Shown: piece by piece, positions 1 to 64,000 of the stretch
How positions within the stretch are numbered: the stretch's first letter is position 1
Layout: every line of letters begins with the position of its first letter
Origin: a phage
Assembly (NCBI GenBank): GCA_012646185.1
Contig: GCA_012646185.1_4706.1
Reading direction: 5' to 3' (one strand)
DNA: 64,000 bases
The notes under the pieces: model-generated
What the model saw: the letters and a program-made list of their open reading frames with translations, nothing else
What the model was told of the DNA's origin: nothing
Databases searched by the model: none
Made by a program: the position numbers and the translations under genes

Positions 1-1625
1 ACCACGACAAAGACGCTGACTCGCCGCATGAATTCGGTAAAGATGAAGTCACTATCGGATCGATGACCGCAACCGCGGACGACGCTCAGAGTAACTACTA
101 TCCGATTCTGGATGGTCTGGTAAGCTGGCGCGGTGAGGAAGGTAACAATATCGGTCTGCGTTTAGAAGCGCCGACCGCATTGAGCAGCAATCCGACCCGT
201 ACCGACATCATCGAACGCATCGGTGCATTCCTGTATCGCATTCAGTTCGTTGAACGTAAATCGGCACGTACCGCACCGACGGTCATCCGTACCATCAGCG
301 GTATGGAACAAGAAACGTTCGCGTTGCAGACAGGTGTTATCCATCCGGACGACGAGACTGATCTGTCCTTTGATAAAGTCGTTGTTGACGCCTACGAGTA
401 CAATGAAACGGGGAATACTCCGATCTTTGCACCGATGGATCAACTTCACATCTATCAGAAGAATATCGACGAACTGACCAAGCGTCTGTATGATGCTGAG
501 AAAGCGGAAGCAGGAAACCACCTGTTGACCGACGTGGAATTCGTTGAAGGTCAGATGAACATCCTTACCGGTGTTGACTACAACGGTATTCCGTATTACT
601 CGGTGGAAGTCCTGGATGCAGACGAAGGCGGCGTTATCTTTGATGGCGGCAGCACCTTCTACGCGATCGACGGTAGCGATGGCACCGTTGACTGGGATAC
701 CTTCGATGCGTTAGCGCAACAGCAGTTCGAATCGTTCGGCAACATGGGCGAAGATCTGGAAGACATGGCTTTCTATCCGTTCTCCATCGTGTATGACATT
801 GGTTACAAAGTCGACACGAAGAAAGCGATGGCAAACGTCTTGTCTCTGCGTCCGGATGTCATGATCATTGCGTCAACCCATACCTGGAAGGGTGTGGAAC
901 TGAATGTTGATGAAGAAAGCTCCATGGGTGCAATGCTGCGTAACTATTACCGCCTGCATCCAGAAAGCGTGCTTTACAATACCCCAGCTTGCCGTGCTGC
1001 GGTATTCATGCAATACGGTGAAAGCATCGAAGCGCCAAGCCTGGGTAAAGTTCCGTTGACGCTGGAAGTTGCGAATAAACTTGCAACTTACATGGGTGCT
1101 TCGGATGGTGTTATCCGTGGTACCCGCATCGATAACAACCCTGGTAACGTTGTCACAACGATGCGTAAAATCAACAAGACGTATCGTAACGCAACGGTCC
1201 GCGATCGTGATTGGGAAAACGGCTTGAACTATGTTCAGACCTACAACCGTAATTCCAACTTCTTCCCGGCTTGGGGCACGATCTACAATAACGACCGTTC
1301 GGTATGGCGTTCGTTGATCAACGTGATCATCGGTTGCGATCTAACTCGTGTCTGCTATCGTCTCTGGGCAGAAACCACCGGTACAACAGGAATGGATGAA
1401 ACCCTGTTCCTGAAACTGATGGGCGAACGCTTCCTGGAATACACCACGGGCCGTTACAACGACCACGTGACTGTTAAGGGACGTTTCTACCTGGATAAAG
1501 AAGACGGTTACAACGGCTTCAGCTATCACGGCGATATCAGCCTGATCGGCGATCCAGGCATGACCGTGGGTACGTTTACCATCACCGGGCTGCGTCGTAA
1601 CACCGAAGCAGCAGAAGCGGCGTAA
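1..1625 (+). CDS. virion structural protein, 5' end outside window; candidate tail sheath
   Basis: Frame is open from window start to stop at 1625; followed 15 bp later by a ~296-aa ORF with strong RBS, a sheath-tube-like arrangement. No motif confirmation. Confidence 0.3.
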   Translation, partial: HDKDADSPHEFGKDEVTIGSMTATADDAQSNYYPILDGLVSWRGEEGNNIGLRLEAPTALSSNPTRTDIIERIGAFLYRIQFVERKSARTAPTVIRTISGMEQETFALQTGVIHPDDETDLSFDKVVVDAYEYNETGNTPIFAPMDQLHIYQKNIDELTKRLYDAEKAEAGNHLLTDVEFVEGQMNILTGVDYNGIPYYSVEVLDADEGGVIFDGGSTFYAIDGSDGTVDWDTFDALAQQQFESFGNMGEDLEDMAFYPFSIVYDIGYKVDTKKAMANVLSLRPDVMIIASTHTWKGVELNVDEESSMGAMLRNYYRLHPESVLYNTPACRAAVFMQYGESIEAPSLGKVPLTLEVANKLATYMGASDGVIRGTRIDNNPGNVVTTMRKINKTYRNATVRDRDWENGLNYVQTYNRNSNFFPAWGTIYNNDRSVWRSLINVIIGCDLTRVCYRLWAETTGTTGMDETLFLKLMGERFLEYTTGRYNDHVTVKGRFYLDKEDGYNGFSYHGDISLIGDPGMTVGTFTITGLRRNTEAAEAA

Positions 1626-1640
1626 TGAGAGGAGTCCATA

Positions 1641-2531
1641 ATGCGTCCTGATAATACCCTACTCGGTGAACAGGGTGTTGGTGCTCTTAGCAACGCGGCT
1701 ATGGTCGATATTCGTGCAGGTGCCCAAAACGGGTACATCAGCAATATCGGTACGTACGTTGCTAACGCCAACTACATTCCTAACCAAATGTTCTGTCTCC
1801 TGCTGGAGGCACCACGTGGTTTCAACTATCTACCTAACCCGGATGTACAGATTGGTTATCTGAAGGCGTTGGTAGAAGAGGTTGCGCATTCGATTACCGG
1901 TCTGCAACGCGGATTGGAAGTTGAATTCGTTAGCGTCCCGGTTTCTGGTTCCGGTGAAATCCAGGAAGAAGTTTCTGACGTTAAACGTCCTCGCTCTAAC
2001 CCGACTTTCGGGATCTATGAGAAAGAAGGTCGTTCCGTTAGTTACTTCCTGGAACAATGGATCACGTATCTGTTGATGGATCCGGATGCCAAATATCCGA
2101 TGTTGTCGTCTATCGTATCCACCGGTGGTCCAACCGACCTGCTGGCGGATTATCGTAGCGCAACAATGCTGTTCGTTGAGCCAGACCGTCAACACAAGAA
2201 AGTGGTTAACGCCTGGCTGTGCACGAACATGATGCCTCATGGTACCGGCGACTGGACATCACGTCGTAACAAGAACGATGCGCCAAACGTGGTAGAATTG
2301 AGCATTCAGTTCACCGCGTTAACACAGACCAACTACGGCGTGCGTGCTTTTGCACAACGTCTGCTGGATAAGATGAACCTGCTTAAAGTGAACCCGGATT
2401 TCCGTCCGGCTTATCTGAGCGACATCGATCCGGCTGTGGCAGCGCAGAAGGTTGGCTATACCTTCGACTTTGATAACAACGATACCTTTGAGGTACCGAA
2501 TACTTATCAAAACGTAACACCTCGCGTGTAA
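1641..2531 (+). CDS. hypothetical virion protein; candidate tail tube
   Basis: ATG at 1641 preceded by GAGAGGAG; position directly after the candidate sheath gene. Function is by context only. Confidence 0.3.
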   Translation: MRPDNTLLGEQGVGALSNAAMVDIRAGAQNGYISNIGTYVANANYIPNQMFCLLLEAPRGFNYLPNPDVQIGYLKALVEEVAHSITGLQRGLEVEFVSVPVSGSGEIQEEVSDVKRPRSNPTFGIYEKEGRSVSYFLEQWITYLLMDPDAKYPMLSSIVSTGGPTDLLADYRSATMLFVEPDRQHKKVVNAWLCTNMMPHGTGDWTSRRNKNDAPNVVELSIQFTALTQTNYGVRAFAQRLLDKMNLLKVNPDFRPAYLSDIDPAVAAQKVGYTFDFDNNDTFEVPNTYQNVTPRV

Positions 2532-2557
2532 CGTAAAAAAAAAAGCATATTAACCTC

Positions 2558-2594
2558 CCTTCCTTCCCCGGCCTTGACGGCTAGGGAAGGAAGG
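2558..2594. terminator. bidirectional intrinsic terminator hairpin, family 1 (UUGAC loop)
   Basis: 16-bp stem ccttccttccccggcc/ggctagggaaggaagg with one mismatch; A-run upstream, T-rich run downstream; lies between convergent genes. Confidence 0.6.
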
Positions 2595-2606
2595 TTTATG
2601 GTTTAT

Positions 2607-3146
2607 TTACTGTTTGTTCGTGGCTTCACGAATGAAAATAACATCAGGATATTCTTGGGATTCAATGAATTCAGGATTACGATAACGACGAATGTGACGC
2701 ATTGTCGTACAAGCAAGTTTGTAAAGATGTTCCTCCTCACGTTGTGTTAATAACATCAGTTGCGCGTCTGGAATCACGAATGGGAGTCTTTCATTCACGT
2801 ATTCCCGAAGGTCATCGAGATCATCGTGATGAATGCCCTCTGAGAGCTTATATAACGCTTCCAGCAATTCTAATCCACCGAACTGGTAACTTCCTATTGT
2901 CGTCTTAAACAATGCGCCAGAACGCGTGGTGGATGCTCTATCGGCGACATCGTATTGTTCTAACATATATCCGTAGACCATGCTACGTCGATCCAGTGTA
3001 TCCGTAACGAGATTACGCCACCGTTCTAGTCTTTTGAGCGCTTTGTCGATAGAGTAAACGATCATGCCATGTTCATCCAACTCTTCCGCAATACCCAATA
3101 GTTCATTGTTGTTAGGTTTTGCTGCACCGATAAGAAAAACACTCAT
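2607..3146 (-). CDS. hypothetical protein
   Basis: 179-aa ORF; start overlaps the upstream stop as TAATG. Confidence 0.55.
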   Translation of the reverse strand: MSVFLIGAAKPNNNELLGIAEELDEHGMIVYSIDKALKRLERWRNLVTDTLDRRSMVYGYMLEQYDVADRASTTRSGALFKTTIGSYQFGGLELLEALYKLSEGIHHDDLDDLREYVNERLPFVIPDAQLMLLTQREEEHLYKLACTTMRHIRRYRNPEFIESQEYPDVIFIREATNKQ

Positions 3147-3559
3147 TACTCAAACTCCTTATTCCAAAACTCGATTAATGAATCGAGCTGTTCCTTACTG
3201 GTTATCTCACCTCCCCTAACAAAATGAAATCGTTCTTGAATGGCGATCTTTTCAAGGATATCGGTAAGCGAATGACGGTGACAGAAATTTCCTGCAGGAC
3301 AATAACACCCTAACACCACAACCGGATGGGAGAATAAAGCCAGCCACTCCGATGTATGATCAACAAAGCTTTTACGCATAAGCGTGTAGTAGCCTGCGGT
3401 ATATTCATCCTCGGTTAACGTTTTTGATTTGATTCCTGTAACAAGTTCCCATGAAGGTGCGAAGAGCGGGTTACCTGTTTTCACCGTCGTGTCCAGTAGG
3501 AACGCTCGTGTGTCTGAAAGCCAACGATATTTGGCTAATTGAAGGGTGTATAAAAACAC
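3146..3559 (-). CDS. hypothetical protein with CYCPAGNFCHRH Cys/His motif
   Basis: 137-aa ORF with a conserved-looking Cys/His cluster; family not verified. Confidence 0.5.
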   Translation of the reverse strand: MFLYTLQLAKYRWLSDTRAFLLDTTVKTGNPLFAPSWELVTGIKSKTLTEDEYTAGYYTLMRKSFVDHTSEWLALFSHPVVVLGCYCPAGNFCHRHSLTDILEKIAIQERFHFVRGGEITSKEQLDSLIEFWNKEFE

Positions 3560-3602
3560 AGCGCTAACCCCAAAGGATAAAAATAAAACCTTGACATAAC
3601 CA

Positions 3603-3632
3603 CCACCGTAGCCCCATACAGGGCTACGGTGG
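3603..3632 (-). terminator. intrinsic terminator hairpin
   Basis: Perfect 12-bp stem ccaccgtagccc/gggctacggtgg, loop cataca, U-rich tract on the minus strand, directly after the 3663..4142 gene. Confidence 0.55.
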
Positions 3633-3662
3633 GGTCATACAGAGAGACGTGTTAAGTTACAA

Positions 3663-4142
3663 TCAGTCTTTCAGCAGCTCAGCTGCATACGCACTGATGT
3701 TGTCGCGAATATGCTTAACCTGAGTTGTCGGGAAAGATTTCTTATACGCGGTAGTCAGGCGTCCGTAAACCTGTTTCTTCTCGTTAGAGCCGAAACCAAC
3801 TTCAGCGCTACGTTGAACCGTTGCAGACACAACGTCTTTGCCCAGCGGCAGGGTTACAGAAACAACGTCAACCTGTTTGTTATCCGCCATGAACTGCGCG
3901 CCAACGCGGCCAACCGCCAGACCGTGAGCCAGACCGATATCGGTGGTCAGTTTCTGTGCTTTTTCCAGGATTTCTTTTTCTTCCGGCGTTACCAGAGTAC
4001 CCAGGAAATCACTGCCTAACTTCTGGCTACCAGATTCGTCCAGTTTAATACCAGCGGCGATTTTATCAGAAAGAGCCTGAACTTCCGGACGTACGTTAGA
4101 AGTGGTTTCAGTCGCTACGGTGGTTTCTACAGCTTCAGACAT
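3663..4142 (-). CDS. hypothetical acidic protein, likely abundant
   Basis: 159-aa ORF, GGAG RBS, codon usage dominated by preferred codons, downstream of a CTATATTAC promoter motif. Confidence 0.6.
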   Translation of the reverse strand: MSEAVETTVATETTSNVRPEVQALSDKIAAGIKLDESGSQKLGSDFLGTLVTPEEKEILEKAQKLTTDIGLAHGLAVGRVGAQFMADNKQVDVVSVTLPLGKDVVSATVQRSAEVGFGSNEKKQVYGRLTTAYKKSFPTTQVKHIRDNISAYAAELLKD

Positions 4143-4259
4143 GTTAATACTCCAATTAGTTTTTTCGATCGATCAAAAGGATAAAATCAGAAGATTCTTT
4201 CTTCATAGGGAAAACACAAGTCGGTTAAGGTTTACTTCTTAAACTCCTTGCGTTCTATC

Positions 4260-4290
4260 AGTTAGGTAATATAGACCTCAACTTTTTTCC
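4260..4290 (-). promoter_or_regulatory. early-type promoter candidate (CTATATTACC motif)
   Basis: Minus strand reads AAAAAAGTTGAGGTCTATATTACCTAA; same motif at three other sites, all upstream of minus-strand genes. Confidence 0.5.
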
Positions 4291-5078
4291 AATAATGCTG
4301 CAACGTTCCGCGCGAAACGAATTACCTTGTAATTGCGGGTCTGTTTGATATCTTCTTCCCCATCACTGTCACCTTCAGACGGATCTTCCCACATGAAGTC
4401 TTGTTCGTCCGCTTTCTGTAAGTAGCGGTATAACTGCACCATGCTGCGTGCGGTCGGAGAGATAGCGCGAAGCTCATCCAATTCTTCATCCGTGAGCAGA
4501 ACATGCGGTGAACGCAGTGGTTCCATTGTCGTATTACACAACAGACGAATCAGCAGATCGACGCACGGAATAACCGAACCTGGTGAGGCGATTTCTGGGT
4601 GTAATGTATAACCCCAATATACAGTGTTAAAATACGTCAAAACAGCAGGTAGTGACGGATGTTCCATCGCACGGCCAATTTGTTGTCTTACGATAGATGC
4701 ACGATCGTTCAATACATCGAAAGTAATCTGCTGCGGTTCCATAACCGCAAGTGAAATACCGTATGCGTCAGCCACACCCAGGATTTCATGAAGGGCCGAA
4801 CGTTCTTCTTCGGTGGATATTGTCCCGATTGCCTTACGCCCTGCAAGGTCAATCAGCATCGGTGAAACAGCTTCTTTAACCGCATTAAAAGAAGCCTGGT
4901 AAGCGTGTTTGTGAATATACAGCGTCCACGCTAATGCGCGCTCAGCCGCATGAAGCAGATCGACATAAGACAGTTCTTGATGGCATGGGCCATACACACT
5001 CACAGCAAGCTTGGTGGCTTTCTCAGAGGCTTGCATAATAACATCCGGTGATTTAGGCATATCGCGTTCTTCTTGCAT
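4278..5078 (-). CDS. hypothetical protein
   Basis: 266-aa ORF. Confidence 0.55.
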   Translation of the reverse strand: MQEERDMPKSPDVIMQASEKATKLAVSVYGPCHQELSYVDLLHAAERALAWTLYIHKHAYQASFNAVKEAVSPMLIDLAGRKAIGTISTEEERSALHEILGVADAYGISLAVMEPQQITFDVLNDRASIVRQQIGRAMEHPSLPAVLTYFNTVYWGYTLHPEIASPGSVIPCVDLLIRLLCNTTMEPLRSPHVLLTDEELDELRAISPTARSMVQLYRYLQKADEQDFMWEDPSEGDSDGEEDIKQTRNYKVIRFARNVAALLEKS

Positions 5079-5182
5079 CTTTTAAATTCCTACTTAACAA
5101 TAAAGTTCATATACGGCGTATGTATCCGTAGAATAATGAGTTCCGGTAAGATCTTACATCAAAATGACGGCATAAAAAGTAC

Positions 5183-5207
5183 CTCCTTACCCACATGGGT
5201 AAGGAGG
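5183..5207. terminator. hairpin, candidate terminator
   Basis: cctccttaccc acat gggtaaggagg; U-rich on the minus strand after it. Confidence 0.4.
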
Positions 5208-5359
5208 TTCGTCCATCACGACGAAAGGACGTTATGTGACGCGGTGTCCATAACGGCCCTGGTAGCAGGCATCAAAGATAACAAAAAGGATGTAAGTTGA
5301 GCTAAACCACCTAAATACGGTAACGATTACTTCCGTACACAATATAACGCAACATCTTT

Positions 5360-6169
5360 TTACCAATGATTAAAGCTGCCCGCTTTAACGACGTCACAGC
5401 GCAGATGGTTACGTAACTGATCCAGGAAGACAACCGGACTGTCGCCAGACAACATGGCCAGCGCGTGTTGGCCACCGGAACGAACAACAAGCTCATCAAC
5501 CATTGGTGCTGTAATCGGAAGATCATACGCATCCATGATTGCTTTGGCTTCCTGTTCTACGTCTTTCTGGAACCCTTCCATCGTCGGAGAGTCATATTTG
5601 GTTGCAAACTCGATCCCAGGCAAGTTAACGTAATCGTAAGTCATGACACGGGTCATAACACGACGGCGCTCACGTTGCCAGATCTGAGGATCGGTTAACG
5701 CGCGAACCGAAAAACACACGTTCACCAACGGCGTTTCAAAATCTTTACGTAATGGATCACCGTACGGCCCGCAAGGAATAACATCCCCCATCACCATCAC
5801 GACAGGACGACCACGACGATCACGTCCAGCTTCCTCTAGCCAAATCTTAGAAAAACAATGGCTTACCTTCGTTTCTTCGATTCGTAATGCTCGCTGCAAA
5901 AAGCTGGTTGCATCCTGACCGATCTCTGGTTTAGGGTGACCGTATTCACCTTTCAACGAACGATTGCGTGCGTTTGTTTGCAATAAGCTGTTTTCCAGGA
6001 ACAGCGGTTTCGAACGCTCAAGTTCGTAATATTCTTCGGTATTGTTAAAACAGTTAAATCCGCCTATAACACAGGTGTAGGCACCGTCAGCATTAGGACG
6101 GATAATACCTTTCTTATTCACACCAAGATAACTGGTGCAAACAAGATTACTAATTGGTGGTTGCATCAT
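5360..6169 (-). CDS. hypothetical protein
   Basis: 269-aa ORF. Confidence 0.55.
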   Translation of the reverse strand: MMQPPISNLVCTSYLGVNKKGIIRPNADGAYTCVIGGFNCFNNTEEYYELERSKPLFLENSLLQTNARNRSLKGEYGHPKPEIGQDATSFLQRALRIEETKVSHCFSKIWLEEAGRDRRGRPVVMVMGDVIPCGPYGDPLRKDFETPLVNVCFSVRALTDPQIWQRERRRVMTRVMTYDYVNLPGIEFATKYDSPTMEGFQKDVEQEAKAIMDAYDLPITAPMVDELVVRSGGQHALAMLSGDSPVVFLDQLRNHLRCDVVKAGSFNHW

Positions 6170-6248
6170 AACCCCTTTATAAGCAACTGAATGAAAAAAG
6201 CGTTACATTCCCGCTTTTACGTCAAGAAGGTGACGCGTAAGCGTTATA

Positions 6249-6980
6249 TCACCATTCATACGATCCGGCGCACTGATGCCCCAATAGTACCAACGCGTCG
6301 TCTTTGGCAGCCAGGTATTTTTCTAACGTTATCCGTGAAACAGACACATTAGAGAAATCCATCACACCTAAGCGATGATCGTAATGGTTAATTTGCATCC
6401 GGTAATAACCTTTCTTTACCACCAGAAACTCACCTTGACGCAACCATAGCGGAACGTTATCAACCTCCGCATGGATATAAAACACCGGACATTCTGTCGT
6501 AACGGAGTTTTCCTTCCCATCGCTATCTGTAATCTTCCCTTTGGGGACAGCCGCGATAAAACATTCTCCGATACGCTCGGTTTGGTACCCGTTGGGGTAA
6601 CGCGGATCGTGAAACAACCAATGTTCATCGCTAATATCCACATCGGATAATAACGTACGATGTGGACGTAAGGCGATATCAAACGGAACACGATAGATAA
6701 CGTACCCGCCTAACCAATGGGCTAAGTGACCGCCAGAAAAATACTGCTTGATTGCGGTACTGTAGCCGTATATACAACCCATCAAACTGCTGGACACACA
6801 GATCCTTGGAAACGACCCGTCTTCCATACGCAAGGTACGTTGAGGGATACGCGGCATCATCGTTTTCAGTTCGGTATCGGTGCTAATATGCAATAAACCG
6901 AAAGGAAGCGTTTTGCTCGGCACCCACGCACAACGTTCCATAATCGCTCTTGGGACAATAGTCTCGATAGACGATAACAT
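6249..6980 (-). CDS. hypothetical protein
   Basis: 243-aa ORF, tightly packed with neighbours. Confidence 0.55.
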   Translation of the reverse strand: MLSSIETIVPRAIMERCAWVPSKTLPFGLLHISTDTELKTMMPRIPQRTLRMEDGSFPRICVSSSLMGCIYGYSTAIKQYFSGGHLAHWLGGYVIYRVPFDIALRPHRTLLSDVDISDEHWLFHDPRYPNGYQTERIGECFIAAVPKGKITDSDGKENSVTTECPVFYIHAEVDNVPLWLRQGEFLVVKKGYYRMQINHYDHRLGVMDFSNVSVSRITLEKYLAAKDDALVLLGHQCAGSYEW

Positions 6981-6981
6981 A

Positions 6982-7692
6982 TCACCCCCTCAGAATCGCT
7001 TCTGTTTCGCTGATCGTATCCGCAGGATAAACCAAACTACTATCGATTGCGTTATTCACGTAACCACCCATTAAGTTGGTGATGGTGTTTGTACCGCTAT
7101 CGATAATGTTTCGTAATCCGATGTCGATGGCTTTTAAGGTGCTGCGTTCCTCATCCGAAAGCAAACGCCATGCTCGACGACGATCGTTGGGGTCACGTGT
7201 GGTGATAGACGCCAGAACAGAATAGATGCTGCTATCCGCATTCAATTTAACACCAGCCAATTTCGCTGACGTGTAGAGCAGCTGATATTTTTCTTTTTCG
7301 GTGTACCACCACGGCACTTTACCGAGCGTATAGATCTCGTTATACATCAGCCATGGGAAAGAGTTTCGCATCACGACATCGGTTGACACCAACACCGTGT
7401 CGCCGGGAAGAAACACAAATTCATAAAACGGCTGACCATCCATGGTAATCTCACGGATGTCAGATGGGTCGATATGGAGCTGGGTCAATGCGTGGCTGAC
7501 ACCATACTGACCATCAGGAAGAATAATCGGGCAGCACGCACAAACCCGGTTCTCACTCCCGATGATAGATAAACCCAATCCCTCGTAACGGACGGGTGTC
7601 AGAATCGAACACCCGCCACGAGTAACAACAGATTTATCTTCTTGTATGTCCCAGTCCGCAAGCACCGCAGCACCGTTGCGGACAAGCGCCAT
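6982..7692 (-). CDS. hypothetical protein
   Basis: 236-aa ORF abutting neighbours in an operon-like run. Confidence 0.55.
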   Translation of the reverse strand: MALVRNGAAVLADWDIQEDKSVVTRGGCSILTPVRYEGLGLSIIGSENRVCACCPIILPDGQYGVSHALTQLHIDPSDIREITMDGQPFYEFVFLPGDTVLVSTDVVMRNSFPWLMYNEIYTLGKVPWWYTEKEKYQLLYTSAKLAGVKLNADSSIYSVLASITTRDPNDRRRAWRLLSDEERSTLKAIDIGLRNIIDSGTNTITNLMGGYVNNAIDSSLVYPADTISETEAILRG

Positions 7693-9216
7693 TTACACCT
7701 CGCTAATCTGGATAACGTAAAGCTGCTGGGCCACGTAATCGGTGGTCAGATGCATCGTTGCGATGGTTGCTGCTTCGAATACCGTGAGTTCAGGACGTTC
7801 ACGCATAATCAAATCGATCTCATCGATGAGACGGTTAACGCCTTGAGCGTCTTCGTGATGCATGGTTTTCACGTACAGCGTACGGAAATACTGCTGGAAG
7901 TTAGCTACGTCGGTATCGGTAAGGGTAGCAACTTCACCACGCACAATTTCCATGACCTTCTTACGGGCATCTTCATCGAGGTCCACCGTAATCAGGTCAG
8001 CAAATACACCCTGCAACGCCAACGCGTATGCACGTAAGCGGTTTGCGGCTTGCTGGCTGGCTTTCATGTTAATGTAGTTACGGTAATGCTGCATGAAGCC
8101 CGCACCGTTAGCCAACAGTTCATCTTTACTGATGAGTTCACGTTCTAACAGGACAGCTGCGGTCAGTGCTTCCGGCGAACCACCTTCTTGCAGATAACCC
8201 ATGTAGACGTCTGCGTTAACGAAAATCGTCATCGTTGACGCGTCTTCAGCACGTTGAATCTGAGAAGCCGACGGTGCAGAAAGAATCAGCTCACCACGCT
8301 CCATACGCAGGATACGATCACGACCGACGCGGGCCATCCCGTTGATCGCCGCAGCACGAGCTTGTTGCATTTTAGCGCGGTAGTTTTCAAGCATCATGTC
8401 GTTGCCGTCCTGGATATCTTCCAGCAGGTTAACGGCCCACATATAGCAGAGGAATGCAGGAGTTGCCGCCGCGCGGGAACCGTGGAATGCAACGTTATCG
8501 CTATCCGGATATGTAATCAGATAAGCGGTGTTGTTCGAAGAAGGAGCGGAACCACGGAAGAAATAGTTGTAGATGTCTTCCAGTGCCTGATCGCTCATCC
8601 CTTCCGTTGCTTGCTGTACAAAACGATCCAGGTTTTCATTACCGGTATACAGCAACGTACGCAGCTTATCACCGGTGATAAACGCAAGCTTTCCGGTTGG
8701 AGTGAAATCGTTATTAATCGAAATCAAGCCATTGAGGTCATAATCGCTAACTAAGGCCTGGTACTCTTCGGAGTTATAAAACTCAGGATAGTAACTCAGA
8801 CTTACTGTCGGGATCAGTTTCGGTGCCAGGATGATCGAATCGATACGTTTTTCCAGTTCCGGGTACAGCGCACGGCATTTCGGCAGGATGGTATTACGCG
8901 CCAACTCTTTGGCATACACCACTTTTTCCACCACGTCTTGAACTGCGGTCTGTAAAACTTCATCGTGGATATAAACCTCGCGTTCGCTGGCAGGTGCTAC
9001 AGCGCCATCTTCGGTTTCATCAAGTGTTTCAGCAACAACCACACGTTCAGCACTAAGCTGTACCAACGCATCCGCGTCTTCCGGTGGCTGGTTCCAGTGC
9101 ATGGTTTCACAAACCGCGGCTAACGGAGTACCTGGAATCGCAGCGACGATTTGGTTACGTTTGATAAACCCTTCGACAATAGGCTCAACAGCATAAACGG
9201 TTTTATTGGTGATCAT
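7693..9216 (-). CDS. hypothetical protein
   Basis: 507-aa ORF in the same tightly coupled run. Confidence 0.6.
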   Translation of the reverse strand: MITNKTVYAVEPIVEGFIKRNQIVAAIPGTPLAAVCETMHWNQPPEDADALVQLSAERVVVAETLDETEDGAVAPASEREVYIHDEVLQTAVQDVVEKVVYAKELARNTILPKCRALYPELEKRIDSIILAPKLIPTVSLSYYPEFYNSEEYQALVSDYDLNGLISINNDFTPTGKLAFITGDKLRTLLYTGNENLDRFVQQATEGMSDQALEDIYNYFFRGSAPSSNNTAYLITYPDSDNVAFHGSRAAATPAFLCYMWAVNLLEDIQDGNDMMLENYRAKMQQARAAAINGMARVGRDRILRMERGELILSAPSASQIQRAEDASTMTIFVNADVYMGYLQEGGSPEALTAAVLLERELISKDELLANGAGFMQHYRNYINMKASQQAANRLRAYALALQGVFADLITVDLDEDARKKVMEIVRGEVATLTDTDVANFQQYFRTLYVKTMHHEDAQGVNRLIDEIDLIMRERPELTVFEAATIATMHLTTDYVAQQLYVIQISEV

Positions 9217-9449
9217 TACTGCGCTCCCTCCAACGCATTACTACCTACGGGTTCTTTGGTTTCCAGACGGCTGTTTAAGCGCGCAGCAACCGCATCTTCC
9301 AATCCCAACGGCATAACCTTTTTGTTCACGTCAGGATCGGCGGCATCATTACCAACGGTTTGACGTACGACCTCAGCAACCAACGTTACCGCGTTCGTCA
9401 GCGCAACAAAGCTCGCTGCCCGAGCCGTGTTAAGTTGTTCTTGGTTCAT
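9216..9449 (-). CDS. small hypothetical protein
   Basis: 77-aa ORF whose stop overlaps the start of the 507-aa gene by 1 nt. Confidence 0.4.
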   Translation of the reverse strand: MNQEQLNTARAASFVALTNAVTLVAEVVRQTVGNDAADPDVNKKVMPLGLEDAVAARLNSRLETKEPVGSNALEGAQ

Positions 9450-9480
9450 TCACTTTTCCTTTTAATGTCAGAGCATCGCA

Positions 9481-9500
9481 TTCTTGACGTACGTCAAGAA
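9481..9500. promoter_or_regulatory. perfect 20-bp palindrome TTCTTGACGTACGTCAAGAA, candidate operator
   Basis: Read directly; a related half-site TACGTCAAGAAGG occurs at 6218-6230, also upstream of a minus-strand gene. Confidence 0.4.
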
Positions 9501-9524
9501 GGTACTGCGTTCAGCGAAATAAAC

Positions 9525-9550
9525 GAGCAGGGGCATGAAGCCCCCTGCTC
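9525..9550 (-). terminator. intrinsic terminator hairpin
   Basis: 9-bp stem gagcagggg/cccctgctc immediately after the stop of the 9551..13897 gene, followed by a U-rich tract on the minus strand. Confidence 0.5.
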
Positions 9551-12500
9551 TTATTTGGCGTCGTTAAAATAAATATCAACAGCTCGTTCCGTTGCGTAGA
9601 GGAGACCAAGATTCACAGTCCCAACCACTTCCGGTGAACCGATGATACGGTTAGCGATACTGGTGCCACTGAAGATAGCATCAAGGGTGTGCCCGTCTTC
9701 GGTTTTGTTCACACCATGACCCACGGAAGAGACAACGGATTTCGCTTGAGCTGCGAAGGTACCTTTATCACCCATCCCCGCACCAAGGTCGTAACGCATG
9801 AAAATACGGATAGCGATCTGGTTCTCGCCTAACGGATTACCGTCTATTCTCACGTTACTGTTATTGATACGCCCCGTAGTTGCTTCGTTGAGTTTCAGTT
9901 CCTTAACGCGTTTAGCTCGTGCTTTATCTGCCTCACCGACGAGCGCTGCCATGGTTTCACTCATATCCTCAATCTGAGCGCGGTACAGTACATCGATCTG
10001 TACAACTTCACCATGAACGTCAGCACGTGGGTTATACTGACTCATACGACGTAATGCTTCAACGGCTTCCTGACTCTCATCACTCAGATCGGTCGCAATC
10101 GGTTCTTCCAGTGTTGCAAGGATCGTTCGTGGTTCAACATGATCGCCGATTTTCACGAGACCACGAATGTTGAGATGGGCGTCAACGATGAGCGTACGGC
10201 TCTTAATCGATGGTGTTACGAGACGATCAGCAAGATTGTCGAAGATATACGAACTGTCCTCGTGAGTCTCTGGAATATCCAGAATACCGACAAGAGACAG
10301 AACACCTGCGCGCCAAACAACCTGACCTGGGTTCCACCAATCGCGTTTAAAATAAAGACGATGGAAAACCACCACATCCTGATCCTTAACGCGATCCCCG
10401 ACTTTATAATCGGTAATGAGATCGTGAGGATAATACTTACCTGGTCCTTTCCCGATTATCGTACCGAGCTGGAAAACCTCTTCCCCTAACTCTGGATCGT
10501 CGTATTGTATCGTAAGCGCAGTTTTGGTGACCTTCTTAACAACACCATCGCCTTGGGCAGCTGCTGCAAAGAGCTTACCAACACGATGCGCGATGACAGT
10601 CTCACCGCCTGTGCGCCATGGTTGTACATCGTAACCTTCAGCAGCAATCATGCGGTTGTGTTGGATCCCGACGAAGACCAGACGTTTTCCATCATCACGG
10701 TCTACAGCCGGAACAGCTAACGCTGACGTACTCATTACCGATGAGATGCCGTCTGTCTTTTCATCGAATGGTCGTGTTTCACCATACACCGACACGATAT
10801 TAGCATTAGGTGCAAGGTAAGCAGAGATACCCACATCCCCACTATCTTTCGTACCCTCTGACACAATACCAACATCGGACTTGTCGTATTCACGATCGCG
10901 TGCGCGTCGAAGCGATGTCTTTGAACGACCCCCGATACCGGTCATCGTTGCTTCTTCACCCTGCTTGATATCCAGCATCGGGTTGGTTTCATCGATCACG
11001 ATGGACGCGCTGTCGTCGAGAATTTGGTTCCAGACGCTTACCGGACTGATTGAGATTTTCTGACGATTTCCTTGACTGCTGTTCTCATTCTGACGAATAG
11101 CGCCAACCAGATCCTTATACACCAATTCAGCGAACTTATCGTACGTTTTAAAACGTTGATAGTTCACATCGTTGGTGTTAGGTGCCCAGTCATCCAGAAG
11201 CAGTTCAACAGCACGCAGTAACAACATGGCGAAATCGGTAGGTTCTCCCATGTTCTGTAGCAACGTACGGCTTACCGGATCAACGAAAAGACGCTCCATG
11301 AGTTCAAGTTCGCGTAAATGACGAACCTTAAGTCCGGCACCATCGACAACGTTAAAATAGATATCTCGATTGTCGAAAGCACCGCGAGCGTAACCGATGT
11401 AGTTACGGTACTCGTTAAATCCGCCCAGCAACAACGTCGTCATGCGATCGTCTTTACTGAAGATCAAACTTTCGTCATCAAAGCTCACCGCGAATTCATC
11501 GGGCGCTAGACCCATACGAGAACCGCGAGGTACCGTACGATAGTTCGCTTTAAGATGTTCTAATAACGGGGTAAGTCCACCCAGATAACTTAGAACAACA
11601 CCAACCGGAATACGTACACCCATGAATTCAAGATCGGCGGCTTCGATCGGCATCTTAGCCGCATTGATACCGAAGAAATCGGGGAACGTCCCTACAGGTG
11701 TTGGTGTTTGTCCTGACTGACAGATATAGAGCTGATTGCGTTTATCGATTGCTAAGAATTCACCCAGCGTGTTACGCGCAAACGTCAGGAGCCCTTCGGC
11801 TAACTGTTCGTTGAACCGATCTTCCCCGATGAACTCCGGCAATGTCTTTGTATCAAGACGTATATCCCAATCAGCAAATTGGATTTGGGTATAGTTGCGT
11901 GCAAGCACAGCGAAGTAATACGGGACTTTGACGGCCGGATCAAAGACGTTACCACGTTTTAACGTGGTTAAGGGCGAAGACTTATCGTAATACATCGCTG
12001 TAAGTTGGCGTGTTAGCCAACGACCGGCGTTATTAACGACACGCTCTGAACGTTTAACAAACACCTTACCGTAGGCGGTACTCAACGCAACTTCGGATGA
12101 TGATACCTTTCTAATAGGTTTATCAACACGTTGTTTACGCATCCGGTATTTGATGCCGTTAACAACATAAATGCCGTCCTTACGAACCTTCGGCAACATC
12201 ACCGGGAACGTGGTTGGGACACCGCCTACAGGAGCCAGTTTAATCGTGATGACTTGATAATCCCCCATCACGTCAACAACATCTTCAACTTTATATCCCG
12301 TGACAGGGTAACCTGCCTGTTGTACGGCAACAACAGCGGCTGCGATGTCCTTTTGCATCACGTGTTCAACGTAATGTTTATCCCACACCGCAAGCGTCGA
12401 TTTACATAGGCTCTTATCGACGATAACATCCGCTTCCGGCATAACCTTTGCTGGCGCTAATTTCGCGGCTTTTGGTTTAACTTCAACATACTCAGCAAGT

Positions 12501-13897
12501 GTTAATCCAGAACCGTCGGGTGCTTCGATTTCGTGAATGGCGTCAGCATTACGCATCGCTGCTTTATATTGGACGCCGCTTAACTGACCCGCATCAGCCA
12601 GATCGCTCGCGCGTACCAACACCGCATCCGATAACGACTGAATATATTCACCGTGTGTTTTCGGTAGCGTTGCTGCGTCAAAGACATCAACCTTTTCTTC
12701 TTCGGTATCGTCGGTAACGACTTCGAAGAGATCGTCGGTAATGTCCTGATCTTCATCGGGTTGGAAATCTGGTTGTACTTCTACCCCGGGTACTTCACGG
12801 ACATCTTCGAACGAGCGTTCTACAATGGCGTTCCACGCATCAGCGTCATCGTCTTCATCCGACCCGCCGACCAACTCCGCTTCTAACTCATCGGGATCAA
12901 GAACGGTAGCCAGATCCTCACCGTTAGGAAGCACGACGTCGCGATCATCATACTCCGCATCCGGGCTGTCTGCAAGAATATCTCGCTCTTGACGAAGAAC
13001 CTGTTCCTCTTCTTGTTTCTGTTCTTCTTCATTCGCACTCTGCGACCACAAACGTGTTACCGCCATCATCCAACGACGCTGGAAGGTTTCAAGTGTCGTT
13101 TTATCGAGTTCTTCCCCTTCCTTAACAAGCCCGGTACGCCATTCCTCCAGCAGGCCCAGATTCAGCGTAAAGAAGTACACACCGTCCGTAAATACAACGT
13201 TAAGCTTATCCAGCGTGGCTCTGTCTAACGAAGCCATCGTACTGTTCTCACGATCGGTTCCCAACCAGCGGAAGAAGTCAAAGAACGACAGCTCCTCCGG
13301 CGTAGCGAAATTCATGAGGTTGTTACGGGTCGGTGCCTGTTGCGTGGTACGCATCAACGAAATCTTCGGCAATGTTGACGGTATACGGAACAACAGAAAG
13401 TGTTGACGATCGCTTTGCTGTGCGATTTCGTTGGCTTTCGACCAAATTGTTTTACGTACGTTGAACCATTCATCATACCAACGGGTGAGCGTTGGACGAT
13501 AAATGTACATGTGGTTAAGATGCGCGTAGTTAGCCACGATCTGAGCGTTGATGTTTTTCTCCACCGTACTTAGATCAGTGACCAAACGAAAACGACGATG
13601 CGATGCACGGTAATCCAGTTTCGCACGCGGTAGCTGGAATCGCTGATCCCGTCGAGGTGCGCCTTGCTTGGTTGCAAGGTCATCCGCGAACGATATCCAA
13701 AGCTGGGCACTTTCTTTGCTCAGCATGTATTCGTTTTCTGGAGGACCTATCAATGATGGATCCGTTGCGGTGTAATGATAGACAGCATAACGCGGCAGCT
13801 GCAATAGCTGCACTAAACGTAATCTCGGTGACAATAGCTCTTGGTAGCGTCTGACACCGAACTGTCGGTAGTAATCAAGGTATTTAAGTTTTGCCAT
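9551..13897 (-). CDS. multisubunit RNA polymerase beta-prime-like subunit, C-terminal part
   Basis: 1448-aa ORF with ATG and GGAG RBS; contains a bridge-helix-like NNAGRWLTRQL (compare E. coli ANSGYLTRRL) and a possible trigger-loop-like TMTGIGG; follows the DFDGD exon. Highly diverged. Confidence 0.5.
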   Translation of the reverse strand: MAKLKYLDYYRQFGVRRYQELLSPRLRLVQLLQLPRYAVYHYTATDPSLIGPPENEYMLSKESAQLWISFADDLATKQGAPRRDQRFQLPRAKLDYRASHRRFRLVTDLSTVEKNINAQIVANYAHLNHMYIYRPTLTRWYDEWFNVRKTIWSKANEIAQQSDRQHFLLFRIPSTLPKISLMRTTQQAPTRNNLMNFATPEELSFFDFFRWLGTDRENSTMASLDRATLDKLNVVFTDGVYFFTLNLGLLEEWRTGLVKEGEELDKTTLETFQRRWMMAVTRLWSQSANEEEQKQEEEQVLRQERDILADSPDAEYDDRDVVLPNGEDLATVLDPDELEAELVGGSDEDDDADAWNAIVERSFEDVREVPGVEVQPDFQPDEDQDITDDLFEVVTDDTEEEKVDVFDAATLPKTHGEYIQSLSDAVLVRASDLADAGQLSGVQYKAAMRNADAIHEIEAPDGSGLTLAEYVEVKPKAAKLAPAKVMPEADVIVDKSLCKSTLAVWDKHYVEHVMQKDIAAAVVAVQQAGYPVTGYKVEDVVDVMGDYQVITIKLAPVGGVPTTFPVMLPKVRKDGIYVVNGIKYRMRKQRVDKPIRKVSSSEVALSTAYGKVFVKRSERVVNNAGRWLTRQLTAMYYDKSSPLTTLKRGNVFDPAVKVPYYFAVLARNYTQIQFADWDIRLDTKTLPEFIGEDRFNEQLAEGLLTFARNTLGEFLAIDKRNQLYICQSGQTPTPVGTFPDFFGINAAKMPIEAADLEFMGVRIPVGVVLSYLGGLTPLLEHLKANYRTVPRGSRMGLAPDEFAVSFDDESLIFSKDDRMTTLLLGGFNEYRNYIGYARGAFDNRDIYFNVVDGAGLKVRHLRELELMERLFVDPVSRTLLQNMGEPTDFAMLLLRAVELLLDDWAPNTNDVNYQRFKTYDKFAELVYKDLVGAIRQNENSSQGNRQKISISPVSVWNQILDDSASIVIDETNPMLDIKQGEEATMTGIGGRSKTSLRRARDREYDKSDVGIVSEGTKDSGDVGISAYLAPNANIVSVYGETRPFDEKTDGISSVMSTSALAVPAVDRDDGKRLVFVGIQHNRMIAAEGYDVQPWRTGGETVIAHRVGKLFAAAAQGDGVVKKVTKTALTIQYDDPELGEEVFQLGTIIGKGPGKYYPHDLITDYKVGDRVKDQDVVVFHRLYFKRDWWNPGQVVWRAGVLSLVGILDIPETHEDSSYIFDNLADRLVTPSIKSRTLIVDAHLNIRGLVKIGDHVEPRTILATLEEPIATDLSDESQEAVEALRRMSQYNPRADVHGEVVQIDVLYRAQIEDMSETMAALVGEADKARAKRVKELKLNEATTGRINNSNVRIDGNPLGENQIAIRIFMRYDLGAGMGDKGTFAAQAKSVVSSVGHGVNKTEDGHTLDAIFSGTSIANRIIGSPEVVGTVNLGLLYATERAVDIYFNDAK

Positions 13898-13900
13898 GGG

Positions 13901-14101
13901 TTAGGCTCCACGAGGTCCCGTTAAGTTGCGTAACAGGAACGCAACTGTATCGTAACCAATATCAATGTTGAATTTATTTTTACCGCTTACCCAGAAAGCA
14001 CGCTTCTTGTGTGAGTTGGTAATTTCGTCAATAGCTTCCATGGAATAAAGAACGTTAACCGAGACCGTATCACCGTCGAACCTTGTCTTCGCCTCAGGTC
14101 G
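13901..14101 (-). CDS. RNA polymerase beta-prime-like N-terminal subunit, exon 2 (catalytic DFDGD-type motif)
   Basis: Open frame encodes RPEAKTRFDGDTVSVNVLYSMEAIDEI...NIDIGYDTVAFLL, matching the beta-prime NADFDGDQMAVHVPLSLEA...QDVVLGLYY region; bounded upstream by in-frame UAG inside the intron core; stop UAA lies 2 codons before the ATG of the next gene. 5' boundary approximate. Confidence 0.6.
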   Translation of the reverse strand, partial: RPEAKTRFDGDTVSVNVLYSMEAIDEITNSHKKRAFWVSGKNKFNIDIGYDTVAFLLRNLTGPRGA

Positions 14102-16060
14102 CTACGCTGAGACCGCCTGCATGGATACGTACATCACAGGCTGCTTGCACTTTCATGCAAGAGGAGACTATATCAAACCGGCAGCGCAACCTGCTACGGT
14201 AACCTACACTTCGAAGACGCTCGTCCTCTACAGGGTGGTAAATCCCTTAGTCGTTGAACCTGCGTTGTTTCACATTCTTGTTTGTAAGAATGTCGTATTA
14301 CTACGCAACAACCAGGCTGCTGATTGCCCATTGTTTCGCACCTTAGCACCGCTTACGCGGCTTTTCTTTCAGCCTAAGCCTCTTACGGAGGTAGTGCATC
14401 TCAACTGTTGTTTCTGCCTTTCGGCACCTCATGGGTCGTTGAGCTTTAGGGGTTCCCAGCATTTCGTAGGTTTTTCAAGCACTCCCTTTCGGGAATACCG
14501 GACTCATTATTAGCTTATTTATTCAAGTATCTGAAATCCCACTTATCTTTACGTCGTTTATCGCACTTGATGTCAGGATGATTAACACGATGCCTAATAG
14601 TTGTTGCCGATAGCTGGCTGAGATTCTCAGCAGATCGTGCGCCAAGAACAACGAGTTTTGTGTCGTCTGGACGCGTAACTTCTACTGCCCGATAATGCTT
14701 ACGTAACACATCACGCCAATATTCACGACGTTCTGGTTCAGCATACTCAAGCATGTAACCGTTAACATCTACTAAACCGTAGCTTTCGTTTAATCGAGAG
14801 GTAGCGGCTGGTTTACTAATACCGATTGCTTTAGCCGCATCGACCACGGTTTTATACGGGGTCTCATTACCGTCTCTATCTACAACCACAATGAAATCTG
14901 GACGTGAATCGAGTAGCTGCTGTCTGCGTTCGACGGCTTGTTGATGAAGCACCATGTTAACGTGTTCGAACCCGTAACCTTCTGGACCGTGCCACCCTGG
15001 ATTGTTATTCGCTCGATAAAGTACCGTCGCAGATTTCACTCCAGTCTGACGTGACGCCTCGTTTGCACTATGAACAACCGTGGTAGAGCCGTCAGGGTGA
15101 TATATCCGTATCTGGTTCATTATACCGGAACCAATGAAGTTACCATCAGCTGATTTAATATCCGGCCATGGTTGAGGATCATCTTTGAATTTAACCACCC
15201 AGCGGTTATTAAACAGTTTGACTTTTCGAACATGTTTGCCCATTGTCGTATCCGTAACACCTGCGACTACTGATGCCTGTGTGATACTCAGGTACTCAGT
15301 AACGGTATCGTTCCATGTATCCCAAAGCAGAACCGGTTTATTGTCGTCGCGTAAACCGTATTCGATGGCGTGTAGAACGTTACGACTTCTGGTCGCCCAT
15401 TCAAGATTATCGAGAGAGTAATTCCATTTGTCGGCATCGAGATGATTAACGTCCAACTTATCGACATTAGCCGGATATTCCCGCCACGCCAACATCAAGC
15501 AGCGATGCAGAACCTTAGTTCTCGTTACATCCCGACAATCATGACGTAGACTAATGAATACGTAATTATCCTTTTTCGGATACGATCTACATTCCTGACC
15601 GTCTTTGCGGCGAATAACTCGTCCTTTCTCATTTATCAGATAACGGGTGTGTCCAGGAATGACACGATAACCAGGGTACTTAGCGATTTCGTAAGCAGGC
15701 TCGAACCGATAGGATAAATTATCAACATCCCAGTTAGATTCGTCACCATCAACAAACATCGCTTTGACGTACTTCTGTGTTTCAATATCAACCAGGATGT
15801 TTTTGTGTGCGATACAAATCAATGCTGGGATATTGAATTCACGACCGGCTAAGATAACCATGTCGCCATTTCTCGGTATCACGACGTGGGTATCACGATA
15901 CCGTAAATTTCCATAGCCGTCTATTTCAATCCAGCTTAGAAACGGAATGGATATAAACTCTTTTTCAGATACTCGCCATTTAAACATCTTAATACCTATT
16001 TAATACTAAACATCATATTAATAGGTTTAAAAGTTAAAAATGACAGAAAATGGCTAAATT
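14102..16060 (-). mobile_element. group I self-splicing intron carrying an HNH homing endonuclease gene
   Basis: Canonical P, Q, R, S core elements in correct order on the minus strand: P ~14366-14381 (GGCUGAAA), Q ~14312-14326 (AAUCAGCAGCC), R ~14244-14259 (GUUCAACGACUAAGGG), S ~14163-14176 (UUGAUAUAGUC); P4 and P7 pairings are complementary. 5' splice site not resolved. Confidence 0.7.
14515..15987 (-). CDS. HNH homing endonuclease (intron-encoded)
   Basis: 490-aa ORF with HNH-type motif DVNHLDADKWNYSLDNLEWATRSRNVLHA, a NUMOD4-like N-terminal segment and three helix-turn-helix-like repeats in the C-terminal half. Confidence 0.8.
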   Translation of the reverse strand: MFKWRVSEKEFISIPFLSWIEIDGYGNLRYRDTHVVIPRNGDMVILAGREFNIPALICIAHKNILVDIETQKYVKAMFVDGDESNWDVDNLSYRFEPAYEIAKYPGYRVIPGHTRYLINEKGRVIRRKDGQECRSYPKKDNYVFISLRHDCRDVTRTKVLHRCLMLAWREYPANVDKLDVNHLDADKWNYSLDNLEWATRSRNVLHAIEYGLRDDNKPVLLWDTWNDTVTEYLSITQASVVAGVTDTTMGKHVRKVKLFNNRWVVKFKDDPQPWPDIKSADGNFIGSGIMNQIRIYHPDGSTTVVHSANEASRQTGVKSATVLYRANNNPGWHGPEGYGFEHVNMVLHQQAVERRQQLLDSRPDFIVVVDRDGNETPYKTVVDAAKAIGISKPAATSRLNESYGLVDVNGYMLEYAEPERREYWRDVLRKHYRAVEVTRPDDTKLVVLGARSAENLSQLSATTIRHRVNHPDIKCDKRRKDKWDFRYLNK

Positions 16061-17529
16061 GAATCACCGCCTAAACCGGCGAGGTACGGGGCAGGAACAA
16101 TAGTAGTTTCTACGAATGATGCATTAGGTAACCAGTCGGGGTATTCCCATGCGATAAATCGTTCATCCGTTATTGGTTCCCAGTTACTATCCAGTTCGGT
16201 TTTCGGTTTTGCCGCAACGGTTGTACGTGCGTAACAGGTTAACGGGATAACGGATTGCATACCGGATACCGGATAACGTGTTACCATCGCAGCCAGGTTA
16301 TTCCAGTACTTATAACCAGCGATATAAATAAGCTCGGTGTAAGTAATGGGGTGAACATCCGCACCAGGCTTATTCAACATCTCCGGAGGTAATTCACTCA
16401 TACCACGGAATAACCGAAACGAATCATTGTTCACATAGACGAGGCAAAGATATCGTCCATTGACCATGATAGGCTCGTTACGCACGCCAGGATCGCTTAA
16501 GGTGTTCAGTAAACGTTCTATTCCGTCCCAGGTTGTAAAGTCATCGATGGTGTCTGGATCAAGCGTGACACGTTCACGTTCCATCGTTTCGGTATCAATA
16601 AGTTCAACTTCTGTAACGTCACGAACAAATATTTCCTGCAAAATACCGGTACGTAACGCATGTTGCGTTACTGGGAGAGCAGCTTTACTCATCTGGTATA
16701 ACCCTAACTGAACTGCGGTACAGGAAGGCTGGTTAGGCGACCCTAATACCTCCGTTGTGGGGTTAATTGCCGAAATAACGTTACGGGTTGAGTTCCAAAC
16801 GCGACGTGAACCAAACTTCCCTTGGAAGATCCCTTTCTTACCTTGGAACATATCCAACAACAAAGCGTAGATATCGTTAAACGTTCTCTGTAAGCTCCAG
16901 CGTTGGCCGTCGTAAACGGGATCGGAATAATCTTTTAATCCATCAGGGACGGTGTTAGAAATTGCAAGGAAACGACGATACAACTCCGTGATTTCTTGCT
17001 CGCTTTCATACCCACCTTCTTTTACTTCTATTTCACGTAAACCCGCAGGTAAAACCAGTAGATGACGAGTCATCGCTTTGAACATGTTCTCTTCGACGAC
17101 TTTAATTCGTAGCTCTCGTTGAGCTGAACCCGTTGAAACGAACTTAATATCAGCGACGTGTTGTGCAAAGAACCCGTACCCTGTCTGTCCTGTTAACGCA
17201 TCAGACGCAACGAAGTCGCGTTGTTCAGGATCCCAACGCGCGTACGCCTTCCCCGACATGATATCGCCATAGAGGTGTTTTAGTCGAATGAGACGATCGT
17301 AGATGACAGGATGTAGGATTTCAACCTTGCATTCAATCACCGCAAATCGACGGTCTCGATCTTCACTACCCGCACTACCAAAGATGGTGTATGAATAGAA
17401 ACCGTCATCGTGGAAATTACCGGTGCTTGGATCACGAATGCTCATGCTCGTGATCTTGGGGAGAAAACGTAACTGCTGTTTATCGAGGTGTAAAATACTA
17501 ATATTAAACGGCTCTCTGACTTTAGCCAT
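16054..17529 (-). CDS. RNA polymerase beta-prime-like N-terminal subunit, exon 1
   Basis: Start ATG at 17529 with AGAGGAG RBS (ORF-track start 17571 is an upstream extension). N-terminus FNISILHL...DGFYSYTIFGS aligns with beta-prime FDAIKIAL...DGLFCARIFGP; KGIFQGKFGSRRVWNSTRNVISAINP aligns with the [26 protein letters not shown] region. Frame stops at 16054 inside the presumed intron, so the true 3' end of exon 1 is uncertain. Confidence 0.6.
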   Translation of the reverse strand: MAKVREPFNISILHLDKQQLRFLPKITSMSIRDPSTGNFHDDGFYSYTIFGSAGSEDRDRRFAVIECKVEILHPVIYDRLIRLKHLYGDIMSGKAYARWDPEQRDFVASDALTGQTGYGFFAQHVADIKFVSTGSAQRELRIKVVEENMFKAMTRHLLVLPAGLREIEVKEGGYESEQEITELYRRFLAISNTVPDGLKDYSDPVYDGQRWSLQRTFNDIYALLLDMFQGKKGIFQGKFGSRRVWNSTRNVISAINPTTEVLGSPNQPSCTAVQLGLYQMSKAALPVTQHALRTGILQEIFVRDVTEVELIDTETMERERVTLDPDTIDDFTTWDGIERLLNTLSDPGVRNEPIMVNGRYLCLVYVNNDSFRLFRGMSELPPEMLNKPGADVHPITYTELIYIAGYKYWNNLAAMVTRYPVSGMQSVIPLTCYARTTVAAKPKTELDSNWEPITDERFIAWEYPDWLPNASFVETTIVPAPYLAGLGGDSI

Positions 17530-17774
17530 GGAGACACTCCTCTTTACCACCACCGGCTGCGGCGGTATCATCTGAACACACGAGAGACGTAATGGGTGAT
17601 GGCGTCACCCATCGCTTCCTTGCTTGAGGCGAGGAAGTTACTAGGTTACGTACCTGCCTGATTTTATCAGGTGGGCGATGTGTGAAGTTATGCTTCAACA
17701 TTATCAATGCCGAAGGTAAACTTCGTGCATCACGTTCCAACGTAACATGGGAACGTATCGAACTGGAGGTATAC

Positions 17775-20700
17775 ATGGTAGATAAAACCCGTGTTGAGGG
17801 TGATGATAATTGGGACAACTGGGATGAAGACTTCTCCCTGGATCTCGATTTTAACGAACCCAAAGACGATCGTAAACCGATAACACGCTTTGCGATAGGA
17901 GCGGTTAAAGGTGCTGCTGAAGATCTTACTTCCTACGAAAGAATGAGGGAGATCGCCAGAAACGCATTGCCTAAGGGCTACAGCGACGGTATGGATCTTA
18001 TCGATTCCGCCGTCGGATCCACGAAGGAACTATACAATGAAGCCGTTCGTGACGTTCTTCCTAAGGTCCAAAGCTCAAAACGGTTAGCCGCACAACTGAC
18101 CAAGAAATACCGTGCGAGCATGCCCGATTTCTCGAAGAAAATTCTTGAGCAATGGGAGCAAGAAGCCAAGGAAGAAGACGAACGTAAAAAAGCTGAAGAA
18201 ACCCTTCGTCAACGCATGGCGAGCGCAGGGGACGATGAGATCGCCCGCAAGGTTGCCGAGGCATTAGGCGAATCAGCAAACCAAAGCGCGGATCAGTTCG
18301 CTGAACAGCAAGCGAAAGAGAGTATCCGTGACGATATCGCTGACAAACGGTACGCTGTAACCAACAAACAAATGAGTGCGATGCAAGAAGGCGTCGCCAA
18401 GATGGTTGGTTTCAACAATGAATTCGCTGCGCGCTACATGCGTAAAAGCCTGGAACTGAAATATCGTTCCTTAGCGATTCAGCGTGCAAGTTTCGACCAG
18501 CATAAAAAGTTAGCCGAAGTCTATATCGGTTTATTACAAAACATCCAGAAGAATACGGCTTTACCTGATGCGGCTAAAGCGAAGATGTCGGAAGAATTCC
18601 GTCGTAGTGCATACCAACGTTTCTTTGGTAATGCGTTAGATGCGATGGGTTCTTTCGAGAACCGTTTCTTTGCCGATGTTAAGAAGAACCTCGCCACCAA
18701 CGCATTAGGTGCTTTAAAAGGCGTCGTGTCTGGCGCAAACGATGCGTTATACGGTTTAAACGAAGCACGTGACTCGATGTCCATGATGGACGGGATGGGG
18801 TCAGAAGGCGATATTAAGGAAATGCAAGGAAAGATGTTGGGTCAACTTATCGGCTCAACTGTCGTACCATGGATGGCTGATAAAGGCAGGATGGCGTTAC
18901 GCGATTTAGCAAAACGTCACCCCAATGCTAAATTCGCTAGCGCGTTAAAAGCCGTGGATCAAGGTGGTGAGGCTGCCGCTTACACGACGCGTAATCTCGG
19001 TAAACTGCTCCAGGAAGATATTCGTAAAAACGAATTCAATCTTAGCGATCCGTTTTACAAGCAATTGTTACGCGGTGCAGGGCGTTGGGCTTTCAACATG
19101 GATAGCGGACGTAACTTCCGCGTGATGAACGACACCGCTGAAACACTGGCGGAGCAAACGTCTTTCGACGGTTTAACCTACCGCAGCATCAACGAAGTTA
19201 TTCCAGGCTTTCTTGCACGCATTCTGAAAAGCAGTGAAGGTATCCGCACCGGAAACAGCGATCCTGATTACGAGGTCTATGACGGCATCAGCGGGCAATT
19301 CGTGTCTCAGCGCACGCGTGAACAAAGCGTCAATGACACGCTGTTTAACAAACGTACATTTGGTTATTACGCCAGCCGTTTCAACGAGGTTATCTCGGTC
19401 ATCGATCCCGATAAACAATTATCGGAAAAAGCCAGGAAGGCACTGGCTAAACAGTTGGCACGAGATAGCGACGCGAACATCGCATTCGACCCGGCTCGTT
19501 TTACGGATGAAAGCAACTTCGATCGTAGCATTGACCGTGACGCTATTAAGGAACTTTCCACGTACTTTCGTGACCGTTACGGTATTCGTGATGATGTCAA
19601 CGATAAGGGCGAACGTCATCAGGTCATTGGAAACCGCGGGCAATATTACACGGAACGTAACCGAGCCGACCTTCGCTACGGTAATTTGAAATCGTTACAA
19701 CCGGATATCCAGCGTAACCTTAACCTACTGAAACGTACTGGTGACGTCCAATATCTGGAACGTATTGGTATTGTAACGAGAAATAGCGACGGAAGTTACT
19801 CGGTTAATCACGATAGGTATTTCTCTGAAATCGATCGGTACATCGACCGACCGGAGTACGCTGAACGTAGTGATGTTAATACGCGATTAACCGCTCAGGA
19901 AACAAGAGCGCTGGCGTTGGGTTATCGTGACGCAAAACCATCAGTTGATGACGTCCAAAATGCGGGTCTGCCGAACATCGATCGTAAGGCTGTTGGAACA
20001 GTAACCGTTGATGAAAACATCGGCTACGATAAATGGTGGAACGACACAGGTGTTATCACCACATCGCTTGAAGAACAGAATCGAGCATGGCAAGAGCTTT
20101 ATCTCGAAGCGTTATCTGAAGCATCCGAACAACGTGTTGAGATGCTTGCGTTGCTGAAAGCCATTTCTGAGAAAGACTGGTCTAATAACGTTTCGCTGGA
20201 TGGTGAAGACGTGCCTGAAGGCGCAGCACCTATTTCATTTATTGATCGTGCCAAACAAAAACTTGGCGGACGCAACCTCTTTAAAGGTGGCCGTAATCTC
20301 CTCTGGAAAGGAATTAAAAATACCGCACGTTTAGGTGTTAAAGGCGCGCGCTGGGGTGCAGAACGCACGTTGGGTAGTTTGGTAAATTCCGGCCGACGCA
20401 TTATCAACTTCAACCGCTTCGTGTTCGGTGCGTTATCCAAGGTCGATCAGGTTCCGTTTGACATTTACGTTAAAGGGGAATCCCAACCACGCATACTGGC
20501 TGCCAAACTTCGTCAGGGGTTATACTTCGACGAGGCGACAGGAAAAGCCGTCAAACGGATGAAGGATATCAAAGGCCCACTCGTTGATGCAGATGGAAAC
20601 ATCGTAATCAGCAACGAGGATATCGAGAAAGGGTTGGTCACTCGCGCCGGTCGTGCCTTTGAGAATTCAGGACTTAAAGCATGGGCGCGTGAAGGTCTTA

Positions 20701-23700
20701 ATGGAATCACGACGGTATTAAGTCTCCCACGGATGTTAAAACGCGGTGCGGTCGAGATCTACAAGCAGCTTGACAAAACACCCGACGTTTACGTCAAGGG
20801 AGAATCAACGCCTCGTCTGTTGTCCATGGTGTTAGCAGCGGGTGGGTATTTCCGTCGCTCGGATGGACAAGTCATCAAAAATCTTGAAGACATCGATGGT
20901 GATGTTGTTGATGCACAAGGTAACGTCGTACTTACGCTTGCCGACATGCAGAAAGGACTTGTCGATAAATACGGTAAAGCGATTCGTCGCTTAAAAGAAA
21001 AGCTCATCAACTTCGGTGTGAAAGCTTTCACGTTACCGTTAACGCTGCTACGTAAGACAAAGGACATCCTTAAAGCCCTTCCAGGTAAAACCGTTAACGG
21101 TCTACGACGGATGGGATTAAATGTCCAATCACCCGACGCATTACTGGTGGGAACAACGTCGAGCATGGTAGATCGGCTCGATGCGATTTACCAGCTTCTT
21201 GACCAGCGTATGCCGGGTGGTGATAAGGATTATCGCGATTGGAATGGGGATGGCGTTCGAGAAGGATCGTTGGAAGACCTGAAACGTAAGCGTGAAGCCA
21301 AGGAAAACGGTAAGGATGACACCGGCAAAGATTCCAATAAAGGAGAAGAAAAGGAGAAGAAACGAGGATTACTCGGAAGCCTTTTCGATATGCTTGGCGA
21401 TACCGCATTAGGTAAACGACTCATGGCGAGTCCGCTTGGAAAAATTCTAGGCGGTCTTGGGGCGGTGTTAAGCGGCGGAGCATCGTTAACCGGATTGTTG
21501 GGCAAGGGTCTCATTAGTGGAACCGGCGCGCTAGTCAAGGGAGGACTAAGTGCGGCAGGATGGTTAGGACGTGGTGCGTTAATGGCGGGTGGGGCTGCAT
21601 TGAACGCCGTTGGTGGGTTATCGGGATTAGGTGCATTCCTCATCTCACCTGTTGGGCTTGCTATCGCTGGCGGTGCATTGGCTGCTTATGCTGGATGGAA
21701 GATCTATCAGCATTTCGCCGAGAAGCCTGACCCGATGCAGAAGCTCCGTCTTATTGCATACGGTGCAAAAGGGGACGATAAAGACTTCAATAAGAAGCTG
21801 CTTGCGACAGAAACATACCTCACCGACCATGTGGTTATGACCGGGGATACCATCGGATTCGATCCGAAAGCCGACTCGGAAAAGATTCTCGAAATCTGGG
21901 AATTGTCCCTGGAAGATTCCGACCGAATGAACGAATGGAAACGCTGGTATCTGCATCGTTTTATTCCTGTTTTCGCTCGTGCGTACAAACTCTGGAAAGA
22001 GCATATGCCGGACGAGAAGAAATACATGGAAATGGATAAATATCCGAACGGTGAGAACAAAGTGAAATGGTCGGAAGCGTTTATCTGGCCTTCCGATAGT
22101 CCTGACGGTCCGTATTACGTCGAAGCTAACCCGTTGGGTTCTTCTGGTGCGACGCGTTATATTGCTGGTCAAGACGTCAAAACCTTGATGCTGAAACAAC
22201 TCGAAGCCATCAAGAAAGAGTACCAGAATCAGATCAAACAATACTCTCATGATGAGGCTATTGCTGATTGGTCACGGATGTCTGACACACAGCGTAAATC
22301 CGTTGCGCCTAACGCATTACGTGGTCAGAAAGCGTCGTTACGTTTTAACGATAAACGTTACAACAGCGCTGGTGCTAAAGGACGACAGAAACTGGATGCA
22401 ACCGCGGTTATTGAAAGCGTAGACCGCCGTGGTAGAAAATGGGTTGCCGGTGGATACATCGATGAACTCACCAGTCTCCGTGTTCGCGCGTACGGTATCA
22501 AGGTTCCGTTGTTAAGCCAGATAAAAGTGCTGATGGAACTTGAAGACGCTGTAGAACCTGGCGTTGTCGCTGAAGGTAAAGGTGTTAAATACGGTGGCGA
22601 TCTTGTCGCGCTCTACAAGAAATTCGCGACGAAGTTCGGAAGAGACGTTAACAGCAAGCATGATCAGGATATCTGGTTTGCTTGGATGAACAACCGTTTC
22701 CTGCCCGTCTTTTTAACCTATTACCAACAAGTTAGCGAAATGGGCGGTCAAGGACTTCTGTCCGACGTGGTACAGAACCTGAAAGACAGCCAACGCTGGG
22801 AAATCGGTGAAGCACTTGTCGCAACACAATACCGTGATGAGAAAGGTACACTGCAGCCTGTATGGTCCTGGAATAGTTGTGGTTTCTCCGGTACTGAAGC
22901 TAACACCACCAGCAGTTCAACAAAGAGCCAACTCGATCTGTTAAAAGAATATGCGGATAAAGAGAAGGTTCGTGAGAAGAACGCGGAAGCATCGCAAGAG
23001 GATACCGATAAATTATCGAAGATCCAAGAGCTGATGATGAAGCAGGCTGGGTACGAGAAGAAGGACGGTGTCTGGCAGAAGAAATCTCGCATTACCGGCG
23101 GGATGAGTAACTCCGAAGCGAATTACAACCCCAATAGGAATAAGGTCGGTGAAAGCAGCTTTACGGCTTCGGCTACTTCCAATGCGGGATTGGGATCAAC
23201 CGGCGATCTTACTGGATTGCCTAACATGGGCTTACAGAAACCGGCAATGGGACCAGGTCCTGAAGCTGGACGTCGTGCGCTTGTTAAATCCGCTGTAAAA
23301 CGCGGCATTACCGATCCAATGGAAATGGCGATGTTCCTTGCGAACATCGAACATGAATCGGGGAACTACACTCACGTACGTGAGGGGAACTACAAGACGC
23401 CAGAGCGTCTTAAACAGGTCTTCCCTTACAAATTCCGTGATGTGCAGGATGCCGCACAGACGATCAGCATGGGGCCGGAAGCGGTATTCGAACGTGTGTA
23501 TGGTAATCGTAAAGATCTCGGAAACACACAGAAAGGAGACGGGGCGAAGTATTTAGGACGCGGCTTCATTCAGGTTACCGGTAAAGCTAACTACGCTCGT
23601 CTGTCTAAGACCTTGAATAAGGATCTTGTCAGCGATCCGACCTACCTGGAAACGCCGGAAGGTGCGGCGGAAGGTAGTGTTGCATGGTGGCTCAACCGAG

Positions 23701-24440
23701 GTAACGTATTACGCGATCCCGCAAAACGGGGTGACGTACGCCAAGTTCGTTATCTGGTTAACGGTGGGTTTAACGGATTACGTGATGTTGAACAACGTTC
23801 AGCTTATTGGATTCAGGCGGCTAAGAATGGCACCCTGAAGAAAATGATGGACGAGTTATCAGGGTCAACATCAGACGATCAAGCTGAAGGACCAACCACT
23901 GCCGAACAGGTGAAGAACGAAGCAGCACAAGAGGCAAACGGAACACCTGCTGTAAGCAACGATCCGCAAGCCCCAGCATCTTCTACTACCCCTGAAGCTA
24001 AACCGTCTGCGGCTGCCGGGACGGCCCCAGCACCTGGAGAAGCATCACCAACGCCCGGAAGTTTCGAAACAGCAAAAGCCGCGGCAGGACAACCGACATC
24101 AACTCCAGCACCTAGCGATTTGCCGTCAAACCCGGGTGCAAATCGAGGGATATCGGTTCCGAATACACCTGCACAGGTTGCGCAGTCTGCGACACAAACG
24201 TCGGCTGCAAGTGAGAACTTCTACGGTAGCGCAGGTGAAATTCTCCGACAGCAGCTGACCACGCAGCAGAACATCGAGAAGAACACCGGTAGAACGAATG
24301 AACTTATTTCGGAATTAATCCAAGCCGTTAAGGGTTCTTCTATCGGTAAGGGTTCTGCAAGTCCTTCTCAACAACAGGCGATGTCGCTACCTAATCGTCC
24401 GCAAGGAATCTCTCCAACACGGACAAGGTACGCACAGTAG
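17775..24440 (+). CDS. giant virion protein (~2221 aa) with embedded lysozyme-like peptidoglycan hydrolase domain
   Basis: Start ATG at 17775 with GGAGG RBS (track start 17682 is GTG). Glycine-rich hydrophobic segment; GH19-like motifs FLANIEHESG and YLGRGFIQVTGKANY; Pro/Ala/Ser/Thr-rich C-terminus. Confidence 0.7.
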   Translation: MVDKTRVEGDDNWDNWDEDFSLDLDFNEPKDDRKPITRFAIGAVKGAAEDLTSYERMREIARNALPKGYSDGMDLIDSAVGSTKELYNEAVRDVLPKVQSSKRLAAQLTKKYRASMPDFSKKILEQWEQEAKEEDERKKAEETLRQRMASAGDDEIARKVAEALGESANQSADQFAEQQAKESIRDDIADKRYAVTNKQMSAMQEGVAKMVGFNNEFAARYMRKSLELKYRSLAIQRASFDQHKKLAEVYIGLLQNIQKNTALPDAAKAKMSEEFRRSAYQRFFGNALDAMGSFENRFFADVKKNLATNALGALKGVVSGANDALYGLNEARDSMSMMDGMGSEGDIKEMQGKMLGQLIGSTVVPWMADKGRMALRDLAKRHPNAKFASALKAVDQGGEAAAYTTRNLGKLLQEDIRKNEFNLSDPFYKQLLRGAGRWAFNMDSGRNFRVMNDTAETLAEQTSFDGLTYRSINEVIPGFLARILKSSEGIRTGNSDPDYEVYDGISGQFVSQRTREQSVNDTLFNKRTFGYYASRFNEVISVIDPDKQLSEKARKALAKQLARDSDANIAFDPARFTDESNFDRSIDRDAIKELSTYFRDRYGIRDDVNDKGERHQVIGNRGQYYTERNRADLRYGNLKSLQPDIQRNLNLLKRTGDVQYLERIGIVTRNSDGSYSVNHDRYFSEIDRYIDRPEYAERSDVNTRLTAQETRALALGYRDAKPSVDDVQNAGLPNIDRKAVGTVTVDENIGYDKWWNDTGVITTSLEEQNRAWQELYLEALSEASEQRVEMLALLKAISEKDWSNNVSLDGEDVPEGAAPISFIDRAKQKLGGRNLFKGGRNLLWKGIKNTARLGVKGARWGAERTLGSLVNSGRRIINFNRFVFGALSKVDQVPFDIYVKGESQPRILAAKLRQGLYFDEATGKAVKRMKDIKGPLVDADGNIVISNEDIEKGLVTRAGRAFENSGLKAWAREGLNGITTVLSLPRMLKRGAVEIYKQLDKTPDVYVKGESTPRLLSMVLAAGGYFRRSDGQVIKNLEDIDGDVVDAQGNVVLTLADMQKGLVDKYGKAIRRLKEKLINFGVKAFTLPLTLLRKTKDILKALPGKTVNGLRRMGLNVQSPDALLVGTTSSMVDRLDAIYQLLDQRMPGGDKDYRDWNGDGVREGSLEDLKRKREAKENGKDDTGKDSNKGEEKEKKRGLLGSLFDMLGDTALGKRLMASPLGKILGGLGAVLSGGASLTGLLGKGLISGTGALVKGGLSAAGWLGRGALMAGGAALNAVGGLSGLGAFLISPVGLAIAGGALAAYAGWKIYQHFAEKPDPMQKLRLIAYGAKGDDKDFNKKLLATETYLTDHVVMTGDTIGFDPKADSEKILEIWELSLEDSDRMNEWKRWYLHRFIPVFARAYKLWKEHMPDEKKYMEMDKYPNGENKVKWSEAFIWPSDSPDGPYYVEANPLGSSGATRYIAGQDVKTLMLKQLEAIKKEYQNQIKQYSHDEAIADWSRMSDTQRKSVAPNALRGQKASLRFNDKRYNSAGAKGRQKLDATAVIESVDRRGRKWVAGGYIDELTSLRVRAYGIKVPLLSQIKVLMELEDAVEPGVVAEGKGVKYGGDLVALYKKFATKFGRDVNSKHDQDIWFAWMNNRFLPVFLTYYQQVSEMGGQGLLSDVVQNLKDSQRWEIGEALVATQYRDEKGTLQPVWSWNSCGFSGTEANTTSSSTKSQLDLLKEYADKEKVREKNAEASQEDTDKLSKIQELMMKQAGYEKKDGVWQKKSRITGGMSNSEANYNPNRNKVGESSFTASATSNAGLGSTGDLTGLPNMGLQKPAMGPGPEAGRRALVKSAVKRGITDPMEMAMFLANIEHESGNYTHVREGNYKTPERLKQVFPYKFRDVQDAAQTISMGPEAVFERVYGNRKDLGNTQKGDGAKYLGRGFIQVTGKANYARLSKTLNKDLVSDPTYLETPEGAAEGSVAWWLNRGNVLRDPAKRGDVRQVRYLVNGGFNGLRDVEQRSAYWIQAAKNGTLKKMMDELSGSTSDDQAEGPTTAEQVKNEAAQEANGTPAVSNDPQAPASSTTPEAKPSAAAGTAPAPGEASPTPGSFETAKAAAGQPTSTPAPSDLPSNPGANRGISVPNTPAQVAQSATQTSAASENFYGSAGEILRQQLTTQQNIEKNTGRTNELISELIQAVKGSSIGKGSASPSQQQAMSLPNRPQGISPTRTRYAQ

Positions 24441-24452
24441 TCATTAGTTAAG

Positions 24453-24470
24453 GGCGGGAGATTCCCGCCC
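24453..24470 (+). terminator. intrinsic terminator hairpin
   Basis: gggcggga gatt cccgccc followed by tcttcttg, 13 nt after the stop of the giant gene. Confidence 0.5.
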
Positions 24471-24489
24471 TCTTCTTGAGGAATGTTAC

Positions 24490-26634
24490 ATGGGTATTCT
24501 TGTTCAAAACGCCCTAATCACCAAACAGGCATTTTTATTACCGGGCGATAGCAGCACGCTGAGTGCCGACATGATTAAAGCGAGACATACACCGTATTCC
24601 TACGATAACGTCGATGATACCACCTTAGGTGGGAACTGGGTGCTTAACCCGCCGCCGCAATATACAAAATTTGCCGACATCAAAGAACGCCGACGTGCGG
24701 TTATGCCGGGATCAACGGGTATGGGTCGAGGCTATAGTGAAAGCATTAACAGCTTTAAAGAAGTCGTTACGTTACGATTCGGTAAACCTCGCTTTACAGG
24801 CGCAAGTATCTTCTTTACTGATTTCTACGATGCGGATGTTGCCGTAACGGTTAAAACCGGTCGCGATCCCGGTATTCTTTATTACGCGGCCAAAGCGTAT
24901 ACCACCGTTCTTTCTTACCTCACACCGCTACCTTACTTGTATATGGTTGGACGTATCGGTCGATATTTCCTGGGTAAGCCAACCAGTCAATATTACTATC
25001 AAGTACCAACCATGCATGTGTATTGGGCGTCTTTCCAGACGTTGGTAAACCAAACAGCGATAAACATGGGTCTTATCGCCGGTGCCGGTAAAGATAAAGG
25101 CTACGTGGAAGAAGGAGGTACCGTACTCCACCAATATTCAATCGGTGGTCAGAACGTTGAAGAATTCATCAACTACGCCTCTAAGACGCTACCGGGGATT
25201 TATAAGAAAGGTGGTGGGATCGATATCTACCAGATTGCAACACGTCGTCAGCGCATACAGAACGCATGGGTACGTCGTATTCAATCCATGATGGAAAACG
25301 ATTACTCGTCTTACGAGGAGTTCTGGAACGATCTTGATAAACGACTTGATAGTGGAGCATTTCCATCGGATGTAACCGGTCGTACGTTAACGCAGTATCT
25401 CGCCGATGTGCAGAAATCTAAAGTTTATAGCGTCGAAAACAAAGGCGATAATAAACAAACAATGGACGACCTTTTATTCGGAAGGGCCACATACACCAAC
25501 AAGGATGCTGATGCCAACTTCAATGTCTCAGCGGCTACCTCCGACGGTGGTACGTCAACACAGAGTCAGGGCACAACAGCCAATGTCGGTAATTCGACGT
25601 CAGGGACAACGCAGGCTTCAACAGCAGCATCGACGGCTGGAGGAGCGAACGTACAGAGCAAAGGAATCGGTCAAACAAATGCGGCCGAGGAAGCTAAGTT
25701 TCTTGATCTGATGGATGCTGAACTGGCCGATGGCGCTCAGTTTATCAGTTTTCGAGTCGACTCTGTCACCAGTGTAACCGAAACGTTTTCAAACAGTGCT
25801 TCAGAAAGTTCAATCGCGCAGACGATGAACAGTCGTGCGCAAGCGAACATCGAACGTCGTTTCACCCTTTCCGGTGGTAATACAGGTTGGGCTATATTGG
25901 ACGAAGCCATCAAAGCCGGTTCCGATCTCGTTAATGGTGCTATTTCCGGGATGGGCCTGGATGGTATTTTTGGTGCCTTCATGGGTTCCGGCTTCGCTGA
26001 CATTCCGAAATTCTATTCCGGATCATCGGTAAGTCTTCCACGCGCAGATCTAACGATGGAATTGCGTTCTTGGAGTGGGGACCGCTGGTCGATCTTTACG
26101 AACCTCATGGTACCTCTTTTAGCGATCCTTGCAGGTGGTTTACCTCAGGCTACCGGTAAATCGTCCTACGGGATGCCATTCATGTGTGAGTGTTATATTC
26201 CCGGTAAAGTTCAGATTAAAATGGGCCTTATCGACAACATCACTGTGACGCGTCATGTTGGAAACGTACCATCGACACGCGAGCGATTACCGTTGGGTAT
26301 CGACGTCAGCTTCAGCGTTTATGACCTGTCGTCCATCGTCGCCATGCCGATCACAACGACGGCCGCATCGATCGCAAAACTGGATCCTCGCGGCTTCTTA
26401 AGTGATCTTCTTGCTGACGATACGCCGCTCAACAACTATCTTGCTGTATTATCGGCATTGACACTTACGGAACAAGTTTACATGATTCCGGATTTAAGTC
26501 GTCGCATGCATAAAACCATGGCTGATATCGATAGTTTCTGGAGCAAAGGTAATTTTGCTAGCTGGTTGTCTGACACCATGCCTGGCAGGATAGCATCAGG
26601 GCTGTTATGGAAACGTACAGAACGACCGTTCTGA
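24490..26634 (+). CDS. hypothetical protein, probably structural
   Basis: 714-aa ORF, ATG with GAGGA RBS, directly downstream of the giant virion protein. Confidence 0.6.
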   Translation: MGILVQNALITKQAFLLPGDSSTLSADMIKARHTPYSYDNVDDTTLGGNWVLNPPPQYTKFADIKERRRAVMPGSTGMGRGYSESINSFKEVVTLRFGKPRFTGASIFFTDFYDADVAVTVKTGRDPGILYYAAKAYTTVLSYLTPLPYLYMVGRIGRYFLGKPTSQYYYQVPTMHVYWASFQTLVNQTAINMGLIAGAGKDKGYVEEGGTVLHQYSIGGQNVEEFINYASKTLPGIYKKGGGIDIYQIATRRQRIQNAWVRRIQSMMENDYSSYEEFWNDLDKRLDSGAFPSDVTGRTLTQYLADVQKSKVYSVENKGDNKQTMDDLLFGRATYTNKDADANFNVSAATSDGGTSTQSQGTTANVGNSTSGTTQASTAASTAGGANVQSKGIGQTNAAEEAKFLDLMDAELADGAQFISFRVDSVTSVTETFSNSASESSIAQTMNSRAQANIERRFTLSGGNTGWAILDEAIKAGSDLVNGAISGMGLDGIFGAFMGSGFADIPKFYSGSSVSLPRADLTMELRSWSGDRWSIFTNLMVPLLAILAGGLPQATGKSSYGMPFMCECYIPGKVQIKMGLIDNITVTRHVGNVPSTRERLPLGIDVSFSVYDLSSIVAMPITTTAASIAKLDPRGFLSDLLADDTPLNNYLAVLSALTLTEQVYMIPDLSRRMHKTMADIDSFWSKGNFASWLSDTMPGRIASGLLWKRTERPF

Positions 26635-26650
26635 TATTCACTGCATAAAC

Positions 26651-26682
26651 CCCTCTCCCTTCCCTTACGGGTTGGGAGAGGG
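26651..26682. terminator. bidirectional terminator hairpin, family 2 (UUAC loop)
   Basis: ccctctcccttccc ttac gggttgggagaggg, 14-bp stem with two central T-T mismatches; between convergent genes. Confidence 0.55.
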
Positions 26683-26688
26683 ATTATG

Positions 26689-27756
26689 TTAACCTAATGA
26701 CACCGTCGGTAAATCAGGATAAAGTTTCTTCAAACCCGCCATCGTGGTGGTAGTTGTATAATTCTTACCCATCGCAGCAAGAGATGCGTATTTCCTACTG
26801 CGGGAGAAAAGAGAATAGAACCCACTGGATGTTTCCATCCACATCGTGAGGAGTTCCGCATCATTACCGTGGTAGTTCGTTTTACCCCATCCAGGTTTAA
26901 ACGCATCGGCAAAATCAATTAAACGCGAGGCTTCAGCGTCGTATTCTTTAAGGGTAATGTACGATGGAATGCGGTAGTTACGAAACAGTAACGTAATGAG
27001 TTCAGGGACAACGCTACGGGCACGTTCGGCAGTAATGAGTTCGGTGATCACAGCAGCCGTACGGAAATCGCCGTTGAGGCCAACGCTGCTTAACGATTCC
27101 GCTAAAGTGGTCGCCATCGCCACTTTATCCTCCGCTGACCCAGAGTCATACAGACTACGCACATCGATGTAGTTGCCTGCTAATGCAGCTTGACGAATCA
27201 ACGACGTGACAACCGTCCGGTTCGTCTTATAGTCGTTGTAACTGAATTCGGTTCGCGTTTTCCCTTGATCGTCGAGATACCGATCGACAATCGTTGAAAG
27301 TTTATAATACTCATCGCCCGACATCAGACTATCGAGAAGCTTAACGTTTCCATCTTTATCAATAAGCTTCCCTAACGCGCCATTGGATTGCTGGTTAATG
27401 GTACTGTAAATCTGGTCTTTTACTTGCGATAGGATGTTATCGGTTGACGATATATTCAGGCCAGTAACATCTTTGATCTTATTCATCAACGCGTTTTCAT
27501 TCAGGGAGATTTTGCCTCCGCTGATATCGATGAAAGAATTAAGATCGCTTATGGAAATCAGGTTTCCTGTTAACGCCGATAATGTACTATTGATACTGTT
27601 CGTAATACTGCTACGAAAACTGGTTAACGCATCAGCCGCTGAAACAGCGGTACCGCTAACCGCTTTAAGGAGCGTATCACGCCCTGTCGAAAAATCGCTG
27701 GTAATGGTTTTGATCTTGGACGTATCTATACTCGGCAGTTTGTCGTAAAGACTCAT
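26689..27756 (-). CDS. hypothetical Ser/Thr-rich protein
   Basis: Start reassigned to ATG at 27756 with AGGAGGA RBS (MSLYDK...). Confidence 0.55.
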   Translation of the reverse strand: MSLYDKLPSIDTSKIKTITSDFSTGRDTLLKAVSGTAVSAADALTSFRSSITNSINSTLSALTGNLISISDLNSFIDISGGKISLNENALMNKIKDVTGLNISSTDNILSQVKDQIYSTINQQSNGALGKLIDKDGNVKLLDSLMSGDEYYKLSTIVDRYLDDQGKTRTEFSYNDYKTNRTVVTSLIRQAALAGNYIDVRSLYDSGSAEDKVAMATTLAESLSSVGLNGDFRTAAVITELITAERARSVVPELITLLFRNYRIPSYITLKEYDAEASRLIDFADAFKPGWGKTNYHGNDAELLTMWMETSSGFYSLFSRSRKYASLAAMGKNYTTTTTMAGLKKLYPDLPTVSLG

Positions 27757-27794
27757 CACGTCCTCCTGAAAAAGAAAAAAGAAATACGGCATAA

Positions 27795-27822
27795 AGCCTA
27801 CCCACACAATGGTGGGTAGGCT
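27795..27822 (-). terminator. hairpin, candidate terminator
   Basis: agcctacccac/gtgggtaggct stem with U-rich tract on the minus strand. Confidence 0.45.
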
Positions 27823-27838
27823 AAGATCAACATCGATG

Positions 27839-28351
27839 TTAAACTTCTTCGTTTTCCGAACCTAACGATTCAGCATCTGGATCATCAACGGGAATGGTTG
27901 CGTCAAAATACCGCTTCGTATGCGTGGTTGTATAACCTACGCTATCTGTGATGGAAATCGTAAACGTGACTTCCCTTGCACGGATTAAGCGTAGTTTATT
28001 CATGAAGTTACGGAACGGCATCGATCCCCGATTCAACTCCTTAATGACGTTTCCTCGAATACTGGAAATGTCTTTATTCGTTTTATCAGGGTGTCGTTTC
28101 TTCACATCACGCATATGTCGGGTAATATACGAATTGAGCTGATTTGCGCCGATCCCTCTCTCCGTATAAATCTGCAACAGGAACTCCGTAAGGAAATCCT
28201 GTCTACCCGTAGGCGTCCAGAAATTGTTACCGTGATGGTAGTTAGTCGCTCGTCCTCGATTGCTTTGAGGATTTTCATCATCGCTCTCATCACGACGCTT
28301 AAGCGGATTAATGCGTGCGCGGAAAGAGACTTCATTATATTTATTTGTCAT
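27839..28351 (-). CDS. hypothetical protein
   Basis: Start reassigned to ATG at 28351, which forms an ATGA overlap with the upstream stop. Confidence 0.55.
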   Translation of the reverse strand: MTNKYNEVSFRARINPLKRRDESDDENPQSNRGRATNYHHGNNFWTPTGRQDFLTEFLLQIYTERGIGANQLNSYITRHMRDVKKRHPDKTNKDISSIRGNVIKELNRGSMPFRNFMNKLRLIRAREVTFTISITDSVGYTTTHTKRYFDATIPVDDPDAESLGSENEEV

Positions 28352-28863
28352 AATACACCAGTGTACTGACTGAGTGCGAAGGTTAGGAGTTCGCAACAGT
28401 CTCTCGCTAGTTTCCTTGTTTTGCGTAATCCATAAGCCGCATCCAAATCGTCACGTTCCGCCAGCGCGTCTAACCACGTCGCAAGTATGCGTCCATACTC
28501 GATAACGTCACGCATGAGAACGTCGAACTGGATAACACGACCATCGGCATCAGCAAGCCAACGATTGAATGTGATTTGTGGTGCTAGTATTGCATATGTT
28601 CTCTCCTCTAATGCGATTATGTTTATGTTGCCTTCGTTATCGAACGCTTGATGCCAACGGCGAAGGTCAAGCATCAACGACTCAGCGTCCATATACCACA
28701 ACGGTAAATACGTTTTACGTGCAACGCGTATATCGTAGATGTTGTGAACCCAGGACGTTGTTTTGTAAAGCAACAAGAGTTCGTTTAACCGTTGCCTATC
28801 ATCTTGAAACGTCTTCCTTTTATAACGTTGGAACGCACGCCTCAAGAAAAAGCGATGTAACAT
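28348..28863 (-). CDS. hypothetical protein
   Basis: 171-aa ORF, first gene downstream of the promoter motif at 28955. Confidence 0.55.
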   Translation of the reverse strand: MLHRFFLRRAFQRYKRKTFQDDRQRLNELLLLYKTTSWVHNIYDIRVARKTYLPLWYMDAESLMLDLRRWHQAFDNEGNINIIALEERTYAILAPQITFNRWLADADGRVIQFDVLMRDVIEYGRILATWLDALAERDDLDAAYGLRKTRKLARDCCELLTFALSQYTGVL

Positions 28864-28944
28864 GGCATCACCTATGTATCATTCTTGCAGGCATCAATGA
28901 AGCCATCACAAGAAGGTAACGTTATACGTCGCCTTCATGACAGT

Positions 28945-28985
28945 CATCATGAAGGTAATATAGTCCTGTTATTTTTTTCAATACG
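28945..28985 (-). promoter_or_regulatory. early-type promoter candidate (CTATATTACC motif)
   Basis: Minus strand reads GAAAAAAATAACAGGACTATATTACCTTCA. Confidence 0.5.
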
Positions 28986-28996
28986 GAGAATGTAAA

Positions 28997-29626
28997 ATGA
29001 GCGAATATGGTGTTGCCCCCGTAGATGATGAACCGCAAGAAGCACCTGATAAATTCGAGGTCCGTCTTGACGAAACCCGTAATATCCGCCAACGATTTAT
29101 TCAACGTCTTGAAATGCTGTTAGATAGCGAATTCAAGGAATTTGAGCATAATCCTGGCGCTGATAACAAAGCCATCGTCGACGTCGAAAACGTCGACCGA
29201 ATAGGTAAGCTGTTGTTGAAATCGTTGGGCGATAACGACAAAGTCGACTTAACATTGAAACGTATCAGTGCCGACCAGGCCATGAACGACAGCGCACTGA
29301 AAACAGCACAAGCCCTAACCGAAACCATGCTGCGCCGCTTAGGTCAGATGGATCAACATCCTCTCGCAGCAGGGGCTGTTTATGAAGGCGAAGTCGTGAA
29401 ACCCGTCACACCTGAAGAACGTGATCGTCGACTTGGTTTTGCGTCATTGGAAGAGTTCGATAGCAAGGAGTTTTCACCAGGCGTTCTCATCCAGGGACGT
29501 GTCGAAGAAACCAGCGATGCTTTCTACGCTAGAATGGCTCAACTGACGGCGTCGGTTCGTGAGGAGGTATCTCAGAAGATGGCTGCAGATCATCAGTCTT
29601 CGGAGGCGTCACACGAGGAGGAATAA
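28997..29626 (+). CDS. hypothetical acidic protein
   Basis: 209-aa ORF, ATG with GGAGA RBS. Confidence 0.55.
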   Translation: MSEYGVAPVDDEPQEAPDKFEVRLDETRNIRQRFIQRLEMLLDSEFKEFEHNPGADNKAIVDVENVDRIGKLLLKSLGDNDKVDLTLKRISADQAMNDSALKTAQALTETMLRRLGQMDQHPLAAGAVYEGEVVKPVTPEERDRRLGFASLEEFDSKEFSPGVLIQGRVEETSDAFYARMAQLTASVREEVSQKMAADHQSSEASHEEE

Positions 29627-30317
29627 AATAACTGAACCATTTTATTCCAAAGAACCGCATGAACATCACAGGTGCGTTAGAAAGTTCGATTGCTTCGTAA
29701 AGTTTGTCATAAGCCAGATCGGAATCAGGGATGGTTTCACTGATTCGTCTGGCTACAACCAATACGTTACAAATCGGATTGTCTTCTAACAGCATCTGAT
29801 TGGGGAGGTGCCAGCGTTTGAAATCGTAAAAGAACATCGCATTATACGTCTTACGGATTTCTGACGGATGCAGTGTGGCCGGATGACGGTAAATAACCTC
29901 AACGCTATCTTGCGCGCCGAGGTATTGCTGGATGCCTTCTTTTAACGCAATTGCAGCATCTCCCACAAATTCAAACGGGTACGTATTCACATGAACCGAA
30001 AAATCCGGTGCAGCAATCCCTGTCAAGCGGTCTTTCATGTAGTCCGCTACCACGTAACATAATCGCCACATCAACTCCGTCGGAATGCATTTATCGAGAA
30101 TGGTTTCATCGATATTTGCCAACGCACCCTTAAACTCTTCGTAAGTGTAAGTAACACCCGCCTGCTTCTCCGGCTCCAGGTTATAGGGTCGGTAATGCCA
30201 TTTCTTCCCCCACTTTCTGATAGCCTCCGGATCCAACGTTGTTGCTACCGCCATTTCGATATCAAGCAGCGCCTCGAGTTCTACGTACACCGTCACTAAC
30301 GCCGCATTTCCAGTCAT
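29529..30317 (-). CDS. hypothetical protein
   Basis: 262-aa ORF; its 3' end overlaps the convergent 28997..29626 gene by 98 nt. Confidence 0.5.
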   Translation of the reverse strand: MTGNAALVTVYVELEALLDIEMAVATTLDPEAIRKWGKKWHYRPYNLEPEKQAGVTYTYEEFKGALANIDETILDKCIPTELMWRLCYVVADYMKDRLTGIAAPDFSVHVNTYPFEFVGDAAIALKEGIQQYLGAQDSVEVIYRHPATLHPSEIRKTYNAMFFYDFKRWHLPNQMLLEDNPICNVLVVARRISETIPDSDLAYDKLYEAIELSNAPVMFMRFFGIKWFSYFIPPRVTPPKTDDLQPSSEIPPHEPTPSVEPF

Positions 30318-31021
30318 CGTTGCTCTCCAGCTTCACCGGTTAACATCTGCATATCGGGAGACGTTTTAATTTTCTTCTCGTACTCTTTTGTTTGTTTGAA
30401 TACCAACTCACCGATTTCTTCCAATTCTTCAACGGTGACGGTATGCAAATAGAGCAACGGAATAATCCAGGTATTCGCACGAAGCATATCCCGAATATCA
30501 TCAACGGTGGGTAACTCCGTAAAGAACTGTTCGTCTACCGCAAATAAATCCCGTGCGATACCATCCACCAGTTTATGATCGCTTTCATGGATCCATGCAA
30601 AACTTCCAGCAAGATGATCGATAAGCATATCGATGTCATCGACCGTTGAGAACACTGTACGCCGAACGTGCGTTGTGAGGTCCATCGTAAAACCCATTAA
30701 CGAAGGGGTTTCCTCAGAACGGAGTTCACGCCAAAGACGGATCATGTTTTCAGGGATAAACAAATCATGGATGAACGTCACACTGAATTTCGTAACCCAA
30801 TCACGAATTGTTGCCCCTTTGGAATATTGTTGCGGTGGGGAATACAAATACACCCAGCGTTTCGTGTACGCGATAACTTCCTTTCGCATCGCCGCATCTA
30901 AAACAAGCACGTAACGATCGGAAGCAAGCTCTTCTAATAAAAGCTCGAACGCAGTATCACTCTCTGGGGAGAACGATCGTTTTATTTCTGCGATACGTCG
31001 TGATAACCGACCACGTAACAT
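30314..31021 (-). CDS. hypothetical protein
   Basis: 235-aa ORF, 4-nt overlap with the downstream gene. Confidence 0.55.
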   Translation of the reverse strand: MLRGRLSRRIAEIKRSFSPESDTAFELLLEELASDRYVLVLDAAMRKEVIAYTKRWVYLYSPPQQYSKGATIRDWVTKFSVTFIHDLFIPENMIRLWRELRSEETPSLMGFTMDLTTHVRRTVFSTVDDIDMLIDHLAGSFAWIHESDHKLVDGIARDLFAVDEQFFTELPTVDDIRDMLRANTWIIPLLYLHTVTVEELEEIGELVFKQTKEYEKKIKTSPDMQMLTGEAGEQR

Positions 31022-31023
31022 AA

Positions 31024-31698
31024 TTAGCCCTCATCAAGGTTATTCTGGAGATGCATTGCGGTGAGGATAACGCCAACCGCCGAAACCGATTTTGCCTTGC
31101 TGTCTTCAGGGAGCTGCTCCAAGCTTACGGTACCTGTTTCTAACAGCATGCGGTTCATCGCGTTGAACTTCTTATCATCACCACCACGAGCCTGCATCAG
31201 CTCTCGGTTCACGTTCGGCATCGACCGTCCTAACGTCGCTTGCATTTCCGGCTGGCTCCAAGTGGAACCTTTACTATCACCCGTCGGCTGATTGGTGAGC
31301 TGGTCCTTGGTGTTGTTGTTTTTCGGAATCGATATTTTAGCACTCAACGTTTCGGCTTGTCGGCGGTTTGGAATCAGGTACAATCTGGTTGGGCGGTCAC
31401 GAAGCACCAATTGCCCTGTTTTCTGGTCGGTGAGATAAATGCGCTGGAAGAAGGGGAAACCGTATTTCTTACCAACTTCCAACGCACGTTTTATCGTCAC
31501 CTCGTTTTTGTTCATGTTGGGTACCCAGATGGGTAGAATCTCTTTCTTATCCCGACATAAACGCATATAGGCATCAAACGTCTCATCATCGATTTCAGCA
31601 AAACGTTTTTTGTAAATAGCGTAAGTCGGGCTCGATTCACCCACCAGGTCTTTGATATACCCAAGAATGAATTTTTCTGCTGCAGCGCGGTTGGACAT
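31024..31698 (-). CDS. hypothetical protein
   Basis: 224-aa ORF. Confidence 0.55.
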   Translation of the reverse strand: MSNRAAAEKFILGYIKDLVGESSPTYAIYKKRFAEIDDETFDAYMRLCRDKKEILPIWVPNMNKNEVTIKRALEVGKKYGFPFFQRIYLTDQKTGQLVLRDRPTRLYLIPNRRQAETLSAKISIPKNNNTKDQLTNQPTGDSKGSTWSQPEMQATLGRSMPNVNRELMQARGGDDKKFNAMNRMLLETGTVSLEQLPEDSKAKSVSAVGVILTAMHLQNNLDEG

Positions 31699-31707
31699 AA
31701 ACGTCTC

Positions 31708-32049
31708 CTATTGTCGTGTCTGTTGCGGAAATACCCGAAACACCTGGACAATGATGTTCTTGTCCTCGCGGTTGGCGATGTCGATCATGTGTTTTGTTCC
31801 AGGACTTTTGAAATCCCAGAACGCAATTAAATGCGTAATGACATCGCCCATCCACTCATTGCGTCTGAATCCAGCACCTTTACGATAAGGGCCATCCCAA
31901 TCGGCAGGAAACGTGGTGTATTTGAACCCGTAATCCTTCGCATAGCGGCGCACATGCAAATCAGCACCTGAATGCGCACCGCCAGCAATGAGATGAACTT
32001 TGTCGTGAGGAAGGTTGTGTAACATCTGGTTCATACGCTTTTCGAACAA
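31708..32049 (-). CDS. hypothetical protein
   Basis: 113-aa ORF; GGAHSGADLHVRRYAKDYGF segment is loosely reminiscent of a Rossmann-like nucleotide-binding fold, not verified. Confidence 0.45.
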   Translation of the reverse strand: MFEKRMNQMLHNLPHDKVHLIAGGAHSGADLHVRRYAKDYGFKYTTFPADWDGPYRKGAGFRRNEWMGDVITHLIAFWDFKSPGTKHMIDIANREDKNIIVQVFRVFPQQTRQ

Positions 32050-32102
32050 GGGATAATCATCCCAGTAGCGTGATCCTGATACCCCTACACGATAGGGTTC
32101 GC

Positions 32103-32423
32103 TTATCTTCCACCGCGCAATGACTTTACGTTGCGTGCGATAAAGGGTGCAACGTAATCACGGAAATTATGGATCCATCCTTTAATGGGTTGGTTGTCGA
32201 GTAAGCACTCACGTACCGAAAACGTACTTACTTCTAATACACCAAACTGTAGTCGCCAATAGCGATTGATTTCAGCTTGGGTATGTTCTAATGTCATGTA
32301 CTCAGGAACACGAGCCAATAGGTCGTGTTTGAATTGCTCAGCAATCGCTGGTTGATGTGACGCAATTGTCTGCGTGATAACATCAATCAGTTCATGTGCA
32401 TGCTTGATAGCAGGTGCGGTCAT
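32103..32423 (-). CDS. hypothetical protein
   Basis: 106-aa ORF. Confidence 0.5.
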   Translation of the reverse strand: MTAPAIKHAHELIDVITQTIASHQPAIAEQFKHDLLARVPEYMTLEHTQAEINRYWRLQFGVLEVSTFSVRECLLDNQPIKGWIHNFRDYVAPFIARNVKSLRGGR

Positions 32424-32435
32424 TTATTTAGCCTT

Positions 32436-33926
32436 TTATTTTTTACTCGGACGATTCAATGCGGGTACCGGGTTCTTTGGTTGTTTTGTCTTTTCATCCA
32501 TCCAGTACGGGAAGTACTCACCAGTACGCATACGCAATAAGTCCATTGTGGACAGGAACGGCAGCGGGTTAGGATCGTCCAAATACGTCCAGTAACCACG
32601 CGTGTTTAACAATACATCCCAATCGAAACCTTTTGCTTTAAGATCGTCGTACAGTTCCTGTGGGGTGCAATACAGCTGTGGGTTTTCGTAAACCTCTTGA
32701 CGCCAGAGATTATGCATCTGACACAGCTCCGACGTGATTTCCAGAGCGCGCTGTAAATACTCATCCTCTTCGCAAAGAGAACGAATGGTCGTACGCTGCA
32801 ACGCAACATCCGGATAAATATCCAAATATACCGTTGAAGCACCATCAGCTGATTTACCACCTGACGCATGCATACCCCAACCACGCATCCAATCTTTATC
32901 ACGCAGGTAGTGGTATTCTGTTAATGATGGTTTAACCCCTTCGCTCTGACTAACCACAATCGGGAACGGTAAGCCGGTGGGTCCGTTTTTAGCACGCATG
33001 TTGAAGACTTGAATCAACTGCAGATCGGTATCCCCGATAAGGTTGTCACCAGGCCCACGCGGATAAAGGACGCGTTTATCGGCGTTCTGAAGAATCGTCA
33101 GTTTATCGATTTTCCAGAGGTTATTCGTATAAAACGTGAAGCGTTCCGGGACGTTCTTAAACTTCTCATCGCCCTTAAACCCTTTCAGTTTTCGTACCGG
33201 CTGCTGTCCCGGCATACCACCGACGTTTACACCGTCACCAAGGTGGGCGGTCATGGTAATGTAGATACCCGCCGACGCTGTGAGTACTGGCATCTGTGAT
33301 AAAATCTGGCTTTTTGCTGCTGCTGAACGCATCGCTTCAGCATTCAGTTTTGCACCACCGGCGGTTTCTTTATCAAACAGTGCATCAACAGCATCGATTG
33401 GTAATCCAGAGAAACTGTCGATGAGTACAACGGTCGGCAACCACCAGGTATAGTTCTCACCATGTTTATTAATAAACGGAACGGCTTTGCGTTGAGATTT
33501 ATCTTTGACCTTGTCGTCACGGAATTTCTTAATCGCATCAAACCAAATGTTACCGCTCATCTGAACAGCATCGGTGATAAACACACGTTCTTCTTCGAAA
33601 AGATCGACACCTGCGATATTAGACATGTTCATCGCAAGCGTTAAGATACGTGTTGTCGTTAACGACATTTCTGTGTCGTAAACGCTACTATTGCTGTTTG
33701 CGTAACGATCGATAACGCGTAACAAGCGAAACATTATGAACGTGGTTTTGTTCATGTTGCCGCGAGCGCCTGCGCCCTCAACAAGCATCATGCCGCCGTT
33801 ACAAATGCTTTCACCGTGTTTACCGACATAGTACCGACCACCAGATGTGGGAATATCCATTAAGCAACCAATGTTGAGATTAAAACGCATCTCTTCACCA
33901 GGAGAAAGGTACTTATTAAGATTCAT
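32436..33926 (-). CDS. RecA/UvsX-like recombinase candidate
   Basis: ATG with AAGGAG RBS; Walker-A-like GGMMLVEGAGARGNMNKTT and VVLIDSFSGL...AMRSAAAKSQ resembling the RecA IVVDSVAAL...ARLMSQA region. Diverged. Confidence 0.45.
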   Translation of the reverse strand: MNLNKYLSPGEEMRFNLNIGCLMDIPTSGGRYYVGKHGESICNGGMMLVEGAGARGNMNKTTFIMFRLLRVIDRYANSNSSVYDTEMSLTTTRILTLAMNMSNIAGVDLFEEERVFITDAVQMSGNIWFDAIKKFRDDKVKDKSQRKAVPFINKHGENYTWWLPTVVLIDSFSGLPIDAVDALFDKETAGGAKLNAEAMRSAAAKSQILSQMPVLTASAGIYITMTAHLGDGVNVGGMPGQQPVRKLKGFKGDEKFKNVPERFTFYTNNLWKIDKLTILQNADKRVLYPRGPGDNLIGDTDLQLIQVFNMRAKNGPTGLPFPIVVSQSEGVKPSLTEYHYLRDKDWMRGWGMHASGGKSADGASTVYLDIYPDVALQRTTIRSLCEEDEYLQRALEITSELCQMHNLWRQEVYENPQLYCTPQELYDDLKAKGFDWDVLLNTRGYWTYLDDPNPLPFLSTMDLLRMRTGEYFPYWMDEKTKQPKNPVPALNRPSKK

Positions 33927-34024
33927 TGGGTAAAGACTCCTTCGATTCTTCGACTAATTCTTAGTGTTCAGAGAATAACTATTTTTAGTTAAGACTGACA
34001 ACCGCTATTTCCACGAGGACAATC

Positions 34025-34867
34025 ATGCATAAATTTACCATTCCTGAAGACCCGATTACACTGCAGACCCTTTGGGATTCACATCGTGCTTTATCAATGG
34101 AAGGCTTTGCGCAAGACTTCGCTTCACTTACCGCAGTAACGAACCTTCGTAGTATGTTTACTAACGGTAAGAAGTTCGTTACCGATTGGCTTAAAAAACG
34201 TGATGAGACGGTTTATCCTAAAGTCTTCGATGACCTCGACACCATCTTTAGCAACAACGCTTACAGCGATCTCATTGGGTATCGCGCTTTTATTCCGAAT
34301 GGTTTAAATGCGCCGATGTCAGATTATGTTGTTGCTTTAACCCAGAGTCTGGATAGCGTAATTGGCACCATCCTACCTGATTTGGATAAGTTGACCGTAA
34401 CGTGCGCTAAAGCCGTCAACGACGTTAACTTCCGCCGTAGTAGTGGTATGGCTCAAACGCTACCTAAAAACGATCCAGAGAACGTTCTAGAGACGTTACG
34501 TGCGATGTTCAAACAAGGGACGGTAACACAGACCACTGTAGGCCGTGCATATAAGAACGAAGACGATATTCGTCAGATCGGAAAAGATCTGGATGCTTCC
34601 CGTATCCGTGCGCTTGACGTTAATCCTAAAGACGTGAAGAAGGCAATCGAACGTTTCATGGAGGTGGCTGACCGTTTAACCGAAATCCTGGTTCAAGACT
34701 ACAACGAAGGTGCGGTGAGCAACGCGATGATTCGCGATATTAGCGACGCTATCTACCAAACAGCCAAGCAGGCTGAACTGTACGCGTTTCTCGTGAACGC
34801 TTTGGCTGAGGCGATCATCGCATATAACGATACCTGGGACGCCGTTAAAAAGAACGCGAAAAAATAA
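34025..34867 (+). CDS. hypothetical protein
   Basis: 280-aa ORF, ATG with GAGGA RBS. Confidence 0.6.
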   Translation: MHKFTIPEDPITLQTLWDSHRALSMEGFAQDFASLTAVTNLRSMFTNGKKFVTDWLKKRDETVYPKVFDDLDTIFSNNAYSDLIGYRAFIPNGLNAPMSDYVVALTQSLDSVIGTILPDLDKLTVTCAKAVNDVNFRRSSGMAQTLPKNDPENVLETLRAMFKQGTVTQTTVGRAYKNEDDIRQIGKDLDASRIRALDVNPKDVKKAIERFMEVADRLTEILVQDYNEGAVSNAMIRDISDAIYQTAKQAELYAFLVNALAEAIIAYNDTWDAVKKNAKK

Positions 34868-34875
34868 CATAATAA

Positions 34876-34911
34876 CCCACCCTACTACCCCGTTAAGGGC
34901 GGTAGGGTGGG
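34876..34911. terminator. bidirectional terminator hairpin
   Basis: cccaccctac ... gtagggtggg outer stem with an inner ccc/ggg stem; AT-rich flanks on both sides; between convergent genes. Confidence 0.55.
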
Positions 34912-34918
34912 ATAAGGT

Positions 34919-35350
34919 TTATTTGCCGTATAGTTGTACCACTCGTTGTGTCGTAGGAACGCAGACTCTTACCAGAAGCTTTTTAATCTCCTGACGAATC
35001 GTTGCTTTATCGTCATAATAAAGCCATGGCGGAACGCGTTGCATTATGCACTGCACGGCTTCATCGTAGTTCGTCGTCCCATTAAGTAACGTCTCACTAT
35101 CCAGATCTTTCCACGCAGTAATACCAAGTCGCGCAGCAAACATCAACGCTGAAACCGACTCAGCTATCTCCAATCGCTCATTCATATCCGCAAGACCTTT
35201 TAGCATGATGTAATTATCATCATGCTGATGTAAGGTGCCATACAAACTTCCGAAGAGAAGTATACGTTTAGCTTTTGCGGTTAAGAGGAACGATAGGAGA
35301 GCGTGTTTCAACGGTTGTTTCTCACGTTCTACCTGTTCGACCATCACCAT
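34919..35350 (-). CDS. hypothetical protein
   Basis: 143-aa ORF. Confidence 0.5.
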   Translation of the reverse strand: MVMVEQVEREKQPLKHALLSFLLTAKAKRILLFGSLYGTLHQHDDNYIMLKGLADMNERLEIAESVSALMFAARLGITAWKDLDSETLLNGTTNYDEAVQCIMQRVPPWLYYDDKATIRQEIKKLLVRVCVPTTQRVVQLYGK

Positions 35351-35353
35351 TGA

Positions 35354-36880
35354 TTACTCCAACACATAACGTGGGTTACTGTATATGTTAGCCCATATAC
35401 CAACGTCGGCACCTGACTCAATAATCACGGCGAAACGAAACGCAACATCAGACTCACGATAAGTTACCGCGTACGCTTTCGTTTCCGGTGATGCTAAATA
35501 GCTCAAGTTCAGACGTTGAGGCAGGTCTAACCCCAAGGACATGGTACAAGACGTAACGCCCTGCTTATCGGGGTTCAGTCTGTAATTCACGTCCACCTTC
35601 AAGCTTTTCGTAACCTGCGTAATCGCACTATGCACTTTGGTAACCGTTTTGCCTTTCTTATCCTTTTCTGTTTCGAAAAGAACGTCGGTAATTTCGGTTA
35701 CAACCAGACGCGGTGTGGATTCGCGGTTAGCGTCAAGCCATTCATCCAGTAACGTCTTTAAGAAGTTCAAGGAATCAATTGCACGCCAAGCAAGGTTAGG
35801 CGGGTTGCACGCTTCCATTAAAATGGCTGTGTTCGATCCACCTAGCGGAAGATGCACGCTCTTACCGAGGCCTGTCGGACGCATCGTAAGATCGCACTCA
35901 CCCTCAAGAATATCGCGATGATATTGACGATGATGAAGGTTATCCGTGTATGCGATATACACTGACTCCGTTGTCCCATGCTCTAATACCCGAGATGCAT
36001 GCGTACGCATAATCTCAACAGCATCATCCGGCTTGCTTAGATAGATAACACTGTACGCACTATCGCTAATCCTTTTCCCTAACTCAAGACGTCCCTTGTT
36101 GTCTTTATCAGTGTTACCACCGAAATAGATGTAGCGGCCATCTTTCGCACGCTCTTGCTGCTGGTTGGTGGTAAAGTAGCAGCGTGAGAACGTAAAGAAC
36201 GGGCTTATTTCCGGTTCGGGGCTCCAATACCCCTTAGCCGGAAGTTCGCGGCGTATTTGGGTTCTTACAGCCCAGTCCTGGTTTTGTGACAGATATGTTC
36301 CACGCGTTGCCAGCATATCCGCACGTTCGTTACCAACATTGCCCTCATGTCCAGGAACGTAGCGCAGCGAAATATCGATAGCGTCACGCTTCGCATCCCT
36401 TATCGCGCTATCGAGTTTCCGCCACCGTTCCGCATTCATTAACGGTTTATTGTCGGATTTAACCCAGTTGTTCTCTCGCCAGTTAGCAAGATGGTTGGTG
36501 GCACCTACAACAACATATTGGCTGTCCGACAACAGCTGGATCCGTTTTGCCCCCTTTGCTTTTCCAAGTTCAATCGCACGTATTGCAGCATCCAACTCAG
36601 CCTGATTGTTCGTTACGTTGAAACCCAAAGCCTCTAACTCATCCACGTATTCCTTGGGTTCGACCAGCACAGCGTCTTTAGGAAAGTCGAGTTTAGGGTC
36701 AACATAACCGTATTGCGTTGGTTTGGGCTTCCCGCTTTTTGAGGGTTCCAAGGTGCCTTTTATTTCTTTCACCATATCGTAGGTGTAGCCGTGCACGCCA
36801 TAGCCACCATACCCACTCGATGTTGGACGGGATCCTCCATCGCAGTAGAAAACGGCACCAAGCTCAGTATTTCCTGCCAT
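35354..36880 (-). CDS. RNase H1-domain protein with ~300-aa C-terminal extension
   Basis: Start ATG at 36880 with GAGG RBS. RNase H motifs FYCDGGS, NNQAELDAAIRAIE, LLSDSQYVV, HEGNVGNERAD match the E. coli RNase HI catalytic residues. Confidence 0.7.
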   Translation of the reverse strand: MAGNTELGAVFYCDGGSRPTSSGYGGYGVHGYTYDMVKEIKGTLEPSKSGKPKPTQYGYVDPKLDFPKDAVLVEPKEYVDELEALGFNVTNNQAELDAAIRAIELGKAKGAKRIQLLSDSQYVVVGATNHLANWRENNWVKSDNKPLMNAERWRKLDSAIRDAKRDAIDISLRYVPGHEGNVGNERADMLATRGTYLSQNQDWAVRTQIRRELPAKGYWSPEPEISPFFTFSRCYFTTNQQQERAKDGRYIYFGGNTDKDNKGRLELGKRISDSAYSVIYLSKPDDAVEIMRTHASRVLEHGTTESVYIAYTDNLHHRQYHRDILEGECDLTMRPTGLGKSVHLPLGGSNTAILMEACNPPNLAWRAIDSLNFLKTLLDEWLDANRESTPRLVVTEITDVLFETEKDKKGKTVTKVHSAITQVTKSLKVDVNYRLNPDKQGVTSCTMSLGLDLPQRLNLSYLASPETKAYAVTYRESDVAFRFAVIIESGADVGIWANIYSNPRYVLE

Positions 36881-36930
36881 TGTAAACCTCATTAATCATT
36901 GTCCGTATGATAGCCCAAAGTTGTACGGTA

Positions 36931-37482
36931 TTACCGATTACCGTCGGTTGACGTCGGTTGATCGCGATTGACTTTCATTGACCGCAGTTTTCCACCGTTA
37001 ATTACGCATTGATTGCGTTGTTTGGCGGAGGTCAGACTATTGCAGACGTAATAGGTATCGATAAAACGTTCAACGCGTTCTTGAAACTCCCTCTCGTCAA
37101 CTTTATCTTTTTCAAAGGTTCGTAACGCTCGATCAACCTCACCCTGGAGAATCCGGTTCTGTTCAACCATACTGTCGATTAAACGGCCTCGTACTTCGTT
37201 CGATGTGTAAAGTTGACGAATCAGTTCTCGGTTGGTGTCTCGCGCATAACGCAATGTTGCATTTTCCTGACGTAAACTACTCACGTCAGCCATCAAGGTA
37301 ATGATTTTTTCGCCAGCGAATAACGTCACGATACCCAATACGATGAAAAAGCCCGTAATCAAGAATATCGAGGACTGTCGAGCTCCATCTCGACGATAGC
37401 GTGTGGGCGGTCGCTTACTTCGCCGAAACAACTCGCGAAGAAAAGGGAAAAGCCAGGGCAACGCCTTGAGTGTAGTAAACAT
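36931..37482 (-). CDS. membrane protein with N-terminal TM helix and coiled-coil
   Basis: Start reassigned to ATG at 37482 with AAGGA RBS; hydrophobic SSIFLITGFFIVLGIVTLFAG followed by charged coiled-coil-like sequence. Confidence 0.45.
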   Translation of the reverse strand: MFTTLKALPWLFPFLRELFRRSKRPPTRYRRDGARQSSIFLITGFFIVLGIVTLFAGEKIITLMADVSSLRQENATLRYARDTNRELIRQLYTSNEVRGRLIDSMVEQNRILQGEVDRALRTFEKDKVDEREFQERVERFIDTYYVCNSLTSAKQRNQCVINGGKLRSMKVNRDQPTSTDGNR

Positions 37483-37536
37483 GCGTGTGTCCTTGATAGT
37501 ATGAAATTTCCAATACAACTTAACCGAGGACGTCGA

Positions 37537-38877
37537 ATGATTAGTATTTTTGGTTTTTATACGTACAAAGGGTACGCTAATAACCACCCAAAAACCACGG
37601 CGAAATTCGGTGAGTTCAGTCAGCACAGTGCTACGTTCAGTCGCGAAATCGGCATCTATACCAACACGGCGTACGCACGTACGACCTTATTAGTGTTGAA
37701 TGCCGAAAACGAAGCTGGTGAAGCACAAACGCTGAATGACGACACCGCAGGCCGTATTCTTCAGGTTGGTCAATGGTTGCTGGAAAAAGCCGCATCGGGC
37801 GAAATCCAGGAAGACCGAGACCAGGTTATCAGTTACCTAAAAGACGACTTCACAACGTATCTGGATTCTATCGACATCCCAACACCCACCACCGATGGTA
37901 CAGTCTATCTACCGGCGTGGATCAGTTTCAAGATAACCGCCACCGGCGATGTCGTCAAGATTTGGTTGTCTGATAGCGTATTCCAAAGTCAATATCCAAA
38001 ATACGAATATGAAGTCGTTCCCCCTGTTCCTAAGGATCAGTTAGATACCTTCTTCGAAGATCTGGCAACATTGAAGAAACTGGTTGACAGTCGAAGCAGC
38101 GAGAAACTGACCGAAGAAATCAACGAGGTGCGCGACCAATTCCCAGACACACAATTGTGGACGAAAACCTATAAAGCGTACGATTACACCGACGATTCGA
38201 AATACATTAATACCGATTGGACGGTGATTATCTACGGTGCAGCAGGTAACAACATTGATAATATCAAGGAGTTCCTGCAAAACTGGATTCTTAGCAATAG
38301 TACGCATGGACGTCCAGACTGGGAAATCGTTCTGCCGGATCTTTTTATCCCGACAGAACACATCTTCATTCCAATCTGGAACCGCCACAGTGCGCCAGAA
38401 ATGACCAATCAGGCACGTATCTATAGTCCTATCTTCGATGATTCGTTGATGGATACCTACCTGAAAAACTTTGCTGATGGTTACGGCGAAACCGCCGAAG
38501 TCCGTAAATCGCTTCAAGCGGTGCCGACGTTGTGGCGCTCGATCGGTTTCTTAAGCGTTGGTAACTCACGTAACCGAGACGGTAAACTTAAGTTCTACGA
38601 TCGTTGGCCGCAATACGCGCTCATCAGCACAACCAGCATCGATATTAACCGTATCGATGATGCGACACGTGAATTCATCACGTTCACTTACGAAATGCTG
38701 AAACTGGCAGAATCGCTGACCGAAGACGACCCGGTACCGTTGGGTTATAGTCGTGTTACGCGTGGTAGCAATAGCTTCTTAGCGAAAAGCCACAACGATG
38801 TTCAGTATCTCTTCTTAACAAAAGAAGCGTTCCTGAAGAAAATGCCGGATGAAGCCGACACGCCTGTTGGAGGTTGA
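37537..38877 (+). CDS. hypothetical protein
   Basis: ATG at 37537 with GAGGA RBS. Confidence 0.6.
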   Translation: MISIFGFYTYKGYANNHPKTTAKFGEFSQHSATFSREIGIYTNTAYARTTLLVLNAENEAGEAQTLNDDTAGRILQVGQWLLEKAASGEIQEDRDQVISYLKDDFTTYLDSIDIPTPTTDGTVYLPAWISFKITATGDVVKIWLSDSVFQSQYPKYEYEVVPPVPKDQLDTFFEDLATLKKLVDSRSSEKLTEEINEVRDQFPDTQLWTKTYKAYDYTDDSKYINTDWTVIIYGAAGNNIDNIKEFLQNWILSNSTHGRPDWEIVLPDLFIPTEHIFIPIWNRHSAPEMTNQARIYSPIFDDSLMDTYLKNFADGYGETAEVRKSLQAVPTLWRSIGFLSVGNSRNRDGKLKFYDRWPQYALISTTSIDINRIDDATREFITFTYEMLKLAESLTEDDPVPLGYSRVTRGSNSFLAKSHNDVQYLFLTKEAFLKKMPDEADTPVGG

Positions 38878-38879
38878 TT

Positions 38880-39506
38880 ATGGCTGTAACACGCATGACG
38901 CCAAGTCCCGGTGCGGTCGGGGTATTCACAGTATCAGCGCCGTTTACCGTTGGTGCGTCAACGCTATATACCGTTACAGCGTTGCGAAGATTCAGCGAAG
39001 TCATCGGTAGTGGAATCGATCTATTTGCGGAACTGTACGAACCGTTATCAATAGACAAATCCACATTCGAAGCGCATCTCGAAGCGAATGCTTATCTCGT
39101 CACGTTGCAACCGGATTACGGTGCACCCGTACTGGTACCTGATACGTATATCACGTCGTACCCAAAGAACGATTCCTTGCGGTATCGTCGCATTATTCTG
39201 GGTATCGATTTCGGGCCTCTTCCTCCCGGTCTTGACCTTTCGTATTTAACAACGATATTGAAAGGTAAGGCTAGTGATATTCTTGGTGTCGAACCTGAAG
39301 TTAAAACGATGGAAATCACTCTCGATGATACCGTTACTCAGGAACAACATCAGATAAACGAAGCCTGTCGTCAGGCTGCGATAAAAGAGCGGGATACCAT
39401 TTACGCACGCTGTGAAACGCAAGAGAAGCAGATAACGGCTTTACTTGCAACCCAAAAGCAACTTATTAAATTGCTTCAAGACGCCGGTATTAATCCGACA
39501 CCTTAA
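38880..39506 (+). CDS. hypothetical protein
   Basis: ATG at 38880 with GGAGG RBS embedded in the end of the upstream gene (track start is TTG). Confidence 0.55.
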   Translation: MAVTRMTPSPGAVGVFTVSAPFTVGASTLYTVTALRRFSEVIGSGIDLFAELYEPLSIDKSTFEAHLEANAYLVTLQPDYGAPVLVPDTYITSYPKNDSLRYRRIILGIDFGPLPPGLDLSYLTTILKGKASDILGVEPEVKTMEITLDDTVTQEQHQINEACRQAAIKERDTIYARCETQEKQITALLATQKQLIKLLQDAGINPTP

Positions 39507-39512
39507 CATATT

Positions 39513-39544
39513 CCCTCCTCCTTCCCTGTTGGGTTGGAGGAGGG
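39513..39544. terminator. bidirectional terminator hairpin, family 2 variant
   Basis: ccctcctcc ttccctgttgggtt ggaggaggg; between convergent genes. Confidence 0.55.
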
Positions 39545-39614
39545 TTATGCCGTCAAGCAAAAAAAAAAATGATAGTCACAGGCTCTCCAATGAAGGAGAG
39601 CCGTGACCGTCAGT

Positions 39615-40316
39615 TTAAGATGCAGATAATCTCGCGTACTTCTGGCGAACATGGTTCTTACGGCGAACTTCGTCGTCCTCGTCACGCCATTCGAGGTAAG
39701 CAACGAATCGACGTAACTGCGCCGCCGTCATCGTTGACGAGTGGTCTTCTACGTCTAGAACAACGTAACGAACGTCACCAACACCATCACAATCAACGTA
39801 ACTGAATACCAAAAGACCATCACCGTATTCAACGATGGTAACTTCGAATCGTTTATCGAACAAATAAAACAGTTCCGATTCAATGATCATCGGAATGACG
39901 CACATATCAGCACGATTGAGGATTTCCATCATCACCCGTAACGCGCGAGGAGTATGGCGAGCGAACTGGTCGTTAAAACGTTGTTTCATCGCTTGTTCCA
40001 CGCCATCTGTTTTTGTTCCAAACCACGGACGTACTACAGATTTCGGTGGTGTAAGACGAAAGCGATATGCTTGTATAAACAACAGAATATCAGCGACGTT
40101 GGGAAATTCTTCCTGGTCTTCGTATATCTTGCGGATAATATCCGGAATCGTAACCATCAAGTATTTCTTATCGCCTCCCACTTTCTCGAGATTAGCAATA
40201 TGCCCTTCTACCACCGGCTGGTAAATGAAATTATACCAATGACGGTATCTTGCAGTACGTTGGTAGTTTGGGATAAAATTAAGAATAATACTCACTGCGC
40301 GTTTTAACGGGTTCAT
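39615..40316 (-). CDS. hypothetical protein
   Basis: 233-aa ORF. Confidence 0.55.
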   Translation of the reverse strand: MNPLKRAVSIILNFIPNYQRTARYRHWYNFIYQPVVEGHIANLEKVGGDKKYLMVTIPDIIRKIYEDQEEFPNVADILLFIQAYRFRLTPPKSVVRPWFGTKTDGVEQAMKQRFNDQFARHTPRALRVMMEILNRADMCVIPMIIESELFYLFDKRFEVTIVEYGDGLLVFSYVDCDGVGDVRYVVLDVEDHSSTMTAAQLRRFVAYLEWRDEDDEVRRKNHVRQKYARLSAS

Positions 40317-40330
40317 CGAAAGGATCCTTC

Positions 40331-40765
40331 TTATGTTTTAATATGCACATCGTCAATCCCCTCGGTAATCCAGCCGATGGGAAGGACAACCGTTGTTATC
40401 CTGTTATGGGTGTAGTGGTTGAGAAAATGGAAATAGTAATTTTTGTTAGACTGTTCGATCCGTAGGTCGAGGTGCGCGTCTTCAGGTAACCGTAACCAAG
40501 CACCGTACAGCTCATTAAACTTACGCTGAATTTTACCGGGGTTCATTGGAACCCCACGACCACGACGATGTAGCTGACGTAATGATTCAATCAAACACTC
40601 AGAGATACCCGTTGTCGTTCCGTTATCGCTTGTATCAATAACGATGAACTCTCGTGACCCACGACCGAGATAAAACCCAGCGACAAAAGCTGCAGCAACA
40701 AAAATTATCGTACCGATACCAATATACCAATAGTAAGTATCCATAACGACCTCACTTATACCCAA
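40331..40765 (-). CDS. small membrane protein
   Basis: N-terminal hydrophobic helix YWYIGIGTIIFVAAAFVAGFYLG. Confidence 0.5.
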   Translation of the reverse strand: MGISEVVMDTYYWYIGIGTIIFVAAAFVAGFYLGRGSREFIVIDTSDNGTTTGISECLIESLRQLHRRGRGVPMNPGKIQRKFNELYGAWLRLPEDAHLDLRIEQSNKNYYFHFLNHYTHNRITTVVLPIGWITEGIDDVHIKT

Positions 40766-41289
40766 TAGTCGGCAAGCGGTTTTACCTTATTAATGGGCAA
40801 CTGTACTTTACCGATGTTCTCTACATCCGCATCAGCGTAGAGAACAATTTTATCATCGTCTCTTTCCCAACGAATAGTAAATCGACCAGGAAGAAGATTA
40901 CTCTGTTCAAGAGACGCAGTAACCTGCTGCGTCAAAACAGACAACCAAGCAGGCATCAATGTTGCAATATCTAAGTCATTTGACCACTCAGCACGTTGCT
41001 CCACTGGGCGTAACATACGTTCGACGGTGCGTTGAACCGTTGCGGTGATATAGCCTTTATCTTCGTCACTGATTGGATCAGGACGAGACACAAAACGTTC
41101 AGCAGGTTTACGGGAAATATGCTCATGCAAATCGATGAGTGGTGTTGTCATAGTACTCGCTCCATCAGAATGTAATTGGGTAACCCGTAGGGTTGTCTGC
41201 ATGCTATTCAGAAGCGCAAAAGCGCCATAAACAACAACGATACCAAGTATAGCCAAAACAGAAATCATTAACGTGTATTGCATTGTCAT
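40756..41289 (-). CDS. small membrane protein
   Basis: N-terminal hydrophobic helix LMISVLAILGIVVVYGAFALL. Confidence 0.5.
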   Translation of the reverse strand: MTMQYTLMISVLAILGIVVVYGAFALLNSMQTTLRVTQLHSDGASTMTTPLIDLHEHISRKPAERFVSRPDPISDEDKGYITATVQRTVERMLRPVEQRAEWSNDLDIATLMPAWLSVLTQQVTASLEQSNLLPGRFTIRWERDDDKIVLYADADVENIGKVQLPINKVKPLADYWV

Positions 41290-41350
41290 CTCCCCCTACA
41301 TACGCATCTTGAAGATCGGTTAAAAACAACAAAAGAAAAAACGATATAAA

Positions 41351-41380
41351 GCAAGGTCCTCTGATATCAGAGGACCTTGG
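41351..41380 (-). terminator. intrinsic terminator hairpin
   Basis: Palindrome caaggtcctctga tat cagaggaccttg followed by a U-rich run on the minus strand, after the 41386..42042 gene. Confidence 0.6.
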
Positions 41381-41385
41381 ATCAA

Positions 41386-42042
41386 TTAGCTTGCAGCTTC
41401 TTCATTTGTATCAGGTTTGCTTCCCCCTAACAAACCGTCAAACAGACCCGTATGTTTCAGGTAGAAGAGAGCGATAGCGCCCATTGCTGCTGCGCTCGTC
41501 GCCGTTAACGCAACCCCGGCACGATACTGCCATTTACGGTCAGGCTTTTGATCGAGAGCCATACGACGCATGTATTCAGCCTCTGCTTCATTCCGATGAA
41601 TTTCGGATTCAGCCAAGCGGGCTAAGGTATCGCGGTCAAGGTTATCATAACGTACGTTCATGGTGGTTTCCTCTTGTTTGGAAGTTGATTGCTTAGTGGA
41701 TTCTTGGTCAACAGTCGTTTCAGATGGTTCAAACGGCTGGTTGTTCATTTTCTGATCTTTATTGGTCATGATAGACTCCTTCAATTTTTGAGACGAAATT
41801 GATTTAAACCATCGTGGATGACGGTATTCAGTTTTACATGTGCAGTTAAGTTTCTCGTGCAGGAAAGCGTAAAAACGTTTTGCGCCTACACGTAAGGCTT
41901 TCAGCATTACCCATCCACGAGCACTCAAACGGTGTAGCTGTTGCGGTATGTCGAGTTTCCTAGCCAAGCGAAAGTATCTTTCAATCACTTCGATAGGAAA
42001 CCATTGTTGTTCCACATCGGTGAGACTGAAAGTCTTATCCAT
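41386..42042 (-). CDS. hypothetical protein with C-terminal hydrophobic segment
   Basis: 218-aa ORF; first gene after the promoter motif at 42074. Confidence 0.5.
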   Translation of the reverse strand: MDKTFSLTDVEQQWFPIEVIERYFRLARKLDIPQQLHRLSARGWVMLKALRVGAKRFYAFLHEKLNCTCKTEYRHPRWFKSISSQKLKESIMTNKDQKMNNQPFEPSETTVDQESTKQSTSKQEETTMNVRYDNLDRDTLARLAESEIHRNEAEAEYMRRMALDQKPDRKWQYRAGVALTATSAAAMGAIALFYLKHTGLFDGLLGGSKPDTNEEAAS

Positions 42043-42067
42043 GAATGAAATCTCGCTGGCTTACTTC

Positions 42068-42100
42068 ACTTAAGTAATATAGCCGTGAAAAATGTTGGAT
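42068..42100 (-). promoter_or_regulatory. early-type promoter candidate (CTATATTAC motif)
   Basis: Minus strand reads CATTTTTCACGGCTATATTACTTAAG. Confidence 0.5.
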
Positions 42101-42192
42101 TAAGTTAAATACCGCAACCGCAGCTAATTTTATAGGCTTTTAGCCTAAACCAATCATCTTCGGAATCATCATCTTTGAAACAGGAATCTATC

Positions 42193-43014
42193 ATGGAAAA
42201 AGTATTTGTTTGTAAGTTGTTTACTAACGGCAATAGCCAACCAATGTACCTGACCGATCCAGTTCTAGGTAATCGGAACAGCACCGTATTCAAAGAAGCT
42301 ATCGAATACGCTAAAAATAAAGCCGTGAGAACACTGACGTCCGATGACTGTATCAACGGTATCACGTGGGCAGAGTTATTCGGTGATGCTGTTAGACACT
42401 TCGTTCGGGACGCAAGAAAACGGGAAATCTGTCTCACGACTATCGTTGTGCGTGAAAATGCAGAAATTTTATCAAACGTTTTGGTTGATTTTAATGACGT
42501 TTGCGTGTTTAATCCAGAGAACACGTTTGAACAATACCTTACTGCCCTGAACAACCAGCTCGGTAAAGATATTCATCCCGAATTCGCCAAGTTAACATAT
42601 CAGTTACTTTTTGACGACGACGATCCAAATACGAATATCGATACCAGCTTATCGCCCCTGGTAAAGAAATACGGATCGGTTCTCGCTACGGCAACACCCA
42701 CCACCGATGGCGGTTATGATATCGAATTGGATGGTCCATTAAAAGAACAAGAGCCTACTGGGGTTAGGGCGGTACATCACAACCTCGTCGTTAAATCTGA
42801 TGGGTGCGATGAACATTACGCTATGATAAACGATGAAAACAATTACCGTTTAAGTCAAGCGATTGGTGTTCTACGCTATACCGAACCCACTGTTGTAGAC
42901 GATTATACATCGACAACAACGCACACCACGTGTTTCATTTTCATCTATCCCAATGAAAGTGTGTACATTACTGACTGCTACGGCAATACCGTAGATAGCT
43001 TACGTCGTTACTAA
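42193..43014 (+). CDS. hypothetical protein
   Basis: ATG at 42193 with AGGA RBS (track start 42175 is TTG). Confidence 0.55.
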   Translation: MEKVFVCKLFTNGNSQPMYLTDPVLGNRNSTVFKEAIEYAKNKAVRTLTSDDCINGITWAELFGDAVRHFVRDARKREICLTTIVVRENAEILSNVLVDFNDVCVFNPENTFEQYLTALNNQLGKDIHPEFAKLTYQLLFDDDDPNTNIDTSLSPLVKKYGSVLATATPTTDGGYDIELDGPLKEQEPTGVRAVHHNLVVKSDGCDEHYAMINDENNYRLSQAIGVLRYTEPTVVDDYTSTTTHTTCFIFIYPNESVYITDCYGNTVDSLRRY

Positions 43015-43020
43015 TCGTCG

Positions 43021-43042
43021 AGCCTGTCCTTCGGGGCAGGCT
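43021..43042 (+). terminator. intrinsic terminator hairpin
   Basis: agcctgtcc ttcg ggggcaggct followed by tttt. Confidence 0.55.
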
Positions 43043-43122
43043 TTTATGCTGTTAAATATCAGGAATAAGAATTAACAAAATAGGAAAATGGTGTGAATAT
43101 AACACAAAGGAGGGAGATGATC

Positions 43123-43239
43123 ATGTTACTCATTCTAATGGAGAGAGCATTGCTGGCGGGTATCTGCGCATTCTCTGTTAAACACGCTGTTGCTATCATG
43201 GCTGAAGAAAGGCGTAATACGCATAATGTATTACGCTGA
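43123..43239 (+). CDS. small ORF (38 aa), candidate small protein
   Basis: Strong RBS AAGGAGGG 7 nt before ATG; not in the ORF track (below size cut-off); its 3' end sits in a 9-bp inverted repeat gcgtaatac/gtattacgc. Confidence 0.35.
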   Translation: MLLILMERALLAGICAFSVKHAVAIMAEERRNTHNVLR

Positions 43240-43349
43240 AAACACTGTGTGCATTAGTGTATGACGAGAAATCGTCGAGGCCCCCGTCTTCACGAGGGCC
43301 AACACCTATGCATGATTATTCATCGTCTGTTAAACAAAAGGTTATAAAC

Positions 43350-43658
43350 ATGAGCAATTTGAACGTTGAATTTACTTCAACAACGCCTGTCATGAATGGT
43401 GTTGGCACTGAAACCAAAATCGTATTAGAACCCATTCCAGGGTTACGCGATCTCGGTGATTTTTATCCACTGATGCCGCGTATACGGAAGGCCTTAAATA
43501 GTATCGATCTTGATTCCAATAAAGATTTCCAACACGATACAGAAAATACCGATCATGTATTGCTGCCATCGGGGATCGCAAAATTCACCTACACGCAAAC
43601 ATTGAAAGCCTCCGATGGTGAAATCCGTCGTTTTATCGTTGAAGTAGAAAGCGCATAA
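43350..43658 (+). CDS. hypothetical protein
   Basis: Start assigned to ATG at 43350 (MSNLNVEF); the ORF-track N-terminal extension begins with GTG and spans a GC hairpin. Confidence 0.5.
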   Translation: MSNLNVEFTSTTPVMNGVGTETKIVLEPIPGLRDLGDFYPLMPRIRKALNSIDLDSNKDFQHDTENTDHVLLPSGIAKFTYTQTLKASDGEIRRFIVEVESA

Positions 43659-43662
43659 AAAC

Positions 43663-43694
43663 CATCCTCCCTTCCCTTACGGGTTGGGAGGATG
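43663..43694. terminator. bidirectional terminator hairpin, family 2 (UUAC loop)
   Basis: catcctcccttccc ttac gggttgggaggatg; inner 20 nt identical to the hairpin at 26651-26682. Confidence 0.55.
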
Positions 43695-43711
43695 AAATAT
43701 GCCGTTAAACG

Positions 43712-44341
43712 TTATTCAACAAACCCTGCATTCAACAGATTGTCGTAAACACGATTAGCGACATCAACAGGAGAATGTGTGTTACTGGTGTCTATACACA
43801 ACGTTTTCGCATCGCCGAGATAGTCCATAAAATCCATGTAACGATAACGTCGTTTATTGAATGTCGCTTCATCGATGTTATCAAACATCTGATGTTTAGC
43901 GTGACGAACACGGAACCGTCTTAAATACGTAGGATAGTCAATATCCAGATAAACATAGTAAGACGGCATGATAATCGACGGTAGGTTCGGCAACAACGCG
44001 TCAAACAACTTAACGTTAGCGTCATTAACCTGGTAAACATACGTCGAAGCAATCGAACGATCGCTAAGCACAGTCTTCCCTTCGTTAAGGGCTGGATGAA
44101 TCACCTTGTTGAAGAGATGATTACGTTGCGACATCATCGCCAATAGTTCAGTTTCTGGATCGAATCTGTTTGTTGGTGTTTGGTCTTCCAGGATAAGTTT
44201 ACGAATGGCTTCTCCGTAGAGAGTACCACCGGGTTCACGTACAACACAAACATTGTTTAAACGACTGTGTAAAGACGAGATAACCGAACTCTTTCCTGAA
44301 TAATCCAGACCTTCAATAACGATATATTTATTACGAGACAT
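43712..44341 (-). CDS. tmk: thymidylate (dTMP) kinase
   Basis: Start reassigned to ATG at 44341 with GGAG RBS (track start is TTG). P-loop YIVIEGLDYSGKSS and REPGGTLYGEAIRKL match the thymidylate kinase signature. Confidence 0.7.
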   Translation of the reverse strand: MSRNKYIVIEGLDYSGKSSVISSLHSRLNNVCVVREPGGTLYGEAIRKLILEDQTPTNRFDPETELLAMMSQRNHLFNKVIHPALNEGKTVLSDRSIASTYVYQVNDANVKLFDALLPNLPSIIMPSYYVYLDIDYPTYLRRFRVRHAKHQMFDNIDEATFNKRRYRYMDFMDYLGDAKTLCIDTSNTHSPVDVANRVYDNLLNAGFVE

Positions 44342-44357
44342 TCCCCGCTCCAATTAA

Positions 44358-45536
44358 CTACTTCGTTTTCGCCGTTATCGGCTGCGATACTGTAATCTCG
44401 ACCCGATCGACATCGGTACGTTTAACGATGATAAGGCTGCGTTCATCACCGAATGGTTCTGAGATCTTACAAGCCTCTTTAAGATTTTCGAGAATCGTGC
44501 CATGGGGTTCAAACACCGCAAAACCGGAACTAGCGTCGATTTTTACTAAATATACACGCACATTGTTTACGGTAATGGTGTCATCCGTCTTGAACCCACA
44601 GCAGGAGGGTAGACAGAACTGGCCGGGAATACCGGCTACGTATGCCTCACCACCGAACATTTCTATTAACGTCACCGGTTTAAATGTTTTCTCTGGGAAA
44701 GCATTATTAAGGATATCGTTTCCATTCACAAACCAGATCGTCACTTTATCTTCAGAATACGCTAGTCGGTATGGTTGAGTTGCGGACGCTTGCGCTTTAT
44801 GCTGGTTAAATAATTTTGATTTTGTCGCAATCACAGCACGGCCTTGGGCGTCAAAGTACAGAACTTCATACCCAACACATCCGATAAACACGCGACGGTT
44901 ATTAAGTTCCGGAATTCTGACTAATAATGCTTCACCGTTGTATCCAGTAGGAACAATACCACGTAGGATGATAGATTCGTTATTCAATACTGAGTTGTCC
45001 ACGACGATGCTTCGCATTACCGCTGGGGTTACTGTTTTATCTGCGGTAGGTTCAGGTTGCTCAGCAATACGGTCAAAAGGTTCGATGGATACCATGGGAA
45101 CGAAGTATTCAACTATATGCTTGTTTTCAGCACCAACGTCCATGACGGTGATCTGCAAACGCGTAGCATCCGAATTCAATGCTTGTTTCACACGTTCTGC
45201 ATTAGGAGTATCACGGTCAATATGAATCAAGGCTTTTACCACACCGTCGTCTTCCAACCATCCCGTTAAAACGCGACCGACGATATCATTCACATCACGA
45301 ATCGGGAAGCACAGTTCAGCACCATCGAGCACCGCTTCGATTTTACTGCTAATGACGGGCACCTTACCGTCGTTAAGATGCGCCAGCAGACCGGTTACTG
45401 CACCTTCACTAACCGGATGTTTTGTCGTCGTACTGACCAACGGTACGATAAAACGATCTTCGCTGTATTTCTCTGCACCACAGATAACCGGGACTTGAGG
45501 ACAATAATCAACCAGCCCCCATTCAACAGTATTCAT
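44358..45536 (-). CDS. hypothetical protein
   Basis: 392-aa ORF. Confidence 0.55.
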   Translation of the reverse strand: MNTVEWGLVDYCPQVPVICGAEKYSEDRFIVPLVSTTTKHPVSEGAVTGLLAHLNDGKVPVISSKIEAVLDGAELCFPIRDVNDIVGRVLTGWLEDDGVVKALIHIDRDTPNAERVKQALNSDATRLQITVMDVGAENKHIVEYFVPMVSIEPFDRIAEQPEPTADKTVTPAVMRSIVVDNSVLNNESIILRGIVPTGYNGEALLVRIPELNNRRVFIGCVGYEVLYFDAQGRAVIATKSKLFNQHKAQASATQPYRLAYSEDKVTIWFVNGNDILNNAFPEKTFKPVTLIEMFGGEAYVAGIPGQFCLPSCCGFKTDDTITVNNVRVYLVKIDASSGFAVFEPHGTILENLKEACKISEPFGDERSLIIVKRTDVDRVEITVSQPITAKTK

Positions 45537-45568
45537 AACGTTTTCCTTCTTGGGTTTTGTACGTGTTG

Positions 45569-46183
45569 CTAACGGCGTTTCGTACCGACCTTCCCATTTC
45601 GATGGTCATCAAGAATACGCCATTCTTCGAACAGGAGTTCAGCAGCGAAATAACCTACAGCGATGCTGTCTATCGCATGCTCATCAAGATTCGCTAACAC
45701 AACACCATTCCTGGGTGTGATGTTCATGAGGTTCAATACTTTCTGGCGAACATCGTCCTTACCAACACGGGACGTCATGATCCCAACGGCGCGTTTTGCG
45801 CTTCGGTTATCAACCCCTAAGAAAGACACCGTAGGGTCAAAATCGATAACCGTTGTCTGAATCGCTGAAAACAGCTCGCTGAGCGCCATACCGCTTTGCT
45901 TGAAACGACCGATGAATGGCGTCTCACAAGCGACCGCTTGCGGCTGGTACTCTTGCAATAACGTTGTCAGCGAACGACGGTGTTCTTGGATACGTGCGGC
46001 ACGATTACCGTATCCAAGCGCAATATCGCCATCGGGATCATATCGACGTGAAGCGTGCCATGTCCCTGCATACAGCAGTTCAATATCTTCGACACGCACG
46101 TCCAAACGTAGTAACGACGCACCGAGTGTATCGGTGCCAGGGTCGATTGCCAGAATATCGTAAGCGTATTCTGGTGGGATCAT
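45569..46183 (-). CDS. RuvC-like Holliday junction resolvase candidate
   Basis: Start reassigned to ATG at 46183 (ATGA overlap with upstream stop); N-terminal YDILAIDPGTDTLGASLL resembles the RuvC catalytic ILGIDPG segment. Confidence 0.45.
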   Translation of the reverse strand: MIPPEYAYDILAIDPGTDTLGASLLRLDVRVEDIELLYAGTWHASRRYDPDGDIALGYGNRAARIQEHRRSLTTLLQEYQPQAVACETPFIGRFKQSGMALSELFSAIQTTVIDFDPTVSFLGVDNRSAKRAVGIMTSRVGKDDVRQKVLNLMNITPRNGVVLANLDEHAIDSIAVGYFAAELLFEEWRILDDHRNGKVGTKRR

Positions 46184-46995
46184 GGTGTTACAACAGCCTC
46201 TACTGACCATGGGAAGGTTTTCGCAATAACACCTTCCAGGAAGCGTTCAACTTCCGATTGCTCATACACCGAAAGCTTTTCAAACGGCGTTTGGTCTTCG
46301 GTTAAACCTACCGCATGAATAGGACCCAGGTCTTTAACCAGGGTAACTTCGCCTTTAACGCCTTCGCGCTTAACGATGATCGCGTGGTCATTAACCTTAG
46401 GATCGTACAGCACGCGCATCATGGTTACGGCGTCATCCGGTTCATGACCGAAATCGATGGCAACACGAGCATTCGTCCCTTCATCATCCAGAAGCTTGCT
46501 CAGCGCTTTACAACGGTCTTCAATCCAATCCAACGCAACCACGGTTTCTTGGCGTAGCTGAACCTCAACTTCTTTTCCTTGTTCGTCGATACGTTTCACG
46601 GTAACAAAATCGTGTAATAGGCGGTCAGGAAGGAGGGAAGCAATAAGCTCAACGTCGGGTTCAGGTTTTTCGTTTTCCAGAATGATAGTCGCTTGTGCGT
46701 CCAGATGTTCTTTAAAACGGATGTAACGTGTTAATCGCAGAACTTCATCTTGGGATTTTGCGTCTTCGGGAATAATCTCCGTCATGACGTTATAAATCTT
46801 TTCAGCGAACGTCGGAATTACGGTGATTGTAATTCGTGCTGGTGTACCACGCTCCTGGTACTCATCGGCTAACTTCTTCGCCATCCCGTTAAAATAAGTC
46901 TGGAGAAACGGTTGCTGCGTTAAAAACATTTTCTCCAGATCGGAATAGCGATGCTTGCGTGCATGGCCTAGCTTCTTCATGGGCTTTTTCATCAA
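46180..46995 (-). CDS. hypothetical protein
   Basis: 271-aa ORF between the Rad50-like and RuvC-like genes; no Mre11 phosphoesterase motifs seen. Confidence 0.55.
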   Translation of the reverse strand: MMKKPMKKLGHARKHRYSDLEKMFLTQQPFLQTYFNGMAKKLADEYQERGTPARITITVIPTFAEKIYNVMTEIIPEDAKSQDEVLRLTRYIRFKEHLDAQATIILENEKPEPDVELIASLLPDRLLHDFVTVKRIDEQGKEVEVQLRQETVVALDWIEDRCKALSKLLDDEGTNARVAIDFGHEPDDAVTMMRVLYDPKVNDHAIIVKREGVKGEVTLVKDLGPIHAVGLTEDQTPFEKLSVYEQSEVERFLEGVIAKTFPWSVEAVVTP

Positions 46996-47013
46996 CAGAA
47001 ATCCTTATTTGTC

Positions 47014-49470
47014 TTAAATAATCGTGACGTGTTCGTTATATGTTTCAGGGAGAATGATGTTCGTTTTATCAAGAACCATACACTCGGCTTTACGGAACGA
47101 CGCATGGTTGATAACATAGTGGCTGATGAACCACACCTGGCTTACGCGGTGACCATCAACCAAACGACGAACAAAATCCATGGCATTAGATTGGTGCTGT
47201 GGATCAAATGTTGATGCGAATTCGTCTAACATCAACGGATAATCCGTGAACCCTTTGTAATGCATCATCGCGATGATGAACGCGATATTGATAATTTCCT
47301 TTTGTCCCTTACTCCCATAAACAATATCTTTTCGCGGTGTCGGATACTTCTCAGTTAAAAGCGGAAAACGATAGTTCAATCCTTGCGCGTCGATAGCACA
47401 CGGGAGTATCTGAAGTTGGTATTCCCAAATACTTGCAATGATGCCGTTCATGTACTCAACGAACGCGTTGATGGGACCCGCGATTGTTTCGGCAATCAAT
47501 CCGTTAGATGGACTTAACTCATCCAGAACAAGTTGTGCGTAACTGAGCTGTTCTTCCACCTCTTTTTGTGTCGTTTCCAACTGAGCCAGAAGCTGCTGGT
47601 CGGTTTTAGCTTCCTGTAACTGCTGTTCGACATGACTTATTCGGCGAACCGTATCAGACATCGCAGCACGTAACGATTTCGTGTAGAGGTGTTGCAGATA
47701 CTCTAACCACAGTTGCGTTAACGCTTTATCGCTGTTATCAGAACGTACCTGATCTTCCATAATCGCCGTAATGGTTTCCAATCTACCTTCCGTGGCTGTG
47801 ATAGCTTGTGTTAACCGCTCAACGGTTGTTAACAACTCTGTCCTGTTCTTATAAAGCAATTCTCGACGTTGCTGTAACGGTTCAACATCAACCGCTTGTA
47901 CCCGTTCGAGCATACCTTGAAGATGCTTCCGTTCCTGTTCGGCTTGTGTGTAACGCGCGAGTTTCTCAAACGCAAGCAACCAGTCATTAATGATTCCAAT
48001 GCTGCGGAATCCTAAACCGTTTTTACGTCCTTCTTCCAGCAGATTGTCCCACATGGGTTTAATGGCGTAATAATCTTTCGTCCAACGTGTTAACTGACGA
48101 TGCTGTTCCATCCAGAGCGTATAGCGCTGAACCTTCTCACTAAGCTCGGTTAACGATTTCTCCTGTTCTTCAACCCAGGCACGGCCCTTCTGAATACGTT
48201 GTTCAATACCCGCTTTGCTGGTCTTTTCTGTCTCACCAACATGAAAGCGATAATTGCATTTTGGACAGCTGGTCTGGGGTTGATGATTCAGGTGGTCAAG
48301 ATGCGCTTCCAAATCGGCTAACGCATGTTTCGCGTTACGCAAACGCATTCTTGCCGCCTCTTCCTCCTTGATGTAAGCTTCAGCATCGTAAACATGATAG
48401 GTGTTGTCGGTATCAATCCATTCTTGCAGTAATTCCGTTAACGGAGCCTGAACTTGCGTGAGCTGTTGTAAACAAACCGCAGCGTCCAGATTCATTGTTA
48501 AAAGCTCACCTGGATGATCTTGCTGAAGTTGTTCGTCTAAACGTGCAATGCGGGCTTTAATTTGATCGATATCACCTTCGCCAGACTGTTTCAACTGGTC
48601 AAGGATATTATCGATACCCAACAGCTCGTCAACCTGACTTTCGAGTTTTGCATTCGCATTCGCGAGTTGCTCTCTTAGTTCAGCCAGATTCTGCTGTTCT
48701 TGTTGCGATGTTCCTCCTTGGTAACGAACAACCGCACGAAGAAGCTCACGATTAAAATGATGGGCGCGTTGTGCGGATTCCAGAAGCTGTCGTTGATCAA
48801 CATCGCTATCGAATAACGGCAATCCCATCATCGCTTCGAGCGCTGAGCGTTGCTGTTTTAACTCTGCTTCCAATCCCTGGTGGTCGGTGCCGGTGTATTT
48901 CGCTTCGATGCGCTGTGATGTTTCAACCAACTTATTCAGTGTATGCTCATTCACCGCTTTCAGTGAACGTACTTGTTGCTTAACCACCTGAAACAACTCG
49001 AGTGCGTAATCGACGTTAACCGGACATATCTGCGTTAATCGTTCGCGACGTTTCATCGGTCCCATTTCGGTGAACTGGTAAGCCGTTTCGTAACCTAACA
49101 ACAAACGAATAGTGTCATCATTAAGTTCGAAATGTTCTTCGATCAGTTTCCACTGAGCGGGTTGTGTGCCACCACCATTCAGGTTCTCGCTGTCGTTAAC
49201 GTAGAACTCATGCTTAAACCCTTTTTCTAAACGACTGATAAGACGGTATTGCTTATTACGGTGTTCGCAGCGGTACTCGTAATACCCGTCTTTATCAAAA
49301 TCGGCACGCTCAGGAACGGTCGGATACAGCAAAGGCAATAGACTACTCTTACCCGAACCGTTGCTGCCTAAAATGAGTTGTACGGGATTATCTGGCCGGA
49401 TGACCAGCTCCCGAATCATCCCGGTATCAAAACGATTGAATCCACGTAAGTGGAGATAGGTGCATCGCAT
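47014..49470 (-). CDS. Rad50/SbcC-like ATPase
   Basis: Start reassigned to ATG at 49470. Walker A LILGSNGSGKSS, long central coiled-coil with CPKC zinc-hook-like motif, C-terminal LMLDEFASTFD plus SHY. Confidence 0.7.
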   Translation of the reverse strand: MRCTYLHLRGFNRFDTGMIRELVIRPDNPVQLILGSNGSGKSSLLPLLYPTVPERADFDKDGYYEYRCEHRNKQYRLISRLEKGFKHEFYVNDSENLNGGGTQPAQWKLIEEHFELNDDTIRLLLGYETAYQFTEMGPMKRRERLTQICPVNVDYALELFQVVKQQVRSLKAVNEHTLNKLVETSQRIEAKYTGTDHQGLEAELKQQRSALEAMMGLPLFDSDVDQRQLLESAQRAHHFNRELLRAVVRYQGGTSQQEQQNLAELREQLANANAKLESQVDELLGIDNILDQLKQSGEGDIDQIKARIARLDEQLQQDHPGELLTMNLDAAVCLQQLTQVQAPLTELLQEWIDTDNTYHVYDAEAYIKEEEAARMRLRNAKHALADLEAHLDHLNHQPQTSCPKCNYRFHVGETEKTSKAGIEQRIQKGRAWVEEQEKSLTELSEKVQRYTLWMEQHRQLTRWTKDYYAIKPMWDNLLEEGRKNGLGFRSIGIINDWLLAFEKLARYTQAEQERKHLQGMLERVQAVDVEPLQQRRELLYKNRTELLTTVERLTQAITATEGRLETITAIMEDQVRSDNSDKALTQLWLEYLQHLYTKSLRAAMSDTVRRISHVEQQLQEAKTDQQLLAQLETTQKEVEEQLSYAQLVLDELSPSNGLIAETIAGPINAFVEYMNGIIASIWEYQLQILPCAIDAQGLNYRFPLLTEKYPTPRKDIVYGSKGQKEIINIAFIIAMMHYKGFTDYPLMLDEFASTFDPQHQSNAMDFVRRLVDGHRVSQVWFISHYVINHASFRKAECMVLDKTNIILPETYNEHVTII

Positions 49471-49584
49471 GCTATGATAATCCTTCTTCGATACCTTCTG
49501 AACCACGGGTTCAGAATGCGAAGCTGAAGCCATACTTCAGCGTTATTTTCTATATCGTTATTTAAATCAGTAGGAGATTACAGC

Positions 49585-50673
49585 ATGAGCGACCTGGCAA
49601 CAGACAATCGCACAAAAGGGAGTCAGCTAGCTCCAGACAACAACGTAAGCGTTTTCCGTATCTATGCCTTGGGTACTGTTGCTGCCGACTTTTCCAATAA
49701 AAGTCTGGAGGAAGATCCTAACCAGGCGCTGGAGGTCTTTCTTGATGAGATGATGTCAGGCGCTGATGGGAAAGTTGAAGCGGCGGGAAGCGTGAAAGAA
49801 GTCAGTGCAACAGACGCTCAAGGGAACAGCTATACGGCGAAAGCGGCAACAACAACCAGCGTACAGTGTTATTGGTTACCTTTCGGTAGTAACCGGATGA
49901 CAGCACCTAACTTGAGGAAAGGTCAACGTGTGGTGGTCTGGCGTACCGCCGATGAAGAACAACTCTACTGGCAGCCCAAAGGAGGGGATAGTGAGCTGAT
50001 GACCATGGAATCGGTTATCCTCACCGTCAGCGCACGTCCTAGCGCTAAGAAGGACCGTAAATCGATTTCAACGGAAGACTGCTATTACCTAATGGTTGAT
50101 ACCTTCCTCAAGAAAGCGGTTATCGGTACAAGCGCACAGCTTGGTGAAGTTACCCAAGTCTACATGGAACTTAATCTGGACGAGGGTTACCTACAGGTTG
50201 CGGACAGCGTCCATCAAAATCTGTTGTTACTCCATTTTGTCGAGCATATGCTGCGTTATCAAAATCAGGATGACAGCATCATCGACGTGACAAAAAAGAA
50301 CATCACATTCCAATGCGAGGATACGCTCAAAGCAATCGCTAAGAACGATATCCGAATGAAAGCAAAAAATATTTATACCGAATGTGAGAACTTTGAACGT
50401 ACCAGCAAAACAGAAAGCGTTACGAGTCAGAATGTTTCTTTGAAGTGTGATCGTTACACCGCGCAAGTATCAGGACAGACCACGTTTAAATGTCCGAATA
50501 CGGTATTCACTGGAGCTGTAAGCTTCACAGGTGAAGACGGAAACACGATGACGTTGAATGGAAACTTCATACACATCGCAGGCTCTTGGCGTTCACCAAC
50601 CGGAACAAACGTATACACCCACGATCACGGCGGTGTAGATCGTGGTAGCGGTCGCACAGACCCGTTCCAATAA
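49585..50673 (+). CDS. hypothetical protein
   Basis: 362-aa ORF, ATG with AGGAG RBS. Confidence 0.6.
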   Translation: MSDLATDNRTKGSQLAPDNNVSVFRIYALGTVAADFSNKSLEEDPNQALEVFLDEMMSGADGKVEAAGSVKEVSATDAQGNSYTAKAATTTSVQCYWLPFGSNRMTAPNLRKGQRVVVWRTADEEQLYWQPKGGDSELMTMESVILTVSARPSAKKDRKSISTEDCYYLMVDTFLKKAVIGTSAQLGEVTQVYMELNLDEGYLQVADSVHQNLLLLHFVEHMLRYQNQDDSIIDVTKKNITFQCEDTLKAIAKNDIRMKAKNIYTECENFERTSKTESVTSQNVSLKCDRYTAQVSGQTTFKCPNTVFTGAVSFTGEDGNTMTLNGNFIHIAGSWRSPTGTNVYTHDHGGVDRGSGRTDPFQ

Positions 50674-50699
50674 ACAAAAGAAAAAGAAATGCTATATAA

Positions 50700-50735
50700 C
50701 CTCCTTCCCTAGCCGTCAAGGCCGGGGAAGGAGGA
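50700..50735. terminator. bidirectional terminator hairpin, family 1 (loop inverted relative to 2558-2594)
   Basis: cctccttccctagcc gtcaa ggccggggaaggagg; inner 21 nt is the exact reverse complement of the inner part of the 2558 hairpin while flanks keep the same orientation. Confidence 0.55.
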
Positions 50736-50749
50736 TTATAGTTTATTTA

Positions 50750-51139
50750 TTAACGCGTTGCATTCTGGATGATTTCTTTTCCGATCTTAACCAAAGCGGG
50801 TATCTGTACAGCGGTTGCGCCTCGATGACGAAACGCGGTCGTTAACGCGGTATCGATACTCACCGCACGTCCGTGAAGACGATCGAAATAGACTTGAGTG
50901 ATTGCGGTAGCGTAATCCTTTCGCTGTTTCTTGGTTTGGCTCAACAGCACCGCACTATGACTAACGATGAAGTAAGCGATTAAGAAGAACGCTGCTGACC
51001 GCGAACCGGGTAGAAAACCTTGTCGCTTAGGGAGCATCTCACAATCGCGAACACTATTATCGTTCGCAAGATCTTCCATATCAACACAGCATAATTTTGC
51101 ATAGGTGTGGAGATAGTGGGTAAAAGTTGAATTTAACAT
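50750..51139 (-). CDS. hypothetical small protein
   Basis: 129-aa ORF, last in a run of small minus-strand genes. Confidence 0.5.
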   Translation of the reverse strand: MLNSTFTHYLHTYAKLCCVDMEDLANDNSVRDCEMLPKRQGFLPGSRSAAFFLIAYFIVSHSAVLLSQTKKQRKDYATAITQVYFDRLHGRAVSIDTALTTAFRHRGATAVQIPALVKIGKEIIQNATR

Positions 51140-51244
51140 TTTCTTTCCTCGATTACAATGAGTTCAATGTATAGCTTAAACGTCACAGAACGACGTATAA
51201 CAGTTTGTTTTAATTTCTAAGGGGTTTCCCTATCTAAGATTGAT

Positions 51245-51607
51245 TTAAAGCGTTCTGAAGAGTTCTGTCGCGTTCTCGTCACGTAAACAGGCTTCGTTCA
51301 ACAATTCAGCTAACAGCTTCGACCGAACTTCAACAAATGTCCTGAGGCGATGCTCCCATTCTAAACGGATGGTGTACGTATTATCCAGGTTTTTGTAATC
51401 AACGACAGATGTAGAACAACGGGCTTCGCGTTTGTTCACGGCACCCCAAACATCACGGATAACCGTCACGCCTTTCTTGGTGCATGTAAACGTTAAAATA
51501 AAGCGATTATTCGCAGCTTCTTCACGGACGCCAACAAATTCACTTCGTAACGATGAGACTTTGATCAGTCGGTCAATAGCTAACGATAAACCGATACGTT
51601 GTTGCAT
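51245..51607 (-). CDS. hypothetical small protein
   Basis: 120-aa ORF. Confidence 0.5.
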   Translation of the reverse strand: MQQRIGLSLAIDRLIKVSSLRSEFVGVREEAANNRFILTFTCTKKGVTVIRDVWGAVNKREARCSTSVVDYKNLDNTYTIRLEWEHRLRTFVEVRSKLLAELLNEACLRDENATELFRTL

Positions 51608-51608
51608 A

Positions 51609-52034
51609 TCAAATCCCCTCTTTCAGAATCTCATTAAGACCGTCAGTAATCCAGTCGAACTTCGTCTTAATCATGGCTGGGTTCAATCCATATACTTCCC
51701 ACACAAGCTGGGGTTTATGTGTTCCATCGTCCAAACAAAGCACATCGATTGAGAGTACCATACCACCCGTCAATTTCATGTTCTCGCAACTACGAAGATA
51801 TGCGGATTCTAGCAATACTTTCCCTAACGCAGTGCAAGCAAATGTTAACCGGGAAGAGTACAGGTACGATGACGTTTTACAGTAGGTTGCTGATATCGGT
51901 TGAATATGTTTGCGGAGTTTGGCGTCTTCACGTAAAAGCAATAACGTGTGATGTAACCGCGTATGCTCGGTAACCGATGAGCTATACTCACCGATACACT
52001 CTTCGGCGACTGATTTAGGCCATTTAATTTTCAT
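51609..52034 (-). CDS. hypothetical small protein, paralogue of 52050..52493
   Basis: N-terminus MKIKWPKSVAEE resembles MEIKFCKSIAIV of the adjacent gene. Confidence 0.5.
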   Translation of the reverse strand: MKIKWPKSVAEECIGEYSSSVTEHTRLHHTLLLLREDAKLRKHIQPISATYCKTSSYLYSSRLTFACTALGKVLLESAYLRSCENMKLTGGMVLSIDVLCLDDGTHKPQLVWEVYGLNPAMIKTKFDWITDGLNEILKEGI

Positions 52035-52049
52035 GTTCGATTCCTCGTA

Positions 52050-52493
52050 TTAACACTGTGTTCCATTCGATAAGCGGGTGGTATCAAAACGATCCAGTTG
52101 GTGTACAATGCTATCAGCAACACGATGCAAATAGTGTATTTTGTCCATTCGTGAAATCGCAGAAATCGTCCAGCAAGCCTCTGACGTCCAATAGGTGCCG
52201 TCTTCACTAAGGCTAACGTTATAAACTAACTTCGTCATCACATTTCTCGCCTTATGCTCAGCAGACCAGAATATGTTTTCTAACACATCCTTCCCCGTTT
52301 GTGAAAACACGAACCCAAGCTTCACGTCGAAGTCGGATGCTTCAAGATTAACGCAGTGAAGATGATTCTCTAACGGCGCAAAAGAGGCTAAACGTTCCAG
52401 CGCATGTTGCAGTGTGGGATGATCGAGCTTTTCGAGATCGTCCACAGGTTGTTCAGGTACAATCGCGATCGATTTACAGAATTTAATTTCCAT
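52050..52493 (-). CDS. hypothetical small protein, paralogue of 51609..52034
   Basis: 147-aa ORF; see neighbouring paralogue. Confidence 0.5.
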   Translation of the reverse strand: MEIKFCKSIAIVPEQPVDDLEKLDHPTLQHALERLASFAPLENHLHCVNLEASDFDVKLGFVFSQTGKDVLENIFWSAEHKARNVMTKLVYNVSLSEDGTYWTSEACWTISAISRMDKIHYLHRVADSIVHQLDRFDTTRLSNGTQC

Positions 52494-52605
52494 GGTAGGT
52501 TCCTCTTGATAGTGGTTGATGATAGTAACGGGGACGGCGATGTCCCCTTGGTTTCTTATTGCCCCGCCCGAACCCGATGGGGTACAGGCGGGTGATGTTG
52601 ATGCG

Positions 52606-53013
52606 TTATAGCGGCATCAGACGTTCTTTAAGTTGGGTTAACTTATTTGCAACGATGTTCTCAACGTCGATCATCTTGTTCATGTTGTCGAGGGTATCCT
52701 GCCAGATGAAAATATCCACGGAACCGGTTCCGACTAACGCGTTCTCAGGACGATGGTCACGGGTCACGTAGCGTGGTCTCTGCGGGCAGGTTTGTAACTC
52801 GATCCAAAGCGCATCTAACGGACCGTGGTCCGTGACACCTAAGGCGAAGAATTCACCTCGTACGACCAGAACATCATCAGCCGTCCTGACACGGGTTGAT
52901 CCTTCGTACACCAATTCCATCTTTGCTCGACAGGCTGGGTTCTCGTTCCACGCCTGGACGGCATCGGCAAGGGCTATTGACGTTGCGGTGGTGTTCGTTT
53001 GATCATGTTGCAT
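52606..53013 (-). CDS. hypothetical small protein
   Basis: 135-aa ORF. Confidence 0.5.
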   Translation of the reverse strand: MQHDQTNTTATSIALADAVQAWNENPACRAKMELVYEGSTRVRTADDVLVVRGEFFALGVTDHGPLDALWIELQTCPQRPRYVTRDHRPENALVGTGSVDIFIWQDTLDNMNKMIDVENIVANKLTQLKERLMPL

Positions 53014-53091
53014 TCTAAGCTCCTCAATCGTTCTACAACGAACTTTTAATGGAAGGGAATATGTTTCCCTTCCTTGGGTTAGGTTATTGCG

Positions 53092-53367
53092 TTACACGGC
53101 TTTACAGCTTGCGTAAACCACAACTGTTCCGTTGTTGATTGCTTCAACCACATCCCGGGTTAACACAACGGCGTTATCGCTTCGAGACGACGGTGCGTAA
53201 TACCCTTCACCGTTCTCGGTAATCAGGCGATAACGGACTAAGCCTATGCTCGGTTCAACACGTAGCACCTTCTCAAGTTTGTATTTGATGATCTTCGTCA
53301 GGCTGACTGTGTCTGACGCGTAGATTGCTTTATAAACCTTGTTCTTTGCTGTCGGTTTCATCAACAT
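53092..53367 (-). CDS. hypothetical small protein
   Basis: 91-aa ORF. Confidence 0.45.
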   Translation of the reverse strand: MLMKPTAKNKVYKAIYASDTVSLTKIIKYKLEKVLRVEPSIGLVRYRLITENGEGYYAPSSRSDNAVVLTRDVVEAINNGTVVVYASCKAV

Positions 53368-53407
53368 GATTTCTGTTGTATTTTCCTTTTCGCTTGTTGG
53401 TGTTGGA

Positions 53408-53707
53408 TTAAGGTTTAGGTTCCGTTTTGTATTGTGCGAGTAATGTGTTGATCTGCTCCCGTTGTTCTTTTAAGTATGCGGGAAGCTGGTCTTCCCGTAC
53501 CGTTCCGATTTCCAACGTGATGTACCAGCGTTGTTCGGAAGCCTGCCATTGAAAACTGCTCTGTAGCCGTAGGATGCTAGGATCACGTACCTTGCTTGCA
53601 CTGTAGTGATCGAACCAATCCAGGTATTCTGCTTTCCCTTCCTCATCGGCAACGTAACGCTGCACGCTGTTCTTCCCTTTGTTTTCGTATCCCGTTGCAC
53701 GTATCAT
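53408..53707 (-). CDS. hypothetical small protein
   Basis: Start reassigned to ATG at 53707, forming an ATGA overlap with the upstream stop. Confidence 0.45.
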   Translation of the reverse strand: MIRATGYENKGKNSVQRYVADEEGKAEYLDWFDHYSASKVRDPSILRLQSSFQWQASEQRWYITLEIGTVREDQLPAYLKEQREQINTLLAQYKTEPKP

Positions 53708-54486
53708 GCGAACGTTTCTCCTGTAATGTGTTGCGGATGGCGTAGCATGGTAGCATCCCATTGTACGATCCGGCTCCGGCTTACCAGCATCATGACGGAT
53801 TCATCGTCAAGCCCTGGCTGCGCAACCGGCAACCAACGTTCGTTAAGCACCTTCGCTTCAACACGTTTCTTGCGGGGATTGTAGCGCACTTCGCTAACCC
53901 AAGCGAATCCAAGTGGATGCACAACCCGTGGATAATACATGCGAAGCAATTGATGCATCCGATCCGTTGCCTCCAGATTGCAATCCACCATGTAAGGTTT
54001 CACCATGGTAAGCTTTTTGGTGTAATACGTTCCAACGGTATGGTTACGCCAACTTGGCAAGGCATGATCCCCTTCTCTCAGTTTGCTATCCGAGTTCATC
54101 GGCCAGACCTGCTGTTTACCGGCCAGCATCGCGTACTGCCGATCAACGCAACGAACCTGATCGGCGAACAATGGATCCAGAACATCATCCACCGCACCCT
54201 TATTGCGATAACCGTGATGTACCACCAACCTGCTTGCGCTCATCGATGCGGGATGCTGGCTCTTATGCGCATACAGCCCACCGTCACCGCGAGGGTCGTA
54301 AAGATAGCCGCATGCGCCACGCCATATCACCTTGCCTACGGTTCTCTCGTTTTCAAGCAGCATCGTCGGCCCATCAAGCAAATTGGTGAACCACTGCACC
54401 TTCACGCATTCCGCTTGGACATGCTCAGGTAATGCCTGATACTCTTTTTGGGTGTATAAGGTATCAAAAATGATTTCATCGTTCAT
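53704..54486 (-). CDS. hypothetical protein
   Basis: 260-aa ORF with GAGGAA RBS; first gene after the promoter motif at 54577. Confidence 0.55.
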   Translation of the reverse strand: MNDEIIFDTLYTQKEYQALPEHVQAECVKVQWFTNLLDGPTMLLENERTVGKVIWRGACGYLYDPRGDGGLYAHKSQHPASMSASRLVVHHGYRNKGAVDDVLDPLFADQVRCVDRQYAMLAGKQQVWPMNSDSKLREGDHALPSWRNHTVGTYYTKKLTMVKPYMVDCNLEATDRMHQLLRMYYPRVVHPLGFAWVSEVRYNPRKKRVEAKVLNERWLPVAQPGLDDESVMMLVSRSRIVQWDATMLRHPQHITGETFA

Positions 54487-54569
54487 TTAAAAAGTTCCTC
54501 TGTTTTTCACGTTAATTAAACAACGTATTGATTTCTATTTGACGCAATACGAACATTGTACGTATGCAT

Positions 54570-54610
54570 CACTAAGGTAATATAGTCGTGAAAGGATTTG
54601 TGTTACAGAA
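54570..54610 (-). promoter_or_regulatory. early-type promoter candidate (CTATATTACC motif)
   Basis: Minus strand reads AATCCTTTCACGACTATATTACCTTAG. Confidence 0.5.
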
Positions 54611-54901
54611 AGGGTTTTGTTGTGTTTTAAGAAGGGATGGATTTAGAAGAGGTGTTTCATGGAAGGTAAACGAGGATAGGTATTTTGATTTAAGTAAGTA
54701 AGATGTTATCTGTATTCGTTAAAAGTGTATTGTTTATCTTAGGTTATGTCTTATTGTTTAATCGTTTAATATTTTTATCTAAGTAGGTTTAACTCTATCT
54801 TGTTTGTATATTTAAATTAAATCAATAAGCTTATCTTCAAAACAATGGATAACATGTGTTTACTACCTTAACGGTAACACATGTCATCTGTGCATTACAC
54901 T

Positions 54902-55110
54902 CCGTTATCACTTCGTTACATGCTTATAAGTTGGATAACTCAAAAAAACATTTGTGATACTCTTCTTCACGTTGTTCATCAGAGTATCTCGTCTATACTC
55001 ATTGCATTCGTATACGACATAACCGTTATACGCTAACGCTACGCTTATAGCTTGATAACTCTAAGGATAAAAACATAAACTCGCTTCGCTCGTTTAGTTT
55101 TTCTTTTTCT
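54902..55110. repeat. imperfect ~45-bp direct repeat pair plus a 12-bp inverted repeat in an AT-rich non-coding region
   Basis: ccgttat...gcttataRSttgGataactc at 54902-54940 and 55023-55066; gataactctaag at 55055-55066 and its reverse complement cttagagttatc at 55099-55110. Confidence 0.5.
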
Positions 55111-55287
55111 TAGAGTTATCCTGTTGCTCGTCTCTAAAGGACTTCGCTCCTCCCCCGTCCCCCGAAGGGGCCGGAGTCGTGGAAATTTTACTTTCCAAAT
55201 ACATTTACAACATCTGTAAACTTTTACTCCAGGTACTTAATCTTATCATTAGAAATTATAAAGAGAAGAATAAACACAAACATAAAC

Positions 55288-55319
55288 CTTCCTCCAACCC
55301 AACAGGGAAGGAGGAAGGG
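55288..55319. terminator. terminator hairpin, family 2 variant (inverted copy of the 39513 element)
   Basis: ccttcctcc aacccaacagggaa ggaggaagg; loop is the reverse complement of the 39522-39535 loop, stems differ by compensatory changes. Confidence 0.5.
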
Positions 55320-55334
55320 AGAGCTTGATTTTAA

Positions 55335-56228
55335 TTAATCGGCGGTGTTATAACCGAATACTGCTTTACCGTAGGTGTGAGTACCGTTAGCTAACGACAG
55401 CACCAGCACATGGTTGTACGTAGCGTTAACGCCCTTGTCAGTAGACTCGGTGGTAGCACCGTTATAGACAAAGGTAGCCGTTTGCAGATTGGCTTTCAGC
55501 TCGGTGATGATCTCATCACTGACACCTGTCTGCTCTTTGATCAGCGTAGTCAGGTTACCTGCCAGGCTTGCATCGATATTTACTTCGTTGCCAGTAATAG
55601 CTTGTAAACCTGCGGTGTAAGTACTGAAGTCTAACGGATAGGTTAACAGACGTGCTGACGTTTTGGTACCATCGCCATCATCAACGTAGGTTAAGTTACC
55701 CAGGTTGGTAACCTTGATGATGTTAGCCAGATCCAGCGTGGTGTTATAAACTTTAACTTGAACAGAGCCATACCACGCCAACGAATCTTCTTTGGCTTCC
55801 AGGGTGATCGTCTGGATACCATGCTGGTCGAAGGTAACCGGCGTAGCTAACGTTTCGGCTTTGATGTCTTTATCTTTATCCAGGAACTTCTCACCGGTCG
55901 GCGTGATCATACCGTAGCGTTGAGCTACAAGGTCAACCACATCACCGATGGTGGTGTCAGCAGTAACGTTAACACGTACAGCGATTTTCTGGAACCACTT
56001 AGCCAGATCCAGACGATGGTAGGTAACATCGCGGTTATTGAAGTAAGGTGTACCATCACCAGGGCTAAGCGTTAAAGTTGCTTCTGGAGCAGAAGCGCTT
56101 TTGGATTTAAGAACGTATTTAAGATCACTGTATTGGAAGCTGGCACCAGTGTCGGCGTTGAGCTGATTGATCTCATCAACGATAAGTTGCCAAGGTGTTT
56201 TTAAAGTAAGCGATACTTGAGTTGCCAT
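55335..56228 (-). CDS. hypothetical protein, likely abundant structural protein
   Basis: 297-aa ORF with GAGG RBS and strongly biased codon usage. Confidence 0.55.
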   Translation of the reverse strand: MATQVSLTLKTPWQLIVDEINQLNADTGASFQYSDLKYVLKSKSASAPEATLTLSPGDGTPYFNNRDVTYHRLDLAKWFQKIAVRVNVTADTTIGDVVDLVAQRYGMITPTGEKFLDKDKDIKAETLATPVTFDQHGIQTITLEAKEDSLAWYGSVQVKVYNTTLDLANIIKVTNLGNLTYVDDGDGTKTSARLLTYPLDFSTYTAGLQAITGNEVNIDASLAGNLTTLIKEQTGVSDEIITELKANLQTATFVYNGATTESTDKGVNATYNHVLVLSLANGTHTYGKAVFGYNTAD

Positions 56229-56369
56229 TTTCTACCTCTATGGTTGTTACATCACTCTCAAAAGATGTAACTGTTTACAGAAATTAATATATTTTATATT
56301 AACGTAAATAATATGGAGAACGACTCCGAATCTCCTTTTCGACCATCAAAAATCAGAGGACACATTATC

Positions 56370-56912
56370 ATGGCCTTAGACTTTAACAAAGCAGCGAAAT
56401 CCCTTCTGCTTGATCTTATCAACACCAAAGCAACCCGCCCACTGACTGAAGAAGAACTGCAGTTCGGTACTCCGGGAGCATCTTCCGAACATGAAAAGAA
56501 CACCGTTATTCAGCTGGATGCTGCAGTTGGTGCAGAAAACCTGCAGGGTAGTCAGCAGTTCTACTACGATCGTCTGGCTCTGTCCGAAGTTTTCGCTGAA
56601 GTAACCGGCGATGTTACTTTCGAACTGCCGCACGGTACCGACAGCATCCAGGCTTCTGAACTGGTAAGCAAGCTGGTCACCAAATTCGGCCTGGCTTCCC
56701 TGACCGGTGAAATCAAAGAAGAAACCTTCCAGCTGTCTGCAGGTACTGTTGCTCAGGTAACTCTGAACGCGATCGAGAACGGTCTGGTATATACCGGCAC
56801 TCTGCAGGTTGCCCTGACCTATGCAGCAGCACCGAAAGACCAACTGGCAACCGTTCTGGCGGATAACGTAGCTGATGGCTTCGTGAAACCGACCGTTAGC
56901 GTTGTTGGCTAA
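56370..56912 (+). CDS. hypothetical protein, likely abundant structural protein
   Basis: ATG at 56370 with AGAGGA RBS; strongly biased codon usage; divergent from 55335..56228. Confidence 0.55.
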   Translation: MALDFNKAAKSLLLDLINTKATRPLTEEELQFGTPGASSEHEKNTVIQLDAAVGAENLQGSQQFYYDRLALSEVFAEVTGDVTFELPHGTDSIQASELVSKLVTKFGLASLTGEIKEETFQLSAGTVAQVTLNAIENGLVYTGTLQVALTYAAAPKDQLATVLADNVADGFVKPTVSVVG

Positions 56913-57107
56913 TAAGCACATAGAGCAATAGTATGGGTTTTGTACAGCTCGGCTATTGCTCTTCTACAATTTGGTTGTAACAATCTGCGTGGTTGCACGC
57001 TTATCTTTCTCATTGAGCGCTTCGTATGAAGCGTGGTGTTGAAAGGGTTGTGGATCTCCTCAAGCGGCCAGGGACCCAGACCAACCTGAATAAACACGAA
57101 CACCTGT

Positions 57108-57146
57108 TAAGCCCCTCCTCATCCGTTATTGGGTGAGGAGGGGTCT
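57108..57146. terminator. hairpin, candidate bidirectional terminator
   Basis: cccctcctca ... gtgaggagggg between convergent genes; a second hairpin agagcaatag...ctattgctct lies at 56916-56960. Confidence 0.45.
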
Positions 57147-57206
57147 TATACGTCTTTATGCGTTCCGTTCGTTCTGGAGCGTTTTAGGACGGTTTACGGC
57201 AGGGTT

Positions 57207-57842
57207 TTATTCAACACTGAAACCGTTCAAACGAATAGCTTCATAACGCTTACGTTCACGTCGTTTACGCGCCTGCCAGCCGTAAATGAACTTCTCGTCT
57301 TTCTCACGACGTTCAGCTAATTCGATGTAATAGGTGCTCTGCATGTCCAGCATCGCGTCGATGAGATAATCCTTACCGGTTGCACCACGCTTAGAGATGT
57401 AAGCATCAAGAGCTGCCAGTGATTTGGGGCCCATTGCACCATCAGCATCAATATCTTTCCAGTAAGTTTGACGGTTATTCATGACGTTCAGATAACGCTG
57501 GAGGTTCTTAACCGCAACCGTTTTACCTGCATTGATACCCAGGTCAAAGAGACGGTCAGCTAAAAACACAGAACGTTTCATGACTTCGTCAAGTTTCATC
57601 TTATCCCAGAAGTGGGTCTTGTAGATAAAGAACGCCATTTCCGTGGTAAGGTTACGCATGTTACCGTCCCAGCCGAATTTCGTTTTCAGCGTGGTTTTGT
57701 ATTGATTGGCAAGCGCTTGCGTCACGCCGTGGTTCGTGATTCCGCCCGAGTCATCTGGATCGTCGACATAACCTGCCTCGATGCTGGTCTTGTCGCGAAT
57801 GATGAATTCGCAGGTGAAATCTTTTTCAGTAATCTTAGCCAT
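57207..57842 (-). CDS. endolysin, GH108-type muramidase with C-terminal peptidoglycan-binding domain
   Basis: ATG with GAGGAG RBS. N-terminal EAGYVDDPDDSGGITNHGVTQ matches the GH108 signature; C-terminal half resembles a PG_binding_3-type domain. Confidence 0.65.
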   Translation of the reverse strand: MAKITEKDFTCEFIIRDKTSIEAGYVDDPDDSGGITNHGVTQALANQYKTTLKTKFGWDGNMRNLTTEMAFFIYKTHFWDKMKLDEVMKRSVFLADRLFDLGINAGKTVAVKNLQRYLNVMNNRQTYWKDIDADGAMGPKSLAALDAYISKRGATGKDYLIDAMLDMQSTYYIELAERREKDEKFIYGWQARKRRERKRYEAIRLNGFSVE

Positions 57843-57968
57843 TAGAACTCCTCGTTGGAATAACGATTTAGAGGAACAGGAAGGGTCTAGAACGCGATAA
57901 ACGATTTAATCCAAGCAAACCCCAGACTAAACTTTTCGAAGCGTTAGAACGCGTTCTAGAGTGCAATA

Positions 57969-60017
57969 TCAAATACCCTTGGTTCCTTTCACGTGATGTG
58001 CGATTTCTTCAACCATTGCACGCAGAGCACGAAGCTGTTGGTCGTGTTCGTACCAACCACCTAACAGAACCCCGCTATACACCATGGTGTCAAGACTTAA
58101 CAGTCCTTTATCTGATACGTTGATCATTTCAGGGAACTGTTCTTGAACACGCTGTGCGATAACACCGATCTTCTCGACATCAGGATCGTAGTTGTGACGG
58201 AAACGGGCAAGCCCGCTGCGCGCCATTTCACGTAAACGTTCACTGAGAGATTCCGGATGATCTTTCAGATAACGGATGTCGTGTTTACTACGCTCATCCG
58301 AGCGAATGTAAGCGTTAGGAACATCGATATTGCTGTTGAAGTACAGCGCACTACCACCGCCTGCAGAGTTCCCCCAATAGAAGCGTGTGATCTCACCGCC
58401 GCCATTTTCCGTGATGATAACATGTTTACCTAAACGCGTACCACCATTACCATCAACGAAGACCAGTTTGTTTCCGCTGTAAGAACCCCAGAACAAGCGT
58501 GTATCGATGATGTGCGTCGCAGCGAGACGGGCGTTACGTGGTGTAGAATACACGGTGTTCACATCTTGCTGTGCATGCGCATCGGAAGCGATACCGTAGT
58601 TCTGTACGTTACCCAATCCTACCTGCGCTTTTGTAACAGCATGTGGGTTGTCTCGACGGTTAGCGTGAGCGTTAACCAGATCACCCGCTAATTTCTGAAT
58701 TGCCCAGTTGGTAGACTGTGGCGTCATGTAACGGTTCGTTGCAGAACCACCTTGCGCTTCAGCTTGGTTAGCGGTTGGATAGTTCTCAACACTTCCTAAC
58801 CCTACTTGTGCTTTAGACACTTGGTGTGGGTTATTCTTGTCAGCGATGTGTGCATTAAGCGGAACTAACGCAAAGGTCTCAATGGACGCTTTGGTTGTGT
58901 TCGGTGCCATTAATCGGTTAGCTGCAACACCGGCACGCGCTTCTTCTTCAGACGCCATTGGGTAGTCTTGCACATTCCCTAACCCAACCTGTGCTTTGGT
59001 CACCCTGTGTGGGTTGTTGTAATCGGCTTTATGCGCATTAAGTGGAATCAATGCGAACTGTTCGATCGCGGCAACGGTACGTAGCGGTGTCATGAAACGG
59101 TTGTTCGCTGTTCCGGCTTTCGCCTCATCATCCGAAGCGGTCGGGAAGTTATCAACGTTCCCAAGGTTAACCTGTGCTTTGGTGACGCTATGCGGGTTAT
59201 CCCGACGGTTAGCATGCGCGTCGACTAGATCGCCCGCCAGTTTAGCAATCGCCCATCCAACCGTTTGTGCGGTCATGTATCGGTCAGGTGCAGTACCGGC
59301 TTCTGCCTCCGCCTTGTTGGCGGTAGGATAGTTCTGTACGTTACCTAGTCCGACTTGGGCTTTTGTTACTTCGTGCGGGTTATCGGTACGGTTAGCATGC
59401 GCGTAATGCAGATCGGTCAGATCTTTATCCGCTGCTTGCATGTCTTTGCGTAGCTGATCGATTGCCGCCCAGAGACGGTTATCGGATGCGGCGTCACCGA
59501 TAAGTATTGCGGCTTTCAGTGAATAGATCGCTAAGCAAAGATGTTCGGTACCGTAGATAGCACTAACGTGGTGGATGTGTGGTTCAGGCGGATAGAGTTC
59601 CGGTTTGTTCTTGATGTCATCCCAGTTGATCGGACGATCGTCAAGTTTGAGTTCTTCGATAGCCTGATATAACGCGTCAATAAGACTTACGTAAACACCA
59701 CCGATGATACGATAGTCGTTAACTAATGTACCCTCGATATCATCGTTGATAATGGCGATGGCTGCACAGATTTCTTTACCCGCGTAAAGCGTTGCATCCT
59801 GATACAAGAAGATGGGTTTATAATCCACGCCTCGTACCAGTGTCTTACCGGTAAGCTTTTCAGTGATGACCAGACTTTCGGTGAAGAACGGTCCGCCATC
59901 GAGGGCGTAACATTTATTCTCGGTTCGTGGAACGGTATGCTCTTCACCAACGATGTGGTTGCTGGCGAGTGTACCGGTCCAGTCCTCGGGGTACTTCAGG
60001 GTAATTGGTGTCGACAT
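57969..60017 (-). CDS. tail fibre protein with tandem repeats and C-terminal intramolecular chaperone domain
   Basis: Five ~60-aa repeats each carrying HxxxxxNPHxVTKAQVGLGNVxNYP; C-terminal SDERSKHD...GGWYEHDQQLRAL resembles the autoproteolytic chaperone domain of phage fibres and endosialidases. Confidence 0.75.
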   Translation of the reverse strand: MSTPITLKYPEDWTGTLASNHIVGEEHTVPRTENKCYALDGGPFFTESLVITEKLTGKTLVRGVDYKPIFLYQDATLYAGKEICAAIAIINDDIEGTLVNDYRIIGGVYVSLIDALYQAIEELKLDDRPINWDDIKNKPELYPPEPHIHHVSAIYGTEHLCLAIYSLKAAILIGDAASDNRLWAAIDQLRKDMQAADKDLTDLHYAHANRTDNPHEVTKAQVGLGNVQNYPTANKAEAEAGTAPDRYMTAQTVGWAIAKLAGDLVDAHANRRDNPHSVTKAQVNLGNVDNFPTASDDEAKAGTANNRFMTPLRTVAAIEQFALIPLNAHKADYNNPHRVTKAQVGLGNVQDYPMASEEEARAGVAANRLMAPNTTKASIETFALVPLNAHIADKNNPHQVSKAQVGLGSVENYPTANQAEAQGGSATNRYMTPQSTNWAIQKLAGDLVNAHANRRDNPHAVTKAQVGLGNVQNYGIASDAHAQQDVNTVYSTPRNARLAATHIIDTRLFWGSYSGNKLVFVDGNGGTRLGKHVIITENGGGEITRFYWGNSAGGGSALYFNSNIDVPNAYIRSDERSKHDIRYLKDHPESLSERLREMARSGLARFRHNYDPDVEKIGVIAQRVQEQFPEMINVSDKGLLSLDTMVYSGVLLGGWYEHDQQLRALRAMVEEIAHHVKGTKGI

Positions 60018-60030
60018 AACCTGGAGGTCC

Positions 60031-62634
60031 TTATAACGTGACTGTACCTAATTTGGTTGTCTTATTGAGATTAATGACAGAGATCTGGGTATCGCTGGTC
60101 GTGATGGTGCCAATATTAACGCGCTGTCCTTTATCATCTTCTTGCTTGTAGATGGTTAACTCCAGTTCTAACTGGTCGCCATTAGGAACAACGGAAACGT
60201 ACCATGTTTTATTACCTGGTGAACTATTATAGTCTTTTAGGTTATAATGACCTTTAGGTAAGGTCATGACCTTACCGGCAAACAAGCAAGTGATGTCTTC
60301 GTTGATGTAGATATCGTAACCGGAAGCAGCAACGACCGTAGAAACCATGTAACGGCTTTTAACAGCGAGAGCTTTATATTCCGCAACGGAATTACCGACA
60401 GCACTAAAGACCTGACCACCATTACCCATCACCGTAGAGACTGCGGTATCAACATAACCGATTCCCCACACTGGATGCACGTTCCAGCGCCAGCCGCTTG
60501 TCTGTAGGTAAGCATACATACCTTCAAATGCGATGGTTGTCCAGTTCCCATCGTTTTGTCGCCCAGCTCGGAACTGGTAGGTGTTCTGGTTCCCTGCAGC
60601 CTGCCGGGAATACGGAACATGTCCCGCAACAAGCCACCCATCACTCACCTTCTTGTAAGCTAATGCACCCCAGGCAGCATACTGACTACCGATAGTTGTT
60701 GTATCGGCTTCCTCGACATAACCCAGCAGTTTGGTTACACCCGTCACCGTAATAGCACCTTTACGTGCGGATACGGTAACTTCCGCAGCGATTCGTCCAT
60801 GTACGCGCGTGCTGTTATTACAGCCAGCAACAAACAGAATACAGGGTGCGTTTGTACCATCTGGAGGTACGGCTAACGCATGCTGCCACTGACTTACCCC
60901 TGATAACTTAGATCCTGTATATGCGTTCCACACGAGCTGTCCGCCTGCTTGCAGGTTGGCTGCGGTTATGCTGACGGCTTCACCGGAAGGTGCGAGTTTG
61001 GTGGCGTCATATCCGATATTACCGGATAAGTTTGAATCGGTTAAATAAGACCCGCTAACTACCGTATTGTCGTCACTTAAATGTACGGTTAGGAAAGGTC
61101 GCGACAACTGACCTGCGCTAACCACCACGTTGTTGGAAGGTGGAAAACCGTAAACGTCTATACCCTCACCTCGATAACGATAGCTAAGGTTCCAATCGTA
61201 GGTCACCAAACGGGCTTCGAAATTACCTTGCCCGCCAGCCGTACGCGAGTTAACGAAAACCTTGTTTTTAGCAAAGAAACCCAGGTAACCATGGGACGCA
61301 AGTGCACCGACGATACGATCGTCAACGCTTTTCCAGTTTGAGTCGTACTGTATTCCACCAGTAGGACCGAGTTTGGCAAGTTCGTCAAACACGTTTCCAG
61401 AGAAACCTCTGATAGTGTACGATCGTGCGTAGGGGGCGGATAAGTTGTCGTTTTGAATCACAGCGACTTGACCACGTTCATCGATTTCAATATTTCCCGT
61501 ACTGTTACCCGAACCCCACTGCCAGAAACCGTCATTATACCCGCTTGTCCCCGCCGTCGTGTTGGAAGGTCCTACCCAGTCTATTCCGCTATCGGTTGAC
61601 ACGTACGTGGATTGTCCAGCACCTGGGTTCATGCTGTAACTGTTGTTGGTGGTTTCAAAATCCAGATAGAACTGATGTACCCCGTTCTTTTGCTGATTTT
61701 TGCGGTTGTTTGTCCACCATGACGAAGCAATCAGAATACGTGCTTTCGTGCCTTTGGTTGCTGCATGCAGACGAATCTGAGCACGCCAGACGATTTGACC
61801 GATCCCGTCAGAAGGGAAATCATTCGTAGTTATGCGGTTGCAGACAATCATCTCGGCACTGTTGCTTATCGCCGTTCCTTCTATCGTTCTACCGCTAATA
61901 TTCGTAAGCTGCGTAGCCGCTACGCTGCCACCGCTGGGACCGATGGAAGATTTAGTTACGGTATAAACATTTAAGTAGAGTTTATAACTGTTAGTGCCAG
62001 CAATAGCGATGTAGATTTTACCGTTAATTTCCCAACAGCAGATATGCGGTGACGTATCAACAAAGTTGGCAAGACTACCATCGAGATACATGGCGACGTG
62101 TTTGGATGCATCAAACGTTCCGTCTGTCAATGCGATAAACATTTTAGGGCTGCTACCGTCTTCAAAAGCAGCTTGACCTAACATGATACCGTTCTGGTGA
62201 CAGTATATCACCGTAGGAATACGATCGAGCGTTGCGGGCTCATAGCGACGGCTGGTTGGAATAACTTCAGTGATCTGTCCGTTTTGATTTGTTTTACAGA
62301 TAACGTAGTAAACCCCTTTCTTTACGCTGTTCGTTGCCGAACGCAGTAACACGATAGTACCGTCGGATTCACGACATACGCCGTAACGACGATAGTCGAC
62401 GGTTAAGGCGATAGCACCATCAGCGGAGCCTTCGATTGCCAGAGGAAAATAACTTTGGTCCCCAACCTGTTCGATATCGGTTACGCCAATATCGATGTAT
62501 TTTTCCATCTCAGTGTTGAACTCAGCGGTACTGTAGGCACCGAGATCGCTCGCGTTTAGTCCCGTTGGATTGTTGCGACTGGCGATACGCGTAGTAACGC
62601 TATTCACCAGCTCGCTGAACTTTTTCATTGCCAT
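60031..62634 (-). CDS. tail fibre or tailspike protein candidate
   Basis: 867-aa ORF with GAGGTG RBS located inside the fibre cluster; no catalytic motif identified. Confidence 0.45.
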   Translation of the reverse strand: MAMKKFSELVNSVTTRIASRNNPTGLNASDLGAYSTAEFNTEMEKYIDIGVTDIEQVGDQSYFPLAIEGSADGAIALTVDYRRYGVCRESDGTIVLLRSATNSVKKGVYYVICKTNQNGQITEVIPTSRRYEPATLDRIPTVIYCHQNGIMLGQAAFEDGSSPKMFIALTDGTFDASKHVAMYLDGSLANFVDTSPHICCWEINGKIYIAIAGTNSYKLYLNVYTVTKSSIGPSGGSVAATQLTNISGRTIEGTAISNSAEMIVCNRITTNDFPSDGIGQIVWRAQIRLHAATKGTKARILIASSWWTNNRKNQQKNGVHQFYLDFETTNNSYSMNPGAGQSTYVSTDSGIDWVGPSNTTAGTSGYNDGFWQWGSGNSTGNIEIDERGQVAVIQNDNLSAPYARSYTIRGFSGNVFDELAKLGPTGGIQYDSNWKSVDDRIVGALASHGYLGFFAKNKVFVNSRTAGGQGNFEARLVTYDWNLSYRYRGEGIDVYGFPPSNNVVVSAGQLSRPFLTVHLSDDNTVVSGSYLTDSNLSGNIGYDATKLAPSGEAVSITAANLQAGGQLVWNAYTGSKLSGVSQWQHALAVPPDGTNAPCILFVAGCNNSTRVHGRIAAEVTVSARKGAITVTGVTKLLGYVEEADTTTIGSQYAAWGALAYKKVSDGWLVAGHVPYSRQAAGNQNTYQFRAGRQNDGNWTTIAFEGMYAYLQTSGWRWNVHPVWGIGYVDTAVSTVMGNGGQVFSAVGNSVAEYKALAVKSRYMVSTVVAASGYDIYINEDITCLFAGKVMTLPKGHYNLKDYNSSPGNKTWYVSVVPNGDQLELELTIYKQEDDKGQRVNIGTITTSDTQISVINLNKTTKLGTVTL

Positions 62635-62646
62635 TATTCACCTCGA

Positions 62647-63132
62647 TTAAATAGGCGAGTCAGGAAGCTGTCCGTCGTCGATTTCAACGGTGCCGATCTT
62701 ACGTGTTGCCGCGAGGTGCACGGTACCCTGAATTTTGTTCCATGTCCCGATACGCATCACGTTTCTGTAATTACTGTTGCTATCTGTTAACGTGTAGGCG
62801 AAACCGCTATCGGTGACAGCAAGATAAACCCAGCCAACAGATTCACTTACACCAGACACATCCAACGTCGTTGCAGGAACAACACCCTCTTTGGTATTGT
62901 ATTCGGCAACACCTTCCGACAAACTTATTCTTCCGTTGTTGTAAGAACCAGACGGTACGATACGATCGCGACTGAAAAAAAGAAAGGGAAGGTAACGCTG
63001 GGTAACAAGCGGTGCAAGTTTAGGAGCCACTTCGGTCTTAACGTAGACATTTGTTTGTGCTGGCGTTACCTCGTGAGGGTTCTTTTGGGTGAGATACGCT
63101 CCCCATTCAGAAAGCAATGTTGATAGCTTCAT
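62647..63132 (-). CDS. small tail-fibre-related protein
   Basis: N-terminal KNPHEVTPAQTNVY shares the NPH-VT-AQ motif of the fibre repeats. Confidence 0.45.
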   Translation of the reverse strand: MKLSTLLSEWGAYLTQKNPHEVTPAQTNVYVKTEVAPKLAPLVTQRYLPFLFFSRDRIVPSGSYNNGRISLSEGVAEYNTKEGVVPATTLDVSGVSESVGWVYLAVTDSGFAYTLTDSNSNYRNVMRIGTWNKIQGTVHLAATRKIGTVEIDDGQLPDSPI

Positions 63133-63136
63133 GCGG

Positions 63137-63646
63137 TTACCCCATGTAACGTTTTTGGCCGAGGATGAAGACTTTGTTAAATACCACCGAAGTGATTCCT
63201 GTTGCGTTACAGCTCACCTGCCCGACGCGAATTGCTGTTGACGTATCGACCCCAGCACTACTCTGCCAGATCCAATCGATCGATCCGTCTTTCTGACGAA
63301 TGAAAAGATAACCGGTTTTGTTCGCCCAGTCGGAAGTAAGTTTTTTGATGTCTAGCGTTCCTTTCGCCAGAATATAGTCGGTACCGGCGATCATGACGGG
63401 TATTTCAGGATACGAGATTACCGTACCGCTGGCGGTAACGTTGCTGATGCGATCACTACGAATATCGGTACAGTCACCGAAATACGCTACGGGGAGTATC
63501 CCCTTAGGGAGCTTTTTGCCGATTCTCGTATCGATCGTGTTTTTATCGGGTGCGTCGATTTGCGCTGCAGTGACTTGGTTAGGGTTATCCTTCCTTGCGT
63601 ACCATGCCGTCATGCGAGCACCCAATTCACTCATTTTTGTGCCCAT
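63137..63646 (-). CDS. small tail-fibre-related protein
   Basis: Start assigned to ATG at 63646 (track start 63652 is GTG); N-terminal KDNPNQVTAAQ motif. Confidence 0.45.
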   Translation of the reverse strand: MGTKMSELGARMTAWYARKDNPNQVTAAQIDAPDKNTIDTRIGKKLPKGILPVAYFGDCTDIRSDRISNVTASGTVISYPEIPVMIAGTDYILAKGTLDIKKLTSDWANKTGYLFIRQKDGSIDWIWQSSAGVDTSTAIRVGQVSCNATGITSVVFNKVFILGQKRYMG

Positions 63647-63680
63647 TTTCACATCCTATCGAAAAATAAAAAGAAGGAAA

Positions 63681-63698
63681 GGTGGGTAGAACCCACCC
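63681..63698 (-). terminator. intrinsic terminator hairpin
   Basis: ggtgggt agaa cccacc followed by a long U-run on the minus strand, directly after the stop at 63704. Confidence 0.6.
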
Positions 63699-63703
63699 AT
63701 CCG

Positions 63704-64000
63704 TTATAACGTTTCGAAGTCGGTTGCTTTGATAACCGCGTTGAAGTTGGCAAGGAATTCCTTAAGCAATGCTTGGAAGACATCACGAAACGCTGTGTTC
63801 GTCTGCAAGCTGGTTAAATAATCGTTCTTAAGGTAATCGCTCAGCTTACCGATCTTCTGCATCTTCTCGCCGTCTTGGTTCTCTCCAGGTTCTTGGCTGT
63901 TGATGTTAACCCATTTGATCCCTTCGAGATCGCCATCGGCAAGGAAGTTAGCGGGCGTCTCATCGTCGTTCAGGATTTTAATCGTGTCGCTGGATTCAAT
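63704..64000 (-). CDS. hypothetical protein, 3' end only (start outside window)
   Basis: Minus-strand frame open from the window edge to TAA at 63704-63706; not in the ORF track because it lacks a start in the window. Confidence 0.5.
   Translation of the reverse strand: MESSDTIKILNDDETPANFLADGDLEGIKWVNINSQEPGENQDGEKMQKIGKLSDYLKNDYLTSLQTNTAFRDVFQALLKEFLANFNAVIKATDFETL

Follow-up and report, generated by a model that had tools for sequence, protein, structure and literature searches.

The closest described systems to the element reported here are the intercistronic RNase III sites of phage T7 (R1.1 and others), the sib/tI region of phage lambda, the REP hairpins between malE and malF of Escherichia coli, and the hairpin in the leader of T4 gene e (lysozyme). 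In lambda sib, a nested architecture makes the read-through RNA a substrate of RNase III. Intercistronic stem-loops of the malE-malF type are barriers to 3' exonucleases and provide segmental mRNA stability. The hairpin of T4 gene e masks the ribosome-binding site and also contains the starts of late promoters; it is the classical case of lysozyme timing by RNA structure. Nucleus-forming jumbo phages part transcription from translation, and little is known of the processing, stabilisation and timing of their mRNAs. We describe an RNA hairpin in Goslar, a nucleus-forming jumbo phage (Chimalliviridae) with E. coli as host, and in its relatives. As an RNA motif the hairpin is new and restricted to this lineage, but its kind, the intercistronic mRNA stem-loop, is familiar.

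The window, by which we mean the whole 64-kb stretch of DNA that was analysed, comes from a close relative of Escherichia phage vB_EcoM_Goslar, with 94.6% identity to MK327938 over 1.3 kb at the hairpin locus. Upstream of the hairpin is a fibre-like gene of 682 aa on the minus strand (57969..60017, stop codon at 57969-57971), identified as an open reading frame and, from the Goslar annotation, as a homolog of gp25. The C-terminus of its product is a Peptidase_S74 chaperone domain (Pfam PF13884), and Goslar gp25 has been found in virions (bioRxiv 10.64898/2026.04.21.720040). Downstream, on the same strand, is the endolysin gene, a homolog of Goslar gp24 (57207..57842, ATG at 57842-57840) that encodes Glyco_hydro_108 (GH108) and PG_binding_3 domains. 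The labels of tail fibre and endolysin given to these genes by an earlier, sequence-only reading of the window hold in view of these domains. An endolysin 100% identical to that of the window is also recorded on a 236-kb contig of an E. coli assembly. More generally, endolysins at least 90% identical to it occur in dozens of public assemblies that bear the label of E. coli, Salmonella enterica, Shigella sonnei or Enterobacter hormaechei. A number of them are on contigs of ~235-245 kb, so that complete Goslar-like genomes appear to be hidden in isolate assemblies.

The two genes belong to a co-oriented run, gp28-gp27-gp26-gp25-gp24 in Goslar, where the spacing from gp28 to gp25 is 4-13 nt. The 126-nt spacer between gp25 and gp24 is the sole large gap in this run before the terminator that follows the endolysin. 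Canonical Goslar terminators are found after gp29 and after gp24; in the window, the terminator hairpin 3' of the endolysin lies between convergent genes (57099..57156, no strand assigned) and is annotated as a terminator in Goslar. The spacer has no TATG, which is the start motif of phiKZ late promoters (PMC4666361), and no early-type CTATATTAC motif, of which the window has four occurrences, all elsewhere. A promoter within the spacer was rejected on these grounds. The likeness of CGTTTATCG to 'TTTATG' motifs carries no information, as GTTTATC is over-represented genome-wide (109 occurrences versus ~29 expected); CGTTTATCG is also not conserved in L039 or L040. Because the spacer lacks a promoter motif, the endolysin is most simply, and probably, co-transcribed with the upstream genes. 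We thus infer that the hairpin lies in a late polycistronic message with the order gp28-gp27-gp26-gp25-hairpin-gp24.

The sequence-only reading had singled out this spacer for a repeated word and a palindrome. Both are where it had placed them, with TCTAGAACGCG at 57886-57896 and a perfect 14-bp palindrome, TAGAACGCGTTCTA, at 57945-57958. It had also put the palindrome directly upstream of the endolysin, which is incorrect. Fibre-like gene and endolysin are both encoded by the minus strand; the palindrome adjoins the fibre stop codon, and it is the copy at 57886-57896 that is nearer to the endolysin ATG (43 nt upstream). Exact TAGAACGCG occurs three times in the 64-kb window, always in this spacer, and the 11-mer is confined to this locus in the whole Goslar genome. 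The shorter TAGAAC/GTTCTA occurs four times within 120 bp. A repeat search returned a perfect inverted repeat of 11 nt (57886-57896 / 57950-57960), its arms separated by 53 nt and centred 64 bp apart. A first-order Markov model predicts ~1.75 perfect inverted-repeat seeds per 64 kb with a length of 11 nt or more and within 90 nt; the window has seven such loci, most of them intergenic and several corresponding to terminator hairpins. The inverted repeat alone is therefore not beyond chance at the scale of the window, and its reality rests on comparative evidence. Goslar, L007, L022 and L042 have an interrupted palindrome (TTGTA) and yet retain the long-range stem. The conserved feature is the 11-bp long-range inverted repeat closing an RNA hairpin, rather than the palindrome.

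In the folding model, the TAGAACGCG words are the two arms of a conserved stem-loop of ~75 bases in the mRNA-sense (minus) strand, to which all the following coordinates refer. An 8-nt linker (57961..57968) separates the fibre stop codon from the 5' arm of the basal stem, UCUAGAACGCG (57950..57960), which overlaps the palindrome. Next come the 5' side of an internal loop, UUCU (57946..57949; UUGU in Goslar, which breaks the palindrome), and the 5' strand of a middle 4-bp helix, AACG (57942..57945), invariant and paired in 13/13 variants. These are followed by a 9-nt asymmetric bulge with few changes among relatives, CUUCGAAAA (57933..57941), and by the 5' strand of the upper stem, GUUUAGUCUGGG (57921..57932), which includes several G·U pairs. 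The apical loop is GUUUG (57916..57920), replaced by CAAAC in L040. The descending side comprises the 3' strand of the upper stem, CUUGGAUUAAAU (57904..57915), the 3' strand of the middle helix, CGUU (57900..57903), the 3' side of the internal loop, UAU (57897..57899; UAA in L039 and another sequence in L040), and the 3' arm of the basal stem, CGCGUUCUAGA (57886..57896), which is TCTAGAACGCG on the plus strand. Together, CGUU and UAU read CGUUUAUCG, a weak look-alike of the T-run and TATG that follow canonical terminators. The predicted layout is a basal stem of 11-13 bp, a 4x3 internal loop and a 4-bp helix, above which come a 9-nt bulge, an upper stem of 12 bp and a loop of 5 nt. The total duplex (11-13 + 4 + 12 bp in 13/13 variants) is in the size range of T7-type RNase III sites (at least ~20 bp of duplex, mostly continuous and commonly with an internal loop). 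A small open reading frame across the hairpin was discarded, as its TTG start is not conserved in Goslar.

The fold is specific to one strand. The sense strand of 57886-57960 folds at -29.6 kcal/mol, with z ~ -4 and none of 200 shuffles as good, whereas the antisense strand reaches only -18.4 kcal/mol (z -1.0 to -1.7). G·U pairs in the stems account for the much poorer antisense fold, an asymmetry that points to a sense-strand RNA, not to duplex DNA. The raw minimum free energy of -29.6 kcal/mol is only at about the 4th percentile of 90-nt windows: the signal of the hairpin sits in the z-score, the strand asymmetry and the conservation, and the raw energy carries none.

We gathered variants from IMG/VR, from metagenome contigs and by look-ups of endolysin homologs. 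This resulted in 13 distinct versions of the element, from Goslar-like genomes in assemblies of E. coli, Salmonella, Shigella and Enterobacter and in metagenomes. The comparison with related phages, which the sequence-only reading had proposed as a check, bears out the hairpin: the architecture is the same in 13/13 variants, with sense-strand z-scores of -3.3 to -7.3, and the antisense strand is weaker in all nine variants folded on that strand (z -1.0 to -4.3). Across the 13 variants, 95.8% of the stem cells are paired, against at most 50% when the partners are slid, in an alignment that was fitted to the structure and hence leans towards the model. One-sided changes in the stems all run through wobble pairs; e.g., the basal pair 16-76 (alignment A4) is GC in eight variants, GU in three and AU in two. 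There is one clean two-sided compensatory pair only, since two other apparently compensatory pairs are not independent: both stem from a single inversion of the tip in L040.

The stems also vary in ways that preserve pairing. In seven variants (L024, L025, L036, L038, L039, L040 and L041), the two arms of the inverted repeat have diverged through changes compatible with G·U pairing. The basal stem is longer by 2 bp in L024, L025, L036, L038, L039, L040, L041 and L046; the two extra outer pairs occur where this stem has a terminal U·G wobble (in some cases with G·U at 16-76 as well), and one of them arises by a C-to-G transversion. In the upper stem, one pair is unpaired in 7/13 variants. In L040 (419-505), the hairpin tip (upper stem and loop) is inverted relative to all other variants (GTTTG to CAAAC), with 22/31 identities to the reverse complement versus 16/31 to the sense sequence. 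The bulge differs as well, and the element still folds (z -5.0). The L040 tip represents a small inversion, mediated by the stem itself.

To quantify constraint, we counted variable sites among seven genomes and took the fourfold-degenerate sites of both flanking genes as the neutral reference, of which 211/422 (50%) vary. The hairpin varies at 10/75 sites (Fisher p ~1e-9 relative to the neutral sites) and the 43-nt leader that extends down to the ATG at 8/43 (p ~8e-5). The 8-nt linker between the stop codon and the hairpin is not different from neutral sites (6/8 vary). Within the hairpin, unpaired positions are as conserved as paired ones (2/21 vary), which argues that the element is functional beyond its mere shape. 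On this comparative evidence, the hairpin is a selected, strand-specific, non-coding RNA element under purifying selection.

All genomes with an endolysin at least 90% identical to that of the window carry the element. This holds irrespective of the gene upstream: most genomes have the 682-aa S74 fibre there, whereas L041 has a 490-aa S74 protein and L040 a different gene. The hairpin starts 6-8 nt past the upstream stop codon after genes of the S74 fibre type (8 nt in the window) and 18 nt past it in L040. The upstream gene is thus a cassette prone to swapping (L033 2485-2500, L041 210-1682, L040 1-405, L026), in line with exchange of a host-range module at this site. The hairpin is absent from a sister clade with 61-71% endolysin identity, in which the endolysin starts 11-20 nt after another gene; in this clade the fibre gene is missing and a gp26-like gene of 864 aa abuts the endolysin. 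L026 carries a 95%-identical fibre gene with a different downstream gene and no hairpin. As it is missing from L026 and from the 61-71% clade, the element is not indispensable to either the fibre or the endolysin gene.

Searches for related elements revealed no repeat family or paralogues: a covariance model matches nothing but this locus, both in the window and across the complete Goslar genome. Signs of a dispersed element (REP- or MITE-like) are also absent, the hairpin being in single copy and having no flanking direct repeat. No homologs were found in E. coli genomes or, beyond Goslar, in the phage collection. A similar hairpin before the GH108 endolysins of distant jumbo phages was considered and rejected, because these genes abut their neighbours and have no spacer. 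Rfam gave nothing relevant for 57780-58030 up to E = 10, and no match at the gathering threshold in the window except for a group I intron elsewhere (14144-14530, minus strand; RF00028, 56.3 bits). This intron is near RNA-polymerase subunit genes and an HNH-type open reading frame, and corresponds to the Intron_gpI features annotated in Goslar.

In four variants, a gene of 369 aa, HNH / endonuclease VII-like, lies on the opposite strand between the hairpin and the working endolysin, and the hairpin is intact. Its presence is polymorphic among Goslar-like genomes; it is found in L008 (7207-8316, minus strand), L036 (1380-2489, minus strand), L037, L039 and L040. It matches PHROG endonuclease families (E 1e-35), has a canonical terminator of its own, and looks like a free-standing homing endonuclease. 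The cassette moves the functional endolysin ~1.3 kb away from the hairpin. Upstream of it, L036, L037, L039 and L040 have a 34-codon duplicate of the 5' end of the endolysin, and in L008 both this remnant and the Shine-Dalgarno are deleted. In three of the four cassette variants, the hairpin and leader precede only a 34-codon endolysin remnant. The persistence of the hairpin apart from the endolysin argues for a role tied to the upstream transcript, not to the start of the endolysin. The hairpin was rejected as a target of the homing endonuclease, since it is intact in genomes with and without this gene.

Between the hairpin and the endolysin ATG, the leader (57843..57885, minus strand) is conserved, pyrimidine-rich and unstructured (folding z +0.2 to +1.2). 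On the same strand, it includes the Shine-Dalgarno GAGGAG (57848-57853), 32 nt 3' of the hairpin, a second copy of TAAATCGTT (57862-57870) and a further copy of GTTCTA (57843-57848). The ribosome-binding site of the endolysin is not sequestered: in five variants, the leader folds no better than shuffles. For this reason, we discarded a small hairpin before the ATG that masked the Shine-Dalgarno in one minimum free energy fold. We also discarded TAAATCGTT as a shared regulatory word, its 13 matches in the genome being mostly within genes or terminator tails.

We tentatively favour the view that the hairpin is an intercistronic mRNA processing or stability element, and regard a leaky terminator as its close rival. 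A processing or stability element would act in cis on the fate of the mRNA. Its interrupted duplex of ~27 bp would be a target of the host RNase III type as well as a barrier to 3'-to-5' exonucleases, and would set or protect the 3' end of the abundant message of the structural genes. This message would be uncoupled from the endolysin cistron, and synthesis of the endolysin would differ from that of the fibre protein, being probably the lower of the two. Precedents for this mode of action are the T7 RNase III sites, lambda sib and stabiliser hairpins within operons. The strand-specific fold, with the same architecture in 13 variants and few variable sites, is in line with such a role. So are the tight packing from gp28 to gp25, which leaves the 126-nt spacer as the sole large gap, the lack of a promoter motif, and the retention of the hairpin in the four variants where the endonuclease separates it from the endolysin. 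Two observations fit less well: a plain exonuclease barrier or RNase III target needs no conservation of unpaired bases, of which 2/21 vary, and the element is missing in L026 and in the clade with 61-71% endolysin identity.

The evaluation of the terminator depends on what terminators look like in this phage. The canonical ones have perfect GC-rich stems of 9-13 bp with loops of 4-7 nt, followed by a T-run and TATG(CCGT). This pattern fits the 18 annotated Goslar terminators and the intergenic hairpins of the window, and it is often bidirectional. In the window, terminator hairpins are found at 2532-2606, 5181-5208, 26648-26685, 39513-39544, 43663-43694, 50700-50734, 55287-55318 and 57099-57156. 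Their stems share purine/pyrimidine-rich CCTCCTTCCC...GGGAAGGAGG and, on the transcribed strand, are usually followed by a T-run and TATG, often TTTATGCCGT. Although TATG is the start motif of phiKZ late promoters, it also stands after hairpins that separate convergent genes here, and hence seems to belong to the terminator module or to one that combines terminator and restart.

The sequence-only reading had suggested a terminator-like structure for the fibre gene, which comes close: there is a conserved, strand-specific hairpin 8 nt past the fibre stop codon, though it does not resemble the terminators of the phage itself. If the element were a leaky terminator (attenuator) acting on the phage RNA polymerase, its upper hairpin and CGUUUAUCG would stop some polymerases after the fibre gene and leave less endolysin mRNA, which we consider possible, if on the unlikely side. 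The hairpin followed by UUUAU mimics the canonical succession of hairpin, T-run and TATG(CCGT), its position is directly after a stop codon, and a canonical terminator already lies within the same operon, after gp29. The chimallivirus 201phi2-1, moreover, has terminators whose hairpins are elongated and composite (PMC11512511). However, whereas canonical stems are uniform, perfect and GC-rich, the inner stem here is rich in AU and G·U, with a 9-nt bulge and a variable mismatch (the pair that is open in 7/13 variants). The U-run has only three U and is not conserved (UUUAA in L039, another sequence in L040): the inner hairpin is followed by only UUUAUC, and the full hairpin by CCCUUCCUG, so that CCCUUCC and no U-tract comes after the basal stem. 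The basal stem, which is the best-conserved part, is 3' of the U-run and can play no part in termination at that point. Finally, an efficient stop would leave the endolysin without a recognisable promoter.

The conservation of the unpaired bases, which weighs against a plain processing site, would be best explained, together with that of the leader, if the hairpin bound a specific phage or host protein, e.g., a translational regulator of lysis timing or a factor that acts on mRNAs on their way out of the phage nucleus. Such a protein would recognise the shape together with the sequence of loop or bulge. We regard such a binding site as unlikely. Unpaired positions are as constrained as paired ones, the 43-nt leader is conserved though unstructured, and the element is single-copy and lineage-specific. 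Chimalliviruses do encode RNA-binding proteins, such as ChmC, which binds RNA near start codons, with some intergenic peaks, and has no sequence motif (bioRxiv 10.1101/2023.09.22.559000). For the hairpin itself there is no candidate protein or motif, and ChmC, lacking a motif, does not supply one. L040 keeps the element despite an inverted tip and an altered bulge, which argues against strict recognition of the loop sequence. A bolder version, to which we give little credence, is that hairpin and leader are a dedicated cis-signal for an RNA-binding factor encoded by chimalliviruses instead of a generic nuclease target. Its role might be the sorting of late mRNA or its export out of the phage nucleus, or a delay of endolysin translation until late. 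If true, it would explain why loops, bulge and leader are conserved like the stems.

It is similarly improbable that the hairpin is a functionless junction left by the exchange of fibre-gene cassettes and kept alike by frequent recombination. The boundary is active in recombination, with an upstream gene that varies (682-aa fibre, 490-aa S74 protein in L041, a different gene in L040), a putative homing endonuclease nearby and no hairpin in sister clades. But diversity falls only within the hairpin and leader, while the adjacent 8 nt and the synonymous sites vary highly. Substitutions are biased towards those that preserve pairing (the series GC to GU to AU, and gains of outer pairs), and the diverged copy of L040 still folds (z -5.0).

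The operator for lysis timing put forward by the sequence-only reading, here taken as control of endolysin transcription by a dimeric protein on the palindrome and inverted repeat, has in its favour the perfect 14-bp palindrome, the 11-bp inverted repeat and the four TAGAAC/GTTCTA words within 120 bp, but is very improbable, given that the palindrome is broken in Goslar, L007, L022 and L042, that the half-sites diverge by changes that keep G·U pairing in RNA and would be A·C mismatches on the other strand, that the fold is strongly strand-asymmetric, that the spacer has no phage promoter motif to regulate, that the ribosome-binding region is open, that the element persists where the endolysin has been moved ~1.3 kb away, and that its motif is nowhere else in the genome. 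A replication origin was rejected because GC skew merely tracks gene orientation.

Other intergenic features of the window were recorded along the way. Between the homologs of gp21 and gp22, 848 bp (54487-55334) have no open reading frame of at least 60 aa. This region holds a canonical terminator, an early-promoter-like motif and two inverted repeats, one at 54848-54888 and another, imperfect and of 20 nt, at 55054-55073 / 55101-55120. It has no Rfam match at the gathering threshold, and may hold one or more non-coding RNAs or a regulatory hub. The motif CTATATTACYT is found upstream of minus-strand genes at 4274, 28963, 42082 and 54585 (all on the minus strand), and the Goslar genome contains six copies. 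Other chimalliviruses have AT-rich early motifs, and by analogy this one probably serves Goslar-like phages as their early (virion RNA polymerase) promoter. ACCTTCTTGACGTA is found upstream of two minus-strand genes (6228 and 9500, minus strand), once within a perfect 14-bp palindrome, TTCTTGACGTACGTCAAGAA (9481-9500), and is a candidate regulatory motif of another class.

The interest of the hairpin lies in its place, at the sole point of the late structural operon where the gene of the lysis enzyme attaches. RNA-seq of Goslar infection has been reported (bioRxiv 10.1101/2023.09.20.558163), as has dCas13d knockdown. Goslar and E. coli are a tractable pair, and the hairpin offers a handle on the question of whether chimallivirus messages are shaped by RNase III or exonucleases of the host, and on endolysin dosage. 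Should it turn out to be no more than a processing or stability hairpin, it would belong to ordinary phage biology.

How, then, does the element compare with known systems? With the canonical Goslar-like terminators it shares a position just past a stop codon and a UUUAU-like run after the inner hairpin; unlike them, it is 75 nt long, imperfect, rich in AU and G·U, strand-specific and provided with an extra basal stem. As in T4 gene e, an RNA structure lies upstream of the gene of a lysis enzyme on read-through transcripts, but here the ribosome-binding region is open, and the hairpin ends 32 nt before the Shine-Dalgarno and contains no TATG. The malE-malF REP hairpins resemble it as stable hairpins after a highly expressed cistron and before one whose expression is expected to be lower; they differ in being a dispersed family, whereas this hairpin is single-copy and has conserved unpaired bases. 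Like lambda sib/tI, it stands 3' of a gene and nests a smaller hairpin with a short U-run in a longer stem available only to read-through RNA. A test for a sib-type arrangement found both the nesting and the position, with an inner hairpin that is a poor terminator by the standard of this phage. Unlike in lambda, the read-through RNA carries a gene that needs to be expressed, the endolysin, and we know of no antitermination system in Goslar-like phages. The differences from the T7 sites are the lack of sequence similarity, the number of sites (about ten in T7, a single element in the Goslar-like genome), and the place of transcription, as T7 RNA polymerase works in the cytoplasm and the chimallivirus polymerase in the phage nucleus. 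The similarities concern the architecture: as in T7, a single long imperfect hairpin lies between cistrons in a phage of E. coli, two helical segments flank an internal loop over about two or more turns of duplex, and the upstream message would end with a 3' hairpin.

Follow-up and report, generated by a model that had tools for sequence, protein, structure and literature searches.

Organization of the gene block

The genes between positions 57969 and 63652 of the window (the whole 64,000-nucleotide stretch of phage DNA that was analysed) and their two neighbours are best explained as the module that provides baseplate fibres and host recognition in a Goslar-like chimallivirus; to this explanation as a whole, its inferred steps included, we assign a probability of roughly 0.7. 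All of the genes are encoded on the minus strand, and the stretch shares 93.6% nucleotide identity with gp25–gp28 of Escherichia phage Goslar (vB_EcoM_Goslar, NC_048170), in which gp24–gp29, likewise matched at 93.6%, are the same genes in the same order (Table 1). Judged by its sequence, the source phage is a close relative of this E. coli jumbo phage; it differs from Goslar in its gp26 and gp27 alleles, whose central segments are replaced. The block encodes a tail fibre of 682 residues and three proteins of 171, 161 and 867 residues (hereafter the trio). The fibre with its Peptidase_S74 (S74) chaperone is a textbook system that has been annotated before, while the three-protein set, labelled 'hypothetical' in the Goslar record, is a modest new lead. 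The small proteins had earlier been described as lying downstream of the fibre; since all genes are on the minus strand, they are upstream of it in transcription.

The fibres and the peripheral baseplate stayed largely unassigned in the two recent cryo-EM studies of chimalliviruses (Goslar and phiKZ), and the receptor of Goslar on K-12, the LPS outer core, has so far been linked to no Goslar protein. The block now supplies a parts list: two equimolar, anchor-bearing fibres, one of them probably matured by an S74 domain, and a trio that is conserved and low in copy number, has one shaft-repeat unit in common and holds the sequence most readily exchanged. It offers these targets for host-range engineering and structural work: Ser573/Lys578 of the fibre, the first 55 residues of each trio protein, and the cassettes in the centre of the 867- and 161-residue proteins.

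Table 1. Features of the gene block, with positions in the window.
Feature	Position	Strand	Basis
Second fibre, C-terminal 98 codons (Goslar gp29 homologue)	63705..64000	-	Translation matches gp29 C-terminus; gene exits the window end
Putative terminator-like hairpin in the gap between the gp29 homologue and the first trio gene	63680..63698	-	Consensus scan
Trio protein 1, 171 aa as listed (Goslar gp28 homologue)	63137..63652	-	96.5% identity to gp28
NPNQVTAAQI motif, trio protein 1	63557..63586	-	Motif scan and profile
Trio protein 2, 161 aa (Goslar gp27 homologue)	62647..63132	-	82% identity to gp27
NPHEVTPAQT motif, trio protein 2	63052..63081	-	Motif scan and homologue search
Trio protein 3, 867 aa (Goslar gp26 homologue)	60031..62634	-	93% identity to gp26
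Degenerate motif NPTGLNASDL, trio protein 3	62542..62571	-	Conserved across 18 homologues
Tail fibre, 682 aa (Goslar gp25 homologue)	57969..60017	-	99.6% identity to gp25
Fibre residues 1-155, gp131-like baseplate anchor domain	59553..60017	-	BLASTP to phiKZ paralogues
Fibre residues 201-517, five 61-aa shaft repeats	58467..59417	-	Repeat HMM, AF2
Fibre residues 518-572, glycine-rich distal tip (55 aa)	58302..58466	-	Variability; S16 gp37 tip alignment
Fibre residues 573-682, Peptidase_S74 intramolecular chaperone	57972..58301	-	Pfam, dyad, family profile
Ser573 codon	58299-58301	-	
Lys578 codon	58284-58286	-	
Lysin with GH108 and PG_binding_3 domains, encoded last in the block (homologue of Goslar gp24)	57207..57842	-	Pfam, E 1.7e-19 and 1.5e-18

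The open reading frame of trio protein 1 probably starts at the ATG at 63646, which gives a product of 169 residues, because all of its homologues are 169 residues long and this ATG has an AGGA 7 nt before it. Rfam and tRNA scans of the 54–64 kb region gave no matches, and a sigma-70 promoter scan, a model not applicable to chimallivirus promoters, returned fewer sites than the shuffled expectation.

Anchor, shaft and tip of the tail fibre

From its N-terminus, the fibre has an anchor, a helical neck and five 61-residue repeats, after which come a short tip of variable sequence and, at the C-terminus, the Peptidase_S74 domain. On sequence grounds it is a member of the phiKZ gp131 fibre family: BLASTP aligns it with phiKZ gp131, gp133, gp134 and gp135 at E values of 2.7e-31, 6e-21, 1.3e-23 and 5.3e-31, respectively, and it falls in PHROG virion, tail and fibre families. 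The fibre has > 1849 homologues. AF2 models residues 11–100 of the anchor with pLDDT values of 76–91; the whole fibre was modelled as a monomer, with low confidence (pLDDT 60.4). With this model Foldseek found no match at E ≤ 0.001, either to the solved chaperone domains 3GW6, 4UW8 and 6F45 or to any other structure; the best match, which was set aside, is a Klebsiella phage baseplate chain (9f4b, E 6.6e-3).

The likeness to phiKZ extends to the locus. phiKZ gp131–gp135 have the homologous anchor and first NPH repeats, the paralogues lie side by side as in the Goslar type, and in Goslar and Goslar-like loci, as in phiKZ, the cluster adjoins a gp130-like gene. However, the phiKZ paralogues all keep the anchor and have one or two repeats, whereas the Goslar type combines two long fibres (five to six repeats) with three anchor-less proteins. 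The second long fibre, Goslar gp29, has the same anchor domain and six NPH repeats, and carries no S74 domain. Because the tail fibres are not resolved in the Goslar cryo-EM map, their placement rests on the phiKZ atlas, in which gp131 and its paralogues occupy the fibre sites of the peripheral baseplate. By analogy, the fibre and its paralogue gp29 would sit together at such sites, in the six-domain, six-helix attachment expected of the family.

The earlier note counted five tandem repeats of about 60 residues, and the count holds. NPH recurs at residues 213, 274, 335, 396 and 457, an exact 61-residue period, and a repeat HMM identifies five units with i-Evalues of 1e-28 to 1e-33 each, far beyond chance. 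Each unit is modelled by AF2 as a helix of ∼ 20 residues followed by an NPHxVTKAQVGLGNV loop. Two His in every repeat are invariant and might form a metal site along the axis of the trimer. The corresponding 183-nt units are 64–74% alike at the DNA level and TRF called no arrays in the region; thus the repeats are old and have been kept at the protein level. No Pfam or NCBIfam model matches the repeat, its profile detects no solved homologue among PDB sequences, and a literature search for the motif string found no paper. The best resemblance in the PDB (E = 9), between the A-[ST]-x-x-E-A-x-x-G...TP half of the repeat and the repeats of T4 gp34, is a lead only. A weak match of the repeat HMM at 3–1622 (plus strand) of the window was dismissed, as its sequence (DSPHEFGKDEV) has no NPH unit.

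Between relatives, the tip is the part of the fibre that varies most. The fibre of relative L007 is 95.6% identical overall and the dip is confined to residues 501–550 (74% versus 94–100% elsewhere). The fibre tip aligns with the tip of S16 gp37.

The C-terminal S74 domain and its predicted cleavage

The assignment of a C-terminal chaperone domain beginning with SDERSKHD, also made in the earlier note, is borne out. This sequence starts at residue 573, which is the start of a Pfam match to Peptidase_S74 (PF13884; residues 573–631, model positions 1–56 of 58, E 1.1e-5) with a modest score of 26.0 bits, above the gathering cut-off of 22 bits. The Ser573/Lys578 dyad (S-x4-K) is intact and is invariant in all 13 aligned S74-type homologues. 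In alignments it corresponds to SSDRRIK in S16 gp37 and to the site in MyRF, and the family profile matches two solved structures, S16 gp37 (6f45, E 1.3e-5) and the ICA domain of MyRF (7dc3, E 0.019). Identity to the gp37 ends of T-even phages is ∼ 30% over the S74 end. The domain comprises the last 110 residues of the fibre, with a helix modelled by AF2 at residues 644–679 (pLDDT 67–87) that, from this monomer model, we presume to form a coiled coil in the trimer. K1F endoNF, T5 pb1, S16/T2 gp37 and MyRF share with this domain the C-terminal position, the five-residue spacing of Ser and Lys where the domain begins, the G-x-IAQ motif and the long C-terminal helix. Unlike ICA systems with a long triple beta-helix, the S74 domain of the window follows a 55-residue glycine-rich tip on a shaft of alpha-helix-rich repeats. 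The RefSeq record of Goslar gp25 carries a Peptidase_S74 note.

Members of the ICA family are cut N-terminal to the catalytic Ser (between P586 and S587 in MyRF, where S587 corresponds to endoNF S911), and because of this the mature fibre is predicted to end at Arg572. Truncation had been proposed at the Ser preceding DERSK; the site itself stands, but by homology this Ser would not end the mature fibre and instead opens the released 110-residue piece. All characterized homologues with the dyad cleave themselves, and we infer from the sequence that the chaperone of the fibre likewise cuts itself off. In the mechanism that we propose, the S74 domain would aid the folding and the register of the three tip chains, then cut between Arg572 and Ser573 and depart, so that a chain of 74.8 kDa would give a mature fibre of 62.1 kDa and a free fragment of 12.7 kDa.

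The peptides of Goslar gp25 that are relevant to cleavage are HNYDPDVEK, IGVIAQR and VQEQFPEMINVSDK, from residues 573–682, and also GLLSLDTMVYSGVLLGGWYEHDQQLR. In the portion of the Goslar peptide list that holds peptides starting with A to ELK, 7 of 11 mature-region peptides appear versus 0 of 2 from the chaperone region, a difference that is not significant and only weakly suggestive of cleavage. Arg572 is itself a tryptic site, which limits the pattern as a sign of cleavage. An S74 domain that stays uncleaved as a permanent C-terminal knob would agree with the modest Pfam score and with the indirect nature of the case for cleavage; it is nonetheless improbable, given that the catalytic dyad is complete and does not vary across the family, that self-cleavage is the rule among the characterized dyad-bearing homologues and that neither checkable chaperone-region peptide occurs in that portion of the list.

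Three paralogous proteins share a shaft-repeat module

The 171-, 161- and 867-residue proteins are, by sequence comparison, paralogues, and the N-terminal module of ∼ 55 residues (helix and NPx) that they have in common is one unit of the shaft repeat. Two small proteins with an NPH/NPN-VT-AQ motif had been pointed out before. Both copies were found (NPNQVTAAQ at residue 23 of the 171-residue protein, NPHEVTPAQ at residue 18 of the 161-residue protein), but the set does not stop at two, since the 867-residue protein has a degenerate third copy, NPTGLNASDL, at residue 22. Positions N22, P23, G25, L26, A28 and D30 of this copy are invariant in 18 homologues down to 35% identity. When the repeat HMM was run against all 468 stop-to-stop open reading frames of the window, the two small proteins scored next-best after the fibre (E 0.0016 and 0.017). 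A profile of the trio N-termini matches that of the shaft repeat with 93.7% probability (hhalign, E 1.9e-7), and an exhaustive search matched residues 13–53 of the 161-residue protein to multi-repeat fibre proteins (E 3.6e-12).

The 161- and 171-residue proteins match each other (hhalign, 96.9%, E 1.6e-10), and residues 6–60 and 84–167 of the 171-residue protein are homologous to the two ends of the 867-residue protein, with which it has its C-terminal domain in common. Between its ends the 867-residue protein carries a beta-propeller-like insert of ∼ 700 residues, whose propeller matches are generic (5–10% identity) and in which no catalytic residues were identified. Propellers that bind or cleave glycans (GH43, GH130, sialidase and fucose lectin) were the families considered for it. 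In phiKZ, the beta-propeller is found on gp131 itself, whereas in the window it is on this anchor-less protein. phiKZ gp132 (110 residues, a single repeat) resembles the trio N-terminus (E 1e-4). The gp131-like anchor is absent from the trio, in which BLASTP matches only an NPx segment of ∼ 25–40 residues to the phiKZ paralogues; membership of the trio in the gp131 family was rejected for want of the anchor domain. The small proteins were also considered, and rejected, as tail fibre assembly chaperones (Phage_tail_APC / Caudo_TAP): they have no such match in Pfam, PHROG or NCBIfam, and gp27 and gp28 are present in Goslar virions.

Among annotated phages, Goslar gave the only match to the 161-residue protein. 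In wider comparison, the trio is conserved as a unit in all relatives seen. Its ends are conserved, and the centres of the 161- and 867-residue members are, from the sequences compared, swapped between relatives. The gp26 homologue of L007 is 90–96% identical over residues 1–100 and 94–100% over residues 801–867, versus 44–66% in the centre, and the L007 gp27 homologue has ends that are 100% identical around a centre of 68–70%. Conservation within gp26 is highest at its N-terminus, where 46% of the columns are invariant. The distant relatives L002 and L004 keep the trio at 33–44% identity with the N-terminal motif intact, while their gp25-type fibre has a different tip, lacks S74 and precedes an assembly protein of the Phage_tail_APC / phrog_136 type. 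This use of a separate chaperone by an orthologous fibre shows that the tip is exchanged together with its chaperone. L002 and L004 thus use the arrangement of Mu, P2 and lambda-type phages, a fibre with a separate chaperone (Tfa / Phage_tail_APC), whereas the phage of the window uses an intramolecular S74 domain; no Tfa-like gene is found at 57–64 kb of the window.

Within the proposed host-recognition module, the N-terminal module of the trio would oligomerize or dock, and the proteins would present central domains that can be exchanged to adapt host recognition, among them a beta-propeller of a glycan-enzyme- or lectin-like kind.

Copy number and arrangement of the trio

Mass spectrometry of Goslar virions detected gp25, gp26, gp27, gp28 and gp29 (Table S4 of that study), gp25 being listed as 'Tail fiber' with 44 peptides and 59% coverage in purified virions. 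The LFQ area per mass is 9.26 for gp25 and 8.04 for gp29, as against 1.52 for gp28, 1.47 for gp27 and 1.37 for gp26. Hence the three members of the trio occur in equal molar amounts, each at roughly a sixth of the level of either fibre, and they lie inside the range of proteins with 6–12 copies (0.37–2.16), with a 2–4-fold scatter for proteins of known copy number. The proposal that the small proteins are modular or alternative receptor-binding proteins (RBPs) is plausible in the light of their presence in Goslar virions and of the swapped centres of the 161- and 867-residue members; it was incomplete in that there are three paralogues and that they lie upstream of the fibre. A fixed accessory complex would explain equal amounts of all three, about six times below the fibres, no less well than would proteins that replace one another.

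A conserved N-terminus followed by a variable remainder is the classic layout of exchangeable phage RBPs. The CBA120 tailspikes and G7C gp63.1/gp66 are sets of jointly encoded RBPs which, like the trio, keep their N-terminal attachment module constant and vary in their distal parts. In CBA120 and G7C, however, the adaptor is T4 gp10-like, whereas the adaptor of the trio is a unit of the fibre's own shaft repeat and the C-termini are conserved as well. It is a serious possibility, though short of an even chance, that the three proteins are independent homotrimeric RBPs that compete for, or each occupy, the same type of docking site through the common N-terminal adaptor. The swapping of central cassettes between relatives and the derivation of the NPx module from a repeat of trimeric fibres would both agree with such RBPs, but six trimers of each protein on a sixfold baseplate are hard to reconcile with copy numbers that are low and equal, and conserved C-termini are unusual for stand-alone RBPs.

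Somewhat less probable, in our view, is a single 1:1:1 heterotrimer of the three paralogues, present once or twice per baseplate sextant, in which the N-terminal helices and the NPx knot mimic a shaft unit. The equimolar levels, their position in the 6–12-copy range and their one-sixth ratio to gp25 and gp29 are consistent with such a complex, as are consecutive paralogous genes with homologous N-termini that are kept as a unit in all relatives seen. There is also a precedent in the fibre sites of phiKZ, where one copy each of gp133, gp134 and gp135 lies beside a gp131 trimer. The scatter of LFQ values is, however, compatible with 18 copies, that is, six homotrimers of each protein, and the N-termini are merely 22–47% identical. 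The fuller version of this idea is unlikely: an asymmetric, pseudo-threefold gp26:gp27:gp28 hetero-fibre, 6 or 12 per baseplate, would be nucleated by one repeat per chain and, with three distal domains including the swappable propeller, be the main variable determinant of host range in Goslar-like chimalliviruses, next to an S74 fibre that is nearly invariant.

We consider it improbable that one or more of the trio proteins cap the fibre tip exposed by release of the chaperone, as gp38 does on gp37 in S16- and T2-type phages. The fibre tip and S74 domain are indeed closest to T-even gp37 ends, that of S16 included, and one cap per trimer would give a sub-stoichiometric ratio. That ratio would be 3:1, however, and not the ∼ 6:1 observed. 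A T-even gp38-type tip adhesin was rejected for the trio, no member of which has a GP38 profile match in Pfam or PHROG. Moreover, L002 and L004 keep the trio although their gp25-type fibre has an unrelated tip and a separate chaperone, so the conserved partner of the trio is unlikely to be the tip. Finally, that the common motif is a mere recombination or linker cassette, shuffled at the DNA level and structurally idle in the small proteins, was rejected as highly improbable despite the mosaic fibre genes and the location of the motif at module boundaries, since no DNA-level repeat joins the motif sites (the sole inter-gene match is a chance-like 21-nt pair elsewhere) and the motif is kept in protein down to 33–36% identity, in the most conserved segment of gp26.

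The gp24 lysin, encoded by the last gene of the block, is present in Goslar virions at about the level of the two fibres.

The gene block

Over 57000-64000 the window aligns along its whole length with Escherichia phage vB_EcoM_Goslar (93.6% identity), a nucleus-forming jumbo phage of the Chimalliviridae whose receptor on K-12 is the LPS outer core. The four genes of interest and their neighbours in the fibre block are all on the minus strand, with gaps of 4 to 13 nt among the four and 126 nt before the lysin. Therefore, the two small proteins that the earlier note had placed downstream of the 682-aa fibre lie upstream of it in transcription; the motif that it saw in both is present. The mechanical start of the 171-aa ORF is a GTG at 63652, but all homologues have 169 aa and an AGGA precedes the ATG at 63646 by 7 nt; the true product is probably a 169-aa protein starting there. 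A scan of 54-64 kb found no RNA families or tRNAs.

Features of the block, two neighbouring genes, and virion amounts of the Goslar homologues (LFQ area/mass, Goslar Table S4)
Feature	Position	Strand	Transcription order	LFQ area/mass
Second fibre, end (gp29 homologue)	63705-64000, cut by window end	-	first	8.04
Terminator-like hairpin	63680-63698	-		
171-aa protein (gp28 homologue)	63137-63652	-	second	1.52
161-aa protein (gp27 homologue)	62647-63132	-	third	1.47
867-aa protein (gp26 homologue)	60031-62634	-	fourth	1.37
682-aa fibre (gp25 homologue)	57969-60017	-	fifth	9.26
Shaft repeats, fibre residues 201-517	58467-59417	-		
GH108 + PG_binding_3 lysin (gp24 homologue)	57207-57842	-	sixth; closes fibre block	8.16
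Two DUF7941 proteins (gp22, gp23 homologues)	55335-56228; 56313-56912	-; +		

Fibre anchor and shaft

Fibre residues 1 to ~330 match phiKZ gp131, gp133, gp134 and gp135 (E 1e-21 to 1e-31), and a gp130-like gene adjoins the cluster in Goslar and Goslar-like loci, as it does in phiKZ. According to the phiKZ atlas, gp131 paralogues occupy twelve peripheral-baseplate fibre sites, each with six gp131-like N-domains and a six-helix bundle. The fibre family (> 1849 homologues, mostly from 200-280 kb contigs) has a conserved anchor and repeats and variable C-termini; 18 of the 120 best homologues (about 15%) carry Peptidase_S74.

Five tandem repeats had been proposed for the fibre, and this was confirmed: NPH recurs at residues 213, 274, 335, 396 and 457, a period of exactly 61 residues, and five units are detected (i-Evalues 1e-28 to 1e-33) by a profile that combines them with the six repeats of Goslar gp29. 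As DNA the units are merely 64-74% alike, and TRF calls no repeats on them. Judged by sequence, the shaft repeats are old and maintained at the protein level. In 441 phage records the same repeat is found in further fibres, among them those of the Felix O1 and SPbeta YomR types. A weak AF2 monomer model (pLDDT 60.4) consistently gives every unit a ~20-residue helix followed by an NPH-VTKAQVGLGNV loop.

Each shaft repeat has two invariant His residues, eight residues apart (H-x5-NPH); the 171-, 161- and 867-aa proteins lack the first. Six His per unit from three chains would be enough for an axial metal site, a putative arrangement that resembles the HxH iron sites of T4 gp37. Some gp131-family fibres (metagenomic proteins P0040, P0041) have a shorter repeat of ~41 aa (NPHxVTxAQLNVYxKEE...), to which the N-terminus of the 161-aa protein (NPHEVTPAQTNVYVKTEV) is closer than to the 61-aa type.

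Chaperone domain and tip exchange

A profile search proposed in the earlier note found no homologue of the repeat in Pfam, NCBIfam or solved structures, but bore out the C-terminal domain as Peptidase_S74: the Pfam match (26 bits, cut-off 22) begins at residue 573, the start of SDERSKHD. The closest annotated relatives of tip (residues 518-572) plus S74 domain are T-even gp37 ends (~30% identity), and the family profile matches S16 gp37 (6f45, E 1.3e-5) and the MyRF ICA domain (7dc3, E 0.019). In 13/13 aligned S74-type family members a G-x-IAQ motif is conserved, and so is a Ser-Lys pair with a spacing of five residues (x-S-D-x-[RK]-x-K). MyRF is cleaved between P586 and S587; its S587 and K592, equivalents of endoNF S911 and K916, are both indispensable. 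By homology, the fibre is predicted to be cut between Arg572 and Ser573, with computed masses of 62.1 kDa (fibre) and 12.7 kDa (released piece). The part of the Goslar virion peptide list used covers sequences that begin with A through ELK; it contains 7 of the 11 peptides expected from the mature region and 0 of the 2 expected from the chaperone region, a thin sample. The reading as a fibre with an S74 domain is correct; the Goslar annotation already has an S74 fibre, and modular clusters for host recognition are a known kind of phage system.

Tip and chaperone are replaced jointly. Two distant metagenomic loci (L002, L004), whose gp26 homologues are 44% and 35% identical, keep the order of the trio (gp26, gp27 and gp28 homologues), then lysin. 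Upstream of their trio stands the gp25-type fibre, of 627 aa and with six repeats; its tip is unrelated and has no S74, and the protein encoded next is an assembly protein of 197 aa (Phage_tail_APC / phrog_136). Among Goslar-like phages, the sole variable fibre patch is residues 501-550, just ahead of the predicted cut; the window fibre differs from that of Goslar by 51 synonymous and 3 non-synonymous codon changes. The gp29-type fibre of L002 (2038-4434) and L004 (1395-3791) has a terminal Invasin_D3 / Big_1 Ig-like domain, absent from Goslar gp29, which is a further tip exchange on the same shaft.

A paralogous trio with a single shaft unit

The two small proteins had been suggested to be modular or alternative receptor-binding proteins. 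The motif identifies not two alternative tips but three paralogous virion proteins: NPNQVTAAQ at residue 23 (171 aa), NPHEVTPAQ at residue 18 (161 aa) and a degenerate NPTGLNASDL at residue 22 (867 aa). On sequence grounds this motif is homologous to the shaft repeat and not a chance likeness, because three approaches concur. The 171- and 161-aa proteins are the next-best matches after the fibre when the repeat profile is run against 468 window ORFs; the repeat profile is also matched by one made from the trio N-termini (93.7% probability, E 1.9e-7); and when the 161-aa protein is searched exhaustively with HMMER, just three orthologues come up before multi-repeat fibre proteins, which match its residues 13-53 in nine stretches (E 3.6e-12).

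By hhalign, paralogy between the 161- and 171-aa families extends over 121 columns (96.9%, E 1.6e-10), and residues 6-60 and 84-167 of the 171-aa family match residues 5-59 (E 1.4e-6) and 781-865 (E 5.7e-7) of the 867-aa family. In the latter, invariant columns make up 46% of residues 1-74, 12% of 75-780 and 26% of 781-867. In the Goslar-like locus L007 the 867- and 161-aa proteins are 90-100% identical to the window at their ends and 44-70% in their centres, a pattern repeated between the window and Goslar. Two features of the trio, its adaptor of one shaft unit and its equimolar amounts, offer a modest new lead.

phiKZ gp132 (L005 5811-6143; 110 aa, annotated structural protein) stands alone, has a single NPH repeat, and resembles the 867-aa N-terminus in its helix-NPx segment (E 1e-4); the trio adaptor module may have its phiKZ counterpart in this protein.

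Virion stoichiometry

Proteins of known copy number give LFQ/mass values of 0.37-1.78 (6 copies), 0.89-2.16 (12), 5.1 (24) and 5.9-19 (48-60). Set against these, gp25 and gp29 are equimolar at ~36-72 copies, and gp26, gp27 and gp28 equimolar at ~6-12. We infer that gp25 and gp29 attachment would resemble the phiKZ six-domain site and that the trio forms a fixed low-copy complex; a heterotrimer and a homotrimer mix fit these data equally. The terminator-like hairpin (GGGTGGGTTCTACCCACCT plus T-rich tail) between the gp29-homologue stop codon and the first trio gene might contribute to the ~sixfold lower trio abundance, but alone fails to explain the pattern because the fibre, further downstream, is abundant.

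Purified Goslar virions contain the gp24 'endolysin' in amounts equal to those of the two fibres (51, 76 or 120 copies by three normalisations), and it may be a virion-associated lysin, instead of or besides a late endolysin. The DUF7941 proteins adjoining the block are described in the Goslar study as very high-copy filament formers ('DUF7941 fibre cloud') and proposed to aid host recognition.
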